Assembly: GCA_964035545.1 (NCBI GenBank)
Contig: OZ037769.1
Coordinates: 12,988,633-13,052,632, forward strand
DNA length: 64,000 bases
Source of the DNA: Bugula neritina
Lineage: Eukaryota > Animalia > Bryozoa
Direction: 5' to 3'
The notes beneath the pieces are model-generated. The model made no database searches. It was not told the origin of the DNA and saw only the letters and a program-made list of their open reading frames with translations. Each line of letters starts with the position of its first letter. Positions within the stretch are counted from its first letter, which is position 1. Positions 1-64,000 of the stretch are shown one piece after another. A program made the position numbers and the translations under genes.

Positions 1-655
1 AATATAAAGTTATAAGTTTTTAATTTATAGGTCAACCTGCGATAGTTTAATGCTATGTCGCTGCTGAAGATTTGGTTATTGACTCATATTAAGAAAAGTA
101 ATCAAAACTCACTGATTTAACATTCACTTCTTTAATTATACACTATATCACATAATGGGTTGATGGGCAAAAAAGCTGGTAGCTAACAAGGCAAGCACGC
201 ATTGCATTTTTATATTACATAAATATTATAATATTTTATCTCTTATTATTTTACATTCTATTGTATTGAATTTCGTGAGCAAGAAAAAAGAGCTTTAAAT
301 CTAGTTTAAAAAACATCATTTATTATATGATTTAAAATAAAATTTTCATAAACATTTATTAACAAATGTATAGTGAATTTTGTCGAAACACAATGAATTG
401 TTAAATTATTTTATCAAAAAGTTATGAGATTTCAATTTAGTATAGTATATATTATTACATTATAATATATGATATGATATACTGTATATATTATGATATG
501 ATATAGTATATATTACGATATGGTATGATATATAGTATAATATATTAGTATAGTATATAGCTGTGTCAGACATATTGTGAATTTGGACTATAATATAATA
601 ATAGAGCAAAAGAATACAATATATCAGTACAGTTAATGAATATGACATTTTGTAG

Positions 656-886
656 GAGGGTTCTCAATCTGACAGGAGCACCTGTCTAAAGATGTCTACA
701 GAGACAAGAGAGAGCAATGCTGAAGATGCGTTGATAGATGAAGGCTCCAGCAACCACAAATTTTCTGTCTCTGATGGAACAACTTCTATAGAAAAAGAAA
801 AAGCCCAAAACAGAGCAGAGGATGAAAATCGTTTCACTTCACTTTTGCAAAAACAAAATGATTTAAACAAGAGTGCACTGTGTTAA
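656..886 (+). CDS. Probable terminal coding exon of a gene starting upstream of the window (unknown product)
   Basis: Acceptor ttttgtag ends at 655. The open frame EGSQSDRSTCLKMSTETRE...NKSALC* runs to 886, followed by AATAAA at about 1178. No recognisable domain. Confidence 0.45.
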   Translation, partial: EGSQSDRSTCLKMSTETRESNAEDALIDEGSSNHKFSVSDGTTSIEKEKAQNRAEDENRFTSLLQKQNDLNKSALC

Positions 887-2329
887 ATGTACTGAAAGTC
901 AAATATATAATTATATATAGCAACACATCTGAATGTAAGTGCAGAAAAACCTATTTAATTGTTTCTAAACTTTTTTTAGAGCTGCGTGTAAATAATGTTT
1001 GATTGATCAACTCTCTAAATATTCATGTCTTTTTGGTATATTTTCTATCCTATACAATTGTGGTGTCATATTTATATGTTCTATATGTAAGAATACTATA
1101 ATGCTGGTTATTTATATTATGATGTAACGGTGCTATATGTGAATAATTTACATGTCTATTTATTGTTTATAAGTTGAAATAAAACACTTTTCAATGCATT
1201 GCTTCCTTCTCTCATAATTTCTTCAAAAACTATATTTTATTGCAGACAAGGTAGCCTACTATGTACAAGTTGTAATTATACATGTCTAATGATTTTGACA
1301 ACTGCAGCTGTTTGAATTTGACATAATCTGAGACAGCCAAAATTGCTCATAACTTAATTTTGTAAACACCTTTAATGGTAAATTGCAGTCTATTTAATAT
1401 ACTACATGATGCTTATTCAATGTACAACATAGCTGCAACATTTTATACTTCAGATGCTTTCTTTCCAAAATTTTCATATACTTTAAATTTTAGGCACTAT
1501 AACTTCCTTCACCTTATTAAAAATTCTTATGTTACCACCATATACGCTGCAAGTCCAGTAACTGAATTTAAAAATTAAGGCATTCTAGTAATTATTGGTG
1601 ATTGTTTTAACTTTTATACATCTGCTTATAATAGCCTATATATTTGCTGTGTAAGCTTTTCAAGTGTATGCTGTGTTATCACCTTCAACGTATGACATTG
1701 GAGTTGCAATGAGGAAGAAGTTGAAAAAGGCCTGTGATTTAAATGAGATACTTAGCATAAGAAGTTGTGTTTTGTTGAATGTTTAGCCTGTCTACCAATT
1801 AAAACAAAATTCTTATAAACTCATATGCTAAAACACCTACATTTTCTGATAATAATTATAGTAATAGATGTACGTTTATAATACGTACTCGCACTTGAAG
1901 TAAAGCCTAAATAAGATTTGTTTAGTGTACAAGTACTTAGGACTGTGTTTGAACGCATGAAGCAAGTTCGAATTGTAGTATAATGCCCCGTTTGCTTCCA
2001 TATTAGTTGACCTCTCTTGAACCCTAATCGTTAGTTACCATTTATATTTATTTATCGTTATTATAATACCATAGTGCAAGTGATAGCGCTTATAATAATA
2101 GTTGTATCTAATTCGTCAGATTATTCAGTCAACGAGCTCAGTTTTTCGTCATGTATACTGCTTCCACTTCCATAAAGTTAAACCTTCTCTGCACAATCAT
2201 TATCAATATACAGTAATTAAATATTGATAATGGTTATCTTTATTGACATGGAGTGATGATCAATGACACCAGTAATAGAAATAGTAGGGTTGAAGACTAA
2301 GTATAACTATATTTTATTGCATCTGACTA

Positions 2330-3720
2330 CTAGTATCAGTATGCTCAAATTGAATTGTCATTTTTAACTTTTATTTTATAATTTAAATTGAAATTAAAAT
2401 TATTCTAGTTTTACTACTCAAAGTAAATTATATTATATAATTATTATTATTAATATTATACTTGAAGTTAATCTAAATCTTATAGTTATACTTATACACT
2501 TGATAGTTGATGCAGTCATACTCATACTGCTACTCACGCTCAGAGTCAGATTCATTCCATACTGATACTGATAATGATACTGATAGTGATAAGTAGTAGT
2601 AATGTACTACTACTACTAGCACTCAACTAGTAGTAATACTAATACTAATAGTAAATGTAAAACTAATACTAACAGTAACACTGTTACCTTAACCTTGGGC
2701 TTACAACCTACTCCTACTTCTAGTCTTAGACGTAGAGCTACTGTTAGTAGTAGTAGACGTAGTAGTACTACTCACACTCACAGTCACAGTCACTACTAAT
2801 AGCAACTAGCAAATTAAATGTAAATAGTAGTAGTAGTTACTAGTCTAGCACTGTAGTATCAGTAGTAACTTACTCCTAGTAACTGTAAGACTAAGTAGCC
2901 TAGTTGGGTAGGAGTCCTACCATTACGAGTGATTACCAGTACTTGAGTACTAGTGCTACTAGTAGCAGTGCTAGTACTAGCGCTACTCTTGGTGCTAGAG
3001 CCTAGCAGCAAGTGTAACTGTTGGAGTAAGAATCTTAGCACCTAACCTTTTATGAGTGTTGCACCTTGTAGTAGTAATTCAGTAAGACTAACTCTAAGTG
3101 TAAAACTAAATGAATTAATCTTATATTTAGAGTTGGTCGCAAAAGCTTTACAACTATAACTATAAAAAAGTGTAATTGAAATATTATAAATATAAATAAT
3201 TTTGACCTAGTGTTATAATTAACATTGTGGAAATTTTACTTCTGTATAGAATTGAGTGATCAAACTATATTGATGTTATTATGTAATTGTATCAGTATTT
3301 GTGTGCAGTCACTCAAACTTTGAATGAGAATGATGATCATATTAGTATTTATAATGATAACAACGATAACAAAACTAAGCAGTGCCAGTGCCATCATTAT
3401 CATTATAATTAAGAAATCAATAATACTATAGGTATGCCGTATAAATATATGCCGTATATAATAATATTTGACAATGTGGATAAAGCTAAAAGTAAAAGTC
3501 CCATTAACCATATGATTAAATTGAATTTGATAAAACTAGACGTGAAGGTAGTTTTTACTTTTATACTATAGACATAGTGATAGTATTATTAATAGTGCTT
3601 ACTTGTTTATTTACCGATTCTAATAGTAATACCTATAGTTATAATAATGTTGTGTGCAATTTATATGACAAGATAGAGTTTAAACTGAAGCTCTAACAAA
3701 ATACTATTACTAGTAGAGTA
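2330..3720. repeat. Triplet/hexamer-periodic mosaic low-complexity tract
   Basis: Runs such as act gat act gat aat gat act gat agt gat, cac act cac agt cac agt cac and act aat act aat agt. The motif changes every 2-4 copies. Boundaries approximate. Confidence 0.7.
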
Positions 3721-4389
3721 GTAGCTATAAAATGATTATCACATGTATCGTGCACTAATAACTTGGTTAGTTTTTTTCCTAAATAAGAATAAAACTCATC
3801 TATTACTATAGCTGTAATTATTATTAATAATAATTTTAAAAAATTTGCAATAATGGCAGGATATAATATAATAAAATAATAACCAATTTCTTCAGTTTGA
3901 TAATCGATATGGATATTTCATTATATTGCAAAATTAAATCTTTGGAGGGTTTTTTGATTGTGGTGAGTTGATTTTCTTTGCTAGTTTTATTCATAACCCC
4001 ATATTCTTATATTTAGTTTTAGTTGTTAGCATTATTGCACATTCAAGTTTATGTTTTGACAAATAAATCAAATTTAAGCAATCAAAAAGACAATAAAATT
4101 TAATATCTAAATCAAATCTTATAGGAAATATAATCTATGCTAACACAGCTTATAACACCTGTTTTGTAACTGACGTGACAAATATTGCTTTCAGTTATTG
4201 CGCATGTAGTATAACCATGTTATGTATGTTTCGTAATGCATTGTATAATACAAATTGTTGCTCATTTTCTGCTGGATTTTTTGAAACCTTTTGGCTAATT
4301 GGATGAAATTGAGTCTCTTTAATTTAGGTTGCGGCAAAAAAACTTTGTGCATTTTTTTTAGGAATTTATTGCTTCACAGTTGAAGTAAA

Positions 4390-4892
4390 ATGGCGGACGA
4401 TGGAGAAGCCAGAGTAACTTTTGATCTTCTACCAGATGTAAGAATGCCTGCGTCCACTTTGTTCATATGTCAATGTCCTAATCTTACAAGCTTTGCTCTC
4501 TTGTAATGTTTATTTTTTGTGTGTGACCTATAATAAAATTTACAGCATTAGTACTTTTAGGTTTGGCTTCATTTTCATTGATATTACAGACAGATGTCTC
4601 TACTGCTACTCCCTCTCCAACAGCTGTTTCTCCTACTGATTCCACTCCCTTTCCAACAGCTGTTTCTTCTAATGAGTCCACTCCCCTACCAACAGCTGTT
4701 GCCTCAACTGACTCCACTCCCTCTGTGACTGCGGCTAGATCCACTGCAGAGCCTGACAGAGAGGAGAGAAGTGGGTGCTGCCGTGACTTTGACTCGGGCA
4801 GCTGCTGCATGAAGACCAGAGAGGTGGTTGAAAGCTCAAAGTTTAGTTTTATTTGTGGTGAGTCGCTCAACTGTACATCCCGCGTGTTATAA
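4390..4892 (+). CDS. Two 5' coding exons of an unknown gene (4390-4437; 4590-4857 or read-through to 4892), Ser/Thr/Pro-rich
   Basis: aaaATGGCG start gives MADDGEARVTFDLLPD, then donor gtaaga. Acceptor ttacag at 4589 is in frame with TDVSTATPSPTAVS..., with 3-4 copies of an 11-aa STPxPTAVSxxD repeat. Strong donor G|gtgagt after 4857, but no convincing downstream exon was found. Confidence 0.5.
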
Positions 4893-5253
4893 GCTTTCAC
4901 ATGAGTCATTGGAATGCATTTTTTGAATTCACTCTTCACAATAAGATGTGTGGTCTTTTAAAACTGGCTATCTATTTTAAATAAATTCAATGAATCAACT
5001 TTTTTACTAATTTCAAAGTGTTGTATGCTGCAAGATGAGGTGGTATTAAGATTTAAAGTATCATAATAATGATTAACAACTATCTAGCTGGTGTGTGTAA
5101 TACAGATTTATAAGACAGTTATATGTAGGTCCCACTCTTTGCTAGACTATTGCTTATGGGTCTATGGTGCTCAAAACTAATTAGTAATATTATGTTAGTG
5201 TATTGTATGATACAATAGTATATTATAATATTTTATATTACTTATATTATCTG

Positions 5254-5255
<2 letters not shown>

Positions 5256-5334
<79 letters not shown>

Positions 5335-5347
5335 TATATACATATAC

Positions 5348-5384
<37 letters not shown>

Positions 5385-5391
5385 TATATAT
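5256..5391. repeat. (TA)n microsatellite with compound TACA/TATACA tail
   Basis: Directly visible dinucleotide run. Confidence 0.95.
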
Positions 5392-7834
5392 CATTCAGTA
5401 TCAAGTTGCATGCTGTGTAAAGCATAAACTAAATTTCCATAAATTTTTCACACAGTGTTGATTATACTATGCTTGTTGTATTATAAATCATATTTAATGC
5501 TAACAAGCAGTAATTAAATTCCGTGGTGTTATTGAACCATCACTTGGCATTTCTTTTATAATTATTATATTTAGTTAAATGCTACTGTAGCTTACTTGCC
5601 ATGTCATTGCAGTGCACTGCTACTTTACAGGTATATAATACATTGTACAGGTGGTGGCTATAATTCAATAAGATATTCGTGTAGCAGCTCATTCTGCTGG
5701 TACTAGTACTAGAGTGCCAGTTGCTATTACACTATAGATTTGTTATTAATGCTACTTACTGTAACATGATAGGTTATGACAATTGCTTTACTATACTATA
5801 TACTAAGAATAGGTTTGTTCTGAGCTTCACTGAGCTATATTCAATGACGTAATTAGGCCACTGGGTTAGTACAAAAGATGATGTAATAGTAAGAATATTT
5901 CTTCTTCCAGTCATAGCAACAAAAGTCATAATGATGCAGCAAAAACCTACTGTTTCTTTATTAGTTTAATGTGTCATACAAGGTGATATTACTCTTAATT
6001 ATAGCCAGATAAACTTATGAATGGGTAGCTGTATATGTAACATTCAGTAGGCTATTATTTCTAGTTCCACTTTCCAATAAGCAGAAAGATACCGTGTAGT
6101 TTGGTTTGTCCAGTAGATTAGTTGTTTTTCAATCAGTTTGGGTTCCTGGAGCTTCACTCTAATCAACATTCCAGTGTGTAGAATATGATTTATACATTCT
6201 TTGCCAAACCACCACTATAAACAGTACATAACATATATTAGGCAATGTTTACAAAGAGTTGTGGTATTCTAAAAACAAAGAATTTTTCACCTTATAGCTG
6301 ATTTTTTCTGGGGGGGGGAAGGTTCTCTTTGTTAGTTTAAAAAAGCTTCGAAGATTTATATTTTTGCACCCATCAGCTAGAAAGACCATATAGATAGGTA
6401 TCCTACAGTTTTGTTGTTATTGGCATTTCAACTCAGTCTGTAAATAATAGTAATGTACAAAGTATGTATAAATCAGTTCTATTTATAAATCCAACATGGC
6501 TACCTAAGGTATGTCTATGGTGATTAGATTAACCTATATGGCTCATGCAACTAATGCTCATATCATATGTTGTTTACATTTATTTTAAATACACAAACTT
6601 GATAAAATAATACTTGCATTGCAGCATGACAAATTTTCTTTTCTCTTCTGGCCACTTTTACCTATAAACCTTCCATAGAGTTGAGTAGTTTAAAGTAAGA
6701 AACTTATTTTGCAATCAGTACCCTGTCTGCATCGTTTTGCTAGACAATCAATAAATAATATAATTATAATCAGTCTGCAGAGTATGTGCATTATTCGACC
6801 ACCTGGCACAGGTATATTATATTGATGGTTATTGATTTAGACATATAGGCATACGGTTGCTAATTTGAAAGCTCATAAATGATAGCCTTTTCAATGTGCA
6901 AAACGTTGCTACAACTTGGGAGTAGGCTAGTTTACATAGACCTGTAGTAAAGCATTTAAAGAATCCCTGACACACTTTATTTATGCAGTATTAAAGTATT
7001 CATATATATCTTAGCTATCATCTACAGACTGTTTTAGGGTTGTAGGCTCAAACAACTATGTTTTATGATAGATTTTGAGCAAACCTGTCTTGAATTGATT
7101 TGGGATTTATGATTGTTTGCTGATGACTTTTCATTTGCTTTGGAAGTATGTGGTATTCTATAACTACTAGGGTAATTATTGTTGACTTTCATTGCATGCT
7201 ATTCTTAGCAGGTACAACACACTGCCTGGTTTCAAAGTTTAAACTTTGAACTTTCAAGCCAGCTCAGGTCAAACTAATCAACAAAAGCACTTGTAATAAT
7301 TATTTAAAGCTTATATATTATTAAAAACCATATAATGCTATTACCAGAAGGACATTTTCAATATGAACAGTTTTTCTAAATTGCCTGGTTTTGAAATGAC
7401 TATTTTCATTCAACATAAGATTTTCAACTTATAGTGTTACTACTCACAACTACCTTTATTAATAAAAAAGTCATTCGAATATTTTTTGCTTTAAATTACT
7501 AAGCAAATTATGTGTGGAAAAGTTAATATTGTAAAGTAATTTTTCAACTCAATGTTAATAAAAATTCATTCCTGGGAGCGTTAATATCAAACATTTCTGC
7601 AACAAGGTTTATAAAGCTCTCTTTTGGAAATGGCTGAAAATGTCATACATAATTAATATGAAGACAGACAGTATAATTAGCTACTTCCATGCAAAGTTCC
7701 AGCTTTTTATAAATTATCTGTAGATTTCCACTAACTGTTTTATTAAATGAGCTATGATATGTAATATATTGTAGTATAGATATGATAGTATAGCATAAAA
7801 TATATAGTAAAGGCAGTATTTAGTGTACATGTGT

Positions 7835-8095
7835 CTTAGATATTATAGTGTAGATATTATAGTGTAGATGTTATAGTATAGATGTTGTAGTATAGATAAT
7901 ATAGTGTAGATATTATAATGTAGATATTATATTATAGTATATATATATTATATTAGGTATAGTATATTATAGTGTAGATTTTATAGTATAGACAATATAG
8001 TGTATTTATTATATTATAGTATATATATTATATTAGGTATAATATATTATATATAATTGCGTAGATTTATAGTGTTAATATTACAGTATATATAT
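7835..8095. repeat. Degenerate ~14-bp AT-rich tandem repeat (tagatattatagtg)
   Basis: Repeated tagatattatagtg variants. Confidence 0.8.
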
Positions 8096-8977
8096 TTTTA
8101 TAAGCAGCATAATTATACAAAGAAAACTGATACATTATTTGATTCATTGAGAATGTATTAATGTTAAATAGCATTTTATAAATTCTACTAATGAATTTTA
8201 TTATTTATAAAATTAGCATCTGTAAAGTTGGTTGTGTTACGGCTACGAAGGTGACATATTGCAATATGTAATAGTGTCTTTGTCTAATGTTGCGTTTATA
8301 CCTACACGATTTTTAGTCAGAAATTCAATTTTGCCGGGTTTGCATTGCATTGGTAAAAACCACTCGTAAAAATGTTTGTATTGTGATAACTTAATGGGCC
8401 GATTTCAGAATAATACTCAAAAGGAGTAATAACTCCTTTTAAACATCGTTATTTAGTTATGACTTTGGCGATTGGATGACGTACTTATATGTTAATAATT
8501 AGATCGCCTACGCCTTCTCAATTGTCTTTTTTATGCTGTCAACTTCACTAATTCACTACGTTTTTAAAGGGCATCAAATAGCGATTAGACGAGTCAGATT
8601 TCATTTTTAGAAAGTAAGCTTCCACATCAATGTGATTTCACCGAGTTTCAGTTTGACTATAAAGGGGTAACTGAAACTCCGTACTTTTTTTCAGCAGAGG
8701 TATAAACGCAACTTAAGATTAACAAATGTAGTTAAGTACACCACACTTACCCTACATACTTATATGATAGGTATGTAGGGCTGACTTATACAATAAGGTA
8801 CATATGCTGACTTCTTTATAATAGTCTAGCTGACTTACAATAGGCCTGACTTTGATCATCCAGGCATTATCTCCCCATGCATCAGTTCTATTAGGTATTC
8901 TAATAATCCCAGCCTCTATTAGTCTGTGTGAATAAAATGATTAAATATTACCACTTCTCATAATTATGTTATTTATT

Positions 8978-9143
8978 GTACTGTACTGTGTATACTGTAT
9001 GTACTGTATGTACTGTGTGTAGTGCATGTACTGTGTATACTGTGTGTAGTGCATGTACTGTATGTACTGTGTGTAGTGCATGTACTGTGTATACTGTGTA
9101 TACTGTATGTACTGTGTATACAATATGTACTGTGTATACTGTG
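8978..9143. repeat. 9-bp-based tandem repeat (tactgtrtr)
   Basis: tactgtgta/tactgtatg/tactgtgtg/tagtgcatg units. Explains the spurious ORFs 8941-9198 and 8976-9185. Confidence 0.9.
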
Positions 9144-9347
9144 ACACAATGTTGGGATGGCCTAAGTCAACAGTGCAAATCATAACAATAAAAAGCAATT
9201 TCCATAGCTGCTCTACTTAACTGTTGCATTTTTTCAAAACTTATGGTATTTCTGTATTATACAAAAATAAAAATATTGATGAAGTAGAGAGCAGCACTGG
9301 GTGACCTCCCAACATTAGAGCACATACTATCACACACCCTGTAGACT

Positions 9348-10686
9348 ATGCTGTACACCAGAGTCTATCTTGTAGGGGCGGTGCTTTCACTCACTGGGAT
9401 TGCCCTCATTGCCCTCACTGGTCAACTACCATCTGGAGACTATTTTCTGATTGGTCCATTTTGCATCGCCATAGGCGCAATATTGTTTATTAGAGGTTGT
9501 GTTACCAAAATGGCAAAGAGGCAACAACTCCGAGAGCAAGTAAGTATAGATTAGAGTTGTCATACTCGCCACTATGGGATATGGTGGCTTACAATATCTG
9601 ATGTATTTAGTGATATTTAATGACATTAATGAGTCGCTCATATCCAGCTGTAATCGAATTGTTCTATAAGCAGCGCCGAGTTGGGGGTAATCGAGTACAG
9701 TAGTTTGAAGTTCCCGAGTTGAGAGTTTGGGCACATTCAAACCCCCCATCTCCAAACTCGAGAGCCACAAACTACTGCACTCAATTACCCTCAACTCTGA
9801 GCTACCTATAGAGCAATTCTTATCTCGAGCTACAGTGTGACCTTGACCTAATATTTTTCAGAGAGACAGAGAGGCACGAGGAGTGGGACTCACGAGAGAA
9901 CAGAGGTAGGTGCTGTTGCTACATTGTTGTAGCTGTGTAGAATATACATCAGTAATTTCTGAGTATATATTTAGAGTTATCCCTTCAGAATTCGCAAACA
10001 CTGGGCAAATTACTTCGTTAATTGCGAAGAATTGTTAGTTATTTGAAGGACTATTTATGTTCATAGAAGCAGAAGAAACGAAGAGCTGGCACTCTCACAG
10101 GATAACTTAGCCATACCTCCTGCATACAGTGAAGTTGTTACTGAGGTGCCCAAGTCGCGGGTGGAGCACACGCCCTCCCACAGTCACATGGTGAATGCGG
10201 AATCACAGGCTAACTTTGGTTCTTCACGGACCGTATCAGCTTCTAATACGAGGCCCCAGCTGACGAGACAGCTGTCCTCTGTAAGTCTCTTATTGGCTGA
10301 TTCATAGCAACTTCCTGTCAACATCTTGTCTATATTTAAGGTTTTTAAATAATAATAATGTCTGTGAAATATGCTTCAGATGAATTTTTAATTTATTCGT
10401 AGATTCTTTTTCAGAAATAAAAAGTACCTAAGTTTTACAGAAAATAGCCGATGATCAATTTCAATGTCTTCAGAGTAATTATAAACTGTTAATTTTTTGT
10501 GTCGATCTATTTAGCATGAGATCTAATAATGATTTACCATACAACGTCTATTCTTAGGTTCAGTCACAGACAACCTTCCCGTCTATGGTTAGCATAGCTG
10601 TAGACACCTCAGATCTACCCACACTTCCGGAAGGGGTGGGCACTATATCTCCTCCTTCCTACTTTTCAGTCACAAACGAGACATGA
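9348..10686 (+). CDS. Small two-pass membrane protein with two PPxY motifs (192 aa; exons 9348-9539, 9862-9905, 10067-10280, 10558-10686)
   Basis: Four exons joined by GT-AG introns give 579 nt with no internal stop. Two N-terminal hydrophobic helices (VYLVGAVLSLTGIALIALTG; FLIGPFCIAIGAILFI) precede a polar tail with PPAY and PPSY. Confidence 0.8.
9656..9819. repeat. Imperfect long inverted repeat (foldback/hairpin) in intron 1 of the PPxY gene
   Basis: gaattgttctataagcagcgccgagttgggggtaatcgagtacagtagtttg... pairs with ...caaactactgcactcaattaccctcaactctgagctacctatagagcaattc. Arms about 70-75 bp with a short loop. Confidence 0.85.
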
Positions 10687-12019
10687 ACAGTTAGATTATA
10701 AGATTTTGCTACAAGATATAAGCAAAATATATCTATCAATATACTATATATTCCTAATATATAGTTCTTTACTATATGTTAGCAATATATAGTTATATAC
10801 TATGTATTTTTAATATATAATTGTATATAGCTATATATTATATATTGCTAATATATACTATATACTGTATATTGCTAATATATAGTATATAACTATATGT
10901 TAGCTAATCTAATTAGAATAATTCTCTCTTTATTTTCAGAACTACAAAATAATTTGTAGTATTTCAGTACAACAGTATTTCTTTTTCATTGACTGATAGA
11001 ACACAATGGTTGTATGAGAATTTCTATTCAAGTGATGCCTTTTGCCACATGTTTGGTTTAAATTATTGTATATATTTAGTAGCTAAATAAATAACATTAT
11101 GCAATTACCATTCCTCAAGAATAGCTTACCATATTTTCTATTGGTAGTCATCTGTAAACCTAAGTCAGCTGTTGTTATTTATGTACTTTTCTTAACCATT
11201 ACAGTGATATTTTCAGTGACAAAGACTTTTTTTATAAATTTTTACAGTTTTACAATTGCTGCATTTTATTTATAGTCGAAATTTTATGATAACTTTTGAT
11301 ACAGTCTGTTTATATATCATATATGATATCTAGTTCTTTTATTATTTTTTTGCTTTTTTTGTCATTTAATGTGCATAATGCAAAATAATGTTTACTACTT
11401 ATAACTCATTACAATTTCAGTTTGTAAATTAGTAAAAAAGATCAAAGTAATATAAAATATACCTAATTATTGGTTTTTATGGGAGCTGTAGGAATTCCGG
11501 GTTGGCCAGGTTTAAAAATCCAATTTTTCCAACCATGTTTCTATTAATTTTAAGAGTGCAGATGTGGTGTGCAGATAAAATGAACCGCATGAGTACTCCT
11601 AACATGTAAATCTTAATGCAAATGATCAGCAAAATTATGTTATACGCTATAGTCTATACAGTATAATAATATATTATATATCGCGTTGCGTTGAAACGGC
11701 ATTTTATTTTACGCGGTCCCCTACCCGGTGCTTAGCCTAGAGATTATTTCGTGTAATATTATACCTGCACTTGAGTTCAACATAATATTAATATTTGGCT
11801 GTTGCCTAGGGCTGGTACATGTTGATTATTTGCAAAGGTCACCATACCGATTGTACTATTTCAACTTCAAATTTCCTTGAACTTGGAAATAACATTAAAA
11901 CTCGGACGGTTTAGTCATTAAAATGTGTGCCGTGAAAAGTGAGTGCCACTGAAGTAGAAACCAGTGTTTTCCAGTTCATTGGTTAGTGCATGTCTAGTTG
12001 GCACTTCGGTTAGATCTGC

Positions 12020-12695
12020 TCATAGTCATAATATTCATAATTCATACTCATACTCATACTGACTGGTATTTAACGTGATTAAGCCATAGGGCTAGACATA
12101 ACATTGCCCTTACTCTTACTCTTAGGCTTAGCTGTTGGTCAAAGTTAGTGTTACCATAAATGATAAAATTGAATGATGATAATAATTATAATCATTGATC
12201 ATCATAATCATAATGCTAGTAATATAATAATAATATTAATTGATCATTAAAACTAAAACTAAATCACAGTAATGAGTAATGAGTAAAACTAAACAGTAAA
12301 TGTAATTATAATCATAATGATGATGTAAATGATTATCAGTATCACTTGATTAGCATTATCATTATGATTTTATGTAATGATCATCATTATGATTATGACA
12401 ACCATTAAATTTGATCATTTTAATTCTTATTAGTGATTAATAAACTTATATCATAATCATAATGATATTTTAGTTATTAATAATAATAATGAGTATAACG
12501 AATATATTATTAATTCATAATTGTAATAATAAATTATTGATTATAAATTTAACATCTAATGATAATCCATATTTATAATGATGATAATGAATGTGCCCCT
12601 ATCATAACCAATAATTTATTTTTAGTATTACTATTCCTATTAGTATAACTTAAACTATAAGTAGTGCTATTACTATTACTATTAGTAATGTAGTT
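12020..12695. repeat. Triplet/hexamer-periodic mosaic low-complexity tract upstream of the SEC14-like coding region
   Basis: cat act cat act cat act, act ctt act ctt, gat aat aat tat aat cat, aaa act aaa act and similar runs. Boundaries approximate. Confidence 0.7.
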
Positions 12696-12699
12696 GCCA

Positions 12700-13640
12700 T
12701 TTTTTTTTTATCTGATAATCACCAGAAACAGCTATATTAATGATATTTGTTTTAGTATTACGCTTGTCAACTATCACAATGTCAGACATCCTAGCTTCAG
12801 TGACTTGGTGTGTATTTTGAAATCCTACAAGATTGTTATATTGTCACTGTCTATTACTGGTTCCACTCGATTGTCAAACCAATTTTTACTCTTGCATCTT
12901 ACTCTTTACATCTGTGCATTCTGCACAACTCCTAGTTAATTGTATTTGCCCTGTGCTAGCTTCCCACATTTACTGGGTATATGCATCACAGTTTCATCCC
13001 TCACATTACACATTCAGCACTGCTTGCTGCCTTGTTCTTTCATTATGGTCGCCTTGAAGTGTTTGATCTTGAGCAGCCAAGAAAGGTCCATATGTTTCGT
13101 TTTTAGTCAACATGTGTTCTCTTTATGTAATCTGAAAAACTGCACTGTTCAATTGATACCGTTTCTTTATTACCTTCTCTCGTCCCAATATGCAGTCTGT
13201 TTCTGATGACGTACATTACGTATTGTCCTAAGTTCCTTTTTCAGCTCATCAACAGTATTCCAGCCATGTAGCACACTGCTGAAATGGCCACACATTTATT
13301 ACTTTTAGTATTATATTCCTTCTATTGAGTTTTTTTCTGTTACTCCTTCCTGACCTTAAAGTTCATTTCTTTCATTTTTTTCTGTTTTTAGAATTCCAAA
13401 GTACTACTTATGTGACTTCTCATCAAGATTATATATTCCTTGTTCATTAGGTATACTCAATTTTTTGTCCTCTATTTTTTTCTTCTGTTGCAACCAGTGT
13501 CGCACACTTTTGTAATTCAAGCTTCATTTTGTTTCACGGGTCTAACTAAGGTCTCTAATTCTGTTTTAGATCTTTTGTCAGCTTTCAGGTTATCCATGGT
13601 TTATTTTTATGCCTTGTTGAAACTTAGAACCTTGACCCAC
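12700..13640 (-). mobile_element. Decayed non-LTR retrotransposon fragment, R4/Dong-like (RT C-terminus, Zn knuckle, restriction-like endonuclease)
   Basis: Minus-strand translation across stops and frameshifts gives KLELQKCATL, DETVMHIPSKCGKLAQGKY, WFDNRVEPVIDSDNITIL*DFKIHT and EARMSDIVIVDKRNTKTNIINIAVSGD. These resemble the ETxxHIxSxCxKLA, KILWDFxIQT and RPDIVxxDK...IIDIAxPGD motifs of RLE-type LINEs. Confidence 0.8.
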
Positions 13641-13840
13641 TTCTCTTATTAGGATTAGGCCTAAAGCAGCCGCATAAAAGTGAAAATTCCCAGCTTTGTA
13701 TATCGCTCTCCAATAAATAGGGCCTGTTCATATTAACTCAATTTTTTGTAAATTCTTTGTGATTTTAACTTAAATAATTTGTGAATGTCACCAATAGTAA
13801 AAGAAGTTGATAAAATCCAACAACTATAATTGTAGTTCTG

Positions 13841-16800
13841 ATGGATGTTGATTTGACAAAGAAAGAATCATCAAAATTGTTAGAGGTAAGTAAGCGCTAA
13901 AGTTGTATTTAGATTCTTCAATATTTAATTCTGTTAAATTTTAGGCAGCAGGAAATATTCACGCCTACTGTCAATTCCTTTCTTATGCCTTCATCAAAAC
14001 TGTGCAATATCAATTGAGCCACCATGTCATTAAGTTATTGTTCCTTGTTCCCCAGCTAAATAATAGTATCAGTTGTAGCTAATGTTTATTAGTAAGTCTT
14101 GAAGATTATGTAAACTTTCCTACTTAATTTTTTTTCTAGTATTTGTAGATTCAAAATGTTTTTAAGCTGTTATGTTGCCAGATTCAGGGCTGTAGGCAAA
14201 TCCACAAGTTTACTATTTCATATCTCTTAATACTGGAAAATACTTTTTTATCAGCAAATACTAATAATTGCCATTGCATGAGATATCTTGGGTAATAAAA
14301 CAGAAAAATAAAACGGTGTGTGTGATACTTTCAGTTTAAAAGTAGAGTAGCTGATATTAAAAAACCAGAGTTATGGGATGAAGACACTGATTTGTTCCTG
14401 AGAAGATGGTTGATAGGTAAGTTGAATATGGCATGGTACATTTTCAGCTGTAGCTCTATCAGCATATAGCTTGCTGCACTATTATGTAACGTGGTATAAG
14501 TCGCGTATCTCACTGTAGGAATAAAATTAGTGTGTTCCATGTCATATATAATATGTGTTTCAATATTTTGAAGCTCGGAACTGGAACGTTGACAAAGCAG
14601 AAGTGATGCTCCGTAAGGTGAATATTGAGCTGCCTTTTATACCCGCAATAACTATACATATGCTAAGTTGTGAAATATAAAAAACACACATAAAACTCTG
14701 CATTGCTAGTTTCTGTTGGATACATTTTGTTGCTCTTCGCGCAGAGTATGGAGTACAGGAAGAAAGTAAACTGTGACACTCTATTGGCTGATTATAAACC
14801 TCCTGAGGTTCTTGAGAAGTATTTTGTTGGAGGTATCTGTGGTTACGATAAGGAAGGGTCTCCAGTCTGGATTGACGTGTTCCCTCTTCTAGATGTCAAA
14901 GGTAATGACAAGCACCTGTTGCTATCTGCCAAAGTCTTTCCTTACTTACGGTCTGATTAGTGAGAATACAGCTACAGCAAGATAACGTCATTTGTAAGAC
15001 TGTCGTCTGTTGGAAAGATAGTAAAGATACTAATTAGTCAGATAACCTGTTTTCCTTATCTAATACTTGAAATATCTTCAAGTGTAGAAAGTTCTGGGAA
15101 ATAATTATACTGTTGTATTTGTTCCCAGCATGCAAATGTACTAGACACTTTGTTGTTACCAAATTTGTTTTTATGTCATAATTTTAGTTCTTGAACTTTT
15201 TAACTGCTAATTTAATTTTCGAAAATTCAATTGGTAGACCGTTGTTTAGTGCTAAAATTATGTCCTCCATCTTATAAGTACATTTTATATAGCAATATAC
15301 TGTCTCAATTTTATTTTAACTTTTGAAACTATATGCATAAGTTAAGACAAATATCTTATATAAAATTAAAAACAAATCTTGAGTATAGCAGATTCTCTCG
15401 GCCAGTCGGATTTCTGTGATCATGTATCACAAATTCCTTGCTATGGTTTTATTTCAATCGGAATAGTGGATAATAGTAAAACTATTTGCATCACATGAAA
15501 AGGGTTACGGTATGTGCTCTTTAATGTGTAATATGGATCCTTCTATAAGCATAGAAGATCATATATTCATTATGTTAATCATTTGATAGGTATTCTTCAT
15601 TCTGTAACAAAAGAGAAAATCATCCTTCATAAAATAGTTGCATGCGAAGAGCTTCTCTTTCTACTCAGGCAGCAGACTCAGAAGGTGAGCTGACTTCAAG
15701 CAGCAATGTCTCTTCCCAGGTTCATATATTATGTAATATCAACGTATTTGTTGATTACTCTTCCATGATATCATGCTCTGAATTCTTATGACAATGACAC
15801 GTATATTTGTTATATGATGCAACCCTGTCTACCAGCATAACGTGACGTGATACGCAATGTTGTTGATTGCTTGGCAGTGGTATATTTCCTCAGAATACCA
15901 GCTTATCTTAGTCACTTGTTGCTGTAGCTAAAGAAATCCGTTGACGGTATCGTCATAATACTGGATGTGGCAGGACTGAGCTGGAAGCACCTCTGGCCTC
16001 CAGGTATGATCAAACAATTGAATATAATAAGTTACGGAGCAGCCGTGGTCTAGGGGTTAGTAAGCATGAAGTCATGGGTTCAAACCCCAATAAAGGCCAT
16101 TGGTGATGTTAGGAAGAGCATCCAGTCATAATTGCTCCTGTGTCCCATCTGAATAAGTCCTTTGCCTGATTTAACAAAAACCTTTCCATCAGGGGTTTCT
16201 CACAGGGATGGTGACTATAAACTAGCGTGAGTTTTTTTAAATATGATAAATAATGGCCCTTAACCGTAATAAAAGTGACATAGAAATAATTGACATGCGG
16301 TTTAAATATATGATTGCAGTTTGAGAAATTTCTTACTCTTAAAAAGTTGCCAATTGTTGAAATGAATATCTGAAAGAATTAATTTCACTCTACTAAAATA
16401 ATGAACTTACACTATATGGTGAATTATAATGGTGCTCTAAATTACTCTATAATTTTTATAGAATTTATAATGAAAACATTAAAAGCACACTGTGTTATAT
16501 TGATTAGAGCTAAGCTGCAAGTCATAGTGCTTTGATGAGCTGATACCCGCCAGTATACAGTAGCTCTTTGATAACATTCTTTAGATGTATCAGGGTACTG
16601 TAGAGCTCATAACCAGTGTGTTAGTGTACTGTCATTTATTATGTGTTTAGGCATTGAGTGCTTCAAAGAGATTGTGGCTGCATTTGAGGATAATTACCCG
16701 GAAGTGCTAAGAAGAGTGTATATTATAAATGGTAAGATTACTTGGTGTGTTACACTAATGGTAGTAAGTATACTAACATGCCAGTAGTAGGGTTTGAACC

Positions 16801-19800
16801 TTTTGTTCTACCATCTCGTTTAGTGCTGTAAAGTCTACCCTTATCCAGCCCAAAACTAGAAGGGTAAAGCCTTTACTAAGTAACTGTGGAGGTTAGGAGT
16901 GTCATATAACAGTGCCATACCTACCAGCTGCCACACACTGTCCTATTTTCTACTCGTGGTACAGTTTGTCACGCAGCTGTCACATCTTAACTTGAAAAGG
17001 AAAATGGCAGAAAAATTGCTTTAACTGTATTTCATTGTTGAGGTTTTTTGCAGATATATTATGAAGAGCACATCTGTTATATTCATTGTTACAATATTTT
17101 AGAATAATGTTGCATTTGTAAGCTATAGAGACACGTTTTAAACTAATTGAGAAAATTCTACTGCCATCAAAATTCTTCCAATTGATTTTGAGTTAATCTT
17201 TGCAATACTATTATTCATTATTAGTCAGTTAAAGTTGAAGAAACAGACATTATAGCCATTAGCATAGAGTTTGTGATGTCATGTGCAAGTGTTTGTAATG
17301 TTTGTTCTGTTTGGTGTTGTAGCGCCACGCATCTTTGTCCTCGCCTACAATATGGTTAAGAACGTTCTGACTGCGCGGACAGCCGGAAAGATTCATATGC
17401 TGGGAAGTGAGTATTTGGAATAAAGGAAGATGATCTGATAGTCATTCATTGAGTGTTACTGTGAATATAAGTAGTTATTGTACTTGTACTTAAGGTAACT
17501 GGAAGGAATCTCTATTGGATGTGATGGATGCTGATCAACTTCCTGTGTATTATGGTGGTACGCAGGTGGATGAGAACGGAGACCCCAAGTGTCCCAATAA
17601 GGTTAGTACATAACCTACCACTACTTTTGTTTCTCTTTTTACTATTACATTATCTATTACTATTATACTCTCTATTACTATTGTTTCTTTTACTATTACA
17701 TTCTTTGACTGTTATTATTATACTCTCTTTTACTATTACATTCTTTTACTGTTACTATTATACTCTCTTTTACTATTACATTCTTTTACTGTTATTATTA
17801 TACTCTCTTTTACTATTACATTCTTTTACTGTTACTATTATACTCTCTTTTACTATTGTTTCTTTTACTATTACATTCTTTTACTGTTACATTCTCTATT
17901 ATTGTTTATTCTTTACCACTATTACACACTTCATTTCTGTTACGTTTTCTATTACTATTGTTTACACAATTTGTCTCATTTCCAGATACTACATATTATA
18001 TGATAGAAGTTGTCTTCTTTGTATAGATACTGTATAGTAGGAGTTGTCCTATTTTTACAGATACTGTATAGTAGGAGTTGTCCTATTTTTGCAGTTACTG
18101 TATGGTAGGAATTGTCCTATTTTTACAGATACTGTATAGTAGGAGTTGCCTCCTATTTTTGCAGTTACTGTATAGTAAAGGTTGTCTTATATTTGCAGAT
18201 ACTGTATAGTAGGAGTTGTCCTATTTTTACAGATACTGTATGGTAGGAGTTGTCCTGATTTTGCAGATACTGTATAGTAGGAGTTGCCCTATTTTACAGA
18301 TACTGTATGGTGGAGAGGTGCCAAAGACTTATTATTTTACCCACGATGATATCTCTGCCGATATGCAAACAGTGTATGTTTCTCGAGGTTCTACCAAGTA
18401 CATACAACTCCCGATCACTGTCAGCAAATGTCAAATTAGGTAAACTGACTCATTCACATCATCCTAGCAATCAGCACCTAACTACACAATACACAAGCAA
18501 AGGCTGTGTGGGTGAATAGTTTGTTGTGAAATATATGTGCCTGCTGTAAGACGCCTGCCTCACATTTGATATAGAAACTTCTTTATTTTAGTGGGTAGTC
18601 TATTTCAGTCTTTTTGCTATGAGTACACAACACTATGACTTGGTAGAAACGTTGCTTATAGTTTTGTGTTGTTTTATGGCAGTCCATATTTTACTACATT
18701 GTTTCTAGTTACTTCCCAGTTTCATATCATGTGCTTATAACAATACTATTACTTGAAACTTCGAGTCAGTACTTTTAGTATCAGTCAACTCGTAAAACTT
18801 GTAAAGCAACACAATTTGAATAAGAAGCGAGTTTTCTCATTTTTTAAAATAGCACACTTTGCATGTTCTGTTTTAGATACACAATACGATCTGAGAAACA
18901 TGATATAGGCTATGGTTTCCTATACAACGACTTGGATAGCCCGAGTAAACGCCATTCAGAGATGCAGGTAATTCTCAGCTCAACGAGAACCAACACCCAC
19001 ATGGTGCAGCTGACAGGCGTCCTGGAATGCAATCAGCCCGGTATTTGTAAGTTTTCAACTTTCATCATTTCATTTACTGTAGAATAGAGGAGTTTCAGAC
19101 ATCCCTCCAGAGTGGTTTGTATTTTAAAGTTGTCTTCCCCTACAGGTATTGGGGGCAGTCTCGATGATATATAGAAGGCCCATAAAATCAGTAGAAATGT
19201 AAGGTTTGAGTGAAGACTATTACTAGTATATGTTTCATTTTTTCCAAGATTGATATTTTGGCATAAGCACACATATGAGCAGTTTCAGAATTTTTTTAAA
19301 AAATTTTGTTATTGATAAATTTCAGAAAAAGAAAACTTCAGAGCATATTTGTGGTTTTGATTATTGAGCAAATCTGAAGCTGGCAGCTGTCATATTATCA
19401 TTTGTTTTGCTGGCTGTAACCAGCCTGTTTAGAGCTGCTATAACCTTTCAACTCTTAGGACAATAATAACTGCAATATAGCTGCACTAGTGGGCTCTGTC
19501 TTACTGAACTTCAAATGCTCCAAATTGTGGGTTGGAACACATGCCTGCACATGCCACATAAAGGCACTGGCTCATTTGTATTAACATGTTCACTACTTAC
19601 AACACTTATACTATGAAAACAACTAAGCCACCCTACTATCTAATATTTCTATCAAAAATAAAGATATGTATTAAAACAGATAGATTAAACTTGTAATTTT
19701 AAACAATATCTTATCTAAAAATTCCAAACACTGTATAACTATATATATGCTTTATAAGCATATGTTTCCATGGCATGCCTGCAAGACAATGAAAATATTT

Positions 19801-22800
19801 AGAGAACAGTAAAAAGAAGCATATAAATTTCAGAATAGTTTCTTTTTTCCTGAGATGAATATTATGGAAATGTCCCACAATTCAACATTTAAATTAAGTC
19901 TGTAAAATAATTTTCACAGTGTATTTTCAATAATTATTTTTGCAAGCTAGTTTGTGTTTGTTATAGTATGCCATTTTACAGTGGCTTAGTTAACTAGGTC
20001 AAAGTTCATTCAGCAGTGCAATGCAATTAACCCAACACACTTCCATTGTACACATTAGCAAACAAGTCATATAATAAGCTAGAAATCAGACAGAAACCTT
20101 ACGCAGCATTTAATTTTCTAAAATGGATACTAGCCAAACTAATAATTGCAACTTAGTGAAAGATGATCTGATTGCTTTAACAGAAGTTAAAACTTGGAAT
20201 ATTGAAGCTCTGAAAGACTTTTGCAGAAAAAGAGGTTACAAGATTACTGGTTCAAAGGACGAGCTTAGTGCTCGTGTATATTTTCTTTATAACAATCAAA
20301 TACCTGAAGAGCCTGGAGCAAAGCAGCAAGAAGCATCACGAAAAATAGATTACAAAACTCTACATAATGCTGTAGTCCCAACTATTGACCCAGCTAGGCT
20401 TAGTAAATGGATCAATGAGAAAGATGGTATTAGCCAGTGGCCACCAGTTTCTTATATAGAAATTGTACAATTTTTATTGAAACATGGTCAAAACTTGACA
20501 GCTGATGCTCTAACTACATATAAAACCGGAAAAGGATTTTCATATTTTTATAATGGATTCCTTCAAGAGGTGTTCTGTCATCCAATTAGAAAAGATAGTT
20601 CGGTGTGTTATCTAAAATCTACTTGCACTCCAAGCAATAGACTGAATGATACACCACACAACTTATGGACTAAAGTAGAAAAAAATTCAGGCACAATTCT
20701 TTCAGCATTCTGCTCTTGTGTAGCTGGGTAAGAAAAATAATATTTTGATCTTAAATACTAATTTATACATTTTTGTAGAAGCTTTAAAAAATAGACGAAG
20801 TTTATACTTTCAATTTTAGATTAAGCCAAACTTGCAATCACGTTGCTGCATTACTTTTCAAATTGAAAAGTGCATTCAGGCTGGAGCTATCGAGCCTTTC
20901 TTGTACAAGCACTGCATGTTCATGGAAAGCTCCTAAGTATGAAAAGGCGAAGCAGCTGTACATTCCAGTACAAGATATGGAATTTAACAAACCTCAATAT
21001 TGCAAAGGTAAACAAAATGTTGCAAGCTTTTGTAGTTTATAAGCAGTAGCTATTATAATATGTAATATTATATAATGTAATATTGTAAAAAATAATTTAG
21101 TATAAGTATGCATTGAGATTGTGTTATATAACATGAAATTGCTGATTTTCAGCTTGTTTTAAATTTTAATTGTTAAAATATGCATAATTACAATTTTTTT
21201 TATAAATATATGATTTGAACACTTGCATGATTATTTATAGGTACTAGCAGCAGACAAAGTCATACCCTTAAGACACAAGTTGAAGTAATGTGTAAAGAAG
21301 ATTTAGAAACTGTAAATGACACAGAAGAGTTTAAAAGTTTTGTTAGCAGTATGAAAAAGCTTTTACCCTCTGCTGTAATGTTTTTGCCAGGTAATATATA
21401 CTAATGAATGCAGGTTATTATTATTTTAGGCTACTCAACTTTTAAATGATTCCTCATAAGCCATATTACAGTGCTGCTTATATTAGGCTCTAGTAAACTG
21501 TTTCCATTACTACACTTGCAATAAGATAGATTATTTGATACAAGAATAGTTTTCATGGTATATAACAATGCTGATGTTGATAATATAGCCGCATATTTAC
21601 CAACAATTCTTTCACACGCACGGACAAGCATACACTATTTCAAAGAGTTCTAACCATGAACTTATTTTTTATAGGAAAAAAGAAAGCTCCAGAAACTATT
21701 CCTTTGCAGGAGACAAACTTAATAAGTATTGCATCTATTGCTAAGAGCTGTGGCACAGTAAAAGAGTTTCTACAGAAAATATCCCTGCCTGTAGTAGAAT
21801 TGAATAAAATAGAAAAGGAAACCAGGGGTCAAAGCGACAATGCTACATGGTATGAAGCTAGGAAAGGGCGAGTTACTGCTTCGAATTTCTATAGAGTGCA
21901 CACTAAAATACAAAGCATGAAAAAAACCCAAAAACTGATATCAGGGCTTTGTTAAAATCATTGATTGATCCACCAGTGCTAGGGCACCTTGATCAAATAT
22001 CTCATGGCTCGAAGAATGAGAAAACAGCTGTTAGTCATTTAGTGGTTTTGCTGACAGCTCAGGGGCACCACAATGTGTCTGTAACTCCTTGTGGCCTTTT
22101 CATACACCCAGACAAACAGTATTTAGGAGCAAGTCCTGATGGCATTGTTAGCTGCAGCTGCTGTTCAACTAGGCTACTGGAAGTGAAATGTCCAACAAAA
22201 CCAGTTGCTGAGCTAGCCTACTTAGAAAGCGATGGCTGTTTGAAAAAGAAGTCCTCATACTACGGTCAAGTTCAAGGCCAAATGTTGATAACAAACATGC
22301 AGGAATGCTACTTTTTTGTTTATGAAAGTGAAGCTTCAAATAGACTACAACTCATAACTTATGATGAACAGTTTAGTGACAGTTTAGAAGCTAGCCTTGA
22401 ATTATTCTATCATCAGTTTATGGCTCCACAACTACTTGGAAAAAAATTATAGTATCAACAGCAAGCGCTGTTAGGAATTATGGGGCATCATAGATGGTAC
22501 TATGATACATGTAATGGTATTTCCACAATATTGCACAAGCAGGACGAATTTCTTGAGTGATTAATCATTTACTATCTTATGCTTAATATAAAAATAATAT
22601 TCTTTTTCAAATTATTACGTATGCATGTAATCATTATAAATATAAAAGAAATAGATAAGATTTTTTTTAATTTTTTTATTATTGTTAGAGTAAGCTTTTC
22701 AAGTAATAGCAGCTTTTATTGCAAAAGAACTAAAGAAAGATGAGAAATATTATAATGTATTATAATATTGTGATTAATAAAATAAAAATAAAATATATTT

Positions 22801-25232
22801 TAAATGGCCCATCTATATACTTTCATCCCATTCTTTCACTATTGGACCTTGCATATTTGTAATAGCACAACAAATAGTCAAAATGTCATCGCACATTCGA
22901 ATTAATGAAACTGGGACAACATTGTTGATGAGCTTAAATGTTTTTATTCTTTGTATTACCCTTTCCACGTGGATTCGAACATTCGCTACCTTTTTAGTCT
23001 CTCCTATGTTTTTGGAGGTCATTTGTGTTCGACCTTTGAGTGGTGGGGGAACCACAAGCTCACAGCCTTTCATCATAACTGCTTCTTTCACTATTGAAAA
23101 ACCTCGATCAGCAAGCACCTGATCAGTGGGATTAAGATGTTTCAGAAATGAGCTGTTCAAAACAATGTGTTTGTCACTAGTTCTGCCTCCCCAAAGCTGT
23201 GACTTGTAAGCTACTGATCCTTGAGGAGTAATTGCTACTAAAAACTTGATGGTGTTATGGTGTTTGTAGTCACTCCATGTTGCAGATTGAAGTTTCAGAT
23301 CAGCGGGTTTTTGAATAAATATTTCACTGCAATCAATTATACATCTTAACTTTTTATAGTGCTTTTATTGAGGTGGAATTGTTCTCTTAACCTCCGTTTG
23401 TTGATAAAATGCTATCATTGGATTTAGAGCTTCTCCAAGCAACTTCACAGTCTGATTAAATATCTGCGATACCTGCCTAGTAGACAATCCAAACCTATAA
23501 AAAAACAATATACAAAATCCCTGTATTACATGTTTGGATGAAAAATAATGCAACAAATTGGCTAAAGCATGTTCAAGTAACATGAAACACTCGAAATATA
23601 AATAAGTCAAACTAGAGTTAGTCAACTGTGGGATGTTTTTTGGCCGATTTATATGTGCTGTTTAATCAGCTTATTATGTAATGATGTAATCCTATATAAT
23701 GTAATTCAAGTTAGACAGCTAAAGTTAGACAGTTCTCATTGTGCACTTTCTTGAACAAGCAGTTATGTAATATAGAGAGACAGCTAGTCAACAGAGAGCT
23801 TCAAGCAAACAAAATTCTTGCAACAAGGTTGATTGGATACACAACAACGGCTGTTATTCTCACAGCAGGATGCATTGTATAAGAGATAGCCTGATGTTCA
23901 CGTAGTTTACATACAGTGACATACCACTGAAAACTATTAGAAACCACAGAAAAGTTATAAAGGAGAGAACGCTGGCACAAAAGAAGTATAGCAATGTGAG
24001 CAAATATATGGCTGAAAACTGACCTAGAGATAAATAAGTACAAATTGTACATAATATAACTAAATCAGCAAAGCCAAATGATTTGATATAAAAAGTATTA
24101 TCTGGGAATTGTGGGAAATTTAGTAGCATTATTAAAAAGTTTACCTTTGAGCAAGATCCCTATGGAGTAAAGCCAATCTTAATTTCATTAGTGTCATAAG
24201 AATGCAGTCATTATGACATAGTGCGGTCTTTCTATACTTCACAGCTGGTACGAAATGTACATTTTTAACTTTTCTTTTGGAAACAAGCCAAGTTGCTCTA
24301 GCTAAAAATTGCTTGTTTTTTTGATAATTTTTTTTCTGCAATGCAGCAGTATATTTACAAAGCTCCAAAAACATTTCTGTATTAGGAATGTTAGTATAAA
24401 ATTTGCACATTCTATCTGTTTTTAGAAGTTGTTTGTATATAGGAGAAAGTAGCTTCGCTAAATGTTTGGATGCTTTCTTTAGCTCCATGAGCTTGACAAA
24501 ATATTTGCCTTTTAGAAGCCTTAGTTCTTTTTCAGCTTTCATCAACTTTAATGGCAAAGCGTTTACATCATCATCATTCTCATTCAAGCTTCCAATAGAC
24601 AATTGCTTATTTTTATCCTGCTTAGGTTGAGATTTTTTAGCCCTAGCATACTCTGAGACATCAAATATTTCCGATTCTTCTGTTAATTCGGAATCCAACA
24701 CACTTTTTGTTTGGCAAGTTGAGATTAAGGTAACAGAGGTATTGGGCAATTCTGTACTACTAGCCATTGTTGATGTTCTAGTGGCACGTTTGGTGGAGTG
24801 AGTATTATAAAGAGCATAGCCTAATTCCAATGTAGGATTTGGGTGACTCTCTGTTGGCATATTGTCAACAAAATGTTTACTGCAGATTACTGACTCATTA
24901 TTAGGCTGCCAAGGAGTTGTATCTGTTTTGCTCATTTGTCTGTTGATTAATTTAGACCATATCCTTTTGTTCTTTTCATCTTCCGGGAACTTGAAATGCT
25001 TGAAGGGTAGACATCCACATTTTCCTTAAAGTGGAATAAAACAAGATATATGTATGATATAATATTACACTGTAGAGCATATTATGTTGTACATAGAAGA
25101 TAACATATTGCAGAACACAATATACCCATATTGCAAAGCATCAGAGTTGATAAGTAAGTAACTAAACAAAATTGTATAACTGTGTGTGTGCACTCGAGTA
25201 TACACACACACATATATATATCTATACATATG

Positions 25233-25327
<95 letters not shown>

Positions 25328-27581
25328 ACACATGCATACACATACAAGTGCACACAGAAATTTACCTCATTAAACACAAAGCCTTATTGTTACATCTACT
25401 TGTTATTAATGTAATATATTTATTATCAACCAAGCATGTCTACACTAACATTGCATGATATTCTACTAAAGGATTATATGCCAGCTGAACATACTTGTAA
25501 CAAAGCTAGTTAAGTTCGTTTCCATAATCAAATATGAATAAAATAATGATTTATTTACCCTTGAGTTTATGATGAACTGAACAAAGCTCTTTTTTGGACT
25601 GTAGTAGTTTTTTTGAATTGTTTGTACATAGGTATGCAGAGCAAGCACGGTTAGGCATTGCTGTTTGATGCTATACCAACTGAACAAGTTTTTACAAATT
25701 CCTAAAGTATGGGCAGCTGGTGCCACATTACACCGGAATTAAACTTTGACCTGTTTGCTAATGTGTACAATGGAAGTGTGTTGGGTTAATTGCACTGCAC
25801 TGCTGAATGAACTTTGACCTAGTTAACTAAGCCACTGTAAAATGACATACCATAACAAACACAAACTAGCTTGCAAAAATAATTATTTATTGAAAATACA
25901 CTGTGAAAATTATTTTACAGACTTAATTTAAATGTTGAATTGTGGGACATTTCCATAATATTCATCTCAGGAAAAAAGAAACTATTCTGAAATTTATATG
26001 CTTCTTTTTACTGTTCTCTAAATATTTTCATTGTCTTGCAGGCATGCCATGGAAACATATGCTTATAAAGCATATATATAGTTATACAGTGTTTGGAATT
26101 TTTAGATAAGATATTGTTTAAAATTACAAGTTTAATCTATCTGTTTTAATACATATCTTTATTTTTGATAGAAATATTAGATAGTAGGGTGGCTTAGTTA
26201 TTTTCATAGTATAAGTGTTGTAAGTAGTGAACATGTTAATACAAATGAGTCAGTGCCTTTATGTGGCATGTGCAGGCATGTGTTCCAACCCACAATTTGG
26301 AGCATTTGAAGTTCAGTAAGACAGAGCCCACTAGTGCAGCTATATAGCGTAGGAGCATGTTATTATTGTCCTAAGAGTTGAAAGGTTATAGCAGCTCTAA
26401 ACAGGCTGGTTACAGCCAGCAAAACAAATGATAATATGACAGCTGCCAGCTTCAGATTTGCTCAATAATCAAAACCACAAATATGCTTTGAAGTTTTCTT
26501 TTTCTGAAATTTATCAATAACAAAATTTTTTAAAAAAATTCTGAAACTGCTCATATGTGTGCTTATGCCAAAATATCAATCTCAGAAAAAATGAAACATA
26601 TACTAGTAATAGTCTTCACTCAAACCTTACATTTCTACTGATTTTATGGGCCTTCTATATATCATCGAGACTGCCCCCAATACCTGTAGGGGAAGACAAC
26701 TTTAAAATACAAACCACTCTGGAGGAATGTCTGAAACTCCTCTATTGTCTTCCCTACTGAATGTTTGATATTACTCCGGTAGTTGGATTATAAGAATATT
26801 ACTCTGCTAGCTGCCATTGCTGCTTGAATAGACCCTTTTCAGAGGTCTCCAATGTCCCTCTTGCGATTAAGAGTTGTGTCCTCGCAAAATGAAAATTGTT
26901 GAACAAAATAAACTTGTACTCATTTTTGTGGTTTTGGTTACTGAGCATATTCGAAACTTCAGCGCTGAAATATTTTAGTTGATAACACTTTGGTTTATGT
27001 CTTCGGCTAAAGATTTCACTTATGAGTCATCTCCCAACATGTTACATCCTCTGTGTACTAAAACTAGTACAGCAATGTACACCTGTCTGTCTGCTGGTGC
27101 ATACAGCTGTCTGTCTGTTGGTGCATACACCTACCTGTCTGTTGGTGCATACACCTACCTGTCTGTTGGTACATACACCTACCTGTCTGTTGGTACATAC
27201 AGCTGCTGTCTGTTGGTGCATACAGCTGCTGTCTGTTGGTACATGCAGCTACCTGTCTGTTGGTACATACAGCTGCCTGTCTGTTGGTACATACAGCTGC
27301 CGTCTGATGATGTTTATAGCTGCCGTTTGTCAATTTATATAGCTGCCACTGTTTGTCTGTCGAGCTGCCAATGCTAGTTTTTCTACTTTGTAGACATTCT
27401 GCTGCTGGACAATTCATTTAGTTGGATCAAAGGTAAGACTGTGCGCTACTCTTTAGAGGTAGTTGCTCCCAAGACAGAAGACGAGGCGTATACAGATGCT
27501 CTAGATGTCATTGGAGATGACTGTGTAAATTTCACTGCAAATGAGACTGAAGACCTCAGTGGACACGAGGAGGCTCACTGA
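13841..27581 (+). CDS. SEC14L2: SEC14-like lipid-binding protein, SEC14L2/3/4 type (CRAL-TRIO + GOLD), 422 aa, 12 exons: 13841-13885, 14335-14416, 14574-14617, 14745-14901, 15590-15684, 15928-16003, 16651-16731, 17323-17406, 17495-17601, 18300-18439, 18877-19046, 27394-27581
   Basis: GT-AG exon chain of 1269 nt, in frame. Motifs [80 protein letters not shown] and [18 protein letters not shown]. The symbol denotes the subfamily, not proven orthology. Confidence 0.93.
16036..16221 (+). mobile_element. tRNA-derived SINE, copy 1
   Basis: A-box-like tggtctagggg, B-box ggttcaaacc, core ggccattggtgatgttaggaagagcatccagtcata and tail cagggatggtgactataa. Closely matches 52189-52373. Confidence 0.8.
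17625..17960. repeat. Degenerate T-rich tandem repeat (ttttactattacattc / tactgttattattatactctc)
   Basis: Visible repeated units. Explains the spurious Leu/Tyr-rich ORF 17528-18037. Confidence 0.85.
18003..18316 (+). repeat. 33-36-bp tandem array of the SEC14-like exon-10 splice acceptor (~9 copies)
   Basis: Unit ttgtcctatttttrcag|atactgtatrgtaggag. AGs end at 18026, 18060, 18094, 18128, 18164, 18198, 18232, 18266 and 18299 (the last is the inferred functional one). Confidence 0.9.
19086..20069 (+). repeat. Left terminal inverted repeat (984 bp)
   Basis: Reverse complement of 25747-26743, with about ten substitutions and two small indels counted by eye. ORFs 19033-19272(-) and 26557-26760(+) are mirror images. 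Confidence 0.95.
20123..22452 (+). pseudogene. Transposon accessory gene: SAP + SWIM Zn finger + YqaJ/lambda-type exonuclease (~573 aa if repaired; exons 20123-20727, 20820-21007, 21241-21390, 21675-22452), one frameshift
   Basis: [31 protein letters not shown]; SWIM CSCVAGLSQTCNH spanning intron 1; YqaJ motifs TRGQS..W...[30 protein letters not shown]. The A7 run at 21920-21926 needs one more A to read [18 protein letters not shown]. Confidence 0.88.
22813..25658 (-). pseudogene. THAP + HTH + DDE (DDE_Tnp_4-type) transposase (~553 aa; exons 25658-25559, 25024-24145, 23494-22813), one in-frame TAA
   Basis: [17 protein letters not shown]...FKFPED...IWSKLINR...WQP...ICSKHF; [34 protein letters not shown]; catalytic [20 protein letters not shown]; also [12 protein letters not shown] and WGGRTSD. 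Spliced length 1662 nt. TAA at 23367-23365 lies just before the first catalytic Asp. Confidence 0.92.
25238..25324. repeat. (TA)n microsatellite within transposase intron 1
   Basis: Directly visible dinucleotide run. Confidence 0.95.
25747..26743 (-). repeat. Right terminal inverted repeat (997 bp)
   Basis: Reverse complement of 19086-20069. It is 13 bp longer because of a 4-bp tatt duplication near 25886 and a 13-for-4 replacement near 26346-26358. Confidence 0.95.
27078..27305. repeat. 21-24-bp minisatellite (tacacctacctgtctgttggtrca)
   Basis: About 9-10 visible units in the last SEC14-like intron. Explains ORFs 26979-27417. Confidence 0.9.
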
Positions 27582-27719
27582 TCTCCACATGTTCACTGAT
27601 TTCTACATTCCTGTAAGAAGTCGAGTGAAAACTGTATGTATAACTGATGCTAGAGTAGCAAGACTTTTGACTTTGAGCAACGACACAGACCTCTAGCTGT
27701 TGTTTCTAGTGAGACTTAA

Positions 27720-27842
27720 GGCCCGTTCAGACTACAGCTCAAAATGAGCTGTCATTGCGTGTAGTGTGAACAGCAAAAATTAGGATGTGATGTCAGAGCT
27801 ATGAACGCCAACAGTTCATTGTAAGCTGTAGTCTGAACGGCC
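27720..27842. mobile_element. Short MITE-like element in the SEC14-like 3' region
   Basis: TIRs ggcccgttcagactacagct / agctgtagtctgaacggcc, preceded by TAA. Harbinger-like terminus (inference). Confidence 0.65.
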
Positions 27843-29539
27843 ATCAATCTTGTTTCGACACTTTTTGCAAATGGCAGCTACTGACTTCACACATTCTATT
27901 ATGGAAAATGTAAAATTTTTTCATAGAGTTTCAAGTCTCCAATTTGCGATGCAAGCCACTTAGTTCATTCAATGTACAAATATTTGTTTATTACCATTTG
28001 TCAAATCAACAATGTTTGGTGTTAACCAATATTCCGTTACTTTCTACCAAGTTACCATGATTTATGTTGATTAATTATCAATTATATTAGATGTATATTC
28101 TTTTACACCTATTTATGTTACTACTATGTGGTAATAATGTAGAATGATATCAAATAATGTGCGTATTTTTCTACAGAATAGTTTATTTTTTTGTAAACTT
28201 TGCAATTATGTCAGGGGTTAAACTATTTTTCGTGTTGTATCAAAAAGTTTTCTGTAGTAAAAGTATTATGCACTTATTTATTAGTAAGTTTTCGGTGAAC
28301 GACAAAATTGTGCTATATATCTGTGCATTATTTTTTAACCCAACATGTTCTGTTTGATCTAGAATCATTCATGACATTCAATTGTTTATACTACAGCACA
28401 GTTAACTAGTCGGGTTTGAGCCGTCTTTCAAGATAGTCCGTAGTTATATTTTATTACTGTTTGGAATTTGCCTTGATTTATAACTTTATGAAATTAATGA
28501 TAAAAATTAAAGTTGCGTTAATTTTCATTTATTATTAAAATTTGTGTTGTTGACATTAGGTCAGTGAAATTTCTAGTAAATAAAAAAATACTCCATGCAG
28601 ATTCATGGCAATATTTTATATGCGCTGTTTATATTCTACACATCATCTATATTCACTATGTCATACAGTTTAAATGTTATATATTGCAGATTATACTGGC
28701 TGCAATTCACTCGTAGCTAAACATTTTTGTGAAATTTTCCAAATTACTTTCCAGATGTAATAGAATAGAATATTGATTGCTATTGCTTATTATAATATAC
28801 CCCAAATAGTTGTTCAACATTTCCAAAGTTGCGCAATGTTAGAAATTATCTAAATTCTAAATGTAGTGACTCATATTTAGCACAGCAAAAAGTTGATAAT
28901 ATTCACTGCTCACAGAGATCTAAGTTATTCCATGTCTGATTTTTATAAGGCTTGTGCTTTAGTTCAAGTGTAATTAAAGCTAAATTTAATTTAATATAAA
29001 TAGTGAATATGCAGAAATTCATAACAATTGATGACATACACAGTAGAGTTGTAGAACATTTCAAGACTTTGGTTTGTTGTATAACTAGCTTGCAAACCGA
29101 AAAATATAACAAAATGTTTTTATATTTTTCGTTTTCAAAATATGCACTAGCATATTATAATTTATATGTTACTATAATAAAAGTTGATCAGCATTGTGGT
29201 TTAATTGTATAAATGCTCTATTTTATTGATGGGAAAACATACATTGGTACACATTTATTATATGTGTCTGTCGTATATATGAGAGCTGTGCCACTAGTAC
29301 TTGTGATTAAGCACAAATATTCAGAGATGGAAAGCTACAACGTTGCATGTATGGGGGGATGAAGAGTTGTCTTTTCGTTATCAACGTGTTCACAGTTATC
29401 TACTCTAATAAAAGTCTGTTACGATCACGCTACTTTCTGACATTGCGGTTAAGTTCATTAGTAGGTGTCTGCAACGGAAGTGGGTTTAATGGTCAGAAAC
29501 TTTTGCAGTCGTAGTTAACGACCTTCCAATTAGTACATA

Positions 29540-30800
29540 GTAATAGTTATATTGATAGTGATGAATAGTTGATATTTTGAAAAACCCACGGTTATAAGAT
29601 TTTAGTAAGTAAATTATCTCAGTATAATAACTTAAAATATATAATGCTAGTACTAATAGTATAAGTATCTGTATTACTATAACATTCTCATTCTGATTCA
29701 GTAAATCAAAAAATAAAATAATTAATTTTAAAATTATATCATAAAATTAAATGTAATACTAATACTAATAGTAATACAGATACTGATAGCGATAACGATA
29801 GTCATACTGATACTGTCAATGTTCTAATGATACCTATAGTTAATGGTATACTTATAGTTTACTATTACTATTACTATTAGTATTACTATTACTATTACTA
29901 TTAGTATTACTAAGTCTTAGTCTGATACTAAGCCTAACAGTAATACTAATACTAATAGTAACACTAACTGTAATACTAATACTAATAAATTAGTAACAAT
30001 AATACTCATACTTATAGACTATAGTTTAAGTTATAATATAATTATAAATTATATAGTTAATGTTATTATTAATAATTTTATAAATAAACTATTAGTATTA
30101 GTATTAATATTATAAACTTTAATATAGAATTAGTTTTAAATAATGAATGTCAATAGTATGTATATTAATTTTAAATATATTAAAATTTTCAATATGAATA
30201 TAATAAATTTATATTTAATTTATGTCTATGAAGTATAATGATGAAAATAATCATAATGATAATAATAAATCATAATGATAGTGATAATAAATAAAATCTA
30301 TTGAACCAATGAATATAGTGATGAGTATCATCGTCATGGTCAAAGGCAGATAATCAAGATATTCAAAATGACCTCAAAGTTAAAATAAAGTTGAATCAAG
30401 CAATCATACTTAGTCTAATGCCACTTAGCTTCAAGTTCATGTTCAAATTGATTCAATCAATTTCAAATGACTTGCAAGTCTTTCTAAAGTTTATCCCTAT
30501 AGTTATAGTTATAATATAATTATAATGTGATAATCATAATGATGTAAATAATTACTAATTAGCCTTAGGTAGTAGTATAATGCTAATGGTAATACTAATT
30601 CCAAACTCCAACTGCGTCTGTTATTGTTAAGATTATGGTTATGGGATTTGAATTTACTTCAAGTGTAAGCTACTCCTTACAAAGTTTCAAGTTATACTAA
30701 TGTCTAATACTTATACTAATACTAATGGTTATAGTAACACCAAGTCTAATGCTTATTACTTATTAGTAATTAACCATTACTAAAGTACTAATGTTGACTG
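29540..30800. repeat. Triplet/hexamer-periodic mosaic tract filling the inferred 5'-UTR intron of the Mpv17-like gene
   Basis: aat act aat act aat agt, gat act gat agc gat aac gat agt, act att act att, ata gtt ata gtt. Bracketed by donor-like gtaagt at 29605 and acceptor ttgtag at 30814. Confidence 0.7.
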
Positions 30801-30885
30801 TATTTATGTTGTAGGTGTTGGTAGACTAAATGTTACTATGACTGTTTTATAAGTATAACCTACTCCCTGTTCCTCCGGTGAAGAT

Positions 30886-33800
30886 ATGATTAGGTCATGG
30901 ATGATGAAATACCCCCTGATCACAGGTACCTGCCTAAGTATTCTAATTATAGTTGTGGTGTATGTCTGTACAAAATAATTATATCTACTAGTGTTACATT
31001 ATACTCAATCTGATACTTGTAAATCAGCTTGTAACTCAAAAGCATATAATACACCGTATGTAGCTCCTTTTATTTTGTAGGTATATATTACCTTGTGTGT
31101 AGGTAGTCCTTTGTATCTTCTAGGTATATATTGCCTTGCAGTGTAGCTAATATTTTGGTATAATGTAGGTATATCTTACACAGTAGTATAATATATACCT
31201 GGCCTATTGTAGTGATATGATGCGCTGTAGTGTAATATATTGTAGGTATATAGTGCAATATATTGTAGGTATATAGTGTAATATATTGTAGGTATATAGT
31301 GTAATATATTATAGGTATATAGTGTAATATATTGCAGGTATATAGTGTAATATATTGTAGGTATATAGTGTAATATATTGTAGGTATATAGTGTAATATA
31401 ATATTGTAGGTATATAGTGTAATATATTGTAGGTATACAGTGTAATATATTGTAGGTATATAGTGTAATATATTGTAGGTATATAGTGTAATATATTGTA
31501 GGTATATAGTGTAATATATTGTAGGTATATAGTGTAATATATTGTAGGTATATAGTGTAATATATTGTAGGTATATAATGTAATATATTGTAGGTATATA
31601 GTGTAATATATTATAGGTATATAGTATAATATATTGTAGGTATATAGTGTAATATATTGTGGGTATATAGTGTAATATATTGTAGGTATATAGTGTAATA
31701 TATTGTAAGTATATAGTGTAATATATTGCAGGTATATAGTGTAATATATTATAGGTATATAGTGTAATATATTATAGGTATATAGTGTAATATATTGTAG
31801 GTATATAGTGTAATATATTGCAGGTATATAGTGTAATATATTGCAGGTATATAGTGTAATATATTATAGGTATATAGTGTAATATATTATAGGTATATAG
31901 TGTAATATATTGCAGGTATATAGTGTAATATATTATAGGTATATAGTGTAATATATTGTAGGTATATAGTGTAATATATTATAGGTATATAGTGTAATAT
32001 ATTATAGGTATATAGTGTAATATATTGTAGGTATATAGTGTAATATATTATAGGTATATAGTGTAATATATTGCAGGTATATAGTGTAATATATTGTAGG
32101 TATATAGTGTAATATATTGTAGGTATATAGTGTAATATATTATAGGTATATAGTGTAATATATTGTAGGTATATAGTGTAATATATTGTAGGTATATAGT
32201 GTAATATATTGTAGGTATATAGTGTAATATATTGTAGGTATATAGTGTAATATATTGCAGGTATATAGTGTAATATATTGTAGGTATATAGTGTAATATA
32301 TTGCAGGTATATAGTGTAATATATTATAGGTATATAGTGTAATATATTGTAGGTATATAGTGTAATATATTATAGGTATATAGTGTAATATATTGTAGGT
32401 ATATAGTGTAATATATTATAGGTATATAGTGTAATATATTGCAGGTATATAGTGTAATATATTGTAGGTATATAGTGTAATATATTGCAGGTATATAGTG
32501 TAATATATTGTAGGTATATAGTGTAATATATTGTAGGTATATAGTGTAATATATTGCAGGTATATAGTGTAATATATTGTAGGTATATAGTGTAATATAT
32601 TGCAGGTATATAGTGTAATATATTGTAGGTATATAGTGTAATATATTGTAGGTATATAGTGTAATATATTGCAGGTATATAGTGTAATATATTATAGGTA
32701 TATAGTGTAATATATTATAGGTATATAGTGTAATATATTGTAGGTATATAGTGTAATATATTGTAGGTATATAGTGTAATATATTGCAGGTATATAGTGT
32801 AATATATTATAGGTATATAGTGTAATATATTGTAGGTATATAGTGTAATATATTGCAGGTATATAGTGTAATATATTATAGGTATATAGTGTAATATATT
32901 GCAGGTATATAGTGTAATATATTATAGGTATATAGTGTAATATATTGTAGGTATATAGTGTAATATATTGTAGGTATATAGTGTAATATATTGCAGGTAT
33001 ATAGTGTAATATATTATAGGTATATAGTGTAATATATTGCAGGTATATAGTGTAATATATTATAGGTATATAGTGTAATATATTGTAGGTATATAGTGTA
33101 ATATATTGTAGGTATATAGTGTAATATATTGCAGGTATATAGTGTAATATATTGTAGGTATATAGTGTAATATATTATAGGTATGGTGTCATACGGTGGA
33201 GTATGGACAGCCTCCAGTATAACCCAACAGAAGTTCATATCTAAACATGAAGTAGATTTTGTGGTAATCTTTTACAGTTATTCATTCTAGTTAGTAGTTT
33301 CATATCACCACAGCTCAATATGTTAGGTTATGGAAGTAAAAAGATTAAGAAATTATAAATTCGACTTTTATTTTGATCCAAAATTTCAAATATCGGCATC
33401 AGTGATGGCAATTATCTGTGTTGAGTGTGATTAAGCTTACGCTGCAGCTGATGGTGTAGATTTATAATGAAAAATGTTATTTATGTTTATTTTTCGCCAC
33501 CAAATAACCTGATTTATACTAACAATTTCTCCTAAAAGCATCTTCGTGGAGTATAAATGTTTATAGGCTTATTGATATAGGTTGCTGCATGTATCAAAAT
33601 ACACCCATGTTGAGTATTGTTTATAGTAATATATAAATGGAAATACAAAATATATCATCAGTCTACTCAGTTGTAAAAAATATTTTTGAAAAATAAAATT
33701 AGAACATTATTTAAATTTCAATTCAAACTGTGCTGTTGGTCTCTATTGATAGGCTGTAAGGAGAAATACGACGGTGGCAGTATTTGTCATAGCTCCCCTA

Positions 33801-35080
33801 CTGCATGGCTGGTATAAGCTGGCTGCTCTTTGGTTTGGGAAAGGAAAGAGAACCTGGCGCACCAGTTTGAAAATAGTTGTGGCCGAACAGCTGCTCTTTG
33901 GGCCAGTTATTCTCACCTCCTTCTTTCTTAGCTCAGGTTTGTTGGTCTGTCGCCACTCATTGTCCCGATGTTTAAGTTTAAGTTAAATCGTAGCAGATGT
34001 GGTTGCTGGTGTGTGGAGCTATACATTAGACATACACATTCAGGTTTTAAGGTGATGGGACTTGTTGGGCAGCCATTTAATACAACTTTAAAACGTTAAT
34101 TATTTGGGTTGTAAATGATTTTTGCTCCCGTGGCATTGAGTACATTTTGGTGCCTACTTGATGGGTTGACATCATAGCAACATAATAAATAAGTGAGTTA
34201 TACAAAGTTAAGGGCGTAGTGCACTATCTGCTGTGATGGCTGTATTGTCAGTTTACTCTCCACGTTTTGTTGGCTTCCAATCAAAAGGAACACCTGTTTT
34301 ACAAGTGATAATGGAAGTTTTAACCTTCTACTTTTCCTCTATTAATGTTTTGCACATAAGATGCGATATATTATTATTTGATTCACATAAGATCAAATAT
34401 TATAGTTATCCCTGGGAGAACCTTTGATTGAGAGGGTTTTATAAACAGGCTAAGGACTTGTTTTTTCTTGTGGCAAAGAAGCAATTATGACTGAATGCTC
34501 TTCCTAACATCACTAATGGCCTTTACTGAGAGTCAAACCACTGACTTAGTGTTAGATAAGGCAGTGCCCTAACCACTAGTTACTACACCATAACTGCTCC
34601 CTTATACACCTAAACTGTAATATATTGTTTATACACATAAGATATATAATCTATTTATATGATTTATCTACCTAAGATATAATATAATATGTACTATACA
34701 CATATGATGTATTTTATGGTTTAGCTGAGAGCTATTTCGGCTATAGAATTTATTAGCATAAGAAATGTATGTCTATTTGGTTATTTTCAGGCCTTCTGAT
34801 GGGAGATAATGTGGATAACATAAAGAAGGAAATCAGATACAAACTACCCACAACTTACATGACGTCGTGCATGTTCTTTCCTTTAGTCAATTTTATCAAT
34901 CATTTGTTTATACCTTTCCACTTCAAGATCACTTACCAGGCAACCGTCTCGTTCATCTGGAGTAACTTTTTATGCTTTGTTAAAGAGAAACGACTAACTG
35001 AGCCAGCAAGTGGTAATGAAATAGCAAATCTACCAGGTAGCCAACCAATCACAGCTAGGGTATCAAATCAAGACTCATAA
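30886..35080 (+). CDS. Mpv17/PMP22-family protein (Mpv17-like), 198 aa; exons 30886-30925, 33181-33263, 33753-33936, 34791-35080
   Basis: 597 nt in frame: MIRSWMMKYPLITGMVSYGGVW...APLLHGWYK...KIVVAEQLLFGP...KLPTTYMTSCMFFPLVNFINHLFIP...VSFIWSNFLCF, the typical Mpv17/PMP22 pattern. Confidence 0.88.
31228..33184 (+). repeat. 23-bp minisatellite (~85 copies) made of the Mpv17-like exon-2 splice acceptor
   Basis: Unit gtatatagtgtaatatattgtag with tgtag/tgcag/tatag variants. The last unit's tatag|GTAT is the junction at 33180/33181. Confidence 0.95.
34401..34601 (-). mobile_element. tRNA-derived SINE, diverged copy with a longer tRNA-like head
   Basis: Reverse complement reads gggagcagttatggtgtagt...tagtggttagggcactgcc...ggtttgactc...aaggccattagtgatgttaggaagagcattcagtcataattgct...cagggataactata. 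Confidence 0.75.
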
Positions 35081-38000
35081 TATGATAATGTTATTAGGTA
35101 ATATATAGTGAATTATAGTCTTTATAGTTGTTTTATGTGGTGTTAGAGAACTTTTTCTGCTTTTTGCTCATATCACAACAGCCGTGCCGAAGATTGCAAT
35201 ATTACGTCATGTTTTGTAACATCATCCACTAGTTGTATTTTTGTATCGGGAGTAATGTTTTAATATATGATATTCTCTTATTTTCATAAAAGTTTTGTTA
35301 ATGCATTTTTGTAACTATTGTGCAATCACACATTCCTTGTACAAGGAAATGAGTTGCACATTTTCCTGCACAAACCTCTTGTTCTGAAATATGACTTGTA
35401 CAAGCTGTCATTCTATCGTTTCGCATAGAGTGATGGCATTGCTTGCTGTCCACATTGGTGTAAACATGTGTGTGTTATATAGGTAAAACTGGTAAGTGAT
35501 GCCAACAACTTTTGTGATGGAAAACTAGCTGGGAGTTATCTACTTTTCTAGATAGGAAATTTTTTCATGTTATATCAAGCTCATTTATAAAATATTTTAC
35601 TATTTTTGAAATTTCACATCTTTATGTCTTTCCTGGCAAAATTGTATTTATTTTTTAAAAAATGCTTTTCAATTGTTGAATGTAGGAAATTTTAGAATTT
35701 ATGGTGAGATCTATAGAGCTTTTATGGCATATTTTAATATTTAAAGTTGTGTTTAGTCTCAGTTTTGTTTTATTTTTATTGAAACAATACAATACAAATG
35801 ACTCATAAAAAATAACATGCTTGTCCTTTCTTTGAACTTATTCTATATTTTACATTTGCATGAGACAAGCTAATTAAGATATAAACTCGATTGTTACAGT
35901 CTCAGCTGTCTAAAGGTAAAATAGAAGAAACTAATAGGTTGATAAGTCGCAATAAATATTATTACTTATTGATCACTCGTATTCAAATAATATAACTGCA
36001 GCATCTGGTCATGTATCTTACTGAGACTAAGATATACTTTTAATCTTTCTCAATGCAGATCTTTGATACTGTAAGCATGGCAGAAGTATTTAGCACTGCA
36101 TGTTGTCTTTGTTCATTTATTGGTCAGCATTTGTAAACTCTGTATATATAATAACCATTTCATGGTTTAAGAGATAAATCTTTTTGGTGGCACTAAAAAA
36201 CATGCTTCAAGTTTTGCTGTTGATTTTTGTAACTATTTGCATAGAAATTTGCATGTTTTCCTTTTATTTCGAATAAACATAGCCTATTTAACATTTTTCA
36301 GAAGCCAGCTCAGTGTTGTCTTCCTATAATAAAAAAAACATTCAATATCTCTGTGGCTGCTTTATTTATCACCTCGTGTATAGGAGTTGTTTTCTTCAAA
36401 GTTGATACAGTTTTATCATATAGGCTACGCAATATTTTATAATAATATATATTTCATGTTTCCACAAATTAAAATACACACAGTTCTGATATGTTGTAAA
36501 ATACTGCATATGATGGTAAAATGTTGTCCAGAATGTGTCCTCTTTAATCAATATTCAACAACATTTAATTGTATTTTTTTTGTTCGGTACAAACACAAAG
36601 AATGAACATTATAAGTATTTTAATTAGCATATAAATAAGGTGTAAGTTATAAGTGCAAACAAATAACCTCAAATCTGTCAGAAAATATTTTATAGGCAAC
36701 ACTCGACATATTCATTTCTGCTATTGCAAATTATGTAGACACCATAATAATATATCTACATAAACAAATGCAGCTTTGTAGCAAATATTGCTTGATTTGG
36801 TGAAATTAAAGATAAAGTGTTGAAATTAAATTAAATATATGCTTAACTATTCCATAGCGACTTAGACTGTTCATAATAGTTTAGCACATAAATTTCAGAG
36901 TTTTTAGTATCTAAAACTGATTTAATATTTTTATTATCTGCACTTTAGAATTATAGCCTTTTGGCAGACTTGTCAATGAATTTGTGGATTAAGGCTGTAC
37001 AAATTTTGTTTGTTGCAAAAGTTTTCCAGCCATAAAGCTGAACATTTTTTATAACTTTAGGTAAATGCTGCTGTTACGCAATTTCATGTATACCTATGGT
37101 TATTTAAACTAACAATATATATTTGTAGTGGCAAATTTTATTGTTAATAACCTGTTATGAGGGTAACCTAAGAAACTGATGTTTTAAGTCACTGAGATAA
37201 TAATTATCAGTTATACACACTAAACTCTATAACGAAAGAGTTTAGTATGTACCACTTCAGTTCTTTATAAACAGCACATCCACTTCGATCCTTTTATTTC
37301 ACCTTTCACATGATAAAACCACAAAATATTGCTTATAGTGATTCAGGGGCTACTTAATTTCACACACTGATTGTGTGTAATTGGTTAGAGGCCAAGTTAA
37401 ACCCACACTTGATGTCACAATAAATGCAGTTCAGAGTTATGCTCTCTTACACCAATATATTTCTAAACTCCTTTTTCTCCAGTAAATGTAAGTTATTACT
37501 TAATAATTTAAGTTACAGTTTCAAGCAAAAATACAAATAAATAGTTTACTATAACAGGATGTAAAACTCATCTGCTATAAATAATGCATTTCTAATTAAA
37601 TAGTTTCGCTTGGCTAACTTTCGGCTAAATTGTAAATTGAAAGTTACATTACGTACTAATAATAACATGTTTTGTCAGATTTATTAATGTTTTGTAAATA
37701 GTTCTCACTCACATGATTCTAGTCATTATTTAAGAATCCTTGATGGGAGGGTTTGTTTAAAGCAGGTAAGGGTTTTATCTGTGATAGGCACATGCTATGC
37801 ATAGATCCTATAATATTATTTTATTGTATTACTTTCCAATACCATGTGTGCTGTACTTGACAGCATGTGTGAAGTGCATTACATATAGCCAATGTAGCAG
37901 ATGTCATTTTAGCATATGCTATGCACATATCTACATTATAAAAATATTCAAATAGACAGTATTAATTAAATATATAAGCAGAATATAGAATGGCCAGGCA

Positions 38001-41000
38001 TAGTTACTGCCACTGCATGATGGAATAGTTACATAAGATATAGATTACGCAATCAACAGGATGCATGTGCAACAAATGACTCTGCGTTTTGGTTTAGGAG
38101 ATAAAAGAAATAAGGAAACCATCATTTTTCTCTGCTATTATCTTGCATTTAAAATGCTTAGCTTGATATTTAAATAATATACTGCCATATTGCATCCTTG
38201 ATGAGTGCCTGCATTCAATATAAATTCAGTAACGCATTGTTCACTTAGGTTGAGATATTTACTTATAAAAGTAGAATACTTAATTCTATGATTGCAGCAC
38301 AACGTAATAATAATCCCCATAATATATTGAAAAGATTTTCTATCATTACCCCAAGACTCTATTCGTAGTCATATACAAGCCGTGGCTATTAAAATTATCA
38401 GTATTGTTCGAGCAACACAATGCGGCTTGGCAAGTATTGACAAGAACGTGTTATTATGCGTCATGCAGTAGGCACCAGCCATTCACAGCAACGCAAAAGT
38501 CTATTGAATAGATTGGCAAGTAGGTCTCGTGCTTGTCGTTTAGTAAAGTTAGTAGTAGTGACAGCGAGTGGCAGGTGTGTGACCGTGCTGTGGTATCCAG
38601 GAATTTACTATCGCCCAGCTCTACAATTCCGCCCTAAAAACAGCATACATCGCTAGACACGCATTGTTGAACATCACTTATTAATGTGATCATTGCAAAA
38701 GGATTATGATCTTAAACTGCAGTTGGTAAGTGTAGTTTATGTAGAATTGTAATTTATATGGTATAAATTTAAAATATTTGTAGTTACACTTTTCCTAAAG
38801 ATTTATTAACATAACCATTATCATTATGTAGGCATTTGATATTCATATAGTCCTCAAATATAAATAATGGTGTACAACCTTTTAGCCCCACCAACTATTT
38901 TTACCAAAATACTGGCTGCAAATGGGGGGGGGGGGGGGAGGGTCAACTCCTAGTCTTTTTAACCTGATGTCAAATTGAAATATTATTCTGTGTTGGTTTC
39001 TGTAGCTATGACATCATAGAGAAAGTGAAGCTAAAACTGACGCCTGAAAAAGTTTTAATTTAGAAATTGAACATTGCAGTGGTTTGTTTTGTTTACAAGT
39101 TTGCCAATCTGCCTAAACATACCTTTCAACAACATCTAACATTTTAAGGATCACATATTGACTCAAGCTAATAACTAATAAGCCGTGTGTCTTGTGGATG
39201 CAAATTCAGCATTTATTTGTATATAATGAGGCAAACCAGCTTCAAGTTTTAAAGAATTAAAGTATTACTAAGTTATAAATTAGTAATGATAGTAGAACTA
39301 TGCAGGTGGTCAACCATTCGGTACCTGTTGCCATATTGTATGACTCATTGTTGTGGCCATACTCTACATCTGACTCATCTTCAACAAATTTCCTTCTCCA
39401 CCTTTCACCTAATAGCTCATCCTTACTCCACCATTTCCCTGTATAACATATCACATAGATAGTAACTAGTACCACATGAAATTTAGTTTCTCCATTTTTG
39501 GTCGAAGTTGAAGTTTAAAATATTTGAGTTTTGTTTGTAATTTAGACTACAAGTTTTTCAATAGTTATAGTTTGCAAATTCTCTCCAGCCTTCCTTGTTT
39601 CAAAGCCATGACCTTCCCAGAGTGCTCCAGCAGAGATATCTTCATAGTTACAGTGCTTTACTTGCCTAGCCTAAGTGTTCAAGTAATTGTTTTGAGTCAA
39701 AGTAAGGCTAAAACCTTCATCACTATATTTTTAAACCCTATTTTACTAAAAAAGCCTAAAGTTCTGCTCGTACTTTTAAATTTTATTTTCTTCATGGAAA
39801 TGGCTTGTTAAGTTGGTAACAGTTGAGGTATTGGCTACTTTTATATGAGTAAAGTACTATTTCAATGCCTGTTACATAACATAGGGCTTTAATTCAATGC
39901 CCACAGTAATATACTATGCTTGGTTCTTTGTTCCATGAAATCTACTAACAACTTTAGCTTGGATTTGTCTCTTATAAAAGCATTTGATAATTTTGATAAA
40001 AAATATTTTTATGCAGGCTATTACTATTTACTGTTGTATTTAAATAATTAATTACAATATTATTGTTACTCTATAAAATCTATGCCTGACTCACTTATTT
40101 ATAGGTCAATGCCATTTTTAGTGTAGCACAGCTGGAAAGTTTTCCAGTGTATTTTGTAGGAAGATAACACTAAGTTGACACGGTTATAAGCTAGTAAATA
40201 CATAGTGACATAATGTATAGTAACTATATAGTATATAGTGTTATCAATATAATATCCTATATAGACTGCACTATGAAACCTGATAAGATAGAGAGAATTG
40301 TAAACACTAAAGGCATTATCAAAGCTTAGTCATGTAATAACGTAATATGATTAGTGTTCAACTTTACTGAGAGATATTAGACTTAGTGCAGCAGGGGTAT
40401 ACAGTGAGGCTGGCATTAGACACCACCCTTAGGACTAGACTCTCAGAACACAAGGCACCGTTAGGACCATAGATCACTATACGTACCCCAGTTAGCTGTT
40501 CTTGAAGCAAAGAGGGTGACCAGTGTTGAAAATACGTAATGGTCATGTTCAATTTCAACAGTTTTGGAAAGTGACTAGCTGTTAATTTAACAGTCATTTT
40601 CAAAATTTTATGGCCACTCGTATGTTAAAATAAGAAATCTAACTTCTTTGTAAACAGTAAATAAATGCCAAAGCCGTTGAAAGTTCACGTAATACGAACA
40701 TTAGGCAGGATACGTTCACAATCTCCATTCTTCTGAAGAATTCTGATTGGTAAGTGTGTTTCAATGGGATTGTGTATCTCGTAACACTGAGAGGTAGTTA
40801 GACATCAGCTGGGAGCACAGATGCCCTTCCTGACGTCACAAATGCCCCTGCAGAGAATTGAGCTAGTTGCCTAGCACTTAATAATCCAGGGTTGTAACCA
40901 CTAGATTAGGCTGATTCCAGGATATTTATTGCTTGTTGCTTTAACTTGAGTCACATGAGTTGTACAACCTGCAATAACTACTAATAAACAAAAAGTTTTG

Positions 41001-41528
41001 AGGGTCACTTGCTGGTGGGTTATTGAAGCCCCACCCTGAGTAATAACAACTATAATCCACCACTGGAAAATGTGGTGCAGTGCTGGTCACGTGACATTGG
41101 AGTATGAGTCATAGCATGACCTCATAAGCCACGCCCTCAAAACAAAACAGTACCAGAGCCTCTTTCTACATTGCCTAGTAGAATATTGGCTGTAGTTTTA
41201 TACCCTCAAAGTTGGCAAGAAATGCATTTGCATAACTGAAACAAGAGGCCCCTTTACAAAGTAGAGAAGTATTGATGTATTTTTGAATAAATGTTAGCTA
41301 ATGAACCATAAAATATGCGAACAGTCCGCTGTATTGAAGTCAATACAAGTGATACTAGTTTGGCATTTCTACTATGACTTCTGATTAAACTGGCTACAAA
41401 ACTGAATATAAATGAACTATTTTGAGTGGTTTGTATACATGAAAATTTATTTTAAGCTATTACAATTTTAAATCATTACACTTACTGTATAACTGTGTGT
41501 AGGTGATGGACACTTAGAGAATTACAAG

Positions 41529-44500
41529 ATGGAGATGTCCAACGCTGCCAATGCTGCCTCCAGGTCCAGTCTGACCATAGAGAGACACTATGTACCTCGG
41601 ACAGCACCTCGTGTAACTAGGACTAGCACGCTGGATAGCCAAGAAGATAGTGGCCCCGGAATACCTACTAGCAGGTACTCGCCCTCTGTGAAGAGACAGT
41701 TACCTAGTCCCGGGCCATCTTCTGTCAACTCCCATTCGCCGAATGGTTACGTAGCAGACTACTCTGTATCAGAGGTAAGTATATTGTATACTGTAATACA
41801 ACATACTACATCAGAGGTAAGTATATTATATACTGTAATACAACATACTACTCTGTATCAGAGGTAAGTATATTATATACTGCAATACAACATACTACAT
41901 CAGAGGTAAGTATTAATGCCAGAACCAAGTACTAGTCAAGTATATATGAACGTGTAGCTCATTTTCCTTGCTACTTGTAAATACTGAAAATTCAATGAAC
42001 TTCAAACAAAATTCATAATTGCAACATATTTTTTTCTGCAGGTTTCCTCTCTTACCGGCAGCATTTCTTCTATGCCAAGGCGGCAGCACCTCGACCCCTC
42101 CCAGCTGCCGTATTCTAGCAGGTATATTCCTGAGAGTGGAGACTCTGGTATGTACAGTGCCAGGGTCCGGGGATATCCCAGTTCCGTTTCCACTTACGCC
42201 GACACTGATATAGACTCTGTTACGGGAGATCAGGAAAGTCGGTATAAAGGTGAACTTTTCCAGCCAAACATGGCGCCTACAGCTGCCCCTAGAATATCGC
42301 AAAAAGATGTTAGACAAATGTATGGCGAGGTACATCCTAAAAACTTACTCCCAAAGGATTTGCCGACGCCCTCTAGTGGCGACGAACTCGAAACAATGAG
42401 TGACGCATCCATTCCCTCATTTACAGACGTACCTCGAGCTCGACCACGCGCCAGCCTTCGTAGAAAGAAGCTGGCTCAAATAAACAGCGGGTTCCTAAGT
42501 GATGACGACGCGAGTGTATCTAGTCAACTGGACAGATCTAAATCTCTGCCCAGAGGTATTCTTAAAAATAACTCGACTGATATATCGGATGCGGAGTCAC
42601 TCGCGACGGGTAGTAACTTCAAACGGACGCTGAGTGGCCGCACGGTCCGGTTTCAGCACAACGACAAGGCCAGGACTATCGCTAAGAAGGTCATAGACTA
42701 CGACAAGCTGGACAGAGAGGCTGACAGCGCAGACGGCAGCTCAAAGAAAAAGAAAAACAAAACCAGCAGCAGCTCGGATCCCTTCTCTGTGATGAAGCCT
42801 GTCGGCATCAAACCGGCTAGAAATGACCCTAAAAGGTCGTCTAGTCGAAGCAGTCAGCGAGGCAGCAAACAAGGGCGACAATCACGATCTTCCTCCAGAG
42901 ACAGGTCCAGGTAAACACTAATGAAATTTCATCACTTATACTTGTTTGTAAATAAGTTGGGGAAATACAATATAAGTTAGTGGAGTATAATAGCGGTAGG
43001 CATAAATGGGTGAAGGTTTCCTCAGCTTTGTGGTGGTTTCCAATTAGAAGTTCTAAACCTGCAGCTCTAAGAACCTGCGGAGCTTCTTTGTCGAGAGTTT
43101 CTAGTGCCGCTGAGGCCAGAAGCTCTAGATTCTAGAATGTTCACACAGTCATAGTGAACTATTCTGTTAGCCAAATGTAAAATGGGGGTTAGAAAAGTTT
43201 GGTACCTAATTTCGTACTTCTACACTTTTTACTTGTTTTATAAAAAAACTGAAACTTTTATTATCTTTGGACTTTCAAGACTTCAAGTCTTTGGACTTGT
43301 ACAATTTTGGAAATAAATTCACATTAACATTAGTCCTACAACTGGAAACACTGCAAGACAATCAGCTTAAACCTTTACTGAAAATGTGAGAATATAAATA
43401 TCTATGTTTGATAAAGAATTAAATAGAAATGCTATAGTTATTCTTGTAATGATATATAGATTTTTAATTGTTAATTCTCTTTATTTTTCAAACATTTTTT
43501 TACCAACTATATATCATTATATCAGAATTATTCTTTCTAGTTAATTTCATTATTCCTATGGTAAAAAGTAATGCATAGTATGCAGTGATAATGCATAAAT
43601 ATTCTATATGAAATGTCACGAGTAAATGTAGTTGCTGTTGTAAGAAAAGCTAACATTATAGAGCATGAAAAATGTCTAAAAGTTACACAATGTTTATTGC
43701 CTTTTTAGCTCAGGGGTTTTGGTCACTGTTTTTCATGTGACCCCTATATAATATTATATATACCTGATCATGTCGGAGTTGAATGTTGTATGCATTCAAA
43801 AGGGTATAAATATGGTGATTAGATTTGAAAAGCCATAAACTTTAATTATGTAACAATCAAATGATTTTATGACCCACAGAAAAGTTAGTAAATTTAGTGT
43901 CACCCTGGAACTTTAAAGCATACTCTCAGTCCGACTGTCACTAGTGACTAATATGACTCAACTTGACTATTAACAATCCATTTAGATATTTGTTTATCGT
44001 TTCATAAACAAACCATAACTGACTCACATTTAACCTGAATTTATGAGATTACAAGCTGTAAATCTTCAAGAAACCTTAGCTGAAGCAGAGGTTGTGGTGT
44101 TACTCTGAGATTTTCATTCTAAAATAGCATCTATAAAAGAAATTGATAGGAGTTTTATAGAGCTTAGGCTACATTAGCTTACAATTCCCACTTGTTTCTA
44201 ACTGCTTGGAACTTGCATAATTATTACATTTGGGAATCAGGGCTCAAAGTATATCAATTGAATGTCACATATTTTAGACATGGTTCCATGAACAGAGGGC
44301 AACGTGCGGGGTCGGGGAGAGGCCGATCTTCCTCAGTAGACAGCAAGAAGCGTTCTTCATTGGCGGAGAGATCAAAGAAGGAACCATCAGTATCCGTGAG
44401 TGGAGAAGATGTGAAGATAGATGTAAGTGGAATATAGCACATAATATAATATACACTGCGTTTCCATTACTTCGCATTATGCGAATCAATGCTGTACATT

Positions 44501-45130
44501 ATGAATTTATGGTTGCAATTTGCTTGAGCCTATAGTTGTGATTTCATTCGATGCAACTGTTTTCAAGCATCGAATGAAAAATCCATCCGTGTAATTTGAA
44601 GCTTCAAAAAGTAACAATGCTTTCTCTACTCTTAGCAGTGAATTTTGATTAACAACTTTGTGAGTAGTCTAGTGCTAATAAATGATTCAATAACCTCCAG
44701 AACAAATTACAGACTAGATTGACCTGTAATGGCGTGTTAAAGTAGAAGTGATTGAGCAGTTAGACAGTAATATACTTATAATTTTATACATTGCATTAAT
44801 ATATTTTGTATTTTTAACTGATATTTTTATAGCATAGCATATTTTATTTTCCATGTAACAACTAAAGTAGTATATCTTGTGGAATTAAGTTCATTTCATT
44901 ACAATCACTCATTTCACCTAATATATATTTTTTAGATACCTGAAAGTAACTCGAAGCCAAAGTCTAAGAGTTTGATGCAAGATTTGGTTCAACAGCATTC
45001 AGAGAGGCGAACGAAACCTCGAGACACTCAGAAAGTAATAAAGTGGGCTCTGATTATAGGTGTGCCTGCAGTACTGGTGGTGATAGTGATAGCTGTTATT
45101 GTAGCAGTGTCACTCACTGGGGGTATTTAA
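41529..45130 (+). CDS. Uncharacterised Ser/Arg-rich, largely disordered, tail-anchored protein (484 aa; exons 41529-41774, 42042-42910, 44278-44422, 44936-45130)
   Basis: 1455 nt in frame through GT-AG introns. Single C-terminal hydrophobic segment WALIIGVPAVLVVIVIAVIVAVSL followed by TGGI*. GILK and RTVRF motifs. The start may extend upstream through the acceptor at 41502. Confidence 0.85.
41758..41912 (+). repeat. Four tandem copies (42/47/42-bp spacing) of the exon-1 splice donor
   Basis: atcagag|gtaagtat with the exon-side G at 41774, 41816, 41863 and 41905. Confidence 0.92.
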
Positions 45131-46156
45131 GTTCCATCTATAAGTATTAAAAGCTGTCACATCTTCTGAAGTACAGTAGAGACTTTAGCTGATATACCAG
45201 CAGAGCAAACAGCGGGACGCTACCCAGAGTTTCTACGATGTAGTTCTACTGTAGATAGTCATTAAGCTACACACTCGCATATCATTACTGCAGCTAGTAC
45301 CAATATATTGAGAGCTGTACTGTATAATTTACAGCTACCAAATATTACGGGGTCTGAGCTGGCAACTGTTTTATATTGGTTTTCAAATACTACGTTTATT
45401 TTTATTATAAGCATTCCGGTTTTTATTTTGGCAAGTGTTGCATACGTCTGCAACTGCCTTGCCCACAGCATGCATATTTAATGATATAATATCTCTTATT
45501 GTAAAGGCAATGAATAACATACATTTCAATATCATTTTAGTATCTACATTCCAATCTTGTTTCTATATACTTACTGTATAGACAGTATACTATTATACAA
45601 TATACACTTTTATGTTATAATTTTGTGTAAAGTTAGTATTACATGACTATTATGCATTAATGCATTCCATTTTGTTATTATATTAGACATTGCAAGGCTT
45701 TCTTTGATTTCAGCCTAATAAATGATATATTGCATAACTAAAATAAAAAATATATATTTGAAAAATGCTATGTATAGGTAGTTTGACTATTTAATGTGAA
45801 TTAGACTAAAAACAAAATATTTAAAAAATAAACAGTTTAGCATTATGTAATGCATAGATGTGACACGGCACAGTATAAAATAACCATATTTTATAAAGAC
45901 GCAACGTTGTGAAGTATCAAGGAATGAAAAATCATTGTAGTGTAAGAAACTTGTCTCAAAAATTAGTCATATACAAATATTATATGCATGCACAATGATA
46001 CTATATCTAAAATTCGGAATTGTGAAAATAAACAAGCTATTAATTCAAAATGCTGCGCAGCACCGATATTAAAGTTATAAAAAGCACAACATCGGAGTTG
46101 TCTACTTATATATTGAAAGTATATAACACGGGTAGTGCAACTCCTAATAAAACGTT

Positions 46157-48257
46157 CTACTGGTCTGAAATGACGTAGTCTATCAAGTAGTCATGCTCAT
46201 CCATTGGGATAGCATCAAGCACCTGTTCACTGAATGCCAGTGCCATAGTGACAGGGCACTTGCCAAGCACTGACTTGTGATTGTTGAGAAATGTGTCATA
46301 GTACCCTTTGCCTCTGCCTAATCTGGCACCAGTATTTGTAAAAGCAAGGCCTGGCATCAGGATCAGATCTAGACCACCTACGAAGCATTGGGAAGACATT
46401 ATTAAGATGCAACAAAAAAATACAGTAGAGTAAGATATATATTATGATAATATATAGTACAATATAATACAATACCATACAATATGATGAAATGCGGTAT
46501 AATATAATACAATAAAATATCCTACAGTGCAATATAATACAATACCATATAATATAATGGAATGCAGTATAATATAATACAATGCAATACAATATCATAC
46601 AGTGCAATACAATATCATACAGTGCAATATAATACAGGTGTGAAGGTATGTAAAAGAAAATTTCAACAACCGTCAAGCAAAACACTGTTATATACAAATC
46701 TTAAACTGAAACACTAATTTACACTGATCATATCTGTAAAACACTTATAATCTAAAAAAGCAAACATAAATAGTCTTTACAACAACTTCTTGTGATAATA
46801 TTTTGCAGGGAGTTCAATGAACTTACTGCCACATGCATGAAATCCTGTGTTAGTATTTGAATATATTTTTGAATGCTTAAAATTTTATATTTATCAACTG
46901 CATAATAAAACATGTCTGAAACCAAATCTTAGTTAATCAATGAAAATACAATGCTTAGTTGTAGTCTAACAGTAAGAAAATGTTTTCCTTTACAATAAAA
47001 TATTGTACTGCTTAACTATAGAAATAGCTGTGATCTAGGGGTTGAGGCTGGCTTAGTAAAACTCACAAACATGTGTTCGATCCCCATTGGTGATGCTAGG
47101 AAAAGCATCCTGTGCCACATATAAAAAGCACATAGCCCAATTGAAAAAAGTCCTTTCCATCAGGGGTTTCTCACAAGGATAGTGACTATATACACTTTAC
47201 TTGAGATTTGTTTATATTGCTTAACTATGTGTTATCAATTATATACCATATGCTCAGTAAAAACAGTGTCAAACATCCTGCAGTAAATTGGGTCAAGGAC
47301 AAAGCTAATATTGAAACCTACCAGTGTTCATGGCGTTTTCTCTAGTGACATCATTGAGGGCAGGTTGAAGGATGTCCCACTTTGTGCGAGGAAGACTCTG
47401 CAAATCCTCCAAGGAATGCAACTCAACCATATCCATGTCTCTGCTCTTCATATCATAGCGAGGAATAAAGCACTGCTTTTTGTCTTTAAACATAGCGGTG
47501 AGTATGCTACTCGTCTCCACCTCATCCTTCATTGATAGAAACACGGCTATCCTTTGACTCTTTTTATACACATCATTAGCTGTAACCTAAAAGAATATAC
47601 TTGTTAGACACAGAATTGGTAAGCTAGTAATTGCATCAACAGACACGATTCATTTTACATGCTAATAGAAATGCAAACCAGCAGTAAAACTAGGTTTAAG
47701 CTCCATACATAAGTAGCTAACGCATTTTAGCAAAAACTGGCAACGAGCACAATAAAGTTTCAGCAAAGCAGTTTTCTTTAAAAAGTAGTGAAACATTTTT
47801 GAACTATATAATTAAATTAGAGCCTTATGACATGGTCAAATATTACTAGCCTAGTGTTAGTCACATAATCACTATTTATGATTGGATTCGCAATCGAAAA
47901 GTGTAACGATGAACATTCAATCTAATATTTTTGTGCACAAAATTAAAACAGGGAAAACATGTATACAGCAAAGTTTAACACTTCAGATTGCTAAATCTCT
48001 AAAAATAACTATAACAGACACATATATGATTTCAAATAATATCAAATATTTATACAATTGCAATGAGCACCAAATTATTACATTACACATCTTATATCAT
48101 AATTCCACATATATAAATATTTTTAAACTTGGTTTATTAGTAAACCTCTTGGCTGTCTTACCTTTGCTGATATGAGCTTTGACCTTTCCTCCCGAGATTC
48201 TGCTGATATTTGTGCAAGAAGTGTTTTCATTTTGCCTCTGAGTGCTTGTTTAGCCAT
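46157..48257 (-). CDS. MTHFS: 5-formyltetrahydrofolate cyclo-ligase (methenyltetrahydrofolate synthetase), 193 aa; exons 48257-48162, 47586-47322, 46377-46157
   Basis: 582 nt in frame: AKQALR, SQRIAVFLSMKDEVET, KQCFIPRY, KWDILQP, GGLDLILMPGLAF and the RLGRGKGYYD signature. A few more N-terminal residues are possible via the acceptor before 48265. Confidence 0.95.
47021..47190 (+). mobile_element. tRNA-derived SINE, diverged copy in an MTHFS intron
   Basis: gtgatctaggggtt...tgttcgatccc...cattggtgatgctaggaaaagcatcc...ctttccatcaggggtttctcacaaggatagtgactata. Confidence 0.75.
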
Positions 48258-48739
48258 GCTTACCGCTGTATGTAAGAATAAAATTACAGCAAAAAATACG
48301 AGCGTATTCGCCAGTTTAAAAAGTGCCCAATTCTAGTATTTAATGTTGCTTCCGAAATATGCATAAATCTAAAAGCTAAAGATGCACAAGTAAGAATATA
48401 TTTATAGGTACTTGAAAATAAGAGGGTAAGTAATATATACATGCACAATGTAAGCAGGCTAGTAGGGCAGTGGCAACTAATGTTTTACTCGGGTCAGTAG
48501 TAGGTTAAATCTAGTATGATTTATGATAAACACCACTCATTATTGCATTAGCATGTTGAAGGGAAACAATAACAATGAGCTTGGCCAGATATTAAAGTTT
48601 AGAGTTGAACTAAAATATAAAATGACTTGCTAAGACCGGGCTGAGTTAATTTAGCAAGGAAGTTATGGCAAAACAAACATTTGCCCTTAGAATTTAAGCA
48701 AAGTGTAATACTAATTGATAAAAAAACGCTTCAAATCAA

Positions 48740-50520
48740 CACAATAGTGTATCAGTATAGCAATAGAATATTGGAGTGATTATACGTTAAAAACATAGCT
48801 AAATTGAGCTTGAGGCTAATGAATACAATTGAAAAGAAAGTACTCTGTCTCCCAAAGTTTCGAATTACTCTTACTCTTAGTGCTACTACTAGAATACTGG
48901 TACTACTACTGCTACTAGTACTACTACTAGTACTAGTAGTAGTAGTAGTTAGCAATAATTGTTTGTATAACTTACAAGTTTGGCTTATAAGTTAAACTTA
49001 ATGTTAATTTGTTATATTATAGTTATAATTAATATTATAATTATACTAATATTAATAGTAATACGTTACGGTTATCATTATGACTATACTGTATTAGTAT
49101 ACTGTCTCAGTGTCTGTATACAACTACAAGTACAAGCTCAATCACTAACTTTAAGTCAAACTCAAACTCAAAGTGACTATGATAGTGACTATGACATTGA
49201 CTATCAGTTTCCATTGGCAGTATTATTATTAATGCTAAAATCTAGGTAAAATAGTAAATATCTCATATAAATATTAAATATATACTTTTCATCCCAATTA
49301 AATATAATATGATGGCATTATGACTATAATAATGTAACTTTTGTTGATATGGTCAAGAAGAGAGGCAGGATAATTTTCATTTTGTAAAAATAATAAAAAG
49401 GAAACATTACAAATAAATGATAAAAATGGAATCGATTACAAGCACAAAAATTCTCAGTTTCAACATCCAATAAAAGCTGATATTTTGTGCTTTCAACCAA
49501 TCGTGCTAAATATCGGGTCTCTACAGTGTTTATGGACTGACCTTACAGCCTCGACATAAATTGTGCGATGGCTACAAATAGTCAAATAGGCTAACAAGTA
49601 AAAATAGAATGATTTTCAAGTTCATGTGACTAGAAACTGAGTAGAAAACAAGGCCAGGTTTCCTCTTAGCTCTTAATTTTATTTTGTGTAGTTCTATAAT
49701 CATCTTTGAGTAGGTTCAATAATGATATGCGCACTCAATCACTGCTATGCCTATGGCTATTGTATTTCAAATTTGTAATTACTTTCAGTTTCACGGTCAC
49801 CTTGCTTTTAGTTTTACTTTTACTTTTACTTTTAGTTTTACTTTTACTTTTAGTTTTACTTTGTTTTTTTACTTTTTAGTTTCCATTTTGATTTTAGGTT
49901 TTTATTTCAAAATATCAAATACTTATGATTATAATTAGGCTTATTACTTATACTTATAGTTATAGTTGTACTAATAGTAATAACCAATACTAATACTAAT
50001 AGTAATGCCGCTTCTAGCATGATCGTAATCTGGAGGTAACTGGAGGTAACTAATACTTATACTTAGTCTTACTCTTTGTCTTATAGACTTAGAGTTAGAG
50101 TTATACTTATAGTAAGTAATAGTTATACTGCTACACTTGAAGTAATACTAATACTGTAATAGTTAATGTTATTATTTTCTTATACTTTTACAATTACTTA
50201 TAGTAATAAGATTTTAATCCGTAATGACTGATGAGTAATGCTTATGTTAGTATTAGTATTACTCAGTAATACTAATAAATCATTTATTAGATGTATTTCA
50301 ACTTGTAGTACTTTAAGTTTAAGTCTATGAATATCAATTTGACTATCACTAACACCATGCTTCTAAGGATAATGGCTTAATGCTATACCTAAATTACTTA
50401 GTAACAAGTTATTCCTAGCCTGGTAGTCATAATCATACTGTTGAAGTTAATAGCATTTAAATTTTTACAATCGATTGTTAATGTTATTATTAGTAATTGT
50501 AGTTATACTAAGCCACAATC
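48740..50520. promoter_or_regulatory. Divergent MTHFS / Spinster upstream region: periodic tracts (~48740-49250 and ~49740-50520) flanking a non-periodic core (~49430-49620)
   Basis: Head-to-head genes. The central segment has CCAAT and several CpGs. Flanks consist of cta cta gta, caa act caa act, ttt act ttt act and ata ctt ata gtt runs. Promoter position is inferred. Confidence 0.5.
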
Positions 50521-51947
50521 AACATCACTGCTTCCCCCACATCAGGCTAGTTAGCCATTAATGTGCTTGCTACAAGATCTAAACTGTCACGTATACATTG
50601 GCAATTTTTTCTCCTTTACTTTTTCTTTTCAGCGAGATGTGTTTTTATTTTTGGGGTACGTTCATATACATATTTTCTCTGCTATATCTTTGGTTACAAT
50701 GTATTGCCTTACATTTGTTATACTAGTGATATTCATTAATTTTTTTATAAATGTAGTACTAACGGCAGTTTAAACATCATGGCTATGAGTAAGTGTAGCT
50801 CTTTAATTCAAACTGAAAATACAATTATAAGGAATGATTATTGACATTGTTAATATTATAATTTTTATATCATCGATAGTTGTTTTAAATTATAAATATA
50901 TAGTTATTGTCAAATAATAGCTCACTGTCATTAAATGCAGCGTTATGTGGCTACTCCTATCATAACTAATAACTGTTTAATGTTTATATGCAAAAACATT
51001 TTCTACAGTATATTATTTAAATTCTGGCTGTGTAGGATAAGCCATAATATTAGTTGATTTCAATCCCATTCACTATGACTATTACCATAGCCATGACTAT
51101 AAGTCTTCCTTAACCTTTGGGTATATATAAATTGAAATATAAATATGTTGTATATTTCTAATTTTGATATCCTGGCTGCACTAATTGTCTGCTGAACATT
51201 TTTGTGACTACATCTACTGCATATACTATATAAATTCAATTAGTTAGTTTTTATTACCTTGTTTGATACTTCAAATATTCTATTTTTGGCTTGCTTTTTG
51301 ATAATAGGTCTTACTATGCTCATAGTAGCCGTATCTCTGCTGTGTTTAATTATCAATTCACGATAAATATCACATTTCATATGCCTAAATATTAGCTGTA
51401 AAGTTTTTTCCTAAACTTGTGCAACCTAACTTTTACACAACTCCATTTTGTATTTCAATCTAAATTTTTACATCAGTACACACAACACTGTCATGCTACT
51501 AAAAAAATCGTCTGCGTTTATGGTGTTATTGCTGATGCTCTTGCTGTTATTATTCTCAGGAACAGTGATGAGTTGCATTTGCACATATATATTATTTTGG
51601 TCTATAACTTACATATGATTATTGAAACTCTTTGATCTAAAAGTCTGACTATGAATAAGTTTAGGCTAGTATTACATATCAAACTTTTATTATGCTATTC
51701 TGATATGTTATTGTAGTGATAAAGACATATAAAACAGCTTATCAAAGGAATTCGAATTGATAAAATAATAATTAAGTGATATAAAGTGATGTTTACTTCC
51801 TTGTGTACCACCAATTATATCTCTTTTTATAGGGCTGATTTCACAAGCCTGTATACTGTTGTATCCAATACTATTCACATTACCGTTCGATTTATTTCTA
51901 CTAGGTAGAGGAGTTGTATCCCCCTGTATTCTGAATCCCGCACAACC

Positions 51948-54900
51948 ATGCCGCATAACCATAAGAATGACACGGCAGGAAGTGAAACTTCTTCCCTCTC
52001 TGAAGCTGCTCCTAGTGAGATTGTCGACAGCGTGCCTGAGGCAGCAGTAGAGGACTCCGTGTCAATGCTAGGTCGATACGTGACTGTAGGAATCCTAACA
52101 CTAGTAAACCTTCTCAACTATATGGACAGACTCACAATAGCTGGTGAGTATCCTGAGATTAGCTCCTAATATCCACTCTTAACGATTTGAGAGCAGCCGT
52201 GGTCTAGGGGTTAGTAAGCATGAAGTTATGGGTTCGAACCCGCCAAGGGCCATTGGTGATGTTAGGAAGAGCATTCAGTCATATTTGTTCCTTTGTCACA
52301 TCTGAATAAATCCTTTGCCCGATTTAACAAAAACCTCTTCCATCAGGGGCTCTCACAGGGATCGTGACTATAAAATCATATGAGTTTTTATCTGCGCCCA
52401 ATTGCTCTGCTACACAACCTTTACTAGTATTTGCTCTACTGCAGTCTTTTAAACATTTTCTGAGGATTTTTATAAATAATTTGTAGCGCTGCTTAGGCTA
52501 TGTTTTTGTCACCTTTTTAAATTAATCAGTTTTAGTCGTTGGCAATGTGAGGTTGAAAATGTACTAAGTGCAGTCACTAAAAGACGTCATGGGTATTTGG
52601 ATTTTCACTTCATGTAATATAACTATCAACTTACAACCTATAACATAGTTTCTCATGTGGTATTCTGGTATTGGTTGTGTAAGAGGCAGGGTAATGTTTC
52701 GCTATATTATCAACTCTTGCAGGTGTGCTCGGGAAAGTGGAGACGTTCTATGACATCAAAGATGCCCAGGCTGGCTTGTTACAGGCTATATTCATTGTTG
52801 GTTATATGATATTCTCTCCTATATTTGGTTACTGTGGTGACCGGTACAGCAGGAAGTACTTGATGCTTGGCGGTATTGCATTCTGGTCCGTAGTGACTCT
52901 TGCTGGATCATTTGTACCTCGCGGGGTAAAGTATATGCATATTTAGTAGTTCTAGTAGAGAATGGGTAGTGTGTCTGTCCTTGTATCACCATACATATAG
53001 TTTAACTATGTTACTTCCAGTAACTATATCACTGTACATTGTTACAACTACAATACACTATGATATATTATATGTATCAAATGAGTTATGTTGCTATTTT
53101 GTAAATAACCGAATGTGCTTTGCTGAGTTTTTGTGATTTGGTGGGTAAAATATAGCCCACCCCACTATTGTTGGATTTTAAAATTGAAACGTTGCTTTTT
53201 TCTCAGCAAAATCAACATTTACTTTTTTGATGTCATTAAACTGATTGGGAGTTGTCTGATCACTGTTAGTAAATGTATTTCTAGCAACAGGTGCGAGAAT
53301 TCTCAATAATGGACGAAACGTAATTTAGTGTAAAGTGATGTTATATAATGTGTCTGACATCATTATAGCATATATGAACCAAGTATTTACTCTGTTATAA
53401 CCTACTGCAGGGCACGTGTGTTGTCATGTCATAACCTATACTGCAGGGTACATGTGTTGTCATGTCATAACCTACTGCAGGGCACATGCGTTGTCATGTC
53501 ATAACCTATACTGCAGGGTACATGTGTTGTCATGTCATAACCTACTGCAGGGCACATGTGTTGTCATGTCATAACCTACTGCAGGGCACATGTGTTGTCA
53601 TGTCATAACCTACTGCAGGGCACATGTGTTGTCATGTCATAACCTACTGCAGGGCACATGTATTGTCATGTCATAACCCACTGCAGGGCATATGTGTTGT
53701 CATGTCATAACCTACTGCAGGGCACATGTGTGATCATGTCATAACCTACTGCAGGGCACATGTGTTTTCATGTCATAACCTACTGTAGGGCACATGTTTG
53801 GTCATGTCATAACCTACTGCAGGGCACATGTGTTGTCATGTCATAACCTATACTGCAGGGTACATGTGTGGTCATGTCATAACCTACTGCAGGGCACATG
53901 TGTTGTCATGTCATAACCTACTGTAGGGCACATGTGTTGTCATGTCATAACCTACTGCAGAGCACATGTGTGATCATGTCATAAAATACTGCAGGGCACA
54001 TGTATGATCATGTCATAACCTACTGCAGGGCACATGTGTTGTCATGTCTTAACCCACTGCAGGGCACATGTCTGGTCATGCCATAACCCACTGCAGGGCA
54101 CATGTGTGGTCATGTTGTTTGTTGTTATTGTTCAGCCTCAACTTTTGACTTTGACTGACTGATACTTGGATATGTTCAGAGTCTAATTTAGTAAATAATT
54201 ATATCTTATCTTATAGTTTATCTTCACCCTAATAATTATTGAACATTCAGTAATATACAGTGTGCTAATACATTGTAGTATGTAGTATACAGTGTGCTAG
54301 TACATTGTAGTATGTAGTATACAGTGTGCTAGTACATTGTAGTATGTAGTATACAGTGTGCTAGTACATTGTAGTATGTAGTGTACAGTGTGCTAGTACA
54401 TTGTAGTATGTAGTATACAGTGTGCTAGTACATTGTAGTATGTAGTGTACAGTGTGCTAGTACATTGTAGTATGTAGTATATAGTGTGCTAATACATTGT
54501 AGTATGTAGTATACATTGTGCTAGTACATTATAGTATGTACTATACAGTGTGGTAATACATTGTAGTATGTAGTATACAGTGTGCTAGTACATTGTAGTA
54601 TGTATTATACAGTGTGCTAGTACATTGTAGCATGTAGTGTACAGTGTGCTAGTACATTGTAGTATGTAGTATATAGTGTGCTAATACATTGTAGTATGTA
54701 GTATACAGTGTGCTAGTACATTGTAGTATGTATTATACAGTGTGCTAGTACATTGTAGCATGTAGTATACAGTGTGCTAGTACATTGTAGTATGTAGTAT
54801 ACAGTGTGCTAGTACATTGTAGTATGTAGTATACATTGTGCTAGTACATTGTAGTATGTAGTATACAGTGTGCTAATACATTGGTATCTACATCATACTA

Positions 54901-57900
54901 AAAGATTAGAGCATAACAACTACAAAATACATCAGGATATATGTGCTCCAATCATCCCTATATATTATAAAGAATATCCCATAAGCTATAAACTAGCAAC
55001 CTGCAGTGTGTCTAACATTCACATTACTGCAATATCATCACATGGATTAATTGTATAAAATATATGTTTAAACTTTTTACTGCCATGTCAGAAAGGTACT
55101 GTTTACTATTAGGTTTGTGTCATGTAGTTTAGCAGTTCTTGTGTCTTCTTGTAGTATTTCTGGGTTCTGGTATTACTAAGAGCTCTGGTGGGTATAGGTG
55201 AAGCCAGCTATTCTACTATTGCCCCTACTCTCATCTCTGATATGTTTGTACAGTCTCAGAGGTCGTATATGTTAATGGTGTTCTACTTTGCTATTCCCGT
55301 AGGAGGGTGAGTGTATTATATCACTGTGTATTATATATTATATTGTGTTACGTTACATGGTAATATATTATTATATCATATATTATGTTTTATCACGCTT
55401 AAATAATCCTATATTTTACATTTAAGAGGTGTAGTAAAGATATTGAGATAGCCTAAGTTCTTTAATTTTATTATTAAATGTTGGTTTGGGGCGCGGGTTG
55501 AAATTTTCATGAGAACATGATATCTTGTGTTACTTTTCTAATCTAGAACACAGGCTTTTCTCAATTTCTCCATTATACTGCACCTATGTCATATTTTATT
55601 AGGTTTTACTGTATTACACTGTATTTTATTGCTTCTGATCGTTTTCTTGTGTAATCTCAGTATAATATAAGATGACTTTACACTGCAACAGTAAGCCTAG
55701 GGCCACACGGCGCGTATTTTCGCATGCGAAAATTGAAATCACAAGTAGCAAAGGTGTCCACTGTAGCGTCAGTGATGCATGATAAATAAAGCTTTCATTT
55801 TTAAATCGCACTCGCTTTCAATAAAACGCAATTTACTGGAATGTAGCACTAAAATAAAGAAATTGGGCTCGCTTAATAACTACCAGCCAATTAGGTGACG
55901 ACGACAGAGATGATTCGCACTTGCGTTGAAAATGCAGAGCGACAAGTGCGAATGTTTTCTCAACGCGCACAGTGGACACCTTTGCTACTTGTGATTTTAA
56001 TTTTCGCATGCGAAAATACGCGCCGTGTGGCCCTAGGCTTAGCAAGGCCTTTTATATCAAGTTCTGTTGGTGGAGTATTGCATTGTCATATGCTATTGTA
56101 TGGTATTTCTGTATTACATTTGATATCTAAAGCTGTTGTATACTTTTACTGTTATACTAAATACTAGTTTACTTGTAGAGGTCTTGGTTACATTGTGGGG
56201 TCAGAGGTTGCTGCGGCAACTGGGCATTGGTATTGGGCTCTAAGGGTAAGATTTCTGTCTGTTAGTCCGCATTATTCTTGCATATATAATAATATATATT
56301 TTATACTAATGTAAACAATATTATATTATGATAGTTTACAATAAATAATAATGTATATAATACTATACAAAATAAAATAATATAATAATATATAATGTTG
56401 TTTTGAAGATGCTATACTCACAGTGAATAAAACAACTGAATAAATCAGTTATATTAGTTACTCATTTTCCCGCAATTTGTCAACTTTAACTTTTTGTGTA
56501 GATAATGGAACTTACAACATGTACATTGTTTATGATTTCTCTATTATGTCATATTTTATCTGCAGGAACGAATGTTTCTTATCACATTTCATTAATCAAA
56601 CATATCAAGTTCTATACCATATCACACGATACTATGTTATAATATACCATATTCAATTATACTGTATTATACTATATTGTATTATACTCTACTATAATAT
56701 ATTATACTATATTATATTATAGTATAATGGTGGAGCTAGATGATCTAAAAAATGCGTTTTTGAGCAAAAGTTTTGAAGAACTATTAGTATAATATAATAT
56801 ACTCTACTATAACATATTGTACTCTACTATAACATATTCTAATATACTTTACTATATTGTATTATACTCTACTATAACATAATATACTATACTATAAAAT
56901 ATTATACATACCTGTACGCTGCTGTAGGTTATACTATAACATATTATACATACCTGTACGCTGCTGCAGGTTACACCTGGTCTGGGGCTGCTCTGCTGTC
57001 TACTCATCTTCTTCGTAGCCAAAGATCCTCCCCGGGGAATGGCTGAGCACGCTGTGAACACACGCAATACGCCCCTACTGAAGGATATTAAAGCCCTGCT
57101 TACAATGTAAGGGTACTAAATGTTGTGTTATACTATATACTCTAGTGTACTGTGATATAGTGTGGTGTATTCTATGCTGTAGTGTAGTATATTTTCCTGT
57201 AAAGTATTATGTACTGCAGTGTTCATTTTTGTTATGTGTAGTATACTGTGGTTTAGAGTGTTGTACTGTAGCATACTATACTATAGCGTAGTGCTATGGT
57301 GTGCTCTAGTGTAGTATATTATTCACTGCTGGGCTGCTGTCATCTACCAATTTTCTAATATTTCAACTTCAGATCATAAAAACCCAGCGTATAATATTGT
57401 GATATTCAGTAACAATATAGTAGAAGAGAACGCTTGTTGATATCACTGAGAGTGTTAGTTACTGAGAGTGTCAGTCACTGAGAGTGTTAGTCACGGAGAG
57501 TGTCAGTCACGGAGAGTGTTAGTCACGGAGAGTGTTGATTACTGAGAGTGTTAGTTACTGAGAGTGTTAGTCACTGTGAGTGTTAGTCACTGAGAGTGTT
57601 TGCTTCAAAAAGTACATTACACTAGAATTTCTAAATGACTTCTTAATTTTACAACATGTCATTTTGCTACCTAAATAGCACCAAACAGTTACTGTTGATT
57701 AATAAGATAACATTATAGATTATTTGTTGTGTTATTTTGTTCCTAGCTGTAAATTCTCTTGTAGAAAATCCTTTATGCTGGACACGTTCGGGTTCGTCTG
57801 CGTGGCCTTCGTGACCGGAGCTCTTGCGTTGTTTGGACCCAAGTTTGTTTATCAGGCCTACCTTCGTCAGCCCGGCAATAAGATGGATTCTGCTACGTGA

Positions 57901-60900
57901 GTTCTGTGTAGCTGTGGGTCTACCCGCAGTTTACCATCAGTTTACCACAACCCTCTAGACACACTTTGCCGTAACGTCAACGGTACCGTTAAATGTCAGC
58001 CATTTTTAAAAATATCCGAGCTTCCTGTACGACGTTACGGTACTTCAGGATCAAACACTGCTTGATTAGAAAAATTGCTTTGGGCTCCTATTGGACAGGA
58101 AGATGTTCGTGTGAACTCATAGAATATAAATGTCCAATGAGGTGTCATAAATCTTACCCAATAGCGGACTTTGAGAACTTCAGCCCGAACACATTAAAAA
58201 TGGCCGACATTTTACGTTACGGCCTATGTTGTAGCAAAGTGTGTGCTATGTATTTACTCTATTGTACTATTGTTCTATTGTATGTACTTGGTTTGTACTT
58301 CTATACAATTACTATGTACTTCTCTATGCTGACTATAATTCACTATATACTTACGCTATATATTTACTATATACTCACACTATGCACTTATTATATACTT
58401 ACACTATACACTTACTATATACTTACACTATACACCTACTATCTACTTAGTGCTCTATATTGCAGAGTGTCCTTCTACTTTGGTCTGCTGACATGCGGCT
58501 CAGGTTTCTTCGGTATACTGATTGGCTCCAACCTGGCGTACCTGGTGAAGAAGAGATTCCCCAGCGGAGACGCTCTCGTCTGTGCGTTTGGTCTCATTGG
58601 ATCCTCCGTGTTCCTCTACTTCACTATCCTGCTTCTGGAATATTCCATACCTGCTGCGTGGGTCAGTGCTTCTTATACACATTTCTCTGTTGGCTGGAAT
58701 TAGAAATAACCTGCTGAGCTAATTCTAAATTATAATTTTCCTAGGAGAACTGTGACAGACTCGAGTATATTTTTTAGAATATAGAATTGACCAGTTGTGT
58801 TTAATTTTATAATAGGAATAAAATAATTTTGCTGTCCTAAACGCAACGACTTTAAATGCCATAGACTAATAAATTTTAACAATAAGTCATAGTGGTTAAC
58901 TGATTATCAAGAGTAATTTTGATTATCATTTACCTCTTCTCTTGTTTCACATCTCTTCTATACTCTAAGGTCTACTACTAGATCTCATTATGTATCATTA
59001 TTCTGATTCATCTATTGTTTCAGGCGACAATGTTTCTCGGCATGACAATGGTGTGTCTCAATTGGTCTCTCACAGCTGACATAGTCCTAGTAAGTAGTAT
59101 ATAGTCCTAGTGAGTAGTATATAGTCCTAGTAAGTAGTATATAGTCCTAGTAAGTAGTATATAGTCCTAGTAAGTAGTATATAGTCCTAGTAAGTAGTAT
59201 ATAGTCTTAGTAAGTAGTATATAGTCCTAGTAAGTAGTATTTAGTCCTAGTAAGTAGTATATAGTCATAGTAAGTAATATATAGTCCTAGTAAGTAGTAT
59301 ATAGTCCTAGTAAGTAGTATATAGTCCTAGTGAGTAGTATATAGTCCTAGTAAGTAGTATTTAGTCCTAGTAAGTAGTGTATAGTCCTAGTGAGTAGTAT
59401 ATAGTCCTAGTGAGTAGTGTATAGTCCTAGTAAGTAGTGTATAGTCCTAGTAAGCAGTGTATAGTCCTAGTAAGTAGTATATAGTCCTAGTAAGTAGTGT
59501 ATAGTCTTAGTAAGTAGTATATAGTCCTAGTGAGTAGTGTATAGTCCTAGTAAGTAGTATATAGTCCTAGTAAGTAGTACATAGTCCTAGTAAGTAGTGT
59601 ATAGTCCTAGTGAGTAGTATATAGTCCTAGTAAGTAGTACATAGTCCTAGTAAGTAGTGTATAGTCCTAGTGAGTAGTACACAGTCCTAGTGAGTAGTAT
59701 ATAGTCCTGGTAAGTAGTATATAGTCCTAGTGAGTAGTATAGAGTCCTAGTAAGTAGTATATAGTCCTAGTAAGTAGTATATAGTCCTAGTAAGTAGTAT
59801 ATAGTCTTAGTAAGTAGTATATAGTCCTAGTAAGTAATATATAGTCCTAGTAAGTAGTATATAGTCCTAGTGAGTAGTATATAGTCCTAGTAAGTAGTAT
59901 TTAGTCCTAGTAAGTAGTGTATAGTCCTAGTAAGTAATATATAGTCCTAGTAAGTAGTATATAGTCCTAGTAAGTAGTATATAGTCTTAGTAAGTAGTAG
60001 ATAGTCCTAGTAAGTAATATATAGTCCTAGTAAGTAGTGTATAGTTCTAGTAAGTAGTGTACAGTCCTAGTAAGTAGTATATAGTCCTAGTAAGTAGTAT
60101 ATAGTCCTAGTGAGTAGTGTATAGTCCTAGTAAGTAGTGTATAGTCCTAGTAAGTAGTGTATAGTCCTAGTAAGTAGTATATAGTCCTAGTAAGTAGTAT
60201 ATAGTCTTAGTAAGTAGTATATAGTCCTAGTAAGTAATATATAGTCCTAGTAAGTAGTATATAGTCCTAGTAAGTAGTATATAGTCCTAGTAAGTAGTGT
60301 ATAGTCCTAGTGAGTAGTATATAGTCCTAGTAAGTAGTATATAGTCCTAGTAAGTAGTATATAGTCCTAGTAAGTAATATATAGTCCTAGTAAGTAGTAT
60401 ATAGTCCTAGTAAGTAGTGTATAGTCCTAGTAAATAGTATATAGTCCTAGTGAGTAGTATATAGTCCTAGTAAGTAATATATAGTCCTAGTAAGTAATAT
60501 ATAGTCCTAGTAAGTAGTATATAGTCCTAGTAAGTAGTATATAGTCCTAGTAAGTAGTGTATAGTCCTAGTAAGTAGTATATAGTCCTAGTAAGTAGTAC
60601 ATAGTCCTAGTAAGTAGTATATAGTCCTAGTGTGTAGTATATAGTCCTAGTAAGTAGTATATAGTCATAGTAAGTAGTATATAGTCCTAGTGAGCAGTAT
60701 ATAGTCCTAGTACGCAGTATACATACTATATTGTTTCTAGTACACAGTTATACCTACAAGAAGGTCCACAGCCGAAGCCATGCAGATTTTCATCGGCCAC
60801 CTGCTGGGAGATGCCGGAAGTCCGTACCTTCTGGGACTAGTAAGTCTAGCTCTCTATTATATTCACTGTCTTGCAGTTTTATCTCTCTTTAGTCATATCT

Positions 60901-61729
60901 TTACAATATGGAGTTTAGTTAATTTTAATTTTATTGAATCCTTATTTTTCCATTCCGGTTAGTTTTAAGTGTGGATAATTGTCGTTTAATTTCGTGTATT
61001 TTCTCTCTGTATTTTGGAGTCATCTTCACCAAAATAATTTCAACGGAATTATCACAGTATCTTTTCTTTGAGATTGTTTAATGAAAAAGGGTCTTGCATT
61101 AAGTTTTCAGATTACCTGAATGTAACTAAAGGATTCTCCCAGTTCCACGCCCTCCAGTACTCCCTCTATACCTGCACCATAGTAGCGATGCTAGGAGGGG
61201 GCATTTTCCTAGCCTGCTCTCTCTTTATTGAGTCAGACAGGAAGAAGGCTGATGAAGTTGTACACGGTGAGTAGACTGTGTTCTTATAAACTCTTTTAGA
61301 TGTTTGTATTTCTAGTTTTCTGTGCTATGCAGTCTTTCTGTACCATGTGGTGCTAAGTCTACATCAGTAGTACTACATGAACGAAATACTGTATTGCATG
61401 CACTACATTTTAAACTACGTACGCTTCCTTATGTTACGCTATGCTGCATTACACTACGGTAATTTACATTATACTGCATTATATTGCATGCACTACAATT
61501 TAAACTATACTACTTATGTTACACTACTTGGTTTTTTGACTTTTATTTTGAAGTTGAGAGTTACTCTAACTACAAATATCTACTAATTTTGCAGTCATAT
61601 TTGTTGGAGTTGTGCTGGCAATCTCAACTACCTTTGACTTAGCACAATGTGTTTATTTTTAGCTTTACTAACATACTTCATGATGTTGTAGGGGGTGAAG
61701 ATGATGACCTCCCTTTCTTGACTGACTGA
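51948..61729 (+). CDS. SPNS1: Spinster/SPNS1-like MFS lysolipid transporter, 482 aa, 11 exons: 51948-52143, 52723-52925, 55155-55306, 56179-56245, 56970-57106, 57765-57896, 58466-58661, 59024-59089, 60741-60839, 61104-61266, 61692-61729
   Basis: 1449 nt in frame: [113 protein letters not shown]. Confidence 0.95.
52189..52373 (+). mobile_element. tRNA-derived SINE, copy most similar to 16036-16221
   Basis: gagcagccgtggtctaggggttagtaagcatgaagttatgggttcgaaccc (A and B boxes)...cagggatcgtgactataa. Confidence 0.8.
53397..54115. repeat. 34-bp minisatellite (~21 copies)
   Basis: Unit cctactgcagggcacatgtgttgtcatgtcataa in Spinster intron 2. Confidence 0.95.
54256..54883. repeat. 32-bp minisatellite (~19-20 copies)
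   Basis: Unit tacagtgtgctagtacattgtagtatgtagta in Spinster intron 2. Confidence 0.95.
55694..56039. mobile_element. MITE with ~71-bp near-perfect TIRs, flanked by TA
   Basis: TA|AGCCTAGGGCCACACGGCGCGTATTTTCGCATGCGAAAATT...AATTTTCGCATGCGAAAATACGCGCCGTGTGGCCCTAGGCT|TA. One mismatch seen between arms; CpG-rich relative to the flanks. Confidence 0.9.
56886..56975 (+). repeat. 42-bp duplication of the Spinster exon-5 splice acceptor
   Basis: ...atattatacatacctgtacgctgctgtag|gtta (AG ends 56927) and ...atattatacatacctgtacgctgctgcag|GTTA (AG ends 56969). Confidence 0.9.
57443..57600. repeat. 16-bp minisatellite (~10 copies)
   Basis: Unit tcackgagagtgtyag. Confidence 0.9.
57956..58248. mobile_element. 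MITE-like element with imperfect ~50-bp TIRs in Spinster intron 6
   Basis: cacactttgc...aaatgtcagccatttttaa pairs with ttaaaaatggccgacattt...gcaaagtgtg; TA at both ends. Confidence 0.7.
59081..60710 (+). repeat. 20-bp minisatellite (~81 copies) made of the Spinster exon-8 splice donor
   Basis: Unit atagtccta|gtaagtagtat with gtgagt variants. The first unit is the exon end (ATA GTC CTA|gt at 59089/59090). The array fills about 98% of intron 59090-60740. Confidence 0.97.
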
Positions 61730-64000
61730 GTGTGGGTGGAGAGATTCTAATCACAAAATTATACACTAATGAGCTCATGTACACAGTATCTGTCTGTATA
61801 TAATACTGCATATTCCATGTGCAGTGCTGTATATTTCACATACAGTACTGTATTTCATATACAAGACTGTATATTTCCATCATATCATTGACATCCTAAC
61901 TCTACTACATAGGTGCTGTAATATGTAGTATTAGAGTTGTCTGCTCAAGAAAAATATAATTTCCAGCAAATGGGATGGAAACATACAATACATTATTACC
62001 TGTGCATAAAGACACCTGGAAGGTGCTCATCTCACCCGTGCAGATCTGTGAAACTATTTCAAACTGTCTCCTGTGAGATATGATATATTCAACTAGGATA
62101 TTACCTCATTTTATTAATAGGTCATGTTTTTTTATAGATAATGCATATATATGTATTTTGAGTTTTTAATTCAAAGCTTGTAGCTTTTTTACTTGTATTT
62201 ACATATTATTGTTAATATTTATCATAGCTGTTGAAATAGACACTATATATGCATTTATTTATGAGTACAGATGTGTAATGGCCATTCCATGCACATTAAA
62301 CAGCTTTATTTTATAATTCTGATTTTGGTCATATACATGATTGCAAAATAAAATGCCAGTTTTTAAAATAAATCTAAATTGGATGCTTCTGAAAATAATT
62401 ATGCTGCATGCCAAGTGCAGACAACTACTATTTAAGTTTAAATAATTTGAACAGTACAATCTATATTTACTGTTGGAAAATGTTTGCATTTAGCAATTTC
62501 TGTGATGAATGTAATAAAAGATCAAATATTGAGATGGTATTAATTTGAGAGCCCTCTTCCCCACATGCATTAGCTACAATTCAGCATTTTACCATACACA
62601 AAACGTTTCTTGCTTACACTTACTCACCATAACAGCTGCAGTTTACTTTAGTTGTTCGCATGAATTTGAACATGTGTGTCAACAAAACAAATTGTTGAGT
62701 TTAAATTCTCAAAAAAGCTTTGCTGAGCATTTTAATTATCTTAATTTTAGTCCAAAGTCAGCCATATAATAGATTTCTGTCTTTCAGACATGAACATACA
62801 ACCTACTGCAGAAATTCTGAAGACTTGATTTTATTAGTTGAAAGGAATTTACCATATATGGTCATAATGCCTTCATATCCCACTTGCTTTCACCTGCTCT
62901 CTGCTGATTGTCAATGAGCTAGTCAGGTACCACTGGTGACATTGCATTGCTGAGAACTGGTGTAGTGACTTTATATGCTTTCTGAGAGTTACAACTCAGC
63001 AGTCAAATTAGGCCCTGGCTATAATCTCTCTCACATGAGCCTGCTGCATACACAGGTGAAGTAAATATTATTATGTGACATTTTACTTCGCATATTTTCT
63101 CTACATACATAGCAAAAATAAGGCTAAATCATATATAATTAAACTATATATGACTCGTATTATTTAGGAAAAGGGCAATGGCACAACATGGTATTTGCAT
63201 TAGAGTATCCATGTGTTACACCCATTGGTCATATAGCTTAATACTTATATTACAATGATTTTTCTTTCAATGATTCAATTTGATATCAATTCATTGGAAC
63301 ACAAAAGCTTGCACAATGCATTCTATACAATGTGTAAAACGCGTAGTGAATGAAGTATATGTTTACCTGCATTCAGGTATGAATAGGGCGTGTCATCCAC
63401 CGAGTAGTTCTATCAATACAGTATATAGCATAAAGCTGAAGTTCAAACTCGGCTTCATTAACAAATCAATATACATATGACTGTGCCATTCTGACTCTGT
63501 ATACTAGACTACTAACTTAACTAACTACTTTATAACATAAGTTAACACTTTAGATTGTACTAGGGAGTGCTACTATTCGAAGTATTGTTGACTAAAAATC
63601 TATACAGAATGTCTTCATCACATATTTTACAGGTTGGTTCATCTGCTACTAAAAACTAGTTTTAATGTTTTATTGATATTCATTTTAGTGTTTTCACTTG
63701 TTGAGTTTGTAAAGCTTGTTAAATATTATCCTAATTTAGCTTTTCTATTGTGTTGTTGTGTTGTTGTTACTGCTGTTGTGTTGTTTTAAGTTTTTTGGTC
63801 ATTCTCTAAAATGGAGTGGCTTTTACAATGTCTGTTGCCATAAACTTTTGGAGTAAGTACTATGGTCTGTTCATTTCCTGAAATCAAATGAGACTTACAT
63901 GCAATTCCGATTTATCTTATTGTTTCAAACTTACCACTTTTCTGTCATTGTAGGTTCTACTGATTGCATTGGCTGTTCACACCATCTCAACCCAAGTAAC

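Follow-up and report, generated by a model that had tools for sequence, protein, structure and literature searches.

The segment from 19086 to 26743 of the window, the 64,000-nucleotide stretch of Bugula neritina DNA that was analysed, very probably represents a recent insertion, since rendered defective, of an autonomous ISL2EU DNA transposon (PHIS superfamily) that has few copies in its 216-Mb animal genome. The kilobase-long terminal inverted repeats (TIRs, or arms) of this element are a trait of its whole family (family A, the window family), since each of the three coding copies has them, as does an abundant non-autonomous derivative of 2.87 kb. That long TIRs characterize the lineage had been suggested from the window copy, and when other copies were checked, arms of ~1 kb recurred rather than short ones.

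Both ends of the element proper were checked base by base, which gives a length of 7,658 bp. At the left junction, gtaga is followed by AT (19084–19085) and then by AGAGGAGTTTCAGA, and at the right junction, TCTGAAACTCCTCT extends up to 26743 and is followed by AT (26744–26745) and then by tgtc. The base before the left AT is A19083 and the base after the right AT is T26746, corresponding to the target A|AT|T. AT is present on both flanks in all 19 window-family copies examined, with T as the next base in all 19 and A as the previous base in 18. A comparison with empty sites was provided by L033, a deletion derivative inserted in an unnamed repeat, unfilled paralogues of which exist in the window at 8461–8600 (reverse strand) and at L030. 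In both paralogues, a single AT lies exactly at the L033 junction. This proves that the 2-bp AT of an A|AT|T target is duplicated, and it fixes the termini of the window family as AGAGG...CCTCT. The size of 7,658 bp and the bounding AT given in the earlier note are therefore confirmed, and the duplication claimed there is now proven through the paralogous empty sites.

ISL2EU elements are defined by a THAP/HTH/DDE transposase, by YqaJ in a second open reading frame and by duplication of the AT of A|AT|T (PMC4482050, PMC4122938). The window element encodes a THAP-HTH-DDE_Tnp_4 transposase, carries YqaJ as its second gene and is bounded by a 2-bp AT duplication in A|AT|T. By its predicted architecture, target-site duplication and target, rather than by a tree, the element is assigned to ISL2EU; the domains, the second gene and the duplication with its target all agree with this identity, which had been proposed at the outset. 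Two other groups were considered and rejected. Spy, the sister of the ISL2EU clade, has one gene, lacks THAP and inserts between AAA and TTT with no duplication, whereas the window element has an AT duplication, two genes and a THAP domain. PIF/Harbinger elements, which form a separate group, duplicate 3 bp (TWA) and encode a Myb/SANT partner, whereas the duplication of the window element is the 2-bp AT and the partner is YqaJ.

The two genes of the element converge. Their exon models are predictions from sequence, with GT-AG introns and closing phases; the Pfam and protein searches were run exon by exon, and the joined frames served only for frame closure and substitution counts. The predicted exonuclease gene begins with the ATG at 20123 on the forward strand, 54 bp inward of the left arm, and its three exons encode 523 aa (last coding base 22449). 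Exon 1 (20123–20727, GT donor at 20728) encodes a SAP domain. A SWIM-like CxC...CxH motif is interrupted by intron 1, so that its CxC lies in exon 1 and its CxH in exon 2 (20820–21007), the frame of which closes in the three-exon model. Exon 3 (21675–22452, stop at 22450–22452) encodes the YqaJ/lambda-exonuclease domain, in which D...E.K is kept. Pfam searches of the plus strand yielded SAP with an E-value of 1e-5 (slightly below the cut-off), YqaJ with 56.6 bits and Viral_alk_exo with 49 bits. Additionally, the SPDG...E.KCP catalytic motif falls in register when the YqaJ exon is aligned to the solved structures of lambda exonuclease (1avq) and LHK-Exo (3syy).

The predicted transposase gene, on the reverse strand, begins with the ATG at 25658, 89 bp inward of the right arm, and its three exons encode 553 aa. 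Exon 1 (25559–25658, GT donor at 25558) carries the C-x4-C start of the THAP domain. The C-terminal remainder of THAP, with FP...W...CxxH, is encoded by exon 2 (24145–25024), where it is followed by a linker and the N-terminal half of HTH_Tnp_4. Exon 3 (22813–23494, coding as far as 22816) contributes the remaining half of HTH_Tnp_4 and the entire DDE_Tnp_4. On the minus strand, Pfam assigns 30 bits to THAP (cut-off 23.9) and 162.8 bits to DDE_Tnp_4 over the full profile; an intron divides HTH_Tnp_4 into two weak halves that abut across the splice. The models are least certain at transposase exon 1, because the modelled spacing of 69 residues from the C-x4-C to the CxxH of THAP is above the canonical spacing, and this exon or its donor may be mis-set. 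Intron 1 contains a (TA)n/(CA)n microsatellite (25172–25364), the length of which differs among copies. An AT-rich spacer of 360 bp with AATAAA/ATTAAA on both strands (22453–22812) separates the converging stops (22452 and 22813), and the spacing of both ATGs and of both stops is as previously described.

Protein searches of the whole assembly identified only three coding copies, which are located on C5, C6 (L031) and C3 (L032) and are ~98–98.5% alike; the C6 copy is reversed relative to the window. The window copy had been taken as intact, which does not hold for either gene. In the exonuclease, the loss of one A near 21919 causes a frameshift at codon 347 of 523, as revealed by comparison with L031 and L032, both of which are open over all 523 codons. 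In the transposase, a premature TAA is present at 23367–23365 (codon 370 of 553), where L031 and L032 have TAT (Tyr). With both predicted frames broken, the window copy is judged to be dead. The transposases of the other two copies are also disrupted: L031 has a 1-bp deletion at codon 390, and L032 has a 4-bp deletion at codons 499–500, immediately before the catalytic Glu. A 1-bp insertion of L032 at 23498 was discounted as a lesion, being intronic in the exon model. No intact transposase of the window family is present in the assembly, and each coding copy carries one private lesion of this gene, which implies that each was intact at insertion. The pN/pS values among the three copies range from 0.36 to 0.65 but are based on 5–20 differences per pair, which are too few to use. 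A gene call from a JGI metagenome contig (P0001) is 98% identical, and its exon 3 is open across the lesion sites of both the window copy and L031. The closest foreign relatives besides this gene call (P0002–P0050) show 56–70% identity, and the closest database proteins are unnamed.

The repeat search of the window returned inverted repeats at 19083–20069 and 25747–26746 in three gapless blocks of 97–99% identity. The left arm (19086–20069, forward, beginning with AGAGGAGTTTCAGA) is 984 bp long and the right arm (25747–26743, reverse) is 997 bp long, and together they make up 25.9% of the element. The two arms differ at 12 of 987 aligned positions (98.8% identity) and by one 10-bp and one 4-bp indel; the values given in the earlier note (984/997 bp, about 99% identity by eye and about 26% of the element) are borne out by these measurements. 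The left arm contains four TTTCAGA motifs in a single orientation. No sharply conserved terminal block was found along the arm, conservation between autonomous and non-autonomous elements being roughly uniform at 82–98%.

Among 25 catalogued ISL2EU families, the TIRs range from 6 to 259 bp with a median of about 14, and the element lengths reach 7,117 bp with a mean of 4.84 kb (PMC4482050). The element in the window resembles ISL2EU in having both genes, the A|AT|T target and an animal host, and its proteins of 553 and 523 aa fall inside the published ranges of 426–576 and 200–647 aa (PMC4122938, PMC4482050). In contrast, the TIRs of the window family (984–999 bp) are about four times as long as the longest in the catalogue, although the range of the survey is descriptive and not defining; the suspicion that they exceed those of described ISL2EU elements was correct (PMC4482050). 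The element is also longer (7.66 kb versus the mean of 4.84 kb), and its terminus is AG instead of the usual GG. TIRs of PIF/Harbinger, in the same PHIS superfamily, reach 1,042 bp (PMC4482050), which indicates that TIRs of kilobase length are not new to the superfamily, whereas none is described for ISL2EU in the literature examined (PMC4122938, PMC4482050). A literature search for a link between YqaJ transposons and long TIRs found none.

A search of the 216-Mb genome with the arm gave 369 candidate matches, 40 of which were scored, so that the copy numbers are lower bounds. Twenty loci were sampled: the three coding copies, three deletion derivatives (L033–L035), one interrupted solo arm (L036) and 13 complete non-autonomous elements. 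The latter are 2.83–2.87 kb long and have arms of ~895 bp that are 96.9–99.3% identical within an element, and TIR accounts for 62% of the 2.87-kb derivative, which is a further difference from described ISL2EU elements in being foldback-like. Their interior of ~1 kb matches the central part of the transposase gene (23364–24401 of the window) at 91% identity, and their arms are 88–89% identical to the autonomous arms by BLAST. L033 and L034 share an internal deletion junction that joins arm position ~505 to element position 4469, and they are 14 Mb apart with separate flanks and AT duplications. The same junction at two loci indicates that the half-arm element was mobilised at least once. A derivative that retains just the outer ~510 bp of one arm therefore still transposed.

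Two other readings of the long arms were considered and rejected. Nothing was found in favour of a single rearrangement or a local misassembly as the source of the kilobase repeat, and this reading can be dismissed almost completely: dozens of insertions spread over nine chromosomes have the same arms, in each case with different flanking DNA and a separate AT duplication. A composite transposon, in which two inverted copies of an independent ~1-kb mobile element captured both genes, might be suggested by the non-autonomous elements, which are mostly arm, and by the apparently solo, interrupted arm at L036. However, the arm is not itself bounded by inverted termini, as its inner end is unrelated to the outer AGAGGAG; all derivatives keep both outer ends, with deletions that are internal; and the interior of the non-autonomous elements is a piece of the transposase gene. 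A composite origin is consequently very unlikely.

Whether the long arms serve the genes is best considered together with a second family. Other ISL2EU families in the genome show 38% (YqaJ) and 43–45% (DDE) amino-acid identity to the window family. At five loci or more, these families have their two genes, for the transposase and the exonuclease, in a head-to-head arrangement, with the 3' ends toward the ends of the element; sister family B (L056–L059) is one of them. The arms of family B were found with a 1.4-kb query taken downstream of one exonuclease gene, which gave a second, inverted match per copy (query 351–1398). An example is the pair C8:2186268-2187315(-) and C8:2194455-2195502(+), which are ~100% identical and delimit an element of ~9.24 kb; the arm length of at least 1,048 bp is a lower bound set by the query end, and the ends are taken from the coordinates. 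A total of 398 candidate arm matches were obtained, and family B has its own abundant derivatives of ~2 kb, which are mostly arm. The two families are thus alike in their two-gene ISL2EU content, in long and nearly identical TIRs and in mostly-arm derivatives, whereas they differ in gene layout (divergent in family B, convergent in the window) and in arm sequence, for which similarity between the families was looked for and none was found.

Maize MuDR, a member of the MULE superfamily with TIRs of ~215 bp and a 9-bp duplication, has TIR promoters that were demonstrated experimentally. Like MuDR, the window element has two convergent genes that each begin beside a long TIR; unlike MuDR, it belongs to the PHIS superfamily, with TIRs of ~1 kb and a 2-bp duplication. 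By analogy, the duplicated 1-kb TIR was proposed to act as one shared promoter that co-expresses both convergent genes, which would account for the length of the arms. The geometry is compatible with this proposal: between either ATG and the adjacent TIR, there is just a spacer of 54 or 89 bp, and since nothing else lies upstream inside the element, any element-borne promoter would be in or abutting the arm. However, the left and right spacers are unrelated, and the only TATA-like box (20070–20078) starts one base outside the repeat, with none in the right-hand spacer. Additionally, the genes of family B run outward, so that its arms lie 3' of both genes. Kilobase-long, near-identical arms in two deeply diverged families with opposite gene layouts argue against a promoter role as the explanation of arm length. 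The proposal, weakened by the outward genes of family B, by the position of the TATA-like box and by the half-arm derivative that transposed, is possible but on balance doubtful. Arm length instead appears to characterize the ISL2EU lineages of this host rather than to follow from the convergent layout.

The two arms evolve in concert, that is, they are homogenised, in which the window family also differs from described ISL2EU elements. Between the autonomous and non-autonomous arms, 44 substitutions that separate the lineages are present in both arms, and two are near-fixed and arm-specific, which bears out the homogenisation of long repeats suggested in the earlier note. The arms of L031 are 99.8–99.9% alike, compared with a difference of ~2% between copies. 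In the non-autonomous elements, the identity of the arms within an element (97.85%) is greater than that between elements (96.45%). When the window copy is compared with L031 and L032, the outermost ~150 bp of its two arms share seven variant sites at mirrored positions, and the deeper variants are private to the left arm, a pattern that resembles a conversion tract.

These observations fit a model in which the family would move by DDE cut-and-paste with a 2-nt staggered cut of the target, the THAP domain would recognize subterminal sites, and the non-autonomous copies would be mobilised in trans. The identity of the arms would be maintained because inverted repeats lying so close together undergo gene conversion, not because transposition requires it, as the derivative with the outer ~510 bp of one arm moved.

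The role of the YqaJ exonuclease beside the ISL2EU transposase is still unknown (PMC4482050). The YqaJ 5'-3' exonuclease of the element may itself drive the homogenisation of the arms, for example by producing single strands that form a panhandle in which mismatches are corrected. The homogenised arms, the retention of the lambda-exonuclease catalytic motif and the presence of YqaJ in both long-TIR families are in line with this idea. However, nearly all catalogued YqaJ-bearing ISL2EU families have TIRs of 6–148 bp (PMC4482050), which indicates that YqaJ is insufficient for long arms and that the idea is not specific. Furthermore, the excess of within-element over between-element arm identity is also observed in the gene-less non-autonomous copies, and host gene conversion between nearby inverted repeats suffices for the data. 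A role of the exonuclease in homogenisation is accordingly considered unlikely, and conversion between neighbouring inverted arms is retained as the model.

Kilobase TIRs also occur outside the PHIS superfamily: Galileo, an element with a P-type transposase, has long TIRs and a foldback-like structure, and mostly-arm derivatives occur among such elements as well. For annotation, the window copy would be recorded as a pseudogene pair, and the foldback-like derivatives of ~2.9 kb constitute a sizeable repeat class that can confound assembly and gene calling.

The two-family long-TIR system is of somewhat higher interest than the window copy itself. A more speculative view, considered unlikely, is that the ISL2EU transposons of this bryozoan-like host form at least one long-TIR lineage in which an element-linked mechanism keeps the kilobase arms identical whichever the gene orientation, for example through an exonuclease-made panhandle corrected in the manner of an adenovirus/AAV ITR. 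If true, such upkeep of the arms would provide the first testable role for the YqaJ protein, which is conserved beside the ISL2EU transposase although its function is unexplained. Two distant ISL2EU families with opposite layouts, in both of which the ~1-kb arms evolve in concert, in addition to shortened-arm derivatives that moved, form a compact natural system that addresses the function of long TIRs, the homogenisation of inverted arms and the participation of the exonuclease.

Each arm of the window element carries four copies of the heptamer TTTCAGA, all in the same orientation, which lie at 19095-19101, 19285-19291, 19322-19328 and 19830-19836 in the left arm and at mirrored sites in the right arm. 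Four copies were reached in 0 of 20,000 shuffles, for a heptamer that was picked post hoc, and three of the four sites are kept in the non-autonomous family, whose arms are 88-89% identical to the autonomous arms. TTTCAGA is a candidate subterminal motif that the transposase may bind.

A second ISL2EU family (L056-L059) is present at C8:2186268-2195502 of the same assembly and at four more loci, and its proteins share 38% (YqaJ) and 43-45% (DDE) amino-acid identity with those of the window family. The inverted arms of this family measure 1,048 bp or more and are near-identical to each other, and its genes are divergent, whereas those of the window family are convergent. The copies of this second family are 99.3-99.5% identical, and numerous ~2-kb derivatives (398 candidate matches) consist largely of arm sequence.

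Minisatellites are plentiful in the window, with six arrays recorded: 31228-33184 (23 bp x85), which explains why GC skew is so strong between 30 and 34 kb, 59081-60721 (20 bp x82), 53393-54115 (34 bp x21), 54250-54883 (32 bp x20), 18004-18315 (34 bp x9) and 27078-27306 (24 bp x10). The transposon is bracketed by two smaller arrays, one per side, each within ~1 kb. Additionally, an open frame of 280 aa rich in Ser, Arg and Lys (42072-42914, + strand) probably represents a host-gene exon.

A dispersed repeat without a name has copies at window 8321-8600 (- strand) and at positions 620-930 of locus L030, and these provide the empty-site paralogues for the insertion of L033, a deletion derivative on C2. 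Two arm copies are interrupted by other, nested repeats, of ~0.78 kb in L036 (1317-2094) and ~1.1 kb in L048 (358-1457). An older relative of the window family's exonuclease gene (L060, C4:19001612-19005046) exhibits 83-87% DNA identity and many stops throughout, and this relative shows that the window family has resided in the genome for longer than its three young copies suggest.
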